A stretch of DNA of 49,397 nt, taken from contig JBFFWN010000001.1 of assembly GCA_041570235.1 (NCBI GenBank), positions 1 to 49,397 on the forward strand. Reading direction: 5' to 3'. Under the pieces are notes generated by a model. That model had not been told where the DNA came from, did no database searches, and saw nothing but the letters and a program-made list of their open reading frames with translations. Positions 1 through 49,397 of this stretch are shown piece by piece. The position numbers and the translations under genes are program-made. How positions within the stretch are numbered: the first letter of the stretch is position 1; each line of letters begins with the position of its first letter. Origin of the DNA: Lysobacterales bacterium. Lineage in GTDB: Bacteria; Pseudomonadota; Gammaproteobacteria; Xanthomonadales; SZUA-36.

Positions 1-483
1 AACCCCGCCCTGGTTCATTACTATTTTTCCAACAAGAAGAACCTGCTGAAAAATGTGATGGAACGGGCGTTGGCGCCGATGGGCAAGGCGATCGCAGCCC
101 TTGGTAAAGGCGAACAGGCATCACCGGAAAATATCGCCAGCCTGTTGCTGTCCATGTTGGCTGCTCACCCGAATATGCCGCGTCTGCTGATCCGCGAGGT
201 CATGTTGCCGGGCGGTGAAATGCAGCAGTATTTCATCGACAACCTGGCGCCGCATCTTGGCGGCGCCCTGCCGGCACTGCTCGAAAAGGAACAGGCCGCG
301 GGACGTATGCGGCAGGATGCCGACGCGGCCATTTCGGCCATGATGATCATGGCCATGTGCGCCTTTCCTTTCATCGCGCGGACACTGGCGGAGCCGGTTC
401 TGGGCATCCGTTATGACAAAAATGGCGTTGAATCACTCAAGCAGCAAATTATCCAACTGCTCAGGCAAGGGATGACACGATGA
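1..483 (+). CDS. TetR/AcrR-family transcriptional regulator, C-terminal part (5' end outside window)
   Basis: Frame 1 is open from nt 1 (NPALVHYYFSNKKNLL..., the HYYFxxK motif that closes TetR HTH domains) and continues into listed ORF 55..483. The stop overlaps the next start (ATGA at 480-483). It lies directly upstream of an HlyD/ABC-2 efflux operon, as in cecR-ybhGFSR-type loci. Confidence 0.75.
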   Translation, partial: NPALVHYYFSNKKNLLKNVMERALAPMGKAIAALGKGEQASPENIASLLLSMLAAHPNMPRLLIREVMLPGGEMQQYFIDNLAPHLGGALPALLEKEQAAGRMRQDADAAISAMMIMAMCAFPFIARTLAEPVLGIRYDKNGVESLKQQIIQLLRQGMTR

Positions 484-1445
484 ACCTGAAATATTTTCTA
501 ATCGCATTCATATCGATTTTGCTGACGGCTTGCGAGTCCGGTGAAGTGACCTACATGGTCGGCACCCTCGAGCGTGACCGGGTTGAAGTCAGCGTGGAAA
601 GCCACGAACCCATCCTGGCCATTCATGTCACCGACGGACAGATGCTGAAGGCCGGAGACCTGATCCTCGAACAGGACCCCACCCGCCTGGAAAATCTCCT
701 GGCACAACAGAAAGCAACCAGGGACCAGGCCGCAGCGCGCCTGGCTGAACTGAAACGCGGGCCCAGGGAGGAAACCATTCGGGAAGCCAGGGCCATGCTG
801 GAATCAGCCGAGGCATCGGCCGTCAATGCCAGTGACAACCTGAAACGCGCCAGGGACATATTTGAGCGCAAGCTATCAGATCAGCAAACACTGGATTTTG
901 CCATCACACGCTGGAAAACCACCTCGGCCGCTGAAAAAGCCGCACGTGAATCGCTGGAAAGGCTGCTCAACGGCGCGACCATCGAAGAATTGCAGCAGGC
1001 GGAGGCAGCCCTTGAAGCCGCAGAGGCCGGTATGACCCGTATCCAATATGACATCGGGCGCTTGAAAACCTATGCGCCCATTGATGGCATGCTGGACAAA
1101 CGTCTTTACCAGCTGGGAGAGCGGCCCAATATCGGCGCAACAATCGCGGTGATTCTTGATACGTCCAGGACCTATGCCCGAATTTATGTGCCGGAGCCCC
1201 TGAAGTCCTCCGTGGTGCCGGGCAAGCAACTTACGGTTCGTATTGATGGCGCTGAAGACAGCATGAGCGGCACGGTAAAATGGGTATCATCTGATGCCAG
1301 TTTTACCCCTTACTTTGCGCTGACCCAGCATGACCGGTCACGTCTGAGCTACCTGGCGGAACTCGATGTGCCCGAAGCCGCCAGTCTTCCGGCGGGCTTG
1401 CCCCTGCAGGTCGATTTCCCGGCCGGAGCCAGCGCCAGTGACTGA
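480..1445 (+). CDS. HlyD-family periplasmic adaptor (membrane-fusion protein) of an ABC-2 efflux system
   Basis: 321-aa ORF with an N-terminal lipoprotein-like signal (ISILLTAC), a long A/E/R-rich coiled-coil centre and a beta-barrel C-terminus, the YbhG-like architecture. It is translationally coupled to both neighbours. Confidence 0.85.
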   Translation: MNLKYFLIAFISILLTACESGEVTYMVGTLERDRVEVSVESHEPILAIHVTDGQMLKAGDLILEQDPTRLENLLAQQKATRDQAAARLAELKRGPREETIREARAMLESAEASAVNASDNLKRARDIFERKLSDQQTLDFAITRWKTTSAAEKAARESLERLLNGATIEELQQAEAALEAAEAGMTRIQYDIGRLKTYAPIDGMLDKRLYQLGERPNIGATIAVILDTSRTYARIYVPEPLKSSVVPGKQLTVRIDGAEDSMSGTVKWVSSDASFTPYFALTQHDRSRLSYLAELDVPEAASLPAGLPLQVDFPAGASASD

Positions 1446-2388
1446 GTTCGCCATACAGGCCCGCGGCCTGGACAAGACCTTTGGCAAGGTCAGGGCTGTA
1501 CGCGGGCTGGAATTACATGTGCCGCGCTCACGCATATACGGCTTTCTCGGCCCCAACGGTTCAGGAAAAACCACTGCCATCCGCATGTTGTGTGGCCTGC
1601 TGACGCCAACAGCCGGAGAGATAGAGGTGCTGGGATATTCGATTCCCAAAGAGGCCGAAGCGCTGCGCCTGAAAGTCGGCTATATGACACAGAAGTTTTC
1701 CCTGTTTGAAGACCTGACGGTCATGGAAAATCTGCAATTCATGGCCGATATCTACACGCTCGGGCGCCGGCTGAAGCAGGAAAGAATTGGCGAGTCTGTC
1801 GAACGCTACGAATTGGGCAACATTATCAAACAACGGGCCGGCACCCTCAGCGGCGGCCAGAAACAACGCCTGGCGCTGGCCGCCTGCATGCTGCATCAAC
1901 CCGAATTGTTATTCCTCGACGAACCTACCAGCGCGGTCGATCCGGAAAACCGAAGAGCCTTCTGGGAGTCGCTGTTTGACCTGGTAGCGGAAGGCACCAC
2001 GATCCTGGTATCCACCCATTACATGGATGAGGCAGAACGTTGCCATTCACTCGCCATCCTGGATAAAGGCGTACTGGCGGCCGAAGGCAGCCCGGAGCAT
2101 TTGCAACAGGCCATCGATGCCAGCATCGTGCTGGTCGAGGCCAATGAACCACGAAGCGTGGGCAAGGCCCTCGAAAAACAGGCATTTATCCACAGCTCGG
2201 CACAGGTGGGCAATGTGTTACGCGTGATGGTGGCAAGCGACCAGGCCGACCCCGAACGGGCCGTGCGTGATTTTATCCTGGGGGCGGGATTTGGCCTGAA
2301 AAGCTGCAACCTGGCCAAACCGGCCTTGGAGGACGTGTTTGTCGCGGCAACCCGGGAAAGGAAGCGGGAAAGGAAGCAACAGGCATGA
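1438..2388 (+). CDS. ABC transporter ATP-binding protein
   Basis: Walker A GPNGSGKTT, signature LSGGQKQRL and Walker B LLFLDEPT are present. I chose the in-frame GTG at 1438 (8-nt overlap with the adaptor gene) over the track start at 1366, which would overlap by 80 nt. Confidence 0.9.
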   Translation: MTEFAIQARGLDKTFGKVRAVRGLELHVPRSRIYGFLGPNGSGKTTAIRMLCGLLTPTAGEIEVLGYSIPKEAEALRLKVGYMTQKFSLFEDLTVMENLQFMADIYTLGRRLKQERIGESVERYELGNIIKQRAGTLSGGQKQRLALAACMLHQPELLFLDEPTSAVDPENRRAFWESLFDLVAEGTTILVSTHYMDEAERCHSLAILDKGVLAAEGSPEHLQQAIDASIVLVEANEPRSVGKALEKQAFIHSSAQVGNVLRVMVASDQADPERAVRDFILGAGFGLKSCNLAKPALEDVFVAATRERKRERKQQA

Positions 2389-3482
2389 AATCCCTGCAGC
2401 GGATATGGGCGATCGTCAACAAAGAGATCAGGCAGTTAAGCCGCGACCGCTTGACCTTTGGCATGATCGTCGGCATACCGGTACTGCAACTGCTGATGTT
2501 CGGTTACGCCATCAACATGGACGTGCGAAACCTGAACGCGGCGGTTGCCGACATGGCGGGGACATCGGCATCGCGCCAGATGGTCATGGACATGTCGCAA
2601 TCACAGATCATCAGGGTGATCAAACAGGCCGGTTCTGCCGATGAGCTGGAAAAACTGTTGCGCATGGGCGAAATCAGCGTAGGCATATATATACCGCCCG
2701 ATTTTGACCGGCGCTTGCAGCAGGCGGATCGATCCGCCATTCAATTGCTGCTGGATGGCACCGACACCGTCGTCCAGGGCGCGGCGGCACAGCTCGCCCA
2801 GGTGGCGCAAAAACCGAGAACCTCGCCTTATAACGACCAGCCACCGGTGATCGAATCAAGAACCTATTACAACCCTGAACGCAGATCGCCGGTCAATACC
2901 GTTCCCGGCCTGGTGGGCGTTATCCTGACCATGACAATGATTCTTTTCACGGCCATCGCCATCGTCCGTGAGAAGGAGCGCGGCAACATGGAGCTGTTGA
3001 TTACAACCCCGGTGAGAACCTCTGAATTGATGTTCGCCAAGATCATCCCCTATGTGTTTATCGGCCTGATCCAGGTCAGCCTGGTTTTGCTGCTGGGGCA
3101 CTTCCTGTTCAAGGTGCCGATGGCCGGCAGCCTGCTCAATACCTACATTATTACGCTGGTATTCATCGTTGCCAACCTGTCATTGGGCCTGCTGATTTCA
3201 ACCCTGGTCAACACACAGTTCCAGGCCATGCAGATGAGCTTTTTTGTTTTGCTGCCGTCGATACTGTTATCCGGCTTCATGTTTCCTTTTGCCGGCATGC
3301 CCCGCCCGGCTCAAATCATTGCCGAGGCCCTGCCCCTGACCCATTTCATCAGGCTGATCCGCGGTGTTATGTTACGCGGCGCCGATTTGCATGAACTTTC
3401 CAGAGAACTGATGATTTTGACTGGCTTCGTCGTCTTATTCATGTTTCTTGCCATCAGGCGGTTCAGCAAGCGGCTGGATTGA
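2385..3482 (+). CDS. ABC-2 type transporter permease
   Basis: 365 aa with an N-terminal TM helix, a large periplasmic loop and five C-terminal TM helices (YbhS/YhhJ-like). The ATGA overlap with the ATPase stop suggests coupling. Confidence 0.85.
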   Translation: MKSLQRIWAIVNKEIRQLSRDRLTFGMIVGIPVLQLLMFGYAINMDVRNLNAAVADMAGTSASRQMVMDMSQSQIIRVIKQAGSADELEKLLRMGEISVGIYIPPDFDRRLQQADRSAIQLLLDGTDTVVQGAAAQLAQVAQKPRTSPYNDQPPVIESRTYYNPERRSPVNTVPGLVGVILTMTMILFTAIAIVREKERGNMELLITTPVRTSELMFAKIIPYVFIGLIQVSLVLLLGHFLFKVPMAGSLLNTYIITLVFIVANLSLGLLISTLVNTQFQAMQMSFFVLLPSILLSGFMFPFAGMPRPAQIIAEALPLTHFIRLIRGVMLRGADLHELSRELMILTGFVVLFMFLAIRRFSKRLD

Positions 3483-3535
3483 AGCCGTTCAAAAAACATA
3501 CTTCGACCAAAGCCATCGAATATGGGTATCGCGCA

Positions 3536-3564
3536 TTTAATGCAACGCCTTTTGTCGATATAAT
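3536..3564 (+). promoter_or_regulatory. Candidate sigma70 promoter upstream of the ETF-QO gene
   Basis: TTTAAT (3536-3541), a 17-nt spacer, then a perfect TATAAT (3559-3564), about 35 nt upstream of the ATG at 3598. The -35 element is weak. Confidence 0.3.
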
Positions 3565-3597
3565 CCTGTAACTCGATTCAAGCATTTGAGAATAAGA

Positions 3598-5208
3598 ATG
3601 AGCGAACACACAAGCGAACGGGAAGTCATGGAGTATGACGTTATTATCGTAGGCGCTGGTCCGGCCGGACTAGCCTGTGCGATTCGCCTCAAACAACTCA
3701 AACAGGACCTGATGGTCGCCGTGATCGAAAAAAGCGCCGAGGTTGGCGCACATGTATTGTCCGGCGCAGTGATCGAACCCCAGCCCCTGGATGAGTTACT
3801 GCCTGGCTGGCGTGACAACCCACCACCGGTATGTGTGCCGGTGGAAGATGACGAACTCGCGTACCTGACACGCACATCAAGGCTTAAGCTGCCGACACCA
3901 CCACAGCAAAAAAATCACGGTAACATCATTGTCTCGCTGGGGGCCCTGTGTAACTGGCTGGCCCCGCAGGCAGAGGACCTGGGCGTTGATATTTTCCCGG
4001 GCTACGCCGCGTCCGGCATCCATTACTCGGCCGATGGCGCTGTAGGTGGCGTCATCATCGGTGACATGGGTGTTGACAAGGCCGGCAAACCCAAAGATAC
4101 CTACATGCAGGGAATCGAAATCCATGCGCCCTTGACCGTGATGGCGGAAGGTTGCCGTGGTCATCTGAGCAAGGAGCTGATAAGCAAATTCAAACTGGAT
4201 GCAGAATCGGACCCGCAGTGTTACGGCGTTGGCATCAAGGAACTCTGGCAGGTGGCGCCGGGCAAGTGCAAACCCGGGCTTGTCAATCATACGATTGGCT
4301 GGCCGCTGGACAGCAAGACCTACGGCGGCAGTTTTATCTATCACATGGACAAGGATCGCGTTGCAGTGGGCTTTGTCTGTGCACTGGATTACTCAGACCC
4401 CGGGTTTTCGCCTTTCGAGGCATTTCAACAATTCAAACATCATCCAAGTATCAAACCGCTGTTTGAAGGCGGTGAAATCTTGTCGAGTGGCGCCCGCACC
4501 ATCGTCGAAGGCGGCGCACAGTCCCTGCCAAAGGTCGAAATGCCCGGTGCGCTATTGATCGGTGATGCGGCCGGGTTACTGAACCTGCCAAAGATCAAGG
4601 GCACCCACCAGGCGCTGCGCTCCGGTATGTTGGCGGCTGCCCATATTGCCGAGAAGGGCGATGGCAAAGGCTTCGATGAAACACTGCGCGCCTCAGCCAT
4701 TATGAAAGAGCTGCACAAGGTGAGAAATATACGCCCCGGCTTTAACAAGGGCTTATGGCGTGGTCTGATCACCGCAGGTATTGAGACCATCACTGCCGGA
4801 AAACTGCCACGCACGCTGCACAATCACGCCGATTACTCTTCGCTGACCAGGCTCAGCGAATTGAAACCCGTTGACCGTCATTGGATCAAACGGGATCTCG
4901 CTCCGCGTGACCGCCTCGCCTCGGTGTATTTTGCAGCCACTGATCACGATGAGGATCAACCGGTACACCTGCAGATTCTCGAACCGGATGTCTGCACCAC
5001 GCGCTGCACCCAGGAATACGGTAATCCCTGCACGCAGTTCTGCCCGGCAAATGTATATGAAATGGTCGGCGAAGATGCGCAAAGACAATTGCAGATCAAC
5101 GCTTCAAATTGCGTGCATTGTAAAACCTGTGATATCAAGGATCCGTACCAGATCATCAACTGGGTCACACCCGAAGGCGGCAGCGGGCCCAATTACCAGA
5201 ATCTTTAA
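3598..5208 (+). CDS. Electron-transfer flavoprotein:ubiquinone oxidoreductase (ETF-QO)
   Basis: N-terminal FAD fold YDVIIVGAGPAGLACA and a C-terminal 4Fe-4S motif CVHCKTCDIKDP...NWVTPEGGSGPNY. The ATG at 3598 is preferred to the TTG at 3586. The etfBA genes follow. Confidence 0.93.
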   Translation: MSEHTSEREVMEYDVIIVGAGPAGLACAIRLKQLKQDLMVAVIEKSAEVGAHVLSGAVIEPQPLDELLPGWRDNPPPVCVPVEDDELAYLTRTSRLKLPTPPQQKNHGNIIVSLGALCNWLAPQAEDLGVDIFPGYAASGIHYSADGAVGGVIIGDMGVDKAGKPKDTYMQGIEIHAPLTVMAEGCRGHLSKELISKFKLDAESDPQCYGVGIKELWQVAPGKCKPGLVNHTIGWPLDSKTYGGSFIYHMDKDRVAVGFVCALDYSDPGFSPFEAFQQFKHHPSIKPLFEGGEILSSGARTIVEGGAQSLPKVEMPGALLIGDAAGLLNLPKIKGTHQALRSGMLAAAHIAEKGDGKGFDETLRASAIMKELHKVRNIRPGFNKGLWRGLITAGIETITAGKLPRTLHNHADYSSLTRLSELKPVDRHWIKRDLAPRDRLASVYFAATDHDEDQPVHLQILEPDVCTTRCTQEYGNPCTQFCPANVYEMVGEDAQRQLQINASNCVHCKTCDIKDPYQIINWVTPEGGSGPNYQNL

Positions 5209-5235
5209 ATTGATAGTGAACCTCAAGGAAACAGC

Positions 5236-5982
5236 ATGAAAATACTGGTTGGCATTAAGCGCGTCGTGGACTACAACGTCCGCATCCGGGTTAAACCTGA
5301 TGGCAGCGGCGTGGATACCGACGGGGTCAAGATGAGCATTAACCCGTTTGATGAAATCGCACTTGAGGAGGCCCTGAGAATCCGCGAGGCCGGCCTGGCC
5401 GACGAGGTCATCGTAGTTTCACTCGGTAACAATGCCTGCCAGCAGCAATTACGCACCGGCCTTGCCATGGGCGCCGACCGGGCCATACAGGTGGATACGG
5501 CCGACAGCCTGCAACCCCTTAGCCTTGCGCGGGCTTTTTTGAAAGTGATTGAAAAGGAGCAACCGGGCCTGGTCATACTGGGTAAGCAGGCCATCGATGA
5601 CGACAATTCGCAAACCGCCCAGATGCTGGCAGCATTGTGGGACCGCCCCCAGGCGACGTTTGCGTCCGGCATGAGCATTTCCGGTGAAACCGTTACCGTT
5701 ACCCGCGAGGTCGATGCCGGCCTGGAGACCATTGAAGTTGACCTGCCGGCGGTTATCTCGGTTGACCTGCGTTTGAACGAACCGCGTTTCGTCAAACTGC
5801 CCGATATCATGAAGGCCAAGCGCAAACCGCTGGATGTGATTGCCCTCGCCGACCTGGGCATCACCATTGAAAACAACCTCCAGGTCTCACACTATGCGCC
5901 ACCGCCAGTGCGGGAAAAAGGCATTATTGTCGAAGACACGGCGCAATTGGTTGCCGAACTTAAAACACGCGGACTGGTGTAG
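5236..5982 (+). CDS. etfB: Electron transfer flavoprotein beta subunit
   Basis: 248 aa beginning MKILVGIKRVVDYNVRIRVK, with the ...NPFDEIALEEALR motif typical of EtfB. It is immediately followed by etfA. Confidence 0.93.
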   Translation: MKILVGIKRVVDYNVRIRVKPDGSGVDTDGVKMSINPFDEIALEEALRIREAGLADEVIVVSLGNNACQQQLRTGLAMGADRAIQVDTADSLQPLSLARAFLKVIEKEQPGLVILGKQAIDDDNSQTAQMLAALWDRPQATFASGMSISGETVTVTREVDAGLETIEVDLPAVISVDLRLNEPRFVKLPDIMKAKRKPLDVIALADLGITIENNLQVSHYAPPPVREKGIIVEDTAQLVAELKTRGLV

Positions 5983-5991
5983 GGGATAATC

Positions 5992-6930
5992 ATGAGCAGA
6001 ACATTAATCATTGCAGAACACGACGGCTCGAGCCTCAACCCCAGCACTGCCAAATGCGCAAGCTGTGCGGCGGCCATCGGCCAACCCTTTGATATCGTGG
6101 TAATGGGTCATTCCATCAGCGATATCTGCGGCCAGGCGGCCGCCATTGATGGCGCATCTACGGTATTCGCCATTGATGCCGGTCACCTTGCCAAGCCGCT
6201 CGCGGCTGAACAGGCTGCAGAAATTGTCGCTTTGGCAGACGCCTACACTCATATCATCGGCCCATCAACGACTTATGGAAGGGACCTGATGCCCCGGATT
6301 GCCGCATTGCTGGGCGTTAACCAGGTGAGTGACATTTCAACCGTTGAAGGCCCGCACCAGTTCAAACGGCCGATATATGCAGGTAATGCCATAGTTGATG
6401 TGCATGCGCCTGATAACGTGAAGACCGTTGCCACGGTGCGCGTTGCCTCATGGAAGGCCGCTGGCGATTCCGGTGGCGCAACGGTGGAGGAGCGCGCTGC
6501 AAGTTCGACAGCCAGTACACACACCCGCTATGTTGAGCTGAAATCCGGTGGCGGCGAACGCCCCGATCTGCAAGCTGCAGGACGCGTGATTTCGGGTGGC
6601 CGTGCGATGGGCAGCGAGGAAAACTTTGAATTGATATACAGCCTGGCAGATTTGATCGGCGCCGGCGTGGGCGCTTCCCGCGCAGCGGTTGATGCCGGTT
6701 ATTGCCCGAACGACATGCAGGTTGGCCAGACCGGCAAAATCATCGCCCCGGATCTGTATATTGCATTTGGCATCTCCGGCGCCATCCAGCACATCACCGG
6801 CATCAAGGATGCGGGCACGATTGTTGCGGTTAACAAGGATGCCGACGCACCTATTTTTGAAGTGGCGGATATCGGCCTGGTGGCCGATTTGTTCACCGTC
6901 ATCCCGGAGATGAAGCAGCTGCTTTCCTGA
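5992..6930 (+). CDS. etfA: Electron transfer flavoprotein alpha subunit
   Basis: 312 aa with the C-terminal FAD-binding signature [21 protein letters not shown]...[16 protein letters not shown]. Confidence 0.93.
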
Positions 6931-6948
6931 TATGCAAAAACATACCGG

Positions 6949-8910
<1,962 letters not shown>

Positions 8911-8959
8911 AGGGCTTTAGCTACTTCGATAAGATACGTGGCAGCGTTGGCGGCGCTAT

Positions 8960-9049
8960 GGGTAGTCCCTGCTGAGACATGCCGTAAACCCATCCCTGGG
9001 GGCGCGTCCAAAACATCCATGTTTTGTACGGTCTCAGCAGGGACTACCC
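8960..9049. repeat. Compound hairpin module H1 (copy A)
   Basis: An 18-bp outer stem, GGGTAGTCCCTGCTGAGA / TCTCAGCAGGGACTACCC, encloses an inner stem CAAAAC/GTTTTG and an unpaired segment, ACCCATCCCTGGGGGCGCG. Confidence 0.8.
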
Positions 9050-9324
9050 ACATCCCCGCCTCGGTTCAATGGATTCTAATTTAAGCGGTAGCTTCAAACT
9101 TTTGTGCGGATACTTCATGCAGCAATAGTCTCTTCAAGGTTCATGGTTCTATCGCTGCCGCTAGAGCGCATCTCACAGCCATTGATTCGTGATGCAGGCA
9201 CCTGAGCGCAACGGAGACCGATAAAATCTGCGTGAAAAGCACCTCGCTTTCAGAATGGGGATACAATCTTGACCGGCGGGGTGTAAATGATTTAACAGAA
9301 TCGACGGCTTAGAGCCGGGATGCA

Positions 9325-9412
9325 GGTACTGCTCCCAGGGACCGTCACAAACAGGAAGTTTGTGGACGAGGCCCCATGGATGGGTTCACGCCGGGTCCCT
9401 GGGAGCAGTACC
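9325..9412. repeat. Compound hairpin module H2 (copy A)
   Basis: An 18-bp outer stem, GGTACTGCTCCCAGGGAC / GTCCCTGGGAGCAGTACC, encloses CGTCACAAAC-AGGAA-GTTTGTGGACG plus GGCCCCATGGATGGGTTCACG. The interior is the reverse complement of the H1 interior. Confidence 0.8.
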
Positions 9413-9572
9413 TGTAGCGCGGCTGACGCTCGCACTATTCAATTCGAGGCCACCTGATGAAGCCTTATTGATTAAGAACAAGTTAGGCTGATAGAAGCTA
9501 CGGATAATCCTATTCGCACTTCCAGAGCCACACTATCAACTCTGAGTCACGCACCTAGCGAAAACTCGCCGC

Positions 9573-10733
9573 TTACAGAACACCATCAAGTTCATCAATC
9601 AGGTCATTAACGTCCTCAACCCCCACCGATAAACGCACCAGCGAATCTGTAATACCGATTTTGGCCCGCTTTTCGGGAGGCACCGAGGCATGTGTCATTA
9701 CCGCCGGCAGGTTTATCAGGCTTTCAACGCCGCCAAGGCTTTCGGCAAGTGAGAACAACTGGCAGCCTTCCAGCATCCTCCGCGAGGCGTCGGGGCCGCC
9801 TTTCAGGTCAATGCTGATAATGCCGCCGCCCATGCCATTCATCTGCCGCATGGCAAGCTCGTGCTGCGGGTGTGATTCCAGTCCCGGGTAGATCGTTTTT
9901 GAAACCGCCGGGTGCTTCTCCAGCCACTTGGCAATCTGCAAGGCATTATCGCAATGGGCTTTCATTCTCAAGGCAAGGGTTTTCAAGCCCCGCATAGCCA
10001 GGAAACTGTCAAATGGCCCCTGTATTGCGCCCACAGAATTGAGCAGATACCAGAGCCGGTCACCAAGCTCGATATCATCGCCGACCACGGCAATCCCGCC
10101 CACCATGTCCGAGTGACCATTCAGAAACTTGGTGGCAGAGTGAACCACTATGTCGGCCCCCAGTTCCAATGGCCGCTGCAAAACCGGCGAGGCAAAGGTG
10201 TTATCCACCACCAGTAAGGCCCCATGCTGTTTGGCTATCTCTGAGAGCTCTTTGATATCAACAACTTTCAACATCGGGTTGGTCGGCGTCTCCAGCCAGA
10301 TCATACGGGTTTCGGGCCGCAGGGCCGCCTTGATATCAGCCATGCTGTCCATGCCTGAAAACGTGAAACTCAAACCGGCGGAGCGTCCCCGAACGTTGTT
10401 AAACAGCCTGAAACTGCCACCGTACAGGTCATCAATGGCCAGCACATGGTCACCGGTATCGAGCAATTCGAGTACGGTCGAAGTCGCAGCCATTCCGGAC
10501 GCAAAAGCCAGCCCACGGGTGCCACTCTCGAGGTTTGCCATGCATTTTTCATAGGCATCACGGGTCGGATTATGACTGCGCGAGTACTCCCAGCCCTGAT
10601 GGTCGCCGGGGCTACGCTGAACGTAGGTGGATGTCGCGTAAATGGGTGTCATGATGGCGCCCGTTGACGGGTCCGGCTGCTGACCTGCATGAATGGCCCG
10701 GGTTGCTAGTGCGTGTTTTGTGTGATCTTTCAT
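9573..10733 (-). CDS. Cystathionine gamma-lyase / trans-sulfuration PLP enzyme (Cys/Met metabolism family)
   Basis: 386 aa with ATRAIHAGQ...DP.TGA...PIY.TSTY at the N-terminus and the PLP-lysine motif HSATKFLNGHSD. It overlaps the stop of the upstream CBS gene by 4 nt, indicating an operon. Confidence 0.88.
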   Translation of the reverse strand: MKDHTKHALATRAIHAGQQPDPSTGAIMTPIYATSTYVQRSPGDHQGWEYSRSHNPTRDAYEKCMANLESGTRGLAFASGMAATSTVLELLDTGDHVLAIDDLYGGSFRLFNNVRGRSAGLSFTFSGMDSMADIKAALRPETRMIWLETPTNPMLKVVDIKELSEIAKQHGALLVVDNTFASPVLQRPLELGADIVVHSATKFLNGHSDMVGGIAVVGDDIELGDRLWYLLNSVGAIQGPFDSFLAMRGLKTLALRMKAHCDNALQIAKWLEKHPAVSKTIYPGLESHPQHELAMRQMNGMGGGIISIDLKGGPDASRRMLEGCQLFSLAESLGGVESLINLPAVMTHASVPPEKRAKIGITDSLVRLSVGVEDVNDLIDELDGVL

Positions 10734-12103
10734 TGGTCTGCTTTTCTGCGTAGGTAATTGAGCAAGTCCACCCGGGTAATCAGACCCAGAAAACGCCCTG
10801 AGTCTTTTACAATGGCAACCATGTCCTTGTGGAATATGGGCAGTAAATCCTCAACAGAGTCGCTTTTATCCACCGATGCCAGTTCGGTCACCATGGCCGA
10901 GCTGACCGGCTTATTGAAACTGTCATCTGATTTTTCAACGGCAAGCAGTATGTCCGACTCATCAATGAAACCCACAATATTGCGATTCTCAATAACCGGC
11001 AGCTGCGAAACATCGTATAGCTTCATGCGGCTGTAAGCATTGGCCAATGGTTCATCCGGACCAACGATAATGGTGTCATTGGACTCAAACGGACGTGCAA
11101 TGAGGTCACGCAGATCACCATGTTGTTCAAAGCTGATAAACCCCTGGTCCTGCATCCAGAAATCGTTATACATTTTTGACAGGTATCGATTTCCGGTGTC
11201 GCAGGCAAAGGTCAGTACCTTTTTGGGCTCGGTCTGTTGCTGGCAATACTTAAGGGCAGCCGCCACCAGCGTTCCGGAAGATGATCCCCCCAGGATTCCT
11301 TCCTTAATCAGAAGCTCCCTGCCGGTTAACATGCTTTCACGATCACCGATGGCAAATGCCCTCGATACGCGGGTGAAATCACTGATGGTGGGCAGGAAAT
11401 CTTCGCCGATACCTTCCACCAGCCAGCTGGCGCTTTTTTCTGACAGGGTGCCCTCATTGATATACTCAGCCAAAATGGACCCTTCGGGGTCGGCCAGCAC
11501 CAACTCCAGGTCCGGCGCTACTTTCTCAAAATAACGCGACAGGCCGGTAACCGTGCCGCTGGAACCAACACCCAGCACGATGGCATCCAGATCGTGACCC
11601 ATCTGATCCCAGATTTCCGGACCGGTGACTTCTTCATGGGCCTTGGGGTTTGATGGATTTCCAAACTGGTTAATAAAATAGGCGCCTTCGATTTCACTGG
11701 CCATAGATTGCGCCAGGTCCTGGTAATATTCGGGATGACCCTTGGCCACGTCTGAGCGTGTCAACACCACTTTTGCACCCATGGCCCTCAGGTTGGAAAT
11801 CTTCTCCCGGCTCATTTTGTCCGGAATAACCAAAATCAATTCATAACCCTTCTGCGCCGCAACCAGCGCCAGGCCCAGGCCGGTATTGCCCGCCGTGCCC
11901 TCCACCAGTGTCGCACCCGGTTTGAGCAAGCCGGCTCTTTCTGCGTCCTCGATCATTCTCAGGCCAATCCGGTCTTTAATCGACCCACCCGGATTCTGGT
12001 TTTCCAGTTTGATATACAGACTGCAGGGACCTGTATCCAGGTGATTGACACGCACAACCGGCGTGTTCCCAATTAAATCCAGCACAGAGTCATAAACTTG
12101 CAT
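10730..12103 (-). CDS. Cystathionine beta-synthase (PLP domain plus tandem CBS domains)
   Basis: 457 aa with GNTPVVR, the PLP-lysine motif NPGGSIKDR and GTAGNTG. The C-terminal ~120 aa has CBS-pair character (LYDVSQLPV...VGFIDESDIL...). Confidence 0.88.
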   Translation of the reverse strand: MQVYDSVLDLIGNTPVVRVNHLDTGPCSLYIKLENQNPGGSIKDRIGLRMIEDAERAGLLKPGATLVEGTAGNTGLGLALVAAQKGYELILVIPDKMSREKISNLRAMGAKVVLTRSDVAKGHPEYYQDLAQSMASEIEGAYFINQFGNPSNPKAHEEVTGPEIWDQMGHDLDAIVLGVGSSGTVTGLSRYFEKVAPDLELVLADPEGSILAEYINEGTLSEKSASWLVEGIGEDFLPTISDFTRVSRAFAIGDRESMLTGRELLIKEGILGGSSSGTLVAAALKYCQQQTEPKKVLTFACDTGNRYLSKMYNDFWMQDQGFISFEQHGDLRDLIARPFESNDTIIVGPDEPLANAYSRMKLYDVSQLPVIENRNIVGFIDESDILLAVEKSDDSFNKPVSSAMVTELASVDKSDSVEDLLPIFHKDMVAIVKDSGRFLGLITRVDLLNYLRRKADQ

Positions 12104-12121
12104 AGAGATTTTTGCTCCGGT

Positions 12122-12152
12122 AAAAAAAACGGTCGGGAAGATTCCCGACCGT
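12122..12152 (-). terminator. Rho-independent terminator downstream of the YdcH-like gene
   Basis: On the minus strand, ACGGTCGGGAA-TC-TTCCCGACCGT (an 11-bp GC-rich stem) is followed by a run of eight T. Confidence 0.7.
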
Positions 12153-12186
12153 ACTTTATGTCATTTTTGTTGAAATTTCAGGTTTG

Positions 12187-12393
12187 TTATTGAGCCATAA
12201 ACACGGCTAATTTGTCCTTGATCCACAATTTTTCTTTCTTTAGCTGGTTCAGAGCCAGGTCTTCCATCGGAGCCGTACCCAATTCAGCTGCTGTGACGCG
12301 TTTGTCCAGTTCCTGGTGACGGTTGTAGATCCGACGAAAGTCTTCGTTTTCCTCGATCAGTTGTTCCATTTTGCTCTTTTGGTCTGAAAACAT
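12187..12393 (-). CDS. YdcH/DUF465-family small protein
   Basis: 68 aa (MFSDQKSKMEQLIEENEDFRRIYNRHQELDKRV...LKKEKLWIKDKL), the typical DUF465 pattern. The ATG at 12393 has GGAG 8 nt upstream. The 36-aa N-terminal extension in the track ORF looks non-coding. Confidence 0.7.
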   Translation of the reverse strand: MFSDQKSKMEQLIEENEDFRRIYNRHQELDKRVTAAELGTAPMEDLALNQLKKEKLWIKDKLAVFMAQ

Positions 12394-12715
12394 ATGTAGT
12401 ACTCCTATACGGCGTGGTTCATCCGCAAATGCCGGGCACAGAATAACCTTCCGGAAGCGGATGATTGATGATTTGGTGAATTGAAAAACAGTATGTAGCA
12501 AATATCAGGTGGGAACAGCGAGAGACTTATAAGCCTCGCTGCCATTATTCGGAATCTCCGATTTTGAAAGCTAAAATTACCATAGCGATGCACTAACATT
12601 AGCGCAAACTGAAGCTTCTGGCAAGCAGTAAACCTTTCAGCGATTTGCGTAACATGAATTGCTTTTCGCAAATGCGGACCAGCAATAAATCAGCGTGCCT
12701 ATGTAACTGATATAA

Positions 12716-13702
12716 CTAATTATCCAGAAGAATCACATCCACTCGCCGGTTACGCGCCCTACCCTCTTCGGTATCATTGCTGGCAATCGGAAAATCTTCA
12801 CCCATGCCCATGGCGGTAACCCTCTCGGCATCGACACCGAGGCTGATCAGCGAATCGCGAACTGCCTGTGCCCGCTTTTCCGAAAGCAACAAATTGGCGG
12901 CAGCATCACCGCTGGAATCGGTATGGCCCTCGACGCGGTTTTTTTTGTCGGGCTCGGTCTGCAGCAGATCAACCACTTCTTCAAGGCTGGATCGACCACC
13001 TTCAACCAATTCGGCCTGACCGGAGGCAAACAGCACATCACCCAGGGTGACAACGACGCCGCTTTCTGTTTCACGCAGTTGCAGGTTCTCCAACTGACGT
13101 GTCAATGAGTCTATCTGCTGGCTCGCCAGTTCAGCTTCACGTTTGGCAAATTCCGCTTCCGATGCCCTGGATTTGGCCAGCCGGCGTGCCTGTTCAGCCT
13201 CTTCTGCTGACAACTGGGCAGCTCTGGCAGATTCAGCCTCTTTCTTCTCTGCATCCTCTTTCTCTTCGAGAGCACGCTGAGCTTCCTCGGCAGTGGTTGC
13301 CACCAGCAATAGCGCTTCCTCGGCTTCCATGCGGGCCTGACTCGCCTCAATCTGGCTGGCCTTGATCAGCATGTTGCTATGCTGCTCGGATAATTCTTCA
13401 TATATCTTGTCGTACTGTTCCCTTTCGGCCATGGTGCGGGCAATCTGGATACGGCGGTCAGCCATGTAAACAAGATAGGAGCGATAGATATCATCACCCT
13501 GGGCCAGCTCGGCCTTGCGTAAAGCCCTTTCCGCTTCACCCAGCGCAAGCGGCGCGTAACCGGCCAACTCGGCATTGGATTTAAGATTGTCCAGTTCATC
13601 ACGGACACGCTCAAGAGCGAGGTCCTTTTTCGGCGCTGCGGTGCAGGCAGCAAGAATGATGGGCAAAGATAATAATGCGATTCGGGTCAGTGCTCGTTTC
13701 AT
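12716..13702 (-). CDS. OmpA-family lipoprotein with N-terminal DUF4398-like coiled coil
   Basis: Lipobox LAAC, a long E/A/R coiled coil, and a C-terminal OmpA domain (VEGHTDSSG...NLLLSEKRAQAV...NRRVDVIL). Confidence 0.85.
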   Translation of the reverse strand: MKRALTRIALLSLPIILAACTAAPKKDLALERVRDELDNLKSNAELAGYAPLALGEAERALRKAELAQGDDIYRSYLVYMADRRIQIARTMAEREQYDKIYEELSEQHSNMLIKASQIEASQARMEAEEALLLVATTAEEAQRALEEKEDAEKKEAESARAAQLSAEEAEQARRLAKSRASEAEFAKREAELASQQIDSLTRQLENLQLRETESGVVVTLGDVLFASGQAELVEGGRSSLEEVVDLLQTEPDKKNRVEGHTDSSGDAAANLLLSEKRAQAVRDSLISLGVDAERVTAMGMGEDFPIASNDTEEGRARNRRVDVILLDN

Positions 13703-14064
13703 TTGAAATCATCCCCAAAGGTTGAACGCAATTTCTCTTCCAACTCCTGGTTGTTCTTGCGCTGCTCATTAACGCGTCTTCTGGCCTTGGCCGTGCGGGA
13801 CTTTTCAATCGCCAGTTCGGCATTGATTTCAGCTTCTTCCAATAAAAAAACCGCCACTTCGTATTTCTGCTTTTCCATACCCAGTTGGGCGCTGGAAAAT
13901 TTTTCACGTGCAAAGCGCATTTCCACCGGCGCAAACTCGTCACCACCCGCTTCTTCCGCCGCCAACATGGTCGCTTCCACGGCTTCCATGATCGTGGGAT
14001 CCGGACGGGGCGCCGCGCAGGCAGCCAGCAACAAACAAAAAACTGAAATCAAAATGGCTTTCAT
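13699..14064 (-). CDS. DUF4398-like lipoprotein
   Basis: Starting at the ATG at 14064 gives MKAILISVFCLLLAACAAP (signal plus lipobox). The rest is a helical A/E-rich body, and a 4-nt overlap links it to the downstream OmpA-family gene. Confidence 0.65.
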   Translation of the reverse strand: MKAILISVFCLLLAACAAPRPDPTIMEAVEATMLAAEEAGGDEFAPVEMRFAREKFSSAQLGMEKQKYEVAVFLLEEAEINAELAIEKSRTAKARRRVNEQRKNNQELEEKLRSTFGDDFK

Positions 14065-14153
14065 GAATGGAATACCTGATAAAACATTAAACTGATTATG
14101 ACCCAACCACCGCAAAGGTTGAACTCCTAAATTGCCAAACCATCATTCTGTCT

Positions 14154-14825
14154 TTAAAGCAAAACAGCATCCGGTTGATTTTCCGGCGCCGCGTTAATAA
14201 ACGCAGTGTGCTGCCTGCATTCTGTCACAATTCTACCCAACAACGGAAACATCGTCATGTCCGTGCCGTAACGTTCTGCGTTATAAACCTGCGGAATCAG
14301 AAAACATTCAAATAATCCGGGTTCAACAGGCAGGTTAACAGAGTGACCGCCAGACTTTTCCGCCAACTGTTTTTCAATGGCTGCCAACCCCTCACCCATC
14401 CAATGTAACATCCACTTTGTGATGTCAATATGCCCCTCACACTGGCTTTTGAGATATTTCTGAACCCGCAGATTATTCAGCGGATGAATATCACAGGCCA
14501 CCTGCAAAGCCAGCGACCTGATATGCGCCCGCTGCAGTATATCTTTGGGTAACAGGGGATAATCGCGATAGCGCTCATCGAGATATTCGCAAATCGCCAT
14601 CGACTGGGTGATGATATTTCCATTGTCTGACAGCACCGGCACCAGGGCCTGGGGATTAATTCGGCTGTATGGTTCCTGCAGGTGTTCACCGCCCTCGCCG
14701 ACCAGGTTGACAGCAATGGTCTCGTAAACCAGGCCTTTCAGATTCAGCGCGATCCTGACACGGTATGCTGCAGAGCTACGCCAATAGCTGTAAAGCTTCA
14801 ATCCGTCATTCGGGTCAGCCTTCAT
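14154..14825 (-). CDS. maiA: Maleylacetoacetate isomerase (zeta-class glutathione S-transferase)
   Basis: LKLYSYWRSSAAYRVRIALNLKG...NPQALVPVL is the MaiA N-terminal signature. The ATG at 14825 (or the TTG at 14801) is the likely start. The 66-aa extension of the track ORF overlaps the upstream FAH gene and is rejected. Confidence 0.8.
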   Translation of the reverse strand: MKADPNDGLKLYSYWRSSAAYRVRIALNLKGLVYETIAVNLVGEGGEHLQEPYSRINPQALVPVLSDNGNIITQSMAICEYLDERYRDYPLLPKDILQRAHIRSLALQVACDIHPLNNLRVQKYLKSQCEGHIDITKWMLHWMGEGLAAIEKQLAEKSGGHSVNLPVEPGLFECFLIPQVYNAERYGTDMTMFPLLGRIVTECRQHTAFINAAPENQPDAVLL

Positions 14826-15801
14826 AAGAAACGATGGTTTGCTCGATGGCGCCAAATATAGAGTCGCCGTTTGCATCAAACATTTCAATCCGGATGGTAT
14901 CGCCAAACGACATGAAGGGGGTGCTGGGTTTACCGTCTGCGATAATCTCCAGCATCCTGATTTCCGCCAGGCACGAGGCCCCTTTACTGGTATCTTCGTT
15001 GGCAATAGTGCCTGAACCCACAATTGTGCCGGCAGTTAACGGGCGGGTTTTGGCTGCATGGGCCACCAGTTGCGCAAAATTGAACTGCATATCAACCCCC
15101 GCCTCGGGGCACCCGAAAAACGCCCCGTTGAGCTTGCTGTGCAGCGGCAATGACAACTTGCTGTTCTGCCATTTATCGCCCAGCTCATCAGGTGTGACCA
15201 ACACGGGAGACAGGGCTGACCTGGGCTTGGATTGTAAAAAGCCAAAACCTTTTGCCAGTTCACCGGGAATGAGATTTCTCAAGCTCACGTCATTGATCAG
15301 GCCAATCAACTGGATATGGGATTCTGCCGCTTCAGCACTCACTGCCATGGGCACGTCGTCGGTGACGACAACGATTTCCGATTCGAAATCGATACCGTAG
15401 TCCTCGCTGACCACTGCGACCGGGTCCCTGGGTCCCAGAAAGCCGGCCGAGGTGGCCTGGTACATCAACGGGTCAACATAAAACGACTCTGGAACCTCTG
15501 CACCGCGCGCCTTGCGCACCCGGTCGACATGGGGCAGGTACGCGCTGCCGTCGACAAACTCGTAGGCCCTGGGCAGCGGCGCCGCCAGTAGCTGCACATC
15601 CAGGGCAGTAATACCGGGGCAGGAATTTTCATTTAAAGCCTGGTACAGGGCGTTCAGCCTTGGCGCAGCCTGGTGCCAGTCATCGAGTGCAATTTGCAAG
15701 GTGGGCGCAATCCCGCCCGCAGAAACATAGGTCTGGAGGTCACGGCTAACCACGATCAGGCTACCGTCACGACCACCGGTTTTTAATGAAGCAAGTTTCA
15801 T
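14815..15801 (-). CDS. Fumarylacetoacetate hydrolase family protein
   Basis: About 328 aa from the ATG at 15801 (MKLASLKTGGRDGSLIVVSRDL...). The C-terminal FAH fold and the operon with maiA fit a fumarylacetoacetate/fumarylpyruvate hydrolase role. Confidence 0.8.
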   Translation of the reverse strand: MKLASLKTGGRDGSLIVVSRDLQTYVSAGGIAPTLQIALDDWHQAAPRLNALYQALNENSCPGITALDVQLLAAPLPRAYEFVDGSAYLPHVDRVRKARGAEVPESFYVDPLMYQATSAGFLGPRDPVAVVSEDYGIDFESEIVVVTDDVPMAVSAEAAESHIQLIGLINDVSLRNLIPGELAKGFGFLQSKPRSALSPVLVTPDELGDKWQNSKLSLPLHSKLNGAFFGCPEAGVDMQFNFAQLVAHAAKTRPLTAGTIVGSGTIANEDTSKGASCLAEIRMLEIIADGKPSTPFMSFGDTIRIEMFDANGDSIFGAIEQTIVSYEG

Positions 15802-15981
15802 AGCCGTCAACAACTCCAGGGGTTCGTCGGAAAATTGGCCCAATTGTAAGGGATTTTAATAGCTCGTGCGGTGTCACACTGATCAAACTTGTAAAGATGG
15901 CGAAGGGTAACAATATAAACCGGGTGATCGAAATGTGTGATCACAAATCCGCCTGTTAAACAATCAATGGGATAAACAATA

Positions 15982-16719
15982 GTGGAGATACCTTCAATTC
16001 TGATCTGGCTGCTCCAGTTGGCGCTGATCATTCATGTGTTTAAAACCGATCGCAGCCGTTACTGGATTTTTTTCCTGATTTTTATGCCATTGATCGGCGG
16101 CATTGCGTATTTCCTCATTGAAATGCTACCCGGATTTACCGGCAGTATCGAAGGCCAGCGAGCTGTCAGAACCGTCAAACAAACTTTGAACCCCGGGGCC
16201 GACCTGCGGCAACATGAAGCTGCCTGGAGCCAATCTCCGAATGTTGATAATGGGCGCCGTTACGCCGAAGCACTGATGGACGCCGGTAAAATTGAAGACG
16301 CGGAAATAATCATCAACCAGGCGCTGAAAGGGCTATTTGAAACCGAGCCAACCCTGTTGCTGCTGAAAGCCCGCTTGCAGTTCGAGACCGGCAGAACCAG
16401 CGAAGCCGTGGCAACCCTCGAATCCCTGCAGGAGCACAATCCGGATTTTCGCTCGGCCGAAGGTCACCTTCTGTACGCCCGCGCGCTTGAGGCCGAAGGC
16501 AAGATCGACAGTGCCATCCGCGAATATTCGGCGGTGTCCGGCTACTATCCCGGCGTCGAAGCCCGCTACCGGCTGGCCCTATGCATGCAGTCTGCGGGCA
16601 ATGACAAAGCCTCGCGATCTGAATTTGAGTCCATTCTAAATGATGCAAAACTGGCGCCTCCTCATTTCCGGAAAAGCCAGAAGACCTGGCTGGATGCAAT
16701 CAGGCGCGACATGGCTTAA
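15982..16719 (+). CDS. Membrane protein with PLDc_N-like N-terminal helices and C-terminal TPR-like repeats
   Basis: GTG start. Two N-terminal TM helices (LLQLALIIHVFKTDRSRYWIFFLIFMPLIGGIAYFLIEMLP) resemble the cardiolipin-synthase N-terminal motif. The remainder is helical-repeat sequence. Confidence 0.6.
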   Translation: MEIPSILIWLLQLALIIHVFKTDRSRYWIFFLIFMPLIGGIAYFLIEMLPGFTGSIEGQRAVRTVKQTLNPGADLRQHEAAWSQSPNVDNGRRYAEALMDAGKIEDAEIIINQALKGLFETEPTLLLLKARLQFETGRTSEAVATLESLQEHNPDFRSAEGHLLYARALEAEGKIDSAIREYSAVSGYYPGVEARYRLALCMQSAGNDKASRSEFESILNDAKLAPPHFRKSQKTWLDAIRRDMA

Positions 16720-16927
16720 GCGCCCCGTGTCATCCCGTGATATGCGGATAGCATTTTCTGGGATCACTGAAAGCTACCTTAAACTCAAAGACAACGGATG
16801 TAGAACGGTTTCGTTCATATACGTGGCCAATCGGAATCCTGGATATCCATAAGACTGACTTGCCCTAAAAATGGAGTCCTTTTCAGGTGGGTTCGAAGCA
16901 AATAGTGCGAGCGTCAGCCGCGCTACA

Positions 16928-17062
16928 GGTACTACTCCCTGGGACCCGGCATGAACCCATCCATGGGGCCTCGTCCACAAACTTCCTCGGTAATTGCTCC
17001 TGCATTACTCTACCTCCTACTTCCCTGCAGTCGTGTTTGTGACGGTCCCAGTGAGTAGTACC
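16928..17062. repeat. Compound hairpin module H2 (copy B, with 47-nt loop insertion)
   Basis: The outer stem is GGTACTACTCCCTGGGAC / GTCCCAGTGAGTAGTACC. Two stem positions differ from copy A on both arms and pairing is preserved. Confidence 0.8.
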
Positions 17063-17338
17063 TGCATCCCGGCTTTAGGCCATCAATTCTAACAAGTCAT
17101 TTGCACCCAACCGGTTGAGAGTGATTCCCGCATCCTGAAAGTGAGTTGCTTATCACGCTGACTTTATCGGTCTCCGTTGCGCTCCGGTACCTGCATCACA
17201 AATCCATGGCTGTGAGACTCAATGCACCGGCAGCGATGGAACCATGAGCGCTGAAGAGACTATTACGACAAACAGTATTTGCACAAAAGCTGGAAGCTAC
17301 CGCTTCAATCAGAATCCATTGCACCGAGGCGGGGATGT

Positions 17339-17427
17339 GGGTAGTCCCTGCTGAGACCGTACAAAACAGGAAGTTTTGGACGCGCCCCCAGGGATGGGTT
17401 CACGGCATGTCTCAGCAGGGACTACCC
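17339..17427. repeat. Compound hairpin module H1 (copy B)
   Basis: The outer stem is identical to H1 of copy A. Differences are confined to the apical loop (AGGAA vs ATGGAT) and one base of the unpaired segment. Confidence 0.8.
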
Positions 17428-17677
17428 ATAGCGCCGCCAACGCTGCCGCGCATTTTAACGAAGTCGGAATTTGATGATCTATCGTTTGAAGTTGCAGAAA
17501 TCTGATGAAGGTCTCGGGTTCCTTTAATCGCGGCCCCGGAATGGCTTCTGCAGTTCTGCTGAGCGCTACCCTGTAAAAATCAAATAACCATCCCCATTTA
17601 ATGCCTTCAGTAAGCATCACGTTTATAATTGCCGCCCCGTACCATCCTATGGGTTATGAAAGACAGGAGATTTTGTT

Positions 17678-18025
17678 GTGCCGATTTATGAATACCGTTG
17701 TGAATCTTGTGATCATAAACTGGAAAAATTGCAAAGAATGAGCGAAGGCGACCTGGTCGATTGCCCCGAGTGTAAACGGCCGGCGTTAAAAAGGCTGGTC
17801 TCTGCTCCTGCATTTCGACTCAAGGGCAGTGGTTGGTACGAGACAGACTTCAAGAAAGACAATAAGCGTAACCTGGCCGATGAGTCCGTCAAGGACACAT
17901 CCAGCGTCAGTTCGGCCAAGGATACCAGTGCCGGCAGTTCCACCAAGACGGAAAAAGCTTCGTCAGGCGATACGGCCAAGAAAGCGGAATCCAAGCCCGC
18001 AGCAAAAACAGCTTCCAAGGAATAA
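17678..18025 (+). CDS. FmdB-family zinc-ribbon protein
   Basis: [23 protein letters not shown]....CPECK......[19 protein letters not shown] is the FmdB CxxC...CxxC signature. It has a GTG start and a low-complexity S/K/A tail. Confidence 0.8.
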
Positions 18026-18030
18026 AGACA

Positions 18031-19794
18031 ATGCGTAGTCATTTATGTGGTGAAATCAATGAGACAATGGACGGACAATCGGTCACTTTGTGTGGATGGG
18101 TCGACCGCCGAAGAGACCTTGGCGGGCTGATCTTTGTTGGTCTCCGGGATAATGCCGGTATCGTGCAGGTGGTGGTTGAACCCGAGAGCGATGCCTTTGC
18201 AGATGCAGAGCGTCTGCGTAATGAATATTGCGTCAGGATAAAGGGCAAAGTGCGTCTGCGGCCCGAGAGCCAGTGGAATGACTCGATGGCTACCGGCAAG
18301 ATTGAACTGGTTGCAGAAGATGTGGAAACTCTCAATGCATCGGCACCTATTCCATTGTTAATGAATGACGATGATGGGGAGGAAGTTCGCCTGCGTTATC
18401 GTTACCTTGATTTGCGCCGGCCGCGTATGCAACGCAATATGCGTATCCGTTCAAAACTGAACCAGGCCATACACAAGCATCTCGATGGTAATGGCTTCAA
18501 CGAGTTTGAAACACCCATCCTGACCAAGGCTACACCGGAAGGCGCGCGCGATTACCTGGTGCCCAGCCGTGTACATGCGGGTCAGTTTTATGCCTTGCCG
18601 CAGTCGCCACAGCTGTTCAAACAGTTGCTGATGATGGCCGGCATGGATCGCTACTACCAGATTGCCCGTTGCTTCCGCGACGAGGACCTGCGTGCCGACC
18701 GCCAGCCTGAATTTACACAGCTGGATATGGAGATGTCCTTTGTGGAGGAGTCCGATGTCCAAAATGCCGCCGAGGGATTGGTTCATGCGGTTTTCAAGGA
18801 CGTCCTGGATGTGGAATTGCCGCGGCCATTCCCGCATATGACCTGGCATGATGCATTGGAACAATACGGATCCGACAAGCCGGATCTGCGTTACCCGATG
18901 CAACTGCACAGCGTAGACGAGCATGTAAAACACCTCGAATTCCGCGTGTTTTCTGACCCGGCCAACAATGAGGAGCATCGTGTAGCCGTGTTGAGGGTGC
19001 CCGGCGGCGCACAATTCTCCCGCAAGCAGATCGATGAATATACGGCCTTTGTCGCGCGTTACGGCGCAAAGGGCCTGGCCTGGATCAAGGTCAATGATGC
19101 GGCGGCCGGCATTGAAGGTCTCCAGTCTCCCGTGGCCAAGTTCCTGGATGACAAGGCCTGGAGTGGCATTGCAGAGCAGACGCAGGTTGAAAGTGGCGAC
19201 CTGTTGTTGTTTGGCGCGGGCGAATGGTTACAGACCAGCACCTTTATGGGGCACCTGCTGGTTCGTTGCGGCCAGGACCTTGAATTGGCGGCAGAAGGTT
19301 GGGCGCCCCTTTGGGTAACCGACTTCCCGATGTTTGAGTGGGATGAAGAAAGTGGCCGTTACACGGCCATGCATCACCCGTTCACGGCGCCGCGTTCGGA
19401 TTCGGCCGAGGCATTGAAGGCCAATGCCGGCAAGGCCTTGTCAAAAGGTTATGACATCGTTCTTAACGGTGCGGAAATCGGTGGTGGCTCGATTCGTATT
19501 CATAACCCCGAGATGCAGGCGGCTGTTTTCGAGTTGCTCGGTATCGGTGAAGAAGAAGCACAAGCCAAGTTCGGCTTTTTGCTTGAAGCGCTCAAATACG
19601 GGTGCCCGCCCCACGGCGGTATCGCATTCGGGCTAGACCGGGTGGCCGCCCTGATGGCTGGTGAACCTTCCATCCGTGATGTGATTGCTTTCCCGAAGAC
19701 CACCACGGCGCAGTGCCCGTTGACCGATGCTCCGTCACCCATTGTTGACGCCCAGCTCAAAGAATTGCATATCGGAGTTGTAAGCAAAAGCTGA
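18031..19794 (+). CDS. aspS: Aspartate-tRNA ligase
   Basis: 587 aa with MRSHLCGEI...V.L.GWV.RRRD.GG.IF..LRD..G and class II motifs ([32 protein letters not shown]). Confidence 0.95.
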
Positions 19795-20699
19795 TGACCG
19801 GCCAGGTCGACCCAAAGCTCGACCGTGGCGGGGTAATCGCGGCGTTGTGCGCCTTTGGGTTTTGGGGACTGGTGCCCATTTACTACAAGGGGCTGCAGAC
19901 GGTGGGGGCCTGGGAGGTACTGGCTCACCGGGTAATCTGGTCGGTGCCGCTGCTGCTGCTTTTCCTGGCGATCCGGGATGGCAGGCAGGTATGGAAAAGA
20001 CTGCGCCTGCCGCCATCCAGCATCGCCTGGTTGATTCTGTCCGGGGCCGTTGTTTCGCTTAACTGGCTGGTTTTTGTCTGGGCGGTTGCCAATGAACACG
20101 TGCTGGATACCAGTCTTGGTTATTTTGGAACACCGCTGGTCAACGTGGTGCTCGGCTATATCTTTCTGAAAGAACGCCTCAATTCCATTCAACTGATTGC
20201 AGTGATCGTGGCAGCCATTGGAACAGTTTATCTCGGTTGGTACCTGGGCCGGCCACCATGGATAGCAATGACACTGGCAGTTTCATTCGGTATTTATGGG
20301 TTATTGAGAAAACGCCTTCCCGTCGGCCCGATGCTGGGTTTGTTATGGGAGGTCTCACTGATGCTGGTGCCCGCACTGATCTATCTGATCTGGCTTTCCA
20401 TGCAGTCGGATTTACAGTTTATGCAACAATCCCTGCGTGTCGACATGTTGCTGATCGGCTCCAGCGTGGTCACGGTATTGCCGCTGATCTGGTTTAACAT
20501 GGCTGCCCAGAAACTTCCTCTGAGCATCCTGGGCTTTTTCCAGTACATAGCGCCAAGCATGAGTTTTCTGATTGCTGTTTTTCTGTTCAACGAGCAGTTT
20601 ACAGCCGGGCATGCCGTGGCCTTTGCTTGCATCTGGTTGGGCCTGGCGCTGGTTTCGATAGAGCCATTCCAACGCGCGAGGAGACGTTTGCGTGGCTGA
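19794..20699 (+). CDS. rarD: EamA/RarD-family transporter
   Basis: 301 aa with 10 predicted TM helices and RarD-like N-terminal sequence (G...A..AF..WG..PIYYK). It overlaps the aspS stop by 1 nt. Confidence 0.8.
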   Translation: MTGQVDPKLDRGGVIAALCAFGFWGLVPIYYKGLQTVGAWEVLAHRVIWSVPLLLLFLAIRDGRQVWKRLRLPPSSIAWLILSGAVVSLNWLVFVWAVANEHVLDTSLGYFGTPLVNVVLGYIFLKERLNSIQLIAVIVAAIGTVYLGWYLGRPPWIAMTLAVSFGIYGLLRKRLPVGPMLGLLWEVSLMLVPALIYLIWLSMQSDLQFMQQSLRVDMLLIGSSVVTVLPLIWFNMAAQKLPLSILGFFQYIAPSMSFLIAVFLFNEQFTAGHAVAFACIWLGLALVSIEPFQRARRRLRG

Positions 20700-21324
20700 T
20701 ATCGTGTTGGTGCATGGTTTATGGAATCGTGGCTGGTCGATGACTGCGATGGCCATGCGGTTGCGGTCGCGCGGTTACACGGTAATGGTGTTCAGCTACC
20801 CGACACGCAATGACAGCCTTGATGGACACGCAGACGCACTGCACAAATTTATCAATGAAAACCGGATAAACCGTTCAGGCTCGTCTGATCTGCACCTGGT
20901 CGGGCACAGCCTGGGAGGGCTGGTGATACTGAACATGGTTGCACGTTACGCGGACCTCCCAAAGGGCAGGATCGTATTGATGGGCTCGCCGGTTAAAGGT
21001 GCTTCAGTGGTTAAGCGACTGGAAAACCTGCCTGCTCAGAAATTTCTTTTTGGTGAGATAAAGGATGGCTTGTTAACGGGTTTTGAGCATACACCAAATG
21101 GGCGTGAAACCGGGGTGATCAGCGGCACACGCTCATTCGGGTTTGGCAAGGTAGCGGGCGATCCGGGCGAGCCAAATGATGGTAGTGTGACGGTCACGGA
21201 AACCCAGCTGGATGGTTTGAGTGACCAGGTTCAATTGCAGGTATCACATACGGAAATGCTGATTTCATCCGAGGTTGCGGCACAGGTTGACCACTTTTTG
21301 GCTCATGGGAAGTTCGAAAAGTAG
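20692..21324 (+). CDS. Alpha/beta hydrolase (lipase/esterase-like)
   Basis: 210 aa with VLVHGLW at the N-terminus and the nucleophile elbow GHSLGG. GTG start. Confidence 0.75.
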   Translation: MADIVLVHGLWNRGWSMTAMAMRLRSRGYTVMVFSYPTRNDSLDGHADALHKFINENRINRSGSSDLHLVGHSLGGLVILNMVARYADLPKGRIVLMGSPVKGASVVKRLENLPAQKFLFGEIKDGLLTGFEHTPNGRETGVISGTRSFGFGKVAGDPGEPNDGSVTVTETQLDGLSDQVQLQVSHTEMLISSEVAAQVDHFLAHGKFEK

Positions 21325-21445
21325 CAGGTGTCAGCCATCAATTACGGGAAATGGCTTGTCATAGCCCGTTTTTTGCCCCCGGTTTGGCAGGGTTTCGTGA
21401 TAAAATTCGAAAAATTTCATATTAGATTATCAAGGTGCAGAGTTT

Positions 21446-22183
21446 ATGGCAGGTCATTCCAAGTGGGCGAATATTCAACACCGCAAGAAAGCGGTAGACG
21501 CCAAACGCGGTAAGATATTTACCCAGGTTAACAGGCTGTTGACCGTCGCAGCAAAAGCAGGTGGTGGCGATCCGGATTCCAATCCGGCACTTCGCCTGGC
21601 AATTGACAAGGCCAATGCGGCCAATATGCCAAAAGACAACATTGAGCGCGCCATCAAAAAGGCCACGGGTGATCTTGATGGTGTTACCTATGAAGAACTC
21701 AGGTATGAGGGCTATGCCCCGGGCGGCGTTGCCGTGATGGTCGACTGTCTTACGGATAACCGCAACCGCACGGTTGCCGAAGTCAGGCACGCGTTCTCCA
21801 AGCATGGCGGAAACCTGGGTACAGACGGCTCGGTATCGTACCTGTTCACCAAGATAGGTGTTTTGAATTTCGCACCGGGAACCTCCGAAGAGGAGGTAAT
21901 GGAAGCTGCACTGGAGGCGGGCGCCGATGATGTTGTCACGGCGGATGACGGGTCTATCGAGGTTGTAACGACACCCGAAGCCTACGATGATGTGAAAAAG
22001 GCGATGAGAGCCGCGGGTCTCGAGCCGGAAAATTCCGAGATCACCATGCGCGCGAGTTTAGAAGTTGAGCTGGATGTGGAAAGCGGTGAAAAAGTACTGC
22101 GATTCCTGGACGCACTGGAAGACCTGGATGATACCCAGGACGTCTATTCCAACGCTGATATCCCCGAAGAGTCATACAACTGA
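21446..22183 (+). CDS. yebC: YebC/PmpR-family transcriptional regulator
   Basis: The [14 protein letters not shown] start and 245-aa length are canonical, as is its position upstream of ruvC. Confidence 0.93.
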
Positions 22184-22197
22184 AAAACTTACGCATA

Positions 22198-22689
22198 TTG
22201 GGAGTTGATCCGGGATCAAGAAAAACCGGCGTAGGCATCATCGAAATCAATGGTGATCGTGTAAAGCCGGTTTATTTTGACGCCATCAATGCCGGAACCG
22301 GTGAGTTTACCGAACGTCTTGGTACGATTTTCACCGAGTTGCGGGAATTGATCAGGGAATACCAGCCACACCAGGCGGCCATTGAAACCGTGTTTGTGGC
22401 GCATAATGCTGCATCGGCCATCAAGCTCGGGCAGGCGCGTGGCGCAGCGGTCTGCGCGGCGATTTCCTGTGAGATTCCGGTGGCAGAGTATAGTCCGCGC
22501 TCGGTCAAGCAGGCCATCGTGGGACGTGGTGCGGCAGACAAAACACAGGTTCAACACATGGTAGGTTTACTGTTGGGGATCCAGGGTCCGATTCAAAACG
22601 ATGCAGCCGATGCCCTGGCCGTCGCGCTTTGTCATCAGCACACTTCGCAAACCCTGGCGCGGATGAAAACCATGGCAGGGCAGCAATAA
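22198..22689 (+). CDS. ruvC: Crossover junction endodeoxyribonuclease RuvC
   Basis: ILGVDPGSRKTGVGIIE plus later catalytic acidic residues. Only a TTG at 22198 is an obvious start. In-frame upstream codons (CTG 22180 ... LKNLRIL) would give a more conventional N-terminus, so the start is uncertain. Confidence 0.88.
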   Translation: MGVDPGSRKTGVGIIEINGDRVKPVYFDAINAGTGEFTERLGTIFTELRELIREYQPHQAAIETVFVAHNAASAIKLGQARGAAVCAAISCEIPVAEYSPRSVKQAIVGRGAADKTQVQHMVGLLLGIQGPIQNDAADALAVALCHQHTSQTLARMKTMAGQQ

Positions 22690-23294
22690 TGATTGCACGT
22701 TTATCAGGAATACTGCTGGAAAAGAGTCCGCCTTTGCTGGTGATAGATGTCAATGGCGTGGGTTACGAGATCGAAGCCCCTTCGGGTTTGTTTTCGGAGT
22801 TGCCCGAGAACGGAAAACAGGTGGCAGTGATCATCCATCATCATTTTTCACAGGACAGCCAAACACTATTTGGTTTTTCTTCACTGGGTGAGCGTGAGTT
22901 ATTCCGCAAATTACTTAAAATCAGTGGCATTGGCGCCAAGATGGCACTGAATATTCTATCCGGCGCCAACGGCGAAGAGCTGGCCCGCTATGTTTCCATG
23001 GGTGATGTGGCTTCATTGACCCGTCTGCCGGGTATTGGCAAGAAGACCGCTGAGCGTATTATCATGGAGTTGCGTGATAAGCTGGACGGATTGACCATGG
23101 CCGGGGGTGCATCGATCCGCGGCGCGGTCCCGGCCAGCAACGACCCGGCCACAGAAGCGGCGTTTGCACTGGCGTCATTGGGTTACAAACCGGCCGAAGT
23201 CAGTCGCATGGTCAGCGCGGTGGCCGAATCCGGCATGGATGCTGAAGAGATTATCCGTAAAGCACTACAGACCAGGGTAAAGCCGAATGGTTGA
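22689..23294 (+). CDS. ruvA: Holliday junction DNA helicase subunit RuvA
   Basis: [31 protein letters not shown] from the ATG at 22689, which overlaps the ruvC stop. The HhH motifs L..I.GIG.K.A and [12 protein letters not shown] are present. Confidence 0.92.
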
Positions 23295-24333
23295 TACAAA
23301 CGAACGCATTGTCACCCCCCTGGATACGCCTTCCGACAAGGCATTGGATGTTACCCTGCGCCCCAGGACGATGGATGAATACATCGGTCAGGAAGCCATG
23401 CGGGAAAAGCTGAGCATCTTCCTCGAAGCCGCACGCCGTCGACAGGAGGCCCTGGATCACGTATTGATATTTGGGCCGCCGGGGCTTGGCAAGACCACCC
23501 TGGCCCATGTGATCGCCAATGAAATGGGTGTCAGTCTGCGCCAGACATCGGGTCCGGTACTGGAACGCGCCGGTGATCTTGCCGCTTTGCTGACCAATCT
23601 GCAGCCGGGTGATGTGTTGTTCGTCGACGAGATACACCGACTGTCACCGGTGGTGGAAGAGGTTCTGTATCCTGCACTGGAGGATTTCCAGCTGGATATC
23701 ATGATCGGAGAGGGGCCTGCGGCCAGGTCTATCAAGATCGACCTGCCGCGCTTCACGCTGGTTGGTGCAACCACCCGGGCGGGTCTTCTGACATCACCAT
23801 TACGCGACCGTTTTGGTATTGTCGAGCGTCTAGAGTTTTATAGCCCGAAAGAATTGCAGCAGATCGTCAGGCGCTCTGCCGGTATCTTGAATATTCCCTG
23901 CGATGATGATGGCTCAATGGGTATTGCCAGTCGCTCACGTGGAACACCGCGTATCGCCAATCGTCTGTTGCGCCGGGTGCGTGATTTTGCCGAGGTCCGT
24001 GGCGATGGCCTGATCAATGCGAAAATCGCTTTGGGTGCGATGGAGATGCTGAAAGTGGATGCCAGTGGTTTCGATACCATGGACCGGCGGCTGCTCATGT
24101 TGATCATCGAAAATTTCGATGGTGGGCCGGTTGGTATCGACAGTATCGCCGCTGCACTGTCTGAAGAGCGCGGCACAGTGGAAGATGTGCTTGAGCCATT
24201 CCTGATACAGCAGGGTTATATCACCCGCACCTCGAGGGGGCGCATGGTAACGGCCAAGGCTTACCAGCATTTTGGACTGGAACAGGCGCACGGTAAAAAT
24301 AGTGGTGAAGTGGATTTATTTTCTGGTAAGTAA
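23287..24333 (+). CDS. ruvB: Holliday junction DNA helicase RuvB
   Basis: [11 protein letters not shown], Walker [12 protein letters not shown], Walker [10 protein letters not shown] and [10 protein letters not shown]. Confidence 0.95.
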
Positions 24334-24402
24334 CCCCATTTTGAGTTTTCCATCGTATTCATTGGTAATTCCGATGAATTTTCAGTTTATTTAGAACCAA
24401 AT

Positions 24403-24834
24403 ATGAAACCTTTTGTCTGGAAAGTAAGAGTTTATTGGGAAGATACCGATGCCGGCGGGGTGGTCTATCACTCGCGGTATTTGAATTTTTTCGAAAGGGC
24501 CCGCACCGAATGGTTGCGAGCCAGGGGCGTACACCAGGCGAAACTGGCAGAAGAAGAAAACGTACTGTTCGCCATCCGCCACATGGATATCGATTTTATC
24601 GATGCCGCCCGGCTTGACGATGAACTGGAGGTGACGGTTCACTCGGTGGACAGCACCGGTGTGAGAATGACCTTCAGCCAGGATATGACGCGTTGCCTGG
24701 ATGGGCAGCCCGTGGCGACAGCCAGATTGACGGCTGTTTGTCTGAAAGCAGACAGCTTCAAACCAACCCGCATGCCCAAATGGATCAGGGCGGAGACCAC
24801 GAAAGTGTTAAGAGGACCTGACAATGCAAAATGA
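24403..24834 (+). CDS. ybgC: Tol-Pal-associated acyl-CoA thioesterase YbgC
   Basis: The hotdog-fold signature VRVYWEDTDAGGVVYHSRYLNFFERARTEWLR, immediately upstream of tolQ. Confidence 0.88.
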   Translation: MKPFVWKVRVYWEDTDAGGVVYHSRYLNFFERARTEWLRARGVHQAKLAEEENVLFAIRHMDIDFIDAARLDDELEVTVHSVDSTGVRMTFSQDMTRCLDGQPVATARLTAVCLKADSFKPTRMPKWIRAETTKVLRGPDNAK

Positions 24835-25507
24835 CTTAGAAATCTGGCAGCTGATACTTCAAGCCAGCTGGATGGTGAAAATGGTGATGCTGATACTGCT
24901 GGCAGCGTCAGTTTCATCCTGGATGATAATTTTCCGCAAACGCATGGCGCTGGGCGCTGCGGAGAAGGGGGCCAACGCCTTCGAGGAAAAATTCTGGTCG
25001 GGCACCGATCTCACGCAGTTATACGAAACCTCCAGCCGCAATAGCACGGGCGAAGGTCTTGAGCAGATCTTTGAGTCCGGTTTCAAAGAATTTACACGGA
25101 TGCGGGAACAGGGTCGAATGACGCCCGCTGTGCTGGTTGAGGCTGCCCAGCGCGGGATGCGTATCGCCCTGGTGCGTGAAACCGACCGGCTTGAAAACCA
25201 CTTGAGCTACCTGGCCACCGTTGGTTCCACCAGCCCGTATATCGGTCTTTTTGGAACGGTATGGGGCATCATGACCTCGTTCCATCAACTGGCCAACGTT
25301 AACCAGGCCACTATCGCCATGGTTGCACCCGGTATTTCAGAGGCATTGATCGCTACCGCTATGGGGCTGTTTGCCGCCATTCCTGCGGTAATCGCGTACA
25401 ACCGCTTTTCTAACCAGACAGAGCGTCTGGAGACCCGCTACGAAAATTTCACCGAGGAGTTTTCCAGTATCCTGCAACGCCAGGCCCACGCGCTGGTGGA
25501 AAGGTAA
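24824..25507 (+). CDS. tolQ: Tol-Pal system protein TolQ
   Basis: 227 aa, MotA/TolQ/ExbB family, with the motif GLFGTVWGIM.SF and position in the tol operon. Confidence 0.92.
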   Translation: MQNDLEIWQLILQASWMVKMVMLILLAASVSSWMIIFRKRMALGAAEKGANAFEEKFWSGTDLTQLYETSSRNSTGEGLEQIFESGFKEFTRMREQGRMTPAVLVEAAQRGMRIALVRETDRLENHLSYLATVGSTSPYIGLFGTVWGIMTSFHQLANVNQATIAMVAPGISEALIATAMGLFAAIPAVIAYNRFSNQTERLETRYENFTEEFSSILQRQAHALVER

Positions 25508-25520
25508 GGCTGGGTCGAGC

Positions 25521-25982
25521 ATGCAAGCAAAACGCAACAAACGCCGCCCAATGGCGGATATTAACGTCGTTCCATATATCGACGTGATGTTGGTGTTGCT
25601 GGTGATTTTCATGATTACCGCGCCGCTGCTGAACCTGGGTGTCGAAGTAGACCTGCCCAAGGCCGATGCCGAGCCACTGGAAAGCCAGCAAAACGAGGAA
25701 CCGATGGTGGTTACCGTGTTGAAAAACGGTGATCTCTACCTCAACGCGGGTGGCGAAGTGGATGGTGTTTCCAGCGGCCTGATCGATTCTGAATCACTGG
25801 TGACAACCGTTGCCGCCATCGTACGCAGGAACCCCGAAATCCAGGTGCTGGTCGGTGGTGATGAAGCGGTGGGTTACGGGCATATCTATGCTGCCATGGT
25901 GTTACTGCAAAAAGCCGGTGTAACGAAGGTGGGGCTGATGAGCGACCCGCTGGAATCCATCGAGGGCCAGGGCGGGGGCTGA
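25521..25982 (+). CDS. tolR: Tol-Pal system protein TolR
   Basis: INVVPYIDVMLVLLVIFMITAP is the ExbD/TolR TM signature with the conserved Asp. Confidence 0.9.
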   Translation: MQAKRNKRRPMADINVVPYIDVMLVLLVIFMITAPLLNLGVEVDLPKADAEPLESQQNEEPMVVTVLKNGDLYLNAGGEVDGVSSGLIDSESLVTTVAAIVRRNPEIQVLVGGDEAVGYGHIYAAMVLLQKAGVTKVGLMSDPLESIEGQGGG

Positions 25983-25989
25983 TCACGGT

Positions 25990-26877
25990 ATGCAGGAGCT
26001 GTGGGCGCAAACCAAAGCATTTGTCCTGGCCGTTGCCGTCCATGTTCTAATGGCCGGCCTGGTGGTGATTGGCACCATGAACTGGAAGCCTTTCAAACCA
26101 CCGGCACTGACAGGCATGACCATTGAAGCGGTGATGGTTGACACTGGCGCAATTAAGAAGCGCCGCGAGGAAGCCAGGCAGGAAGCCGAGCGTGCGGTCC
26201 AGCAAAAAATCGAGAAAGAACGCCGCGAGAGAGAATTACAGGAACGGCGTGAACGCCTGGAGCGTGAAAAGGCCGCCGAGGCTGAAGCGGAAAGAAAACG
26301 CCGGTTGGAACAGGCTGAGAAAAAACGCGAGGAAGATTTACGCTTGCAGCAGTTACGTGCGAAGCAGGAAAAGGATCGCAAGGAGCGTCTGGAGAAGCAA
26401 CAGCAGGAACTGGAAGAGCTGAGACGTAAGCGCGAAGAAGCGACGAAACAGCGTAAGCTTGAAGAGGAGCGCATGAAGCAACTGGATGCACGCAGACAGG
26501 CGGAAGCTGAAAAACAACGCCAGGCTTTGGCCGAGGCTGATTTACAAAAACAGATGGCCAATGAGCAGGCGGAGTTCAGGGCAGGTCAGTTGGCAACCAA
26601 GGGTGATGAGTACTACGCAGCCATCCAATCCCAGGTAACCAATAACTGGTTACGTCCGCCAACAACACGGCCGGGCTTGAGATGCCGGCTAAAAATTGTT
26701 CAGATACCGGGTGGTGAGGTTATATCAGCCGTGATTGCCGGGTCCTGTAACGCGGACGAGGCAACGCGCAGGTCGTTGATTGCTGCAGTAGAACGCGTCG
26801 GCACTTTGCCTTACCGTGGTTTTGAAGAAGTATTTCAACGCGATATCGACTTTATATTTACCTATGATGAAAACTAA
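25990..26877 (+). CDS. tolA: Tol-Pal system protein TolA
   Basis: N-terminal TM anchor, a long E/K/R/A-rich helical domain II (about 26150-26560), and a C-terminal TolA domain III (Y...I...V..NW..P). Confidence 0.85.
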
Positions 26878-26878
26878 T

Positions 26879-28174
26879 ATGATGAAGAAAATTTTATTTG
26901 CCCTGCTGTTACTGTCATTTTCTCAACTGCTGCAGGCCAAGCTGGAAATCGAAATTATCCAGGGCAATGCCAGTGCCTTGCCGATCGCCATCATTCCGAT
27001 GCAATGGCGTTCTGCGGACCCGCGCCCGCAAACCGGTGTTGCAGAGATCGTTTCAAACGATTTATACCGCACCGGGCTGTTCGAACCACTGGATGAGCGC
27101 GACATGGTGGATCGTCCCGTGGATGAGGAATCCATTCGTTTTGGAACATGGCGTCTGTTGAAAGTTGACTATGTTGTGATCGGTCATGTCAACGACGCAC
27201 CCAATGGCAGCGGTTATGACATTGTTTACCAGTTGTTTGATGTTCACACCCAGGAGCGCCTGTTATCCCAGATCACCACTGTCGGTCTTGGCGATTTGCG
27301 TTTTGGCGCGCACCGCGTCGCTGATGCCATTTATGAAAAACTGACCGGTGTGCCGGGCGCGTTTTCCACCCGTATTGCCTATATTTCGGCCATTGGTATC
27401 GGCAATGACCAGAACTTCCAGTTGTTCGTGGCCGATGCGGATGGTTTTAACCCACAAGCCGTTGTAGGTTCGCCCGAACCCCTTCTGTCGCCCTCTTGGT
27501 CGCACGATGGCACGCGCCTGGCCTACGTTTCATTTGAAAAGGGCAACTCGGCCATTTACGTACAGAATGTTTCGACGGGACAACGCGAACTGGTGTCTTC
27601 CAGCAAGGGTATCAATGGCGCGCCGTCTTTTTCGCCGGATGGCCGTTACCTGGCGATGGCGCTATCCTACTCGGGCAACCCGGAAATCTATGTTAAAGAT
27701 CTGACCACCGGCCAGAAAACGCAGCTTACACAGCACTGGTCCATCGACACCGAACCGGTTTGGTCGCCCGACAGCAAATCTATCTATTTCACCTCCGACC
27801 GTGGCGGCCGGCCACAGATTTACAAGGTCTCTGCCAGCGGTGGTAAAGCCAGCAGAATAACCCGTGAAGGTGAATATAATGCCCGTGCGAGTATTTCACC
27901 CGACGGAACCCGAATAGCTATGGCACACGGGAGGGGAAACGAGTATCGTATAGCTGTGCTGGATATGGATACAGGACGTATGCGTATCCTTACGCCGGGC
28001 GTATTGGACGAGTCGCCCAGTTTTGCACCCAATGGCAGTATGATTTTGTACGCCACCCGTGAGGGCTCCCGGGGGGTGCTTTCCGCGGTGTCTGTTGATG
28101 GGAACGTACGCCAGCGGTTAATTTTGTCTGAAGGTGACGTAAGAGAACCGGCGTGGTCTCCCGTTATCAGGTAA
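26879..28174 (+). CDS. tolB: Tol-Pal system beta-propeller protein TolB
   Basis: Signal peptide [20 protein letters not shown], followed by repeated propeller motifs (P.WSPDG..LAY.S). ATGs at 26864/26867 are alternative starts. Confidence 0.92.
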
Positions 28175-28230
28175 ACTAGATACTGAATTTGATATACATT
28201 TTTTAATTAATAATTTCCTGGAGGAATATA

Positions 28231-28767
28231 ATGAATATGATATGGCGCATTTTACTTGCCCTTGTGATCGCTGTGGCGGTTTCTGCATGTAAAACAACAA
28301 AACCCGCACCTGAAACCACTCCGGCCGAGACAACCACGGCTGCGCCTGTAGAGGAAGAAGTCACCACGGCCGCAGCACCGGATCCTCGTGATTACACTGA
28401 TTCCAGGAATTTTGAAAACAGTGCAAGCCTGCTGTCCAAGCGTGTGATTTATTTTGATTTCGACAAATCCGAAGTCAAATCAGAATACCGTTCCATCGTT
28501 GCAGCCCATGCGGCCTACATTGCCTCCCATGGCAGTGCACGTGTAACCCTGGAAGGACATGCGGATGAGCGTGGAACACGAGAATACAACCTCGGTCTCG
28601 GCGAGCGCCGTGGCAATGCCATATCCGGCCTGCTCTCAGCAGCGGGTGCACGCGGCGGTCAACTCGATACCGTCAGTTACGGGGAAGAGCGTCCGGTTTG
28701 TCGTGTAAGCGATGAAAATTGCTGGTGGCAGAACCGTCGCGTGGAGATTGTTTACACCGCGAGATGA
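28231..28767 (+). CDS. pal: Peptidoglycan-associated lipoprotein Pal
   Basis: Lipobox AVSAC and an OmpA-like domain (YFDFDKSEV...LEGHADERGTREYNLGLGERR...NRRVEIVY). Confidence 0.92.
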   Translation: MNMIWRILLALVIAVAVSACKTTKPAPETTPAETTTAAPVEEEVTTAAAPDPRDYTDSRNFENSASLLSKRVIYFDFDKSEVKSEYRSIVAAHAAYIASHGSARVTLEGHADERGTREYNLGLGERRGNAISGLLSAAGARGGQLDTVSYGEERPVCRVSDENCWWQNRRVEIVYTAR

Positions 28768-29633
28768 ATATGCGAGATACAAGCTTTAAAAACAGCCTGA
28801 TGGCCAGCCTCGCGCTGGCCATCGTCTTTTCGATGCCGGCATCCGCGCAGATGGATAACAGGCAGGCCATGATGGACCTGGTTTTGCAAGTACAACAGTT
28901 GCAGGATGAAGTCCGCATGTTACGGGGAATGCTGGAAGACCAGACGATGGAGCTGGAAAACCTGAGCAACCGGCAGCGTGATCAGTACCTGGATCTGGAT
29001 CAGCGGATAACCGAGCTACGTGGTACTCCTCGTGGCGCCCTGACGATCCCCCCTGCTACGATCTTTGACGGTCCTGCCATGACCCAGGGTGCTTCGGCAG
29101 CGGCCACAGAAATATCATCATCCGGGCCGCAACCTGTGATAAGCGAAGATGTTCCCGAAGTGCGTGAAGCGCTGGACACACCTTCCTCGGTCACAGGCAT
29201 CGCTTTGCCGGATGCCCAAGCCCGTGAAATGGCAGCATCACCCGAGGCAGAAAGGGCCTTGTATGACAAGGCTTTCCAGTCATTGAAAGACCTGAAATAT
29301 GCTGATGCGGCAGAACAGTTCCGGGATTTCCTGGGTGTTTATCCCAATAGCGAATACGCCGACAATGCACAGTATTGGTTGGGTGAATCCTATTATGTAA
29401 CCCGAAATTACGAAATCGCACTGGAAGCTTTCCAGGGTCTGATGAGTAATTATCCGGACAGCCCGAAAGTACCAGACGGATTACTGAAAATTGGCTACAC
29501 CCACTACGAGTTAAAGCAGTGGGACCAGGCTCGCGCAGCACTGACCCAGGTACAGGAACAATACCCTGATACCACGTCGGCGAGGTTGGCGGGAAGCCGC
29601 TTACGCAGCATGAAACTGGAAGGCCACTTCTAA
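28764..29633 (+). CDS. cpoB: Cell division coordinator CpoB (YbgF)
   Basis: The ATG at 28764 overlaps the pal stop (ATGA). The protein has a signal peptide, an N-terminal coiled coil (QVQQLQDEVRMLRG..E) and C-terminal TPR repeats (YP.S.YA..A.YWLGE..Y). Confidence 0.85.
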   Translation: MNMRDTSFKNSLMASLALAIVFSMPASAQMDNRQAMMDLVLQVQQLQDEVRMLRGMLEDQTMELENLSNRQRDQYLDLDQRITELRGTPRGALTIPPATIFDGPAMTQGASAAATEISSSGPQPVISEDVPEVREALDTPSSVTGIALPDAQAREMAASPEAERALYDKAFQSLKDLKYADAAEQFRDFLGVYPNSEYADNAQYWLGESYYVTRNYEIALEAFQGLMSNYPDSPKVPDGLLKIGYTHYELKQWDQARAALTQVQEQYPDTTSARLAGSRLRSMKLEGHF

Positions 29634-29641
29634 AAATCCTT

Positions 29642-29671
29642 ATCCCGGGCCGCACTAGCGGTACCCGGGAT
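29642..29671 (+). terminator. GC-rich hairpin after cpoB (possible terminator; no U-tract)
   Basis: ATCCCGGGCCGC-ACTA-GCGG(TA)CCCGGGAT is a 12-bp stem with a 2-nt bulge, 9 nt after the cpoB stop. No T-run follows, so its function is uncertain. Confidence 0.3.
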
Positions 29672-29721
29672 CGGGTAACGACAGCTGAGCGTTCGAAGGG
29701 ATGTTGTTTGAGAGTACCCCG

Positions 29722-30390
29722 ATGCCAAACCAAACCCCAAAATCCCGCGAGGGCATGCTTAAAATCACCGAAATATTTCACTCCCTCCAGGGTGAAGCAC
29801 GTGATGCCGGCCGTCCAACCGTTTTCATACGCCTGACCGGTTGTCCGTTGCGCTGTGTATATTGCGACAGCGAATACGCGTTTTATGGGGGTGAATGGCA
29901 ACACATCGACCAGATCATGCAAGAGGTGGCGCAATACAATACACAATATGTATGCGTTACCGGTGGTGAGCCCTTGTCACAAAAGCGCTGCCTGCAGTTG
30001 CTGGACCGTCTCTGTGATGATGGATACAGCGTTTCACTTGAGACCAGCGGCGCCATTGACGTCAGCAAGGTGAACCCTAAGGTCAGCCGCGTGGTTGATA
30101 TCAAAACGCCTGATTCAGGCGAGGTGGAGCGCAACTTGTGGGAGAACCTGGGTGTGCTCACGCGCAACGATCAACTCAAATTCGTAATCTGCTCTCGCAA
30201 CGACTACGATTGGAGTGTAGGCGAGGTTCGGTCTCGCGGGCTTGAGAAGAGCCTGGACATATTGTTTTCACCCGTTTGGGGCCAGGTGGATGCCACCGAG
30301 CTGGCCGGCTGGATATTGCAGGACCGGCTAAACGTGCGTATGCAGTTACAACTTCACAAAATTTTGTGGGGCGACGAACCGGGCAAGTGA
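29722..30390 (+). CDS. queE: 7-carboxy-7-deazaguanine synthase (radical SAM)
   Basis: ITEIFHSLQGEARDAGRPTVFIRLTGCPLRCVYCDSEYAF is the QueE CxxxCxxC cluster region. The start is ambiguous between 29701, 29722 and 29755. Confidence 0.88.
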   Translation: MPNQTPKSREGMLKITEIFHSLQGEARDAGRPTVFIRLTGCPLRCVYCDSEYAFYGGEWQHIDQIMQEVAQYNTQYVCVTGGEPLSQKRCLQLLDRLCDDGYSVSLETSGAIDVSKVNPKVSRVVDIKTPDSGEVERNLWENLGVLTRNDQLKFVICSRNDYDWSVGEVRSRGLEKSLDILFSPVWGQVDATELAGWILQDRLNVRMQLQLHKILWGDEPGK

Positions 30391-30397
30391 GGAGTAG

Positions 30398-31081
30398 ATG
30401 AGCGTGGCAAATAATAGAAGGGCCGTGGTGCTGTTATCCGGTGGACTGGACTCAGCCACCGTGCTTGCAATCGCCAGGGATGAGGGTTTTGAGTGTTATG
30501 CACTGTCCGTAAACTACGGTCAACGGCATCGTTCAGAGCTGGTTGCGGCTGAGAATGTAGCTTCGGCAAATTCGGCTGTATTGAAAACCATTAACCTCGA
30601 CCTGCGGACCTTTGGTGGCAGCGCGCTCACCGACGATATCGATGTGCCGGAAGAGGAGGGCGAGGGCATCCCTGTTACCTACGTGCCGGCCCGCAATACC
30701 ATCATGCTGTCACTGGCATTGGCCTGGGCGGAGGTGCTTGGGGCAAACAATATTTTCATCGGCGTCAATGCGGTCGATTACTCCGGTTACCCCGATTGCC
30801 GTCCTGAATTTATCGACGCTTTTGAAGAAATGGCCAACCTGGCCACCAAGGCCGGTGTGGTGGGGAACCGCCTGTACATTCACACGCCTTTGATCGACCT
30901 GAGCAAGGCAGACATTATCCTGCAGGGCACGGACCTGGGTGTGGACTATGGATTGACGGTTTCCTGCTACCAGGCAGATGACCAGGGCAGGGCCTGCGGG
31001 GTATGCGATTCATGCCGGATACGCGCTGCCGGTTTCAAAGCGGCCGGTATAAGTGATCCAACCCGTTATAAATCTGTATAA
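30398..31081 (+). CDS. queC: 7-cyano-7-deazaguanine synthase
   Basis: [12 protein letters not shown] (PP-loop) and the C-terminal zinc cysteines C...CG.CDSC..R. Confidence 0.92.
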
Positions 31082-31096
31082 TGTGCATGTTTCTTC

Positions 31097-31125
31097 TTGA
31101 GTCACGCGACATTTTCCAATAAAAT
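31097..31125 (+). promoter_or_regulatory. Candidate sigma70 promoter of the tRNA-Lys gene
   Basis: TTGAGT (31097-31102), a 17-nt spacer, TAAAAT (31120-31125), then a GC-rich discriminator (GCCGCGC) typical of stringently controlled stable-RNA promoters. It lies about 27 nt upstream of the mature 5' end. Confidence 0.5.
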
Positions 31126-31151
31126 GCCGCGCTCTTCGCAGTACAAACTGT

Positions 31152-31227
31152 GGGTCGTTAGCTCAGTTGGTAGAGCACTGGACTTTTAATCCATTGGTCG
31201 TAGGTTCGAATCCTACACGACCCACCA
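31152..31227 (+). tRNA. tRNA-Lys (anticodon UUU)
   Basis: The 76 nt fold manually into a cloverleaf: acceptor GGGTCGT/ACGACCC, D-arm GCTC/GAGC, anticodon loop CTTTTAA, T-arm GTAGG-TTCGAAT-CCTAC, and an encoded CCA. It is near-identical in pattern to E. coli tRNA-Lys. Confidence 0.95.
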
Positions 31228-31309
31228 TTTTTTCAATGGCTTACGACTAAGCTTAACTTACCTTTTTGCTTCGCGCGTGCCAGATTTGTGCCCTCAATGC
31301 GGCTTGCGG

Positions 31310-31606
31310 CTAAGTTTCGGGGTCTGCCAGGTACTGTTGTGCAGAATTCTTGAAATCGTCATACAGGGGGACGGCTTTTCGGGCTTTTAGATCAAACGTC
31401 ACCGTCACGTTTTCCATCGTCGCAGCCAACTCCCCGGTGTTGCGGTTAACCATCCTGTGGTGATGCACAAAAGATTTATTGCCAAGGCTGATCAGTACAC
31501 TTTCTATGTACACCAAAGCCCCGCTCCGCAGCTCTTGCTTGTATTCGAGGGTTGATTTTACATCAGCGAAGCCTTCGCCCCTTTTCAGCATCTCTTCCTG
31601 CGGCAC
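31310..31606 (-). pseudogene. 5'-truncated hotdog-fold thioesterase remnant
   Basis: The 98-aa ORF matches only the C-terminal two-thirds of 4HBT/YbgC-like thioesterases (...YIESVLISLGNKSFVHHHRMVNRNTGELAATMENVTVTFDLKARKAVP). The N-terminal catalytic DTD...H region is missing, and the reading frame runs straight into the MITE-like repeat at 31601+. Confidence 0.55.
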
Positions 31607-31739
31607 TCGGGGGACAGTTTACTTAATACCCACAGATTTCCCGGCACTCGGGGGGCAGTTTACTTAATACCCACAGATTTCAGCGGCTTTTTACGACAAA
31701 TTTAGTTTGCCCTGATATCCATTTAAGTAAACTGTCCCC
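31601..31739. mobile_element. MITE-like element copy 1 (complete 90-bp unit 31650-31739 plus a 40-bp tandem duplicate of its left end and flank, 31601-31640)
   Basis: Terminal inverted repeats are GGGG(G/A)CAGTTTACTTAA ... TTAAGTAAACTGTCCCC. There is no coding capacity. It is about 85% identical by eye to the copy at 43827-43916, in the same orientation. Confidence 0.7.
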
Positions 31740-31855
31740 TGATATGCTGATATCGCGATGCCTTCCACGAGCAATCGATTCTCAAAGTCGGCCATGCCTA
31801 CGAGCAGACCACGGACTGGCATAAACAACGCCCGCGGGTCTGACGAGCGCGTGGT

Positions 31856-32749
31856 TTAGAGCTGTTTGCGGTAGGCGGTGGGAGAGATCTCGTTCGTTTT
31901 GCGGAACTGGCGGGTGAAATAATTGCTGTCGTTGAAGCCGATCCCCATCGCAATTTCGGTGATGTTCATGTCGGTGTTGCGCAGCAGAGTCATCGCTTCC
32001 TGAATCCGCAGCCGGACGAGGTATTCGATCGGGGACTGCCCGGTGGCTTTGCGGAAAATGCGCATCAGGGTGCTGCGCGACATGTGGGCGATCTCGACCA
32101 GCTCTTCGAGTTTCCAGTCTTTGGAAAAGTCGTTTTCCAGTGCTCCGATCACATTGCCGATACGCAGTAAGGCATGGGCCTCCGTCGTTTCCGAGCTGCT
32201 GTAGGCGCGGGAGAGCGTCACCATGAGTTCGAGCAGCTTGGCGCGCAGCGCCACCGCGCGGCCGGGGCGGTCGGCTTGACACTCCCGCTCCATCGTTTCC
32301 GCCAACTGCTCCACATGTGCGAGCGGAATGCGTTTGAGATGCAGGCGGCTGGCAAAGCGGTGCTGGTGCCGGTAGGTCGGTTCGAGCATAAACAGGGCGC
32401 AATAGCCCGGCATGCAGCGCAGTTCATGTTCCGGCAGGACGATTTTGTCGGGATCATACATGATATTGATCAGATCGAGGTTTTTTCGATCACAGAAATA
32501 ATGCTTCTGCCTCCCCTGTAATAAGAAGACATCGCCGGCGGTGACGGGAAAGGAGTGGCCCTCGAGCACATGCATCGCGCTGCCGCGGCTGACGATGACC
32601 AGCTCGCAAAAGTCGTGGCTGTGCTCCACTTCAGTTAAATCGTGCGGGTGGGATTGGGAATGCTCGGCATCCGTAGTCACGCGCAGCACGGCCAGCGGAA
32701 AGTTGGCGCGCCCAAAGTAATGGATGCCATCGGCAATGGTTGATTTCAT
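31856..32749 (-). CDS. AraC-family transcriptional regulator (cupin sensor plus dual HTH)
   Basis: 297 aa. The C-terminal HTH_18 signature is present (...IAHMSRSTLMRIFRKATGQSPIEYLVRLRIQEAMTLL..TDMNITEIAMGIGFNDSNYFTRQFRK). It is divergent from the xylB-transporter-xylA operon. Confidence 0.88.
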   Translation of the reverse strand: MKSTIADGIHYFGRANFPLAVLRVTTDAEHSQSHPHDLTEVEHSHDFCELVIVSRGSAMHVLEGHSFPVTAGDVFLLQGRQKHYFCDRKNLDLINIMYDPDKIVLPEHELRCMPGYCALFMLEPTYRHQHRFASRLHLKRIPLAHVEQLAETMERECQADRPGRAVALRAKLLELMVTLSRAYSSSETTEAHALLRIGNVIGALENDFSKDWKLEELVEIAHMSRSTLMRIFRKATGQSPIEYLVRLRIQEAMTLLRNTDMNITEIAMGIGFNDSNYFTRQFRKTNEISPTAYRKQL

Positions 32750-32751
32750 AA

Positions 32752-32784
32752 TGAGACGATTATGCTCATTATTGAGACGATATT
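32752..32784. promoter_or_regulatory. Candidate AraC-type operator (direct repeat with 21-bp periodicity)
   Basis: TGAGACGATTAT (32752-32763) and TGAGACGATATT (32773-32784) start exactly 21 bp apart in the 88-bp divergent intergenic region. Confidence 0.3.
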
Positions 32785-32837
32785 AAAGGCACAAGGGGCT
32801 GAGAGATGAAACGATGGTGCTTTTAATGGGAGAAGCG

Positions 32838-34310
32838 ATGTATCTATTAGGACTAGATGTGGGGAGTTCATCGGTCAAAGCGTCCCTCTTGAACATAGCC
32901 AGCGGGCGGTGTGCGGGGGATGCCTTTTATCCGAAAGCGGAACTGGGCATTGAATCGCCGCAGCCGGGGTTTGCCGAACAAGACCCCCAGCGGTGGTACG
33001 ATTGCGCCCAACAGGCGGTCCGCGCGGCCATGCAGGCGGCCGCCGCCAGTCCCGATCAGGTGCAGGCCGTGGGGATTGCCTATCAAATGCACGGCCTCGT
33101 TTGTGTCGACCGCCACCAGCAGCTGCTGCGCCCGGCCATCATCTGGTGCGATTCGCGGGGGGTGCCCTATGGCGAGGCCGCCTTGGAAGCGCTGGGCGCC
33201 GAACAATGCCTCTCGCATCTGATGAATTCGCCCGGCAACTTTACGGCCACCAAGCTGGCCTGGGTCAAGCAGCACGAGCCGGAGCTCTTTGCCGCCATCG
33301 ATAAAATCATGCTGCCGGGCGACTGGCTGGCCATGAAGCTCACCGGCGCCGCCTGCACCACGGTCTCCGGCCTGTCCGAAGGGATGCTGTGGGACTTTAA
33401 AAACGAGGCGCCGGCCGGCTTCGTGTTGGAGCACTTCGGCTTTGATCCCGCCCTGCTGGCCCCGATCGTGCCGACCTTTGGCCATCAAGGCGTGTTGACG
33501 GACGGCGCCGCGGCGGATTTCGGCCTCGCGGCGGGAACGCCGGTCACTTACCGGGGCGGGGATCAGCCCAACAACGCGCTCGCGCTGAATGTATTCAATC
33601 CGGGCGAGATCGCGGCGACGGCGGGCACCTCCGGTGTGGTCTATGGCGTCACCGACAAAAAACAATGCGATCCTCAGTCGCGCGTCAACACCTTCGCCCA
33701 TGTCAACCATACGGCCGCGGACCCGCGCCTCGGTGTCTTGCTCTGTATTAATGGCACCGGCATTTTGAACGCGTGGACAAAACGCTTGCTGGGGGATTTG
33801 TCCTATGGGGAGATGGATGCGTTGGCCGCGACTGTGCCGATCGGCTGTGACGGTCTGATCATACTGCCGTTTGGCAATGGAGCGGAGCGCGTGCTGGGGA
33901 ACAAAAATATGGGCGCCCAGTTTACCGGGATCGATTTCAATCGGCATGATCGTGCCACCATTTGCCGTGCTGTTTTGGAGGGGATTGTCTTCTCTTTCAT
34001 GTACGGGATGGAGGTGATGGAGGAGACCGGGATCGAAATGAAAACCATTCGTGCCGGGATGGGCAACATGTTCCAAAGTGCGGTCTTCCGTGAAACGTTG
34101 GCCGGCGTCAGCGGGGCCACGATTGAACTGTACGAAAGTGACGGATCGCTCGGAGCGGCGCGCGGCGCCGGGGTGGGTGCCGGTATTTATAAGTCGTTTG
34201 CAGAGGCCTTTCAGACCTTGGAAAAACAAGAAGTGATTGAGCCCGGTGCGGGCGACTACCCGATGGCATACGCCGCCTGGAAGAACCATTTAAAACAAGT
34301 ATTGAAATAG
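32838..34310 (+). CDS. xylB: Xylulokinase (FGGY carbohydrate kinase)
   Basis: MYLLGLDVGSSSVKASL (the FGGY N-terminal motif) from the ATG at 32838. About 490 aa, followed by a sugar transporter and xylA. Confidence 0.88.
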   Translation: MYLLGLDVGSSSVKASLLNIASGRCAGDAFYPKAELGIESPQPGFAEQDPQRWYDCAQQAVRAAMQAAAASPDQVQAVGIAYQMHGLVCVDRHQQLLRPAIIWCDSRGVPYGEAALEALGAEQCLSHLMNSPGNFTATKLAWVKQHEPELFAAIDKIMLPGDWLAMKLTGAACTTVSGLSEGMLWDFKNEAPAGFVLEHFGFDPALLAPIVPTFGHQGVLTDGAAADFGLAAGTPVTYRGGDQPNNALALNVFNPGEIAATAGTSGVVYGVTDKKQCDPQSRVNTFAHVNHTAADPRLGVLLCINGTGILNAWTKRLLGDLSYGEMDALAATVPIGCDGLIILPFGNGAERVLGNKNMGAQFTGIDFNRHDRATICRAVLEGIVFSFMYGMEVMEETGIEMKTIRAGMGNMFQSAVFRETLAGVSGATIELYESDGSLGAARGAGVGAGIYKSFAEAFQTLEKQEVIEPGAGDYPMAYAAWKNHLKQVLK

Positions 34311-34323
34311 AAAGGATGGAGTT

Positions 34324-35727
34324 ATGTCAGAGCCAAAAGATTCAACCAATATGGGGTTTGTGATCCTGATTAGTATCGTGGCCACCATCGGCGGCTTTCT
34401 CTTCGGGTTCGACAGCGGGGTCATTAACGGAACCATTGATGGCCTTCAACTCGCCTTTGATTTGACCGCCACACAGGTCGGAACCAGCGTCGCCTCGATG
34501 TTAATCGGGTGTGTGGTGGGTGCATTTTGCGCCGGGTCTCTGGCGGATAAGCTCGGACGGCGCTCGATTCTGATTGTGGCCTCCATCTTCTTCGCGATCA
34601 GCGCCTGGGGGTCGGGCGTGGCGGGCGGCTCGGTCGAGTTTATTGTCTATCGACTGATCGGGGGCTTGGCGGTGGGCGCGGCCAGTGTGCTGGCGCCGGC
34701 CTATATCAGTGAGGTTTCGCCGGCCAAATACCGGGGGGCGCTCTCCTCGATTCAACAGATTGCAATTATCACGGGTTTGTTCTGTGCGTTCTTGAGCAAC
34801 TATCTGATCGCCGGCAATGCGGGCGGGTCGACCGAGATCTTTGCCATGGGGCGCGAAGCCTGGCGCTGGATGTTCTGGGTCGAGTTGGCTCCGGCCATCA
34901 CCTTCTTTTTCGCACTGCTGTTTATTCCGGAAAGTCCGCGCTTCCTGGTGGCGACTCAAAAGAGTGAAAAGGCGCATGCCGTGCTCAAACGTCTCATGGG
35001 TCACGCCGAAGCCGAGCTGAAGTATAACGAAATCAATGCGTCACTCGCAGGAGATCACCACCGCCCGGGCTTGAAAGATATTCTCGATCAGAAATTTGGC
35101 GTGCGCCCCATCGTCTGGGTGGGTATCGGCTTGGCGACGTTCCAGCAGTTGGTCGGAATCAATGTGGTCTTCTATTATGGGTCCGTGGTTTGGCAGGCGG
35201 CTGGATTTACAGAAAGCCAAGCGCTGTTAATTAATGTCATTAGCGGTGGCGTAAGTATCGGCGCTTGTATTGGGGCGACGATGATGGTGGACCGTTTGGG
35301 TCGTAAGCCGTTGCTGTTGATCGGCTCAATCGGAATGGCGATTTCGTTGGCCATCATGACCTATGTCTTTGCAACGGCGGGTCTGGATGCGGCCGGCGCT
35401 CCGGATTTGGGATCGAACGGGCCGGTCGCACTGATTTCTCTGATGGTGTATGTCGCATTTTTCAATATGTCCTGGGGCCCGATCATGTGGGTGATGCTTG
35501 GCGAAATGTTCCCGAATCAGATTCGCGGATCGGCCTTGGCCGTCGCCGGCTTGGCGCAGTGGTTGGCCAATTATGCGATCACGGCAACCTTTCCCGTCAT
35601 GTTGGCCGGCATTGGCCTGGGCGGGGCGTATGGCTTCTACACGGCGGGGGCGGTCATCTCCGTCTTCTTCATCGTGAAGTTTGTCAAGGAGACCAAGGGT
35701 ATCGAACTGGAAGATATGCAGGGCTGA
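34324..35727 (+). CDS. Sugar-porter family MFS transporter (XylE-like sugar:H+ symporter)
   Basis: 467 aa with the sugar-porter motifs GFLFGFDSGVI, GRR..L, PESPRFL and PETKG-like ETKGIELE at the C-terminus. Confidence 0.88.
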   Translation: MSEPKDSTNMGFVILISIVATIGGFLFGFDSGVINGTIDGLQLAFDLTATQVGTSVASMLIGCVVGAFCAGSLADKLGRRSILIVASIFFAISAWGSGVAGGSVEFIVYRLIGGLAVGAASVLAPAYISEVSPAKYRGALSSIQQIAIITGLFCAFLSNYLIAGNAGGSTEIFAMGREAWRWMFWVELAPAITFFFALLFIPESPRFLVATQKSEKAHAVLKRLMGHAEAELKYNEINASLAGDHHRPGLKDILDQKFGVRPIVWVGIGLATFQQLVGINVVFYYGSVVWQAAGFTESQALLINVISGGVSIGACIGATMMVDRLGRKPLLLIGSIGMAISLAIMTYVFATAGLDAAGAPDLGSNGPVALISLMVYVAFFNMSWGPIMWVMLGEMFPNQIRGSALAVAGLAQWLANYAITATFPVMLAGIGLGGAYGFYTAGAVISVFFIVKFVKETKGIELEDMQG

Positions 35728-35775
35728 TCGGAGAAGGCTGAAGTTAGAAACTGGAAATTTGAAAAGGAGATGATA

Positions 35776-37104
35776 ATGAGCAGTGTAACGGGTAAGACAG
35801 AGTATTTTCCGGGCATTGGAAAAATCGGATTTGAAGGCCGCGCGAGCGATAACCCGCTGGCGTTTAAATGGTACGATGAGAACGCCATCGTCGGCGGCAA
35901 AACGATGAAGGAAACCCTGCGGTTCGCCGTGGCCTACTGGCACACCTTCTGCGGAACCGGCGGCGACCCCTTCGGTGGCGCAACGCATGCCTTCCCATGG
36001 TTCACGGGTGCTGATGCGGATGCGCGTGCGAAAAATAAAATGGATGCGGCCTTTGAATTCATCACCAAGATCGGCGCGCCCTACTATTGTTTTCACGACA
36101 CCGATTTGGTGGAGGAGGGCGATACCTTTGCGGAGTCCACGCGGCGCCTCGAAGCGATCGTCGACTACGCGAAAGAAAAACAGGCCGCTTCCGGGGTGAA
36201 ACTGCTGTGGGGGACCGCCAACCTGTTTTCAAACCCGCGCTACATGAACGGGGCCGGCACCAATCCGGATTTCAATACCGTGGCCTACGCCGGAGCTCAG
36301 CTCAAAAATGCCATCGATGCGACCATCGCCCTGGGCGGTGAAAACTATGTCTTCTGGGGTGGACGCGAAGGCTACATGAGTCTGCTCAACACCAACATGA
36401 AGCAGGAGCTCGATAACTTCGGTCAATTTCTCACCATGGCGCGGGACTATGCCCGTGCACAGGGCTTCACCGGAAACTTCTTCATTGAGCCCAAGCCCAT
36501 GGAGCCGAGCAAGCATCAGTACGACTTCGATGCCGCAACCGTGGTCGGATTCCTCAACGCGCACGGCCTGCAGGATGACTTCAAGCTCAACATCGAAGTC
36601 AACCACGCGACACTCGCGCAGCACACCTTCCAGCACGATCTGCAGGTTGCGGCCGATAACAACATGCTCGGCAGCATCGATGCCAATCGCGGGGATTATC
36701 AGAACGGCTGGGACACCGATGAATTCCCGGTCAGCATTCGCGAAACGGTTGAAGCGATGCTCGTGATCCTCGAAGCGGGTGGTCTGCAGGGCGGGGGAAC
36801 CAACTTCGATGCGAAGATTCGCCGCAACTCGACCGATCTCGACGATATCTTCATTGCGCACGTCAGTGGCATGGACACCTTCGCCCGTGCCCTCGTGGTT
36901 GCGGACAAGATGCTGGCCGAGTCGCCGTATAAGAAAATGCGAGCGGATCGCTATGCGACCTTCGGCTCGGGCAACGGGGCGGATTTCGCGGCGGGCAGGA
37001 TGACGCTCGAAGAACTCGCCGGAATTGGCGCGGCCGGCGGCGAGATAGCTCCGATCAGCGGCAAGCAGGAGCTCTACGAGGCACTGATCAATCAGTACAT
37101 CTAA
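35776..37104 (+). CDS. xylA: Xylose isomerase
   Basis: Class II XylA signatures are present: [32 protein letters not shown], and LNIE.NHATLA.HTF.H. The ATG at 35776 has AAGGAG 6 nt upstream. Confidence 0.95.
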
Positions 37105-37107
37105 TCG

Positions 37108-37130
37108 AACCCGCACACAGGCGGGTTTTC
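37108..37130 (+). terminator. Candidate rho-independent terminator after xylA
   Basis: AACCCGC-ACACAG-GCGGGTT is followed by TTTC, 4 nt after the xylA stop. The U-tract is short. Confidence 0.45.
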
Positions 37131-37366
37131 GCCCCGTAATGGCCAGGTTCGCTATGAGTTGAACCAAAAATAGGCCCCATGAGGGGACGATTGAAGCGTG
37201 TATTTACCAAGAGTAGGCGCCTTTAGGCGATATTGACAAGGTGAATTGATGCACAGCATCAAGAGAGGGTGCCCTGGGGTAGATCAAAACTATACTGACT
37301 TTCCTGGATAAGAAAGAGGCAAATGCTGCTGACAGCCTGTTGCCGGATTGCCGGGCTTCGCCAGGC

Positions 37367-39271
37367 TCATCGTTGGATTTCAGTCTTCACCGGCCAAATT
37401 TTTAGTGTATTCGTCTCTTCGCCCAAATGCTCGAAAGGCCCCGGTGCGGGATTGCCCGCCTCCCGCTTGTTGCCGAAATAATCGGCATCCAGCCTGTAGT
37501 GTGTTCCATCCGGTTGTTCATACGGCAGATCCGGAATAGCGGCCCTGCCCAGCATTTCGGTGGTAACCAGGGGGCGCTGGCGATCGTCGCCGACCAGGCC
37601 GGAACTCATTTGCAGATACCATCCGTCGGACCGTTTCGAAAGGGTAAATCCGGGATCGCGATCCGACCGCATGAGCGGATCGGCTTCGTGCTTTGATGGC
37701 CTTGCTCCGTTGAAATAGACGTTGCCCTTCATAACAACCGGCAGTTCCGCATCATCGTAGGCTTCCAGGTTGCTGCGTTTAATAAACAGATTGTTGTAGA
37801 ACCGGCTGTCCCCGCCGGGGTGGTCATGCAATCCGGCGATCTCGGTAGAATGTTCTTTGTGATAGGGAGTCTGCCGTTTTTCCTTCGCCGCGAAACGGAT
37901 CTCCCCCGCAAAAACATTGTGCGCATAGACCCCGCCCTGACTCCGGTCGTTCAGGGAATAGGCCGAGAGAAAGAGGTTGTTGTCCACCATGAAAGGCCCG
38001 TGGTTCACCTCCATGAAAAGATCCTGATGCCCGTTCACCGCGAACGCATCCCAGTTTTCGCTCCATTGGATTTCCTCCTCGGCATTATCATGGAGCAAGT
38101 TCCCGCTGACGCGCGTTCCTTGGCTCATCCAGTCCAGCCATATCCCGCGTTTCCGGCACCGATAGATATGGTTGTTGCGAATCAGGGTATCGATCGGCGC
38201 GTGAAACTTGATGCCCGCCAATTCGGCTCCGGTGAACAGTTGGCGAACATGTATTTCGTGGATCTCATTCCCCTCGATGGTGCTGAAGGCGGCGCCGAGG
38301 CTTCCGACGATCCCGGCCTGTTCGGCGTGCGAGATGTTGTTGTTGCGCACTATATGGGAACCAACGGTTTCCTTGTTCCATCCAGCGGCCAGTGCGCGTT
38401 TAATGGTTTCGTTATACGCGTTGGCGGATTCCGACCGGTTGTCCCACTCGTCGCCGTATTTCCCCAGCGTAATCCCGACACAGGTGGAATAGCGGATCAC
38501 GTTGTCCTCGATGACCCATCCTTTTGACCAATGCGTGCCGATCAAGCCGATCTGCTCGGCGGTGGGCGGTGCCCAGGGTGTCGCCGCCTGCTCCAAGGTG
38601 AAGCCACGGACGGTGATGTAATTGATTCCCGGCACTTCCGGATAGAAGACCGATTGCCGGGCATTGACCTCCACCAGTTCCTGATTAGGATCAACCCCCT
38701 TGAACTGTGCCCAGATCGTGGTGTTCCTTTCGTCGACCTTGGCGAACCAAAAAGAGACCTCTCCCTCTCCCGTCAAAACATCCTCATGCTTCGCTGCTTC
38801 CACCAGCCAATGCCCTCTCAGATAAACAGCACCCGTGTGGTGCTCGCGGCCCTTATTCACGAACCAGTCGCCGCGGATTAAATCGTCGAACGGATTGAAG
38901 TCTCCAAAAAAGGAATTCGGCAAAACAACCGTCCAAACGTCGTCCTGCACCTTTTCCCATCCGGTCACGACCTCCGAACCCTTAACGACAACGCGCTCGC
39001 CCGGTGCTGCCTGGTAGACAATGCGCTTCTCGTCGGACGTTCCGCCACGTGGCGGATTAATGCGCTCGCGATAGATGCCTTCGTGCACGGTAATCACATC
39101 GCCCGGCTGCGCCAGATCCGCTGCCCGCTGGATCGTCAGGAACGGTGCCGCTTTTGTACCTTTGTTTGAATCAGAGCCTTTGACCGACACATGGTATTGA
39201 ACCGCATTCGCCGTGGGCATCGATATCAACACCATCGCACACACCCACCCCACCTTAATGAATTTATTCAT
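37367..39271 (-). CDS. Secreted right-handed parallel beta-helix repeat protein (putative polysaccharide-active enzyme)
   Basis: Starting at the ATG at 39271 gives the signal peptide MNKFIKVGWVCAMVLISMPTANA. The DUF1565-like N-terminus (YHVSVKGSDSNKGTKAAPFLTIQRAADLAQPGDVITVHEGIY) is followed by repeated N/H/G-rich beta-helix turns (IRNNHI, VSGNLLHDN). Confidence 0.7.
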   Translation of the reverse strand: MNKFIKVGWVCAMVLISMPTANAVQYHVSVKGSDSNKGTKAAPFLTIQRAADLAQPGDVITVHEGIYRERINPPRGGTSDEKRIVYQAAPGERVVVKGSEVVTGWEKVQDDVWTVVLPNSFFGDFNPFDDLIRGDWFVNKGREHHTGAVYLRGHWLVEAAKHEDVLTGEGEVSFWFAKVDERNTTIWAQFKGVDPNQELVEVNARQSVFYPEVPGINYITVRGFTLEQAATPWAPPTAEQIGLIGTHWSKGWVIEDNVIRYSTCVGITLGKYGDEWDNRSESANAYNETIKRALAAGWNKETVGSHIVRNNNISHAEQAGIVGSLGAAFSTIEGNEIHEIHVRQLFTGAELAGIKFHAPIDTLIRNNHIYRCRKRGIWLDWMSQGTRVSGNLLHDNAEEEIQWSENWDAFAVNGHQDLFMEVNHGPFMVDNNLFLSAYSLNDRSQGGVYAHNVFAGEIRFAAKEKRQTPYHKEHSTEIAGLHDHPGGDSRFYNNLFIKRSNLEAYDDAELPVVMKGNVYFNGARPSKHEADPLMRSDRDPGFTLSKRSDGWYLQMSSGLVGDDRQRPLVTTEMLGRAAIPDLPYEQPDGTHYRLDADYFGNKREAGNPAPGPFEHLGEETNTLKIWPVKTEIQR

Positions 39272-39383
39272 CCCCAGTCCTTTCCTTTTAATAGCGCGAC
39301 AATTTGCTGATGGACAAACAGCAAATCGATAAAACGTGCGTTCCAATACATTTGGGGTTCTGGCAATATGGCTTTAATACTAC

Positions 39384-41093
39384 CTATCCTCGCGTAACAA
39401 CCTCAACTTCTTCCACAAAAAAAACGCCATCCATCTCGGGATCGGTTTTCAGCGCAGCCAAGCCCCAACGCGCCCCGGTCCACCAACCAGAACGCAGCGT
39501 GTAGAGACCACCGAGTTTTTGAAATGTTTTACCATCGGTACTGAAAGAAAACTGCCCCTTCAAAATCCCATTTTCCCAGCGATCTAAATCTTCTGATTCA
39601 TAGTCTGGCAAATCGCCTTCCAAATTTACGGCTGTACCAAATCCAATATTTGGTCTGCGCACCAAAGGCAAAGGCAATTCCCCTTGCACATCCAAACGCA
39701 ACCACACCCGATTGCCCTTTATAGACTGACCATCCAATTCACGTCCGTTAAAACGCACCGATACCTTTGCAGTATTGTCTCCATGTGATTCAACACCCAA
39801 GTCGAAAGCTTTGCGCCCCAAAGCCACCAAGCTGCCGCGCAGCCCAGTTCGCGGCACATCGACTTTGGCCGTAACAGTAAAGCTGGAACCTGGAAACATT
39901 TGGTTAATCACATTCGGCATGGCTTCCAGTGGTTGCTGCGCTTCGTAAATGGCTTTGAGCGCCAGCTCTCCGTCTTTCAACTCGTACCAGTCTTTTTGTC
40001 TATTCGCTGGCCACTGCCACTGCAATCCCAACGTATCGTGTTCAAAGTCGTCTGACTTAGGAATGACAAAGCCTTTGGCCACTTTAGGTAATGGATACGC
40101 GTATTCGTGAACGGGCTCACCAATACCATCACCATCTGGGTCCACACCCGTCACTGGCCATCCGGCTTGCCAAAACGCGGGCTCAATTCGCAATATGCGC
40201 CCCAGCGTGCTGGCCGCTTGAAAATGCAGAAACCACCAGTCACCTTGCTGAGTATCCACCAGAGCACCCTGATGTGGGCCATTGATATTGGTGTTGCCGG
40301 TGTGCCCCACAGTTTTGATTTCATAAGGCCCCAAAGGGTGCTTCGAGCGCATGGCGACTTGCCAACCGGACTCCACACCCCCAGCCGGCGCTAAAATGTA
40401 AAACCAATCACCAATCTTATCAATTTTAGGCCCCTCGATGACTTGGTGAACTTGGTCTGACGGGAAGCGCGTTGGTAAAGCGGCATCGTAAATACGCTGA
40501 TGCTCGCCAATCACTTGGTTTGCACCATAGTCAATTTCGACAATATCCAAAACACTGCTGAACCCCGCCCGAGATTTGGCATAGGCATGTACCATATATG
40601 CTTTGCCACTGGCCTCATCCCAAACCACGCTGGGATCGATGACGCCTAAAGCCTCGTACACCTTGACCGGTTTTTCCCAAGGCCCTTCTGGCGAGCGCGC
40701 ACGCACACGAAACACACCAGAGTCTGGGTCACCCCAGAATATCCAATAATAACCATTGTGATACTCGAAAGAAGGGGCCCATACCCCCATACTTGGGCGA
40801 GGTTGATCGTAATCCAATTCATCCACGCTACGTCTTAAACTAGGGAAGGTAGCCGTTGGATTATGATTTACACCATGACCAATCAACCGCCAGTTGACGA
40901 GATCTTTCGAGTGGTAGATGGGTAGGCCGGGTGTCATGTTAAAGCTGGACACCGTCATATAATAGTCAGAGCCAACACGTAGCACGTCAGGGTCGGACAA
41001 GTCCATGCTGATAATTGGGTTACTGTAGTGCGGCTTATTCGCGCAAGCTAAAAACCCGAGACAAACCACAAGTAACAAGGCCAATCGATTCAT
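39384..41093 (-). CDS. Glycoside hydrolase family 43 (beta-xylosidase/alpha-L-arabinofuranosidase type) with C-terminal concanavalin-like domain
   Basis: The signal/lipobox-like N-terminus MNRLALLLVVCLGFLAC is followed by NPIISMDLSDPDVLRVGSDYYMTVSSF...PGLPIYHSKDLVNW (the GH43 catalytic-Asp region) and later WAPS...G.YW and EGP motifs. Confidence 0.85.
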   Translation of the reverse strand: MNRLALLLVVCLGFLACANKPHYSNPIISMDLSDPDVLRVGSDYYMTVSSFNMTPGLPIYHSKDLVNWRLIGHGVNHNPTATFPSLRRSVDELDYDQPRPSMGVWAPSFEYHNGYYWIFWGDPDSGVFRVRARSPEGPWEKPVKVYEALGVIDPSVVWDEASGKAYMVHAYAKSRAGFSSVLDIVEIDYGANQVIGEHQRIYDAALPTRFPSDQVHQVIEGPKIDKIGDWFYILAPAGGVESGWQVAMRSKHPLGPYEIKTVGHTGNTNINGPHQGALVDTQQGDWWFLHFQAASTLGRILRIEPAFWQAGWPVTGVDPDGDGIGEPVHEYAYPLPKVAKGFVIPKSDDFEHDTLGLQWQWPANRQKDWYELKDGELALKAIYEAQQPLEAMPNVINQMFPGSSFTVTAKVDVPRTGLRGSLVALGRKAFDLGVESHGDNTAKVSVRFNGRELDGQSIKGNRVWLRLDVQGELPLPLVRRPNIGFGTAVNLEGDLPDYESEDLDRWENGILKGQFSFSTDGKTFQKLGGLYTLRSGWWTGARWGLAALKTDPEMDGVFFVEEVEVVTRG

Positions 41094-41323
41094 TCGAACA
41101 CCACAACCGCATTTAAGCATAAACGGACATCCACATTTTGAACTGTTCTTTATCGTATACGTTTTTCAATGTTGAATAGCAAATCATTGATAATGATGCA
41201 GACCTATAAAATCGGTCCGTTCAACCAAAGATTTAAAGAAGCTCTCAACCGAGAAGATCGAAGAATATCATACCACTAGATGTTAAACACTTGATGTGCG
41301 GAGGCCGGAGTGCCGGATGGGGA

Positions 41324-41602
41324 TCAGCGGTAGCTGTCGTCTGCTCGCTCCATCATAAAATCGATGGCACGACTGTACTCTTGCTTAAATACTTGACGAT
41401 AATGATAGGTTTTCTCCTCATCGCCAGAACGCTCATAAAATCTGATTAAGCGATTCAAAACCCTGATATCTGGCGTGACATTTAATTCTTCATATAATGC
41501 AGCCACGTGCTGAAGGCTGGGCTGGGCTTTTTCATGGTCTTCCAACCAAAAATAACGATTCAGCAGCTCATGGTCCGATGCCAAAGTGGGTTTGCCAAGC
41601 AT
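41324..41602 (-). CDS. Hypothetical 92-aa protein (possibly a gene fragment)
   Basis: An ATG-initiated ORF with no recognisable motif, lying in a patch of gene remnants. Confidence 0.3.
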   Translation of the reverse strand: MLGKPTLASDHELLNRYFWLEDHEKAQPSLQHVAALYEELNVTPDIRVLNRLIRFYERSGDEEKTYHYRQVFKQEYSRAIDFMMERADDSYR

Positions 41603-41799
41603 GTCGAGGTATTGCTAAGCGCCAGTGATCTACAGCGCTTAACGGCCGCCATTGCAACGGAAATTGTGATCGACCAAAATGGCGGATATTCTGCCCTGAA
41701 CGTATCCACCTTCAAGGATGGCATGCTACTTTCTATGGCGGATGTGAATGATTATACCGGGTTCCTGTTCACCGATGAGACGGCGGAAATCTATTTTGA

Positions 41800-42132
41800 T
41801 TCCAGCAATGCATTGCGATCCTGGTTGATGTGGCGAACAAGCACCCCGAGGTTATCAAGGGCAATCCGCAACTGCCCGATCCTTATGTGCTGTTTTTGAA
41901 TTTCGGTGACAGCTCACTCAATTTCGAGCTGCGTGCCATCATCAAGGATATCAACCGGCGTCTTCACGTCATCAGCGACCTCAATCGCGCCGTCAATGCC
42001 GAGTTTAACAAGCAGGGTATCCAGATACCTTTTCCCCAGCGCGATATTCATATTCGCGGACCCTTGCAAATGGAGGCCGATTCCACAACCCCATCTCAGG
42101 AACCGGATGGCAATGAGTTGCCTCAAAAATAG
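41800..42132 (+). pseudogene. C-terminal remnant of an MscS-family mechanosensitive channel
   Basis: IAILVDVANKHPEVIKGNPQLPDPYVLFLNFGDSSLNFELRAIIKDI....VISDLNRAVNAEFNKQGIQIPFPQRDIHI matches only the cytoplasmic C-terminal domain of MscS/MscK proteins. An in-frame stop at 41797-41799 and the absence of any upstream TM region show that the 5' part is missing. Confidence 0.6.
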
Positions 42133-42305
42133 CTTACCTTCAGCAGCAGTTAGATTGGCGAAGGGCGGCCCTTGCCTGTGTTGACCAGTTTGCACGCCAT
42201 TTCAATTGAACGTGTGAATGGCTTTTTGGCACTTTGAGTTTTAAATAATGATAGCGTTTATTTTACTCTATACTAGTTTTATAAAGGTACTAAGGAGCGC
42301 TCAAA

Positions 42306-43784
42306 ATGGACAGACGCAGATTCTGTAAAAACACACTCGCGGCCGCTGTTGCAGCCACACTTCCGGTACTCACGGCCTGCGGCGAAAAAGCAAAAGTCGC
42401 GACCGAGGTGGATACAGGTATTTTGGGCGTATCGCTTGATGGTGCCGAAATCCAACTCGAAAAAGCCGCCATCAAGGAACTTGGTGAGTCGATGACCGGG
42501 CCCGTGATGTTGTCGGGACATCCCGATTACGATGGCGCAAGAACCATCTGGAATGGCATGCACGACAAACGACCAGCGCTTATTGCGCGATGCCTGAGTA
42601 ACGAGGATGTGTCGAACGCCGTGACTTTTGCCCGCGAGCGCAACCTGCTGACAGCTGTTCGCGGCGGTGGCCATAGCTGGCCCGGCAAGTCGGTTTGTGA
42701 TGGTGGTCTGATGATCGACCTGTCGCAACTCACGCATGTTGCGGTCGATGCCGAAGCTCAGCGGGCCCATGCGGGTGGCGGTGCGTTGCTCGGCTATCTG
42801 GACCAGGCTACATTGGCACATGGGCTTGTAACAACAGCCGGTGTTGTGTCGCACACAGGTGTAGGTGGCTTCACGCTCGGTGGTGGCTTCGGACGTCTGA
42901 ACCGTAAGTACGGTCTGGCAATTGATAACCTGAAGTCTGCGGAGATTGTTACCGCCGACGGGCAGGTTCGCACCGCGAGCGCCAACGAGAATCAAGACCT
43001 CTACTGGGCGATTCGGGGTGGCAATGGAAACTTCGGCGTCGCCACCAGCTTTGAGTATCAGCTGCACCCGTTTGACCGAAATGTCCTGTCCGGCAGCATT
43101 GTTTGGCCCTACGAGCAGGCACGAGAGGTGCTCGAGTTCTACGCCGAGTGGTCTGAGAAACTATCCGATGAGATGTACGTTGGCCCAACTACCGCGACGA
43201 CGCCAGACGGCGTGCGCGTCATCATGATGGATGTCGTTTACAACGGCGACCCGGCTGCGGGTGAGAAGGAGCTAGCGCCGCTACGCGCTATCGGCACGCC
43301 GATGGTGGATGGTGTGGTTGCACAGGACTATTCGGTTTTGCAGACGAATAACGATGCCGCGTTTGGTCATGGCATTCGCTCTTACGCCAAGAACGGCATG
43401 GTTAAGCAGTGGTCGCAGGAACTAATTGATGTCATGGTTGAGAATGATGATCCCCGCATCTTTATCGCTAACCATGTGGCCGGCGGCGCAGTGAGGCGTG
43501 TCGGGGAACTGGACACAGCCTTCCCGCACCGCAACGCAGAAATTATGATCGTCGTGGTCGCCGGATGGATGGATGCGGCACAGGATGACGGCCTCATTGC
43601 GGCGTGCCGTGACTACCACAAGGCAATTGAACCTCATCTGGGTGGTTATTATGGCAACATCGACTTCGACCAGACAGCGGCGAAGGGTAACTACGGCCCG
43701 GCTTACGAAAGACTGTCGCAAATCAAGGGCAAGTACGATCCTGGTAACCTGTTCCGCCTGAACAGCAACATCGAGCCAGCCTAG
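42306..43784 (+). CDS. Tat-exported FAD-binding oxidoreductase (FAD_binding_4 / BBE-like C-terminus)
   Basis: Twin-arginine signal MDRRRFCKNTLAAAVAATLPVLTAC, the PCMH-type FAD domain (VRGGGHS, GGG.LG.L...T..HGL....G....VGV.G..LGGG.G), and a C-terminal KYDP.NLFR.N.NI (BBE) motif. AAGGAG lies 8 nt upstream. Confidence 0.82.
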   Translation: MDRRRFCKNTLAAAVAATLPVLTACGEKAKVATEVDTGILGVSLDGAEIQLEKAAIKELGESMTGPVMLSGHPDYDGARTIWNGMHDKRPALIARCLSNEDVSNAVTFARERNLLTAVRGGGHSWPGKSVCDGGLMIDLSQLTHVAVDAEAQRAHAGGGALLGYLDQATLAHGLVTTAGVVSHTGVGGFTLGGGFGRLNRKYGLAIDNLKSAEIVTADGQVRTASANENQDLYWAIRGGNGNFGVATSFEYQLHPFDRNVLSGSIVWPYEQAREVLEFYAEWSEKLSDEMYVGPTTATTPDGVRVIMMDVVYNGDPAAGEKELAPLRAIGTPMVDGVVAQDYSVLQTNNDAAFGHGIRSYAKNGMVKQWSQELIDVMVENDDPRIFIANHVAGGAVRRVGELDTAFPHRNAEIMIVVVAGWMDAAQDDGLIAACRDYHKAIEPHLGGYYGNIDFDQTAAKGNYGPAYERLSQIKGKYDPGNLFRLNSNIEPA

Positions 43785-43826
43785 CTTCCTCACGGAGGCA
43801 AAAGACGATAAAAGGCGAGCTCATTC

Positions 43827-43916
43827 GGGGGACAGTTTACATAATTCTCAGGGGTTTCAGCGGCTTTTTCCGACTAATTTAGTTTCCCATGATACCCATT
43901 TAAGTAAACTGTCCCC
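43827..43916. mobile_element. MITE-like element copy 2
   Basis: GGGGGACAGTTTACATAA ... TTAAGTAAACTGTCCCC. It has the same length, orientation and internal sequence (TTTCAGCGGCTTTTT.CGAC.AATTTAGTTT) as copy 1. Confidence 0.7.
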
Positions 43917-44010
43917 TGATACCTGCTGCAGGTTAGATCTATTCCTGGCGATAAACTGAACTCAGCAAGGGCCGAGTCAGTCAGAATGATTGACACTGGG
44001 CAAAAATCTG

Positions 44011-45228
44011 ATGCAGACGCATGATTTTTTTCTATACCTGCTGATCATTCTTTTGACAGCACGGATATTCGCCGAACTGGCTACCCGATGGATGGCGCCA
44101 TCTGTCATCGGGGAGCTTTTTGCAGGTATTGTACTGGGGCCCAGCCTGATGGGCTGGATCGAACCGCTCGAAACCATCAGGCTTATGGCGGAGATCGGCA
44201 TTATCCTGTTGTTGTTCGAAGTCGGTCTCGGGACCGATGTCAAACGCTTGGTGAGCACCGGTTTTAAATCCATCGTAGTCGCAATTTCAGGCTTCTTACT
44301 ACCACTTATCCTCGGTTCTATACTGGGTTACCGGGTATTCGGGTTACCCTTGCTGACCTCCCTGTTTATTGGTGGCACCCTGACGGCCACCAGTATCGGC
44401 ATCACGGTGCGTGTGTTGCGAGATGTCAAACGCCAGCATTCACCCGAGGGCCATATCGTTCTCGGTGCGGCGGTGTTGGACGACGTGCTGGGCGTTGTAC
44501 TTCTTGCCCTGCTCTACGAGTTCTCCATCGGTGGTGGTGTCAGCCTGATCAATGCGGGTAAGGTATTCGCTTTTGTTGCGACATTTTTCATCCTTGCACC
44601 AATGGCCGCCAAGTTAATCTCGTTGGTGATCAGACGGTTTGAAAAAGTCAGCAGAATACCCGGCCTGCTACCCACCTCGATTATTTCATTGATATTTTTC
44701 TTCGCCTGGCTGGCACATGCCCTCGGTGCCCCTGAAATTCTGGGCGGGTTTGCTGCGGGTCTTGCCCTTTCACGGCGATTCTTTATGCCCCTCGGTATCG
44801 CACTGCATACCCACGAGCGCTTTGCGCGTCGCATCGAGGCGCAGATGCGACCCATCGTGCAATTGTTTACACCGATTTTTTTTGTCTATGTCGGGCTTTC
44901 ACTTAACCTTAGAGAAATCGACTGGAGCTCTGTTTTCATCTGGCAGTTCTCCCTTGCCCTGCTGCTGGTCGCAGTGGCAGGCAAAGTCGCGGGTGTCTAC
45001 CTGATCAGGGTGCCATCGGCAGCACGCTGGATGATTGGTCTGTCCATGATTCCACGTGGGGAAGTCGGACTGATATTTGCTGAGCTTGGCCGGGGCAGCG
45101 GTATATTTAATAATGAAATTTATGCAGGCTTGATTATAGTGATTGCCGTTTCAACCCTGCTGCCTCCGTTTGCCCTGCAATGGCTTTATCAGCACTACGG
45201 TGATCGTCTGGAAAGCACGCCCTTATAG
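44011..45228 (+). CDS. Cation:proton antiporter (CPA family Na+/H+ or K+/H+ exchanger)
   Basis: About 405 aa with about 12 TM helices and an N-terminus (LLIILLTARIFAELATRWMAPSVIGELFAGIVLGPS) typical of Kef/NapA-type exchangers. The ATG at 44011 is preferred to the TTG at 43990. Confidence 0.85.
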   Translation: MQTHDFFLYLLIILLTARIFAELATRWMAPSVIGELFAGIVLGPSLMGWIEPLETIRLMAEIGIILLLFEVGLGTDVKRLVSTGFKSIVVAISGFLLPLILGSILGYRVFGLPLLTSLFIGGTLTATSIGITVRVLRDVKRQHSPEGHIVLGAAVLDDVLGVVLLALLYEFSIGGGVSLINAGKVFAFVATFFILAPMAAKLISLVIRRFEKVSRIPGLLPTSIISLIFFFAWLAHALGAPEILGGFAAGLALSRRFFMPLGIALHTHERFARRIEAQMRPIVQLFTPIFFVYVGLSLNLREIDWSSVFIWQFSLALLLVAVAGKVAGVYLIRVPSAARWMIGLSMIPRGEVGLIFAELGRGSGIFNNEIYAGLIIVIAVSTLLPPFALQWLYQHYGDRLESTPL

Positions 45229-45494
45229 TGAGTGCCCGGGCCAGTCAGGTTTACAACCGTAGGATCTTGAGCATAGACAGCCTTAAAACCATATCGCCAG
45301 AAATCTGCATTTTAGCCATGGCGCGTGGCATCTTGACTGGCACTGCTTCAGTAAAAGGCCTCGCGAGATTCAGTTCACTCTACCTACAGTAATTTGAGAA
45401 TATGTCCATTGGTCACTCCCGCATATGGTTTTAGCTGGTCTGCAGTCATGCTGATGGCTGGCCTGTTCCGCTCATTGCAGAATTACTGACGGCA

Positions 45495-45815
45495 TTGATT
45501 GACTATAAAAAGGGAAAGCGCTTGAGTATTCCAGAAATTGTTGCAGACCCCAAAACGCTTGAGGAGTTTATAACGAGGTATTATGCCGCGTTCATTTTGA
45601 TGAGAAAGGGTGAAATTGATCAAGTTATCGACATCATCGGTGATGGCAAGGACTTTGTGAAAAAGAGGTTATTTAGCAGGTTTTGGGCTGGTGACGAGTT
45701 CCGCCAGCAAGCCATACAAGAAGGCCTGGTCGACTATTGGCGGCAGAGCGGCAATTGGGGCGATATGTGCCGCCCGCTGGGAGAAGACGACTTTGAGTGT
45801 GGTGTATTTGAGTAA
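45495..45815 (+). CDS. Hypothetical protein, possibly a C-terminal gene remnant
   Basis: A TTG-initiated 106-aa ORF. Its ending, GLVDYWRQSGNWGDMCRPLGEDDFEC, resembles from memory the C-terminal tails of larger TPR/regulator proteins. It has no RBS or partner gene, and 250 nt of non-coding DNA lie upstream. Confidence 0.3.
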   Translation: MIDYKKGKRLSIPEIVADPKTLEEFITRYYAAFILMRKGEIDQVIDIIGDGKDFVKKRLFSRFWAGDEFRQQAIQEGLVDYWRQSGNWGDMCRPLGEDDFECGVFE

Positions 45816-45911
45816 ACCTGGCACTTGACTCTGACCCCAGTTATTCCGACCCGATTGAATGCCATAGGGAAGCTGACGACTGGTCTCCGGCAACTAACCC
45901 TGGATATTGAT

Positions 45912-46796
45912 TTACATGGCTTCATATTCGGCAGCCTGTTTAGTCGACTTTATCCGGGATGACAGGTTCATACACTCCGCCTCGCGGCCCCGCACCACGC
46001 GCTGACCCTCCATCGGGCCGGACGTCTCGGTAACCACGGTGCATTGGGCTTCGGGTCCGTGGTTGGTGTGGAAATAAAGCACGACCCAGTCGTTTGTCTT
46101 GCCGAGCTCATGCGCCCGGGCGGTATTCGAGAACAATGCTGTGAAATGCCAGTCCTGGCGCTGGGTATGAAGAATGGGTAACCAGGCCTCGCCGGATGGA
46201 TTGAAACGCTGCGGGGCGATCTTGCGCAGCTTTCCTTTTGCCGCCTGTTCGCGGTATTCCCGGTCGACGTCTAATAACAGCTCGACACCGGGGTCGCTGA
46301 CTGGGCCTCGAGCCCGGGCAGGTCGTCGTTGCAGCATGTGGCCCAGGGCCGCGGTGATCATCCGTGCCCTTCGGGTTCCCACCCCCGGCACCTGCTCCAA
46401 TCGCCCATCATGGGCTGCCAGTTCCAGTTCAGCCAGCGTATCGACCTCAAGCGACTCGTGGATATGCCGGGCCAGTCCCGGGCCAATGCCCGGAATGGAT
46501 TGAAAAACCTGCTCCGGGTCGAGTGAGCCGCGTAATCGTTCCAATTGCATCCAGCGCCCGGTACGAAGCATCTCCTGGATGGCCAAAGCTATTGAACGCC
46601 CAATTGCGGGCAGCTGTTCGAGACCCTCGATTCCCTCGCGTTCGGCCAGCACGCTAAGCTCCTCTTGATGAGCAGATACCGTTCGTGCCGCACGGCGATA
46701 GGCGTTCACGCGGAACGGGTTGGCATTCTGCTGCTCCAGCAGATCAGCAATCTCCTGGAGCTTTTCGGCGATGGCCCGGTTGTCCCAGTTTTGCAT
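45912..46796 (-). CDS. PolX-like helix-hairpin-helix protein lacking a polymerase palm, fused to an uncharacterised C-terminal domain
   Basis: Residues 1-85 match the Pol beta/PolX 8-kDa domain pattern (N..IAEKL.EIADLLE....NPFRVNAYRRAA..V......L.........L..LP.IG..IA..I.E.L.TG). Two further HhH motifs follow (IPGIGPGLA, VPGVGTRRA). I see no GS.RRG...DxD nucleotidyltransferase motif. The C-terminal ~110 aa are unrelated to PolX. Confidence 0.7.
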   Translation of the reverse strand: MQNWDNRAIAEKLQEIADLLEQQNANPFRVNAYRRAARTVSAHQEELSVLAEREGIEGLEQLPAIGRSIALAIQEMLRTGRWMQLERLRGSLDPEQVFQSIPGIGPGLARHIHESLEVDTLAELELAAHDGRLEQVPGVGTRRARMITAALGHMLQRRPARARGPVSDPGVELLLDVDREYREQAAKGKLRKIAPQRFNPSGEAWLPILHTQRQDWHFTALFSNTARAHELGKTNDWVVLYFHTNHGPEAQCTVVTETSGPMEGQRVVRGREAECMNLSSRIKSTKQAAEYEAM

Positions 46797-46972
46797 TACG
46801 TTGATCCTCTGAAGGTTGATTTACATCAATGCCAATATCTTAGACTTCATCCATATTTGTTTTGTTTCGTATCGTTTTTTTCTGACATTCCAAAAGAGCG
46901 TAATGAGAGATAAAGATGCGTCGTTACTCGAGCTCAGTGACTTCATTCGCGCAATCGGGGAAATGGTAAAGA

Positions 46973-47563
46973 ATGTCTGACTTGCAAGCTATCGCGCAGG
47001 AGATCAGGGTCTGCACCCTGTGTCCGCTCGCAAATAGCCGGTCGCTCGCAGTACCGGGAGAAGGGCCGCCCTCGGCAAGATTGATGTTCATCGGCGAAGC
47101 GCCCGGAAAGAAGGAGGACCTGCAGGGCAAGCCTTTTGTCGGCCATGCCGGCAACGTGCTAAACCGGGCTTTACTGAACGCAGGGATTAAGCGAAGCGAG
47201 GTGTTTTTAACCAGTGTGGTCAAGTGCCGGCCGCCAAACAATCGTGTACCCGGGCAAAGTGAAATCCATTCATGTATCACCGCGCATTTACAACGCCAGA
47301 TCCGTTTGATAGATCCAGAGATCATTTGTCTGCTGGGCGCCATCGCAACCAGGGCCCTGCTGGGCTTAAGTCCGCTCAAAGCTGTACGTGGCCAATGGAT
47401 CGTGAAAGAACGCAGGTATTTTGCGACTTATCACCCGGCAGGCGCCGGGCGCAGCCATTCCTGGAACAATTTATTTCAGGCGGATATCAGAAAACTCGGG
47501 GCCTTCCTGGCAAACAATAAGCAGGAAATTGCACCAATGAGCACTGGCTCTGGACCCACCTGA
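46973..47563 (+). CDS. Uracil-DNA glycosylase, family 4
   Basis: C.LC.L...R...VPGEG...A.LMFIGEAPG..ED..G.PFVG.AG..L (family-4 motif A with Fe-S cysteines) and the later HP motif (TYHPA). Confidence 0.88.
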   Translation: MSDLQAIAQEIRVCTLCPLANSRSLAVPGEGPPSARLMFIGEAPGKKEDLQGKPFVGHAGNVLNRALLNAGIKRSEVFLTSVVKCRPPNNRVPGQSEIHSCITAHLQRQIRLIDPEIICLLGAIATRALLGLSPLKAVRGQWIVKERRYFATYHPAGAGRSHSWNNLFQADIRKLGAFLANNKQEIAPMSTGSGPT

Positions 47564-47660
47564 AAACTACAGGACGTTCCATTCCGCCTTTTTACTTTAA
47601 TGGAACCGCCCGTTCCAATCGTTCCACGGTACGTTCAACTCGCTTAGCCGGACTCACTCA

Positions 47661-47924
47661 CTATAAACGGCTGGCTATTTTCTTGAAGCCGTCGCGGATT
47701 TCTTCGCCAAGCAATTTTACTGCAGCACCCATTTCACGGGAGGCTTCAGCGGTGGCGCCACCGAGGTCTTTCACCCGAGACTCAAACTTACCCAGCTTGG
47801 CCTCAAGCTTTTGCCACTCCTCGCTGGTTTCCAGTTTTGCGAGATGCAACCTGACGTGCAGTTCATCACGCTCCTGTTTTAAGTCATTGAGCATTTCTTC
47901 GATACGATCTTTCATGTCGTTCAT
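47661..47924 (-). CDS. Hypothetical small coiled-coil protein
   Basis: An 87-aa ATG-initiated ORF, highly charged and helical (E/K/L-rich). No family was recognised. Confidence 0.4.
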   Translation of the reverse strand: MNDMKDRIEEMLNDLKQERDELHVRLHLAKLETSEEWQKLEAKLGKFESRVKDLGGATAEASREMGAAVKLLGEEIRDGFKKIASRL

Positions 47925-48049
47925 GTCGTACTCCTGTCACTGTCGATTCTCAATATAAACGCATTCTTCATGCATGTATTGATCTTGGTCAAGCAAAACG
48001 ACAAAAATCGCGGAACAAAAATCGCGAAACCCACAATTCATCAATTGTT

Positions 48050-49397
48050 TCACCACCAGGCTGCGTACAGGGCGCCCAGCATCAGAATGACACCCAGCGC
48101 TGCCCAGTTGAACCCGCTGGTAGTGGCGGTGCTGACGTCCTTGTATTCGATGGCATCCGGGTGTTCCTCGGCTCCCTGGATCTTCGAGATGACAATACCC
48201 GTCACGATGCAAAGCACAAAGACCCAGCCGACGCGGTCGATGAACGGCAGTTCAGGCCAGGCAAACTTGAAGATCAGCGAGAACACCGCCGAACCGATGG
48301 CGATGCCCAGCGCGCCGTTGGCGGTGGTGCGTTTCCAGAAAATACCCATCAGGAACAGGGCGCACACACCGGGTGTGAAGAAGCCGGTAAACTCCTGGAT
48401 ATACTGGAAGGCCTGGTCAAAATTACCCAGCAGCGGCCGAGCAACGATCATGGCAATAATCATCGCAGTCAGGCTGACCGTACGCCCAACCTTAACCAGG
48501 TGCTGCTCGGAACCTTCCTTGTTGATATGGTGACGGTAGAAATCCATTGTGAAAATGGTGGAGATCGAATTCATCATCGAGGCCAGTGACGAGACGATGG
48601 CTGCGATCAGCGCCGCGAACACCAGGCCAAGCAGACCGGTGGGCAGCAGCCGCATAACCGTTGGATAAGCTTTGTCGGGGGCTGAAAGGTCAGGCGCCAG
48701 CATCACGGCGGCCACACCCGGCAGCACCACGATGACCGGGATCAGCATCTTCAGGTAGGCTGCGAACATGATGCCCTTCTGCGCTTCGGTGACACTCTTG
48801 GCGGCCAGCGCGCGCTGGATAATGTACTGGTTGAAGCCCCAGTAACTGAGGTTCATGATCCACATACCACCGATCAGCACCGAAATGCCCGGCAGGTACT
48901 GGTAGTGCGGGCTGTCCTTGGTGAAGATCAGGTCAAATTTCTCCGGCGCGCGTTCCAGCAGCACACCAAAACCGGCGATCATACCCTCGCCACCGGATAC
49001 TTCATTGAGTGCAATACCTGCAATCAGCAGACCACCGAGCACCAGCAGCGTTACCTGGATGATGTCCGTCATGGCAACCGCCTTGAGCCCGCCGTAAAGC
49101 GAATAGGCCGTTGCAAAAACGCCGAGTGCGACCAGCGCCCACGTCAGGTCGAGTCCCGTTACCGTATTAACCGCCTGTGCGCCCAGCCAAAGGATGGAGG
49201 TCAGGTTGACGAACACGTACACGCCCAACCAGAAGAAGGCCATTACCATGCGCACGCGATGGTCATAACGCTGCTCCAGGAACTGCGGCATGGTGTAGAT
49301 CTGGTGCTTTAAAAACACCGGCAACAGGTATTTGCCAACGATGATCAACGTCAGGGCGGCCATCCATTCGTAGACGCCGATGGCGATACCCATAACC
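48050..49397 (-). CDS. Sodium:solute symporter (SSF, SGLT-like), N-terminus outside window
   Basis: The frame is open to the window edge. GVYEWMAALTLIIVGKYLLPVFLKHQIYTMPQFLEQRY and the following ~11 TM helices match the SGLT/SSF pattern. About 80-100 N-terminal residues are missing. Confidence 0.88.
   Translation of the reverse strand, partial: VMGIAIGVYEWMAALTLIIVGKYLLPVFLKHQIYTMPQFLEQRYDHRVRMVMAFFWLGVYVFVNLTSILWLGAQAVNTVTGLDLTWALVALGVFATAYSLYGGLKAVAMTDIIQVTLLVLGGLLIAGIALNEVSGGEGMIAGFGVLLERAPEKFDLIFTKDSPHYQYLPGISVLIGGMWIMNLSYWGFNQYIIQRALAAKSVTEAQKGIMFAAYLKMLIPVIVVLPGVAAVMLAPDLSAPDKAYPTVMRLLPTGLLGLVFAALIAAIVSSLASMMNSISTIFTMDFYRHHINKEGSEQHLVKVGRTVSLTAMIIAMIVARPLLGNFDQAFQYIQEFTGFFTPGVCALFLMGIFWKRTTANGALGIAIGSAVFSLIFKFAWPELPFIDRVGWVFVLCIVTGIVISKIQGAEEHPDAIEYKDVSTATTSGFNWAALGVILMLGALYAAWW

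Follow-up and report, generated by a model that had tools for sequence, protein, structure and literature searches.

A conserved-tip hairpin module of Gammaproteobacteria and the putative mobile palindromic mosaic that it builds

The 49,397-nt stretch of Lysobacterales DNA analyzed here (hereafter, the window) carries two copies of a 0.6-kb element that we interpret, with roughly even confidence, as a non-autonomous mobile mosaic of palindromic repeats, of the BIME/REPIN/MITE kind, acting at the DNA level. Its building block is a hairpin of ~110 nt (~190 nt counting lead and tail), which we call the H module, in which a three-way-junction tip of ~52-55 nt sits on a 20- to 30-bp stem whose sequence differs among copies while its pairing is kept. 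This module is the real unit, spread over several gammaproteobacterial lineages, and the ~250-nt center of the element is a lineage-specific spacer. The ~110-nt conserved-tip hairpin is apparently undescribed: a literature search by sequence string returned no matching paper, and the REP, MITE, and Stenotrophomonas repeat literature that we searched describes SMAG/REP and TIRtron repeats, not the H module.

Architecture of the two copies

The initial annotation had paired the intergenic DNA at 8921-9530 with that at 16820-17455 as an inverted repeat, and both the pairing and, in essence, these bounds proved right. A repeat search returned four collinear inverted-repeat blocks (8923-9018/17369-17464, 94%; 9011-9260/17128-17377, 84%; 9258-9356/17031-17129, 80%; and 9353-9457/16883-16987, 92%), and pairwise alignment of the two copies gave 86% mean column identity with a single 47-nt indel, present as extra sequence in copy B (16988-17034). 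Multi-copy alignment with copies on other contigs places copy A at 8916-9530 of the plus strand (ends at ~8916-8925 and 9530) and copy B at 16836-17470 of the minus strand (ends at ~17470 and 16836), the two being mutually inverted and 7.4 kb apart. Each copy consists, in order, of a hairpin (H1), the ~250-nt spacer, a second hairpin (H2), and a ~100-nt tail that closes with a REP-like hairpin in a decayed state. The pair of terminal hairpins described previously is real but turns out to be one and the same module in opposite orientation, which had been missed: H2 is a diverged H1, inverted. The reported unevenness of conservation is even stronger than stated, as copies A and B share 98% identity in H1 and 95% in H2 versus 80% in the center, 75% in the lead, and 68% in the tail; both 30-nt arms of the H1 stem are 100% identical.

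Copy A begins with the 5' lead of H1 (TTTAGCTACTTCGATAAGATACGTGGCAGCGTT..., 8916-8948, plus strand), where the similarity of A, B, and the copies at loci L024 and L018 starts; this lead is homologous to the opposite-strand lead of H2 and is 58-75% identical from copy to copy. Module H1 follows at 8949-9060 on the plus strand (inverted repeat I6), with arms at 8949-8978 and 9031-9060 around the three-way-junction tip at 8979-9030, whose mini-hairpins are P2 (CCCA-UCCC-UGGG) and P3 (CAAAACA-UCCA-UGUUUUG). It folds at -70.9 kcal/mol (z = -6.1), scores 95.3 bits (E = 5e-22) against covariance model R1, and is 98-100% identical across A, B, L024, and L013. The spacer (9061-9312, unstranded) is partly deleted in L024, L018, and L013 and is unconserved between the module pairs of other lineages. 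It contains a weak terminator-like mini-hairpin at ~9082-9107 (AAGCGGTAGCTT then CAAACTTTTGTG), which we read by eye from the sequence as the counterpart of a terminator-like site called by the scan in copy B (17306-17293). Module H2 (9313-9424; arms at 9313-9343 and 9394-9424; inverted repeat I5 and direct-repeat families D2 and D4) has its core on the minus strand, where it scores 84 bits against R1, and shows two fully compensated stem changes relative to copy B, G-C to A-T and A-T to T-A. The tail (9425-9530, plus strand), whose right end was set by a six-copy alignment, closes with the decayed REP-like hairpin at ~9497-9530; the intact form found elsewhere is TCCCGGATAATGCTATTCGCTTTTCCGGGATGA, and L015 has this small right-end hairpin in tandem behind acsA. 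On its right side, the element is followed by chromosomal flank with the motif AACTCTGAGTCA and its 9-nt palindrome ACTCTGAGT (9538-9549, plus strand), which is also present at 11963-11974 of L013, where it stands on the left side of the element.

In copy B, the pairwise and multi-copy alignments place the left end and the H1 lead at 17439-17470 of the minus strand. H1 (inverted repeat I7; 86.8 bits against R1 on the minus strand) occupies 17328-17438 of the same strand, with arms at 17328-17357 and 17409-17438. The spacer spans 17075-17327 according to the repeat search and the alignments, and the latter put the decayed tail and right end at 16836-16915 (minus strand). H2 (16916-17074, core on the plus strand; arms at 16916-16946 and 17044-17074; inverted repeat I8) scores 65.5 bits over 16930-17060 and holds the extra 47-nt segment inside its P3. 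This segment adds UCC motifs in sense and GGA motifs in antisense (eight GGA on the antisense strand), and a homologue of the extra stretch is found in L014 (12361-12430).

The initial annotation also held that the element has no conserved ORF, no promoter/terminator pair, and no known RNA, and our scans agree. An origin as the remnant of a duplicated gene, which had been named as an explanation that would undo the element's novelty, is rejected: none of the ten small ORFs matched Pfam, and the SD-ATG ORF of copy B does not stay in frame in the homologue from L014. We found no sigma-70 promoter-like site and only one weak terminator-like site, a GacA-box scan gave nothing significant, and in the ~100-nt tail neither a significant fold (z about 0) nor a conserved terminator was seen. 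The Rfam scan that had been proposed was run with Rfam 15 and returned no family in the window at the gathering score. At E up to 10, the element region produced only miRNA-hairpin noise (15-23 bits versus thresholds of 60-130), and across 14 other loci the only Rfam family was RNase P RNA, beside the L024 copy. No IS, MITE, or REP family was found for the element either.

The hairpin module and its covariation

Compared with shuffled sequence, every hairpin is much more stable when folded (z = -6 to -10). The window contains the core motif four times versus 0.00 expected, and R1 recovers the four modules of the window and no others. RNAalifold predicts the three-way junction, with compensatory changes at 33 of 42 pairs. 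When this named structure was tested, 90.9% of cells were paired versus 70.3% in shuffles (0 of 500 shuffles reached the observed value), double-change compensatory cells numbered 164 versus 45 in shuffles, and slid-structure controls gave 33-51%. P2b covaries as well, changing from CCCA/TGGG to TACA/TGTA in the second subfamily.

G.U pairs are not enriched, many stem positions show all four Watson-Crick pair types (GC/CG swaps included), and folding energy has no strand asymmetry (16 versus 13 modules; mean difference, -0.8 kcal/mol). Together with the identical H1 stems, we count these as signs from which we infer that the element acts at the DNA level.

The tip is near-invariant in hosts of 43-71% GC, and at an orthologous site the module has been kept with a tip identical at 58 of 59 positions versus 87% identity of the flanking gene, which looks like host-level purifying selection. 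The selection on the hairpins proposed in the initial annotation draws support from the family-level covariation and the near-invariant tip. Four paralogues, however, have H1 stems that are 100% identical although their flanks share only 65-90% identity, and this points no less to homogenization, by conversion or by renewed copying, than to purifying selection.

Other copies, gene neighborhoods, and known repeat systems

Composite copies with unrelated flanks were found at L024, L018, and L029. Among the acsA neighborhoods, which were retrieved via proteins near-identical to the window's AcsA, is that of a sister strain (L013), 99.4% identical over 8.9 kb. After acsA, this strain carries a different paralogue, nearer to B and L024, in the opposite orientation and without H2; the AACTCTGAGTCA motif stands directly after the acsA stop codon, abutting the right end of the inverted element, and the contig breaks off within H1. 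Since the sister strain holds a different, oppositely oriented paralogue at acsA despite being so similar, the element appears to have moved recently. A simple inversion of the 7.4-kb A-B segment was rejected as the source of this arrangement on logical grounds, because recombination between inverted copies keeps the orientation of the element relative to acsA. What had been taken for an old duplication rather than a recent copy is accordingly more than one old duplication, as the L024, L018, and L029 copies and the L013 paralogue speak for recent mobility. Deletion derivatives also occur, and the module is found alone, decayed, interrupted, or partial at various loci. No direct repeat that would indicate a target-site duplication is common to the flanks of A, B, L024, L018, L013, and L029, no gene that could mark a parent element is bracketed by any of the module pairs seen, and among the 16 ORFs scanned in the window, no RAYT gene was recognized and no integrase gene was noticed near the element.

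The exact core pattern was detected at 12 genome loci and 19 metagenome loci, on unrelated stems. Carriers of the module family include Stenotrophomonas, Parahaliea, and uncultured Gammaproteobacteria; Stenotrophomonas sp. LGBM10 (NZ_CP177163.1) and Parahaliea mediterranea TN14-10 are cultured examples. One complete 4.47-Mb Stenotrophomonas genome has two loci with the strict pattern, and copy number looks low. No match was found in plasmids (about 72,000), phage records (about 50,000), or viral contigs.

With respect to genes, a stop codon precedes about 21 of 23 modules at a distance of 73-150 nt, with the sense strand of the tip being the sense strand of the adjacent upstream gene, and for unpaired modules only, this orientation rule holds about 9 to 1. 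Modules often come in convergent pairs, and in Stenotrophomonas they are clustered between convergent genes. In convergent gene pairs, the strand of each module matches the nearer gene, but the symmetric arrangement makes the rule automatic there and therefore weaker evidence. The neighbors are housekeeping genes. In addition, 15 nt separate the L024 composite from the RNase P RNA gene that precedes it in the same sense, and behind the acsA of L014 stands another kind of long hairpin, likewise in the sense of the gene, whose loops are of the CAUCC type. At L010 and L007, the genes' own intrinsic terminators stand between stop codon and module, and some Stenotrophomonas modules face bidirectional terminators on the strand that carries GGA. 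Local GC skew, taken as a gauge of replication-strand bias, split 11 versus 5 with redundant loci included, which is uninformative, and so did not account for the orientation.

The module resembles REP, BIME, and REPIN elements (PMC3733652, PMC8266576, PMC3184786) in being chromosomal, extragenic, non-coding, and hairpin-forming, in lying mostly downstream of genes, between convergent genes, and in clusters of alternating orientation, in forming mosaics of different palindromic units, and in being unseen on plasmids or phages. Furthermore, the composite ends on the right in a REP-like hairpin of ~35 nt. REPs carry an unpaired GTAG or CGTC tag at one end of the palindrome; several copies of the small hairpin have a candidate CGTC/AGTC tag, the preceding bases being CGTCA in L015, L018, and L029, AGTCA in L013, and CTTCA in L024. 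However, only this terminal hairpin fits the 20-40 nt of a REP, as the H module measures 112 nt with a 52-nt branched tip, and whereas REPs conserve their stems, the H module keeps its tip constant from one order to another and varies in the stem. The apparently low copy number and the lack of a RAYT linked to the module are further differences. A G-Y-A-G sequence occurs in many module stems (GGGTAG, GGATAG, GGGCAG, GGTAC), 16-17 nt from the tip, where these GTAG-like bases are paired rather than forming an unpaired tag.

Like a MITE, the composite is about 0.6 kb long, has no coding capacity, sits at unrelated loci, and shows deletion derivatives, strain-level insertion polymorphism, and terminal inverted repeats, with H1 plus lead being about 70% like the reverse complement of H2 plus lead. 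It differs in having no target-site duplication, no parent IS with matching ends among the module pairs, plasmids, phages, and ten ORFs, and asymmetric ends (the ~100-nt tail extends beyond H2 on one side only). Moreover, both 'terminal repeats' are complex palindromes in their own right and can be found singly as well. The missing target duplication agrees with IS200/IS605-derived PATE; the inverted hairpins do not, as PATE hairpins share one orientation. With integron attC sites, the module has in common a folded single-strand structure kept while sequence varies, a position directly after genes in fixed orientation, and a length of about 60-140 nt. However, the R''/R' core sites (RYYYAAC / GTTRRRY) and extrahelical bases of attC are absent, the module stems are perfect with variable bases, the tip rather than the stem base is conserved, and the neighbors are housekeeping genes rather than cassettes.

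The TIRtron repeats of Stenotrophomonas maltophilia (TIRYT Smlt1152; PMC3733652) are likewise self-complementary and clustered, come from a genus that carries the module, and have been proposed to be mobilized by an HUH tyrosine transposase. Identity with them was rejected: in six contexts (L035-L040) retrieved with the Smlt1152 sequence of PMC3733652, the repeats beside the Smlt1152-type genes are GGGGTCAG...CTGACCCC palindromes of 41 nt or short inverted repeats of other kinds. R1 gave no convincing module in these contexts, the best score being 21.9 bits, 2.2 kb from the transposase gene (L040) and about equal on both strands.

Competing explanations and biological meaning

Under the DNA-level mosaic reading that we favor, two convergent modules, the ~250-nt spacer, and the REP-like-ended tail would be copied as one unit to several chromosomal sites, and the copied units would settle in tolerated space just downstream of genes, as at all sites seen. 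The hairpin would extrude in single-stranded DNA, and a trans-acting enzyme encoded elsewhere in the genome, such as an HUH/RAYT-type or other structure-specific recombinase, would recognize the conserved tip. Arm complementarity would be upheld by arm-to-arm correction (template switching within the quasi-palindrome) and by conversion between copies rather than by RNA-level selection, and any influence on neighboring genes, for instance protection of 3' ends by the hairpin, would be secondary. No mobilizing enzyme was identified, the sole candidate tested being the Smlt1152-type TIRYT, whose flanking repeat differs. We count against this reading the sense orientation of about 21 of 23 modules, unexpected for a selfish element that acts purely at the DNA level, as well as the low-looking copy number, the absence from plasmids and phages, and the conserved tip.

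The same orientation, together with the 9-to-1 ratio among unpaired modules, favors a tentative alternative, in which the module would be a sense-strand 3'-UTR RNA element with which the transcript of the upstream gene ends. Its long stem would stop 3' exonucleases or make RNA polymerase pause, and the tip, with its two N-UCC-N-U loop mini-hairpins, would tune mRNA fate by binding a conserved factor of the host or by pairing with RNAs that contain GGA; we know of no factor that recognizes UCC loops. The position of the L024 composite behind the RNase P RNA gene, the same-sense hairpin after acsA in L014, the conserved tip, the covarying helices, the retention of an intact tip at the orthologous site, and the weak terminator-like hairpin after H1 in sense orientation are all consistent with such a role. 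However, there is neither G.U enrichment nor strand asymmetry in stability, stems of 25-30 perfect bp are unusual in functional RNA, terminators precede the module at L010 and L007, the orientation rule is automatic in convergent pairs, and many copies are partial or decayed. We hold this alternative to be possible but rather unlikely.

Read on the antisense strand, the tip forms two neighboring stem-loops with ANGGAX hexaloops, closed by C-G and about 23 nt apart. The ANGGAX hexaloop is the high-affinity motif of CsrA/RsmA, and two such loops are the layout clamped by one CsrA dimer in RsmZ-type sponge RNAs. Across 34 distinct modules, we counted a mean of 1.7 full CANGGANG and 3.8 GGA in antisense versus 1.3 GGA in sense, and the loops of both subfamilies have an invariant A, a variable N, an invariant GGA, and a variable final base. 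It is conceivable, albeit unlikely, that the tip is a dual ANGGAX-hexaloop clamp for CsrA/RsmA and that the family is a dispersible, copy-number-variable, predicted CsrA-binding module (a sponge or a CsrA-responsive 3' element) on a mobile hairpin. As an antisense-strand RNA, the modules would be small, scattered units that titrate CsrA, with transcription running from the spacer outward to the terminators of the neighbors, a scenario that we likewise regard as improbable; alternatively, the orientation rule would be what persisted once selection had purged copies that put GGA loops into mRNAs. The antisense excess and the conserved loop positions argue for CsrA binding, as do the GGA motifs added on that strand by the copy B segment and its L014 homologue and the bidirectional terminators faced by some Stenotrophomonas modules. 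On the other hand, the mRNA of the adjacent gene carries the UCC form rather than GGA, a GGA-strand transcript would have no sigma-70 promoter-like site, GacA-type box, or terminator, the GGA strand has no G.U excess, GGA in P3 has been lost in two lineages, and the motif match was noticed post hoc.

Csr/Rsm sponges (CsrB, RsmX/Y/Z; RsmU, PMC7694677) resemble the module, on its antisense strand only, in having two adjacent ANGGAX stem-loops, and also in occurring in multiple or tandem copies per genome. They differ in that the module matches no Rfam Csr/Rsm family by sequence or covariance model, has no promoter or terminator of its own that we could find, places the UCC form in neighboring mRNAs, has a 25- to 30-bp perfect stem, and behaves as a mobile repeat. 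Xanthomonas RsmU, a comEA 3'-UTR sRNA, is the only RsmA sponge of that genus reported in PMC7694677, which describes it as genus-restricted; identity of the module with it looks improbable, as the core-pattern scan of genome contigs gave no Xanthomonas locus. CsrA is described as highly conserved in PMC13443453, which could account for a tip conserved across 43-71% GC.

A plain segmental duplication of an intergenic stretch, without mobility or function and with palindromes that merely resist change, would fit the mere two window copies, 7.4 kb apart and inverted, and the lack of a transposase and of a target-site duplication, but is very improbable, being already contradicted by the further copies with unrelated flanks, the sister-strain polymorphism in orientation and paralogue identity, the modules common to distant genera, and covariation far above controls.

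Bacterial palindromic repeats, such as REP, BIME, REPIN, ERIC, and Correia elements, usually have conserved stems as their defining feature and a lineage-specific distribution. The H module family reverses this usual pattern, with a constant branched tip in hosts from 43% to 71% GC and a stem that drifts at about the neutral rate while remaining perfectly paired, and it offers a natural test case for the upkeep of long palindromes by selection versus arm-to-arm correction. Covariance model R1 could be used to annotate these elements, which break assemblies (the L013 contig ends in H1) and mark recombination-prone intergenic sites. The family implies a conserved partner that reads the tip. If that partner is a recombinase, the module would belong to a new structure-recognized mobile DNA system; if it is CsrA/RsmA, the module would be a new class of regulator-binding module in lineages poorly known for such RNAs. 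Indeed, to our knowledge, Csr/Rsm antagonist RNAs are largely unknown in the Xanthomonadales-like and other Gammaproteobacteria that carry the module, and a true CsrA clamp would tie the mobility of a repeat element to the tuning of a global post-transcriptional regulator.

Anatomy and extent of the composite copies

A repeat search of the window revealed an inverted repeat in four collinear blocks (8923-9457 versus 16883-17464, 80-94% identity), and pairwise alignment of the two copies gave a mean column identity of 86% with a single 47-nt indel, nucleotides 16988-17034 being extra in copy B. Both analyses confirm the two inverted, non-coding copies described in the initial annotation. The coordinates proposed there (8921-9530 and 16820-17455) proved nearly exact in an alignment of copies A and B with four more copies from other contigs, which places the ends of copy A at ~8916-8925 and 9530, and those of copy B at ~17470 and 16836. 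Two convergent genes flank copy A, encoding acetoacetyl-CoA synthetase (acsA, 6949-8910, plus strand) and a Cys/Met-metabolism PLP enzyme (9573-10733, minus strand). Copy B is flanked on the left by a TPR protein gene (15982-16719) and on the right by a zinc-ribbon (FmdB-type) gene (17678-18025) followed by aspS (18031-19794), all on the plus strand.

Each copy comprises five parts: a short lead, hairpin H1, a ~250-nt centre, hairpin H2, and a ~100-nt tail. In copy A, the arms of H1 are found at 8949-8978 and 9031-9060, and those of H2 at 9313-9343 and 9394-9424. Both hairpins fold with z scores of -6 to -10 versus shuffled sequence and are predicted to form a three-way junction capping a long stem. 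H2 is the H1 module in reversed orientation; H2 of copy A is linked to H1 of copy B by direct-repeat families D2 and D4, and the window has exactly four occurrences of a 23-nt core pattern (AACCCATCCNTGGGGNCNCGTCC), one in each hairpin, versus 0.00 expected. No significant fold was found in the tail, which in the better-preserved copies of the six-copy alignment is terminated by a small hairpin, TCCCGGATAATGCTATTCGCTTTTCCGGGATGA.

The extra segment of copy B sits inside H2 and carries, on the minus strand, AGGAGG, 7 nt, and an ATG (17005-17003) that opens a 40-aa ORF (16883-17005). This ORF, the only one with a strong ribosome-binding site, was rejected as a gene, as it is frame-shifted in the homologue from L014, an 82% relative; because the homologous stretch there (12361-12430) differs by a 1-nt indel, the segment is conserved as nucleotides, not as protein. 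The initial view that the element lacks a conserved ORF, a recognizable RNA gene, and an obvious promoter/terminator pair was borne out: none of ten small ORFs matched Pfam, Rfam 15 gave no family match in the window or 14 other loci, no sigma-70 promoter-like sites were found in the element, and its one terminator-like hairpin, located after H1 in the sense orientation, is weak.

The window also hosts a separate ~100-nt MITE-like element in two copies (31601-31744 and 43819-43921; 87% alike, 12.2 kb apart) with terminal inverted repeats GGGGACAGTTTACTTAA...TTAAGTAAACTGTCCCC. A 41-nt tandem half-copy occupies 31601-31640, and the first copy lies ~400 nt 3' of tRNA-Lys(TTT) (31152-31227).

Conservation and pairing in the module family

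Scanning one genome per species for the core pattern uncovered 12 loci in Stenotrophomonas spp., Parahaliea mediterranea, and several gammaproteobacterial MAGs, and a metagenome collection yielded 19 further loci; the pattern was not found among the viral contigs, plasmids, or phages scanned. The ~55-nt tip is near-identical in all of these genome and metagenome loci, the stem sequence differs lineage by lineage with pairing kept, and the GC content of the hosts spans 0.43-0.71. For 24 modules, RNAalifold predicted the three-way junction, with compensatory changes in 33 of 42 pairs. Using a structure written by hand on a trimmed alignment, we found 90.9% of cells paired versus 70.3% in shuffles (0 of 500 reached the observed value) and double-sided changes in 164 cells versus 45 expected, and sliding the partner by 1-3 columns reduced pairing to 33-51%. 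A covariance model (R1) built from the trimmed module alignment recovered no module in the window beyond the four already known, but extra, more divergent ones in the other loci. The divergent matches include a second subfamily, in which helix P2b itself covaries from CCCA/TGGG to TACA/TGTA and the loop keeps N-TCC-N-T.

Three further observations concern individual loci. In a Stenotrophomonas maltophilia MAG (L011, 7623-7760), foreign DNA with 24-nt tandem repeats (GTCGACTCTACCGATCAGGCGTCG) and inverted sequence TCGACTGTTAGTCGACTGGCG on its flanks splits a module inside mini-hairpin P3. Modules of Stenotrophomonas sp. LGBM10 are locally tandem-duplicated, with a 221-nt unit repeated twice at L010 1391-1720 and a partial module copy at L007 6915-7100. 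L012, titled Bacillus subtilis SK7B5 contig00063, has 67% GC and a module that closely matches those of L034 and of the Stenotrophomonas type; the contig is probably a contaminant of the Bacillus assembly.

Among copies A and B, a copy on another contig (L024), and that of a sister strain (L013), H1 is 98-100% identical, and both of its 30-nt arms are 100% identical wherever comparable; identity is 58-75% in the lead and 75-90% in the centre. For H2, comparing A, B, L024, L018, and L029 gives 79-96%, and the tail is 64-86% identical between copies. The interpretation of the inverted pair as an old duplication with selection on two nearly identical hairpins is supported in part. From A to B, H2 has two changes in its stem that are fully compensated and one change that is not. 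Where two Stenotrophomonas species share an orthologous site, the module tip is identical at 58 of 59 positions and the flanking gene at ~87%; the arms are only roughly half identical, each copy being perfectly self-complementary. Folding energy shows no strand asymmetry (core strand stabler in 16 modules, opposite strand in 13), G.U pairs are rare, and at many positions along the stem each of the four Watson-Crick pair types is frequent. Taken together, these features fit pairing maintained at the DNA level, better than they fit RNA-level selection. Arm-to-arm correction within a quasi-palindrome is an established mutational mechanism. It may keep the stems paired, as may conversion between copies.

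Mobility and the acsA 3' spacer

Composite copies with unrelated flanks are present in three other contigs: L024, whose centre is ~150 nt shorter; L018, in which H1 is deleted; and L029, which holds only the right part, at the contig start. In L024, a bacterial RNase P RNA gene (class A, 330 bits; 1459-1813) ends 15 nt from the composite's right end, with the nearer module oriented in the sense of that gene. Up to the acsA stop codon, the sister strain (GCA_041570815.1) matches the window over 8.9 kb at 99.4% identity. Past that codon, the element is inverted relative to the window, lacks H2, and by sequence resembles copy B and L024 more closely than it does copy A (centre identity 88%, 90%, and 82%, respectively). 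In the window the element has the chromosomal motif AACTCTGAG(TCA) on its right (9538-9549), and in the sister strain on its left; the site was therefore filled independently, or filled anew, once the two strains had diverged. No target-site duplication was seen in the composite-copy alignment.

In L014, the syntenic spacer holds a different hairpin, larger and with a long stem (z = -10); its branched tip likewise has CAUCC-type loops, and it follows acsA in the same sense. In L015, an 85% relative, acsA is directly followed by at least four tandem units of ~45 nt (4583-4791), each with a ~35-nt CGTCA-tagged hairpin (TCCCGGAAATGC-GAA-GCATTATCCGGGA); this is the unit that forms the right-terminal hairpin of the window composite, with an identical design. 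Palindromic units of several kinds thus have a hot spot in the acsA 3' spacer, and the element in the window is a mosaic made up of units of this sort. REP elements are 20-40 nt long with an unpaired GTAG or CGTC tag (PMC3733652, PMC8266576), a description that does not fit the composite itself but appears to fit its terminal small hairpin. The self-complementary repeat family flanking the Smlt1152 tyrosine transposase of S. maltophilia (PMC3733652) was rejected as a match, since the repeats flanking that gene family in six contexts are 41-nt GGGGTCAG palindromes or short repeats of other kinds; R1 found no flanking module in any of the six.

Module orientation and alternative readings

Approximately 21 of 23 independent modules lie 73-150 nt 3' of a stop codon with the core strand as the sense strand of that gene, as called with a simple ORF and GC3 heuristic. 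Each module between convergent genes agrees with the nearer gene, and in the recurrent convergent pair the left module is on the plus strand and the right one on the minus strand (L002, L008/L033, L027, L034, L007, L010, L024, and both window copies). Because symmetry yields the orientation rule in such pairs, the independent evidence comes from unpaired modules, at ~9 to 1. Local GC skew did not explain the orientation. The DNA between paired modules is not conserved from lineage to lineage, so the centre in the window is best interpreted as spacer. A sense-strand 3'-UTR RNA element seems to us unlikely; in Stenotrophomonas L010 and L007, the intrinsic terminators of the genes sit between stop codon and module.

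Somewhat less likely still is that the tip, read on the strand opposite the core, would be an antisense CsrA-binding RNA. On that strand both mini-hairpins read C-[A-U/G-G-G-A-U]-G, with an invariant A, a variable base, an invariant GGA, and a variable last base in the loops of both subfamilies. Full CANGGANG motifs average 1.7 per module (34 distinct modules), and the 47-nt segment of copy B adds GGA, giving 8 in its H2 module. The loops specifically match the high-affinity CsrA/RsmE motif, an ANGGAX hexaloop directly atop a stem (PMC4005645), and such binding would explain tip conservation across very different hosts. However, the orientation rule gives neighbouring mRNAs the complementary UCC form, no promoter, GacA-type box, or terminator was found for an antisense transcript, and no Csr/Rsm covariance model matched. 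We retain the CsrA reading, but not as the main explanation.

The explanation we favor, with roughly an even chance of being correct, is that palindromic units make up a mobile but non-autonomous mosaic of the BIME/REPIN/MITE kind, built around a hairpin family that combines a conserved branched tip with a free-but-paired stem. Such an element would work mainly at the DNA level and would be mobilised by an enzyme acting in trans, and the hairpin family at its heart is apparently undescribed.

Follow-up and report, generated by a model that had tools for sequence, protein, structure and literature searches.

Branched hairpin modules with covarying stems and a nearly invariant core form a dispersed family in Gammaproteobacteria and may work like REP/BIME repeats

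The window, a stretch of 49,397 nucleotides from a Lysobacterales bacterium (assembly GCA_041570235.1, contig JBFFWN010000001.1), contains four compound hairpins, which raise the question whether a single-stranded structure is maintained at this locus and to what kind of element it belongs. The initial annotation had described the hairpins and had read them, from compensatory base changes, as a functional RNA or single-stranded DNA structure. All four were recovered in place, and every module folded alone, as RNA and as DNA, gave the same three-way junction. The module is about 120 nt long, and its outer stem of about 30 bp (P1) closes the junction with two short hairpins (P2 and P3). The minimum free energies of the window modules folded as RNA ranged from −73 to −78 kcal/mol; the three modules of about 123 nt had z near −8.3, and the fourth module with its insert reached −76.8 kcal/mol (z −5.4). 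The z scores of the DNA folds were −8.9 to −10.4. The motif CCCCANGGATGGGTT occurred four times, versus 0.52 occurrences expected.

The four hairpins are not independent of each other. They are the ends of one non-coding unit of about 0.6–0.75 kb, two copies of which, inverted relative to each other and 89% identical, flank 7.4 kb of housekeeping genes in the window. Within each unit the two modules diverge, with their 5' sides toward a linker. Between the units the hairpin modules are 97–100% conserved, and the 240-nt linker is about 80–84% conserved.

Unit A (8921–9530, approximate boundaries, no strand assigned) consists of module H1a, the linker, module H2a and tails. It lies between the stop codon of an AMP-binding/acetoacetyl-CoA-synthetase-like gene (8910, plus strand) and that of a Cys/Met PLP enzyme gene (9573, minus strand). 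H1a carries a type-1 core and occupies 8945–9067 on the minus strand (covariance-model match 123 bits; −74.1 kcal/mol, z −8.3), with the P1 arms at 8949–8978 and 9031–9060, P3 at 8982–9004 and P2 at 9005–9030. Linker A (9068–9305, unstranded, about 80–84% conserved between the units) joins the 5' sides of the two diverging modules and contains a weak terminator-like hairpin at about 9083–9110. When the small open reading frames of the linkers were inspected by eye, none was conserved between units A and B. H2a follows at 9306–9428 on the plus strand (116.8 bits; −77.8 kcal/mol, z −8.3), with the P1 arms at 9313–9343 and 9394–9424, P2 at 9343–9368 and P3 at 9370–9392. Its 3' tail (9429–9530, plus strand) is conserved with unit B and with loci L016, L024 and L029, where the window unit recurs with internal deletions in unrelated gene contexts.

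The segment between the inverted units (9573–16719, no strand assigned) encodes the Cys/Met PLP enzyme, a CBS-domain PALP enzyme, an OmpA/DUF4398 protein, a GST, an FAA hydrolase and a TPR protein, and no mobile-element function is among them. Unit B, the inverted copy of A (16800–17572, no strand assigned), sits where synteny breaks off, and the conserved promoter of a Zn-ribbon/aspS operon follows about 50 nt downstream of it. Its module H2b (16912–17081, minus strand) has P1 arms at 16916–16946 and 17044–17074, P3 at 16948–16970 and P2 at 16972–17044, and the P2 loop is enlarged by a 47-nt insertion (16988–17034) with four GGA motifs. Linker B (17082–17320, unstranded) leads to H1b at 17321–17442 on the plus strand (117.4 bits; −73.3 kcal/mol, z −8.3), with the P1 arms at 17328–17357 and 17409–17438, P2 at 17358–17382 and P3 at 17384–17406. 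The H1b 3' tail (17443–17572, plus strand) is strain-variable, and collinearity with all strains and relatives is back from about 17573.

Several details of the first description had to be revised. The outer stems, given as 18 bp, have arms of 30–31 nt with 87–90% complementarity in the repeat analysis of the four window modules. They had also been called completely different between H1 and H2; together with the adjacent core they align at 73%, which makes the two kinds of stem diverged homologues whose differences are compensated. Of the changes that separate H2a from H2b, the two described as compensated (G-C to A-T and A-T to T-A) stand, and a third, G to T in the 3' arm, is uncompensated and leaves a C·T mismatch in P1 of H2b. 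The covariation claimed for the CCCA/TGGG mini-stem is absent from the window and present in relatives (TACA/TGTA, GCACA/TGTGC). The differences between H1a and H1b, placed in the apical loop, do fall in the P2 loop, except for one base in the P3 bulge.

The modules are not restricted to the two loci in the window. When one genome per species was scanned for the exact pattern, 12 loci emerged. Stenotrophomonas (Lysobacterales) and Parahaliea (Cellvibrionales) contributed to them, as did a MAG recorded as Pseudomonas sp. and further gammaproteobacterial MAGs. A scan of metagenomes, with marine-sediment metagenomes among the sources, found 23 further loci, so that 35 loci beyond the window, in several gammaproteobacterial orders and in metagenomes, carry the module. 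A covariance model built from 27 copies then yielded 46 modules (45 distinct), including copies missed by the pattern. The loci that carry modules span 43–72% GC.

In this larger collection, P1 is a stem of 28–31 bp and the branched core has 52 nt. The core starts with P2, a 7–10-bp hairpin that mostly begins with CGTC, followed by one junction base. In P3, a lower stem of 3 bp is separated on the 3' side by a 5-nt bulge (UUCAC or CUUGC) from an upper stem of 4 bp, which ends in a 4-nt loop; after P3, two or three junction bases close the structure. Two core subtypes were distinguished, type 1 with GAGCCCCCAKGGAUGGGUUCACGG and type 2 with GAGCYUACANGGAYGUAYUUGCRG. Hardly any variation between orders was seen in the junction, the 5-nt bulge or either apical loop.

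The pairing of the stems was strongly supported in the alignment of the 45 distinct copies. Standard pairs filled 93.1% of the cells, versus 64.2% in shuffles, and only 37–43% of the cells were paired when the partners were slid by 1–3 columns. Changes on both sides were observed for 40 of the 43 pairs (547 cells), and none of 500 shuffles matched the observed value in any of the five measures. A structure-blind MAFFT alignment of 27 copies gave a similar picture, with 90.5% of the cells paired (68.3% in shuffles) and 33 of the 43 pairs changed on both sides. The covarying pairs comprised 27/27 in P1, 8/9 in P2 and 3/3 in the lower P3, where the variants GCC/GGC, GGC/GCC, ACC/GGU and GCU/AGC were found. 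In the upper P3, two pairs covary (CCCA/UGGG versus UACA/UGUA). P1 is the least conserved part of the module; its sequence is free, and 94% of it is paired. The stem pairs consisted of 1725 Watson-Crick, 55 G·U (2.9%) and 19 A·C pairs. Because the stems are almost purely Watson-Crick, both strands are able to fold.

The clearest case came from two Stenotrophomonas-like genomes (L003 versus L031/L032), in which the edd-eda spacers are orthologous. At this locus the core is identical, the coding DNA is roughly 88% identical by eye and the spacer is rich in indels. P1 has about 8 differing positions and a 2-nt indel, all of which are mirrored on the other arm. The covariation, the wide distribution and the edd-eda case together give good support for a maintained single-strand structure, as the initial annotation had proposed. 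These results show that the conserved object is the single-stranded fold, in which P1 can have any sequence provided that its arms pair. Because the core is 100% conserved at edd-eda while the coding DNA is only about 88% identical, the evidence argues that the module serves the host and is more than a selfish element.

Every copy examined is intergenic, most of them 20–100 nt beyond a stop codon and often where two genes converge. The flanking genes are unrelated housekeeping genes (purD/sigma factor, lpdA, edd/eda, gyrA, dnaE/rnhB, metG, tex, dbpA and others), and the different insertion sites showed no synteny with one another. Most modules run antisense to the gene that ends before them, and the orientation is not fixed: L014/L017, L013 and H1b of the window are in sense orientation. 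H1b and the L013 copy lie upstream of genes, and the edd-eda copy lies in an operon spacer. The usual arrangement is a head-to-head doublet, of which about 10 were found with gaps of 44–262 nt, often pairing a type 1 core with a type 2 core. In addition, two pairs stand tail to tail, joined by a conserved 29-nt linker, and some copies are in tandem.

The copy number per genome looks low. In a complete Stenotrophomonas genome, exact-pattern matches occurred in only two stretches, which correspond to five modules by the covariance model. With its filters off, the model found no module in the window beyond the four, and about 88 kb of DNA of relatives contained none. No module was found in E. coli genomes or viral contigs, and the plasmid search gave only two weak partial matches. 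At the gathering threshold, the only Rfam 15 match in the window was a tRNA elsewhere, with none for the modules; at an E-value threshold, only sub-threshold miRNA-hairpin noise appeared around them. A tRNA/tmRNA scan found nothing at the modules. The family thus appears to be previously uncatalogued, with neither an Rfam match nor a literature match to the sequence string, in a literature check that was incomplete.

What kind of element the modules are was approached through known repeat families. That they are a large branched variant of the REP/BIME/REPIN-type palindromic repeats, in which the single-stranded fold is maintained, is a reading that we regard as about evenly balanced between right and wrong. 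Like these repeats, the modules are extragenic palindromes, found for the most part behind stop codons and between genes that converge. They come in two subtypes that alternate in orientation and are joined by recurring linkers, which resembles the Y and Z units of BIMEs, and the doublet is the dispersed unit as in REPINs, which were reportedly described by Bertels and Rainey in 2011. The modules also share with REPs a palindromy that is kept through complementary changes, and a fast turnover between strains. For the REP/BIMEs of Stenotrophomonas, both complementary mutations that preserve palindromy and a fast turnover with interstrain differences have been described (Nunvar 2010, PMC2817692), and REPs embedded in longer palindromes are known (Di Nocera 2013, PMC3733652).

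In contrast, a REP is an imperfect palindrome of 20–40 nt, whereas the module has about 120 nt and is branched. The apex of the module is conserved and its stem is variable, which is the reverse of the situation in REPs. REPs are usually species-specific, while the module core is nearly identical across orders, and REP/BIMEs reach more than 100 copies per genome, while the copy number of the module looks low. The GTAG/CGTC tags are partial, in that P2 begins with CGTC in most copies and GGTAG occurs in P1 of several copies, but base-paired and not terminal. No RAYT or other transposase gene was found in the examined flanks or the annotated parts of the window, nor any transposase or recombinase gene in the 7.4-kb segment or in ten large open reading frames at 31–49 kb. 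A recombinase neighbourhood had been suggested for checking in the initial annotation, and no recombinase gene was found near any copy examined. Because the modules behave like REPs but differ from them in size and shape, in which part is conserved and probably in copy number, we class them as working like REP/BIME repeats and not as members of the group. A core inserted into pre-existing REP hairpins was also considered and rejected: the window has no 'empty' palindromes of the P1 type, and the P1 sequences are homologous within a clade rather than locus-specific.

A core that is branched and invariant across orders, at loci of 43–72% GC, suggests a sequence-specific partner for the folded single strand, and the fact that the core is better conserved than the genes beside it points to a specific protein as this partner. 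In the REP/BIME-like reading, the invariant core would be the recognition site of a protein that reads the folded single strand, either extruded DNA or a transcript, and P1 would serve to present the core. The complementarity of the arms may be kept by selection, aided by templated repair from arm to arm and by gene conversion between copies. The copies could spread and rearrange by a DNA-level process, with an HUH/RAYT-like enzyme or homologous recombination as candidates. If the modules are of REP type, they would be a structurally complex and cross-order-conserved addition to the REP/BIME/REPIN group in which the usual pattern is reversed, with unusually clear covariation that includes compensated indels at an orthologous locus.

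Two other classes of mobile or recombining DNA were compared. MITEs such as ERIC, Correia/NEMIS and RUP are likewise intergenic repeats of 100–150 nt with long hairpins that can be co-transcribed with their neighbours. However, their terminal inverted repeats are conserved and their interior is free, whereas the arms of the module are hypervariable and its interior is invariant; neither conserved terminal inverted repeats nor an established target-site duplication characterizes the module. AGAATCC direct repeats, considered as a target-site duplication, flanked some copies, in one clade only, and could be the U-tract of a terminator on the opposite strand. Integron attC sites resemble the module in that structure counts over sequence, the folded single strand acts and branched apices are possible. 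They differ in that the module has no R/L boxes (GTTRRRY, stem bases read), no cassettes and no integrase, has housekeeping genes as neighbours, and is conserved at the apex, not at the base. The pairing did not fit an attC site, domain V of a group II intron or a tRNA T-loop, and a pseudoknot between a leader AUCCAU and the P2 loop AUGGAU showed no covariation.

The partner of the core could also be sought among RNA-binding proteins. That the module is a CsrA/RsmA-binding RNA, as a decoy or as a cis element, is possible though doubtful in our view, and both this and the repeat-element reading could hold. In the sense orientation, P2 and P3 each end in a small loop (CA-N-GGA-Y-G) that displays GGA and is closed by A-U and C-G pairs. 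The P2 loops are CAUGGAUG, CAGGGAUG or CAGGAAG and the P3 loops are A(G/U/A/C)GGA(U/C). GGA was present in 43 of the 45 P2 loops and in 45/45 P3 loops, one P3 entry being an aberrant insert-like region, and the loops vary only at the N and Y positions, which are degenerate in the CsrA/RsmA consensus. The loops match both the CsrA SELEX consensus RUACARGGAUGU, reportedly obtained by Dubey in 2005, and the RsmE consensus, said to come from Schubert in 2007. With about 23 nt from one GGA tip to the other, a single CsrA dimer could span both, and the proposed role of P1 is to stabilise the RNA. Consistently, the sense fold was better than the antisense fold in 32 of the 45 modules (mean −4.1 kcal/mol), and G·U pairs outnumber A·C pairs by 55 to 19. 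The four GGA motifs added by the 47-nt insertion bring H2b to six, and over 28 nt this insertion is 93% identical to part of a terminator-bounded, GGA-rich region, about 300 nt long, that adjoins the L014 module. The stronger conservation of the core than of the neighbouring coding DNA at the orthologous edd-eda locus would also fit.

On the other hand, most modules are antisense to the preceding gene, and the mRNA of the edd-eda operon would carry the complement. On the sense strand no sigma-70 promoter and no terminator were found, there is no GacA box near the modules, and in L008, L020 and L034 a bidirectional terminator lies directly 5' of the sense module. Each module offers only two sites, the very low G·U content is atypical for structured RNAs, and Rfam gave no CsrB or RsmX/Y/Z match. 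The GGA motifs in small CANGGAYG hairpin loops, several per molecule, are shared with CsrB, RsmX, RsmY and RsmZ. The module differs from these RNAs by its two sites, its long perfect closing stem and its dispersal in both orientations, it has no sequence similarity to them, and neither a promoter of its own nor the Rho-independent terminator of CsrA-sequestering sRNAs was detected. In the DNA collected for the analysis no CsrA gene was present.

Taken together with the dispersal, the module might be a widespread, unrecognised class of CsrA/RsmA-binding RNA that propagates like a REPIN, either as a two-site 'mini-sponge' or as a cis dock for CsrA; we consider this combination rather unlikely. 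In Xanthomonas, RsmU is the only RsmA-sequestering sRNA that has been found, and its genomes contain no homologues of known Csr/Rsm sRNAs (PMC7694677). RsmU itself was examined as a relative and rejected, because its sequence is unrelated to the module. If the partner were CsrA/RsmA, the modules would bear on what antagonises RsmA in Xanthomonadales-type bacteria. They could then be the Rsm antagonists that are largely missing in Lysobacterales and in marine-sediment Gammaproteobacteria, and global post-transcriptional control would be tied to a family of mobile repeats.

The usual place of the modules, 20–100 nt past a stop codon and often between convergent genes, and the strong folding of both strands would also be expected of generic 3'-end hairpins, either terminators without a U-tract or mRNA stabilisers that block exonucleases in either orientation. 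The latter role has been proposed for REPs. Such hairpins would leave the sequence-invariant branched core and the doublet architecture unexplained. Moreover, some copies lie upstream of genes and one in an operon spacer, and the modules have no U tract, so we regard this explanation as quite unlikely.

The behaviour of unit B among close relatives bears on how the modules change at the DNA level. The bacterium behind the window is a Woeseiaceae-like gammaproteobacterium of marine sediment. In conspecific MAGs, whose AspS and TPR proteins are 100% identical, almost all contigs break inside unit B, and the contigs that reach into it carry differing alleles at this one site. In L046 and L049 the H2 stem is combined with an H1-type core, with a compensated GGAAC/GUUCC change. 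L047 has a module identical to H2a without the insertion, L048, L050 and L051 have an H1 end in place of the H2 end, and in L039 the H2 tail adjoins the Zn-ribbon gene. In three relatives the unit is absent and an M49 peptidase gene immediately precedes Zn-ribbon/aspS; their homology to the window starts at about 17565–17573, about 50 nt upstream of the conserved TATAAT promoter. The allele swaps, contig breaks and synteny break indicate that the units are recombinogenic. Gene conversion exchanges cores between copies, and unit B is a rearrangement boundary. Given the almost purely Watson-Crick stems and the core swaps between strains, DNA-level correction from arm to arm and gene conversion may make part of the compensation.

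Carried to its extreme, such correction would make the modules functionless palindromes, with arms corrected by intrastrand template switching and a core kept uniform by gene conversion. The nearly perfect, wobble-poor stems, the A-T to T-A swaps without a wobble intermediate, and compensated changes and swapped cores among strains whose flanking proteins are identical would all be expected then. However, template switching accounts neither for covarying changes in the short stems of P2 and P3 nor for the conserved bulge, nor for loops that are invariant across orders at loci of 43–72% GC. The core is identical between genera, which is beyond the reach of gene conversion, and it is more conserved than the coding DNA at the orthologous locus. 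Neutral palindromes are thus highly improbable. Equally hard to credit is a composite element, in which a mobile or invertible 7.4-kb segment has the units as its long terminal inverted repeats and the hairpins as its recombinase sites: two inverted units of about 600 bp with 89% identity do bracket the 7.4 kb and unit B does lie at a synteny breakpoint, but the enclosed genes are ordinary metabolic and envelope genes without a recombinase, single units and single modules stand alone at many other loci, and simple inversion could not produce the strain variants by the TPR gene. None of the composite-element, neutral-palindrome and 3'-end-hairpin explanations covers the invariant branched core and the dispersal together.

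In these genomes the units break metagenome assemblies and mark rearrangement breakpoints. The AspS homologues at 87–88% identity were labelled 'MAG: Xanthomonadales bacterium'.

In the doublet linker of L007, one of the loci compared with the window, a truncated remnant of the module, a three-way-junction hairpin repeat of ~120 nt, was found together with a tandem duplication of ~100 nt (L007:6912-7108). A tandem duplication was also observed in L010 (1383-1725), where the 221 duplicated nucleotides include a whole module. Both loci display local repeat amplification and decay. In L016 (1433-1620, compared with window 8921-9110), the H1 hairpin, one of the two modules of each unit, is cleanly deleted, so that its tail (TGGTAGCGTTGGCGGCGCTATGGG) immediately abuts the linker. 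This deletion is a hairpin-excision footprint.

The modules of the marine-sediment clade share a conserved AGAATCC(A) motif, which locates 10-17 nt 5' of the outer stem P1 (window 9296-9303 and 17310-17317, and the homologous positions in L014-L033). In several loci of this clade, the motif occurs a second time ~35 nt 3' of P1. The motif may represent a target-site duplication or a preferred target, or it may belong to the U-tract of a terminator on the opposite strand.

Unit B, the module pair beside the Zn-ribbon/aspS operon, ends ~50 nt upstream of the putative promoter of this operon. The sequence CGTTTATAATTGCC, which lies upstream of the operon (within 17600-17680 in the window) and includes a TATAAT box, is near-invariant, with 13 of its 14 bases shared among the four genomes compared (window, L042, L054 and L055), and is likely to be the operon promoter. 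In L055, a relative with 85% AspS identity, the M49-peptidase/Zn-ribbon spacer carries five tandem copies of the 41-nt unit AAGGCGTGATTGAACCGACATGGACGCACCTTGTAGGAGGG (L055:9243-9448) at the position occupied by unit B in the window. Each copy contains CAUGGACG and GGAGGG motifs, and no match to these tandem repeats was found in Rfam.

A GGA-rich region of ~300 nt was found on the minus strand of L014 (6245-6545), arranged tail-to-tail with the module of this locus. It has a Rho-independent terminator at each side and ~8 GGA motifs, among them a GCACAUGGAUGUGC hairpin and the repeated GCAGGAGC. The loop insertion of H2b, the H2 module of unit B, matches 28 nt of this region. The region has no match in Rfam and is a candidate Csr/Rsm-type sRNA.

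L012 is recorded as Bacillus subtilis strain SK7B5 contig00063. Its GC content is 67%, and the sequence around its module is almost the same as that of L035, a Stenotrophomonas-like metagenome locus. This contig probably entered the Bacillus assembly through contamination.

Repeat analysis of the window also revealed a second hairpin repeat of ~100 nt, which is unrelated to the module family. Its two direct copies (31601-31744 and 43822-43921) are 87% identical, with 20-bp inverted ends (TCGGGGGACAGTTTACTTAA / TTAAGTAAACTGTCCCCTGA), and the first copy contains a 41-nt local duplication (31601-31681). The ~12 kb between the copies, just downstream of tRNA-Lys (31152-31227), holds xylose/xylan-utilisation genes, namely those for an AraC regulator, an FGGY kinase, a sugar transporter, GH120 and GH43. 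Together with the bracketing repeats, this segment has the appearance of an insertion that is MITE-flanked or island-like.
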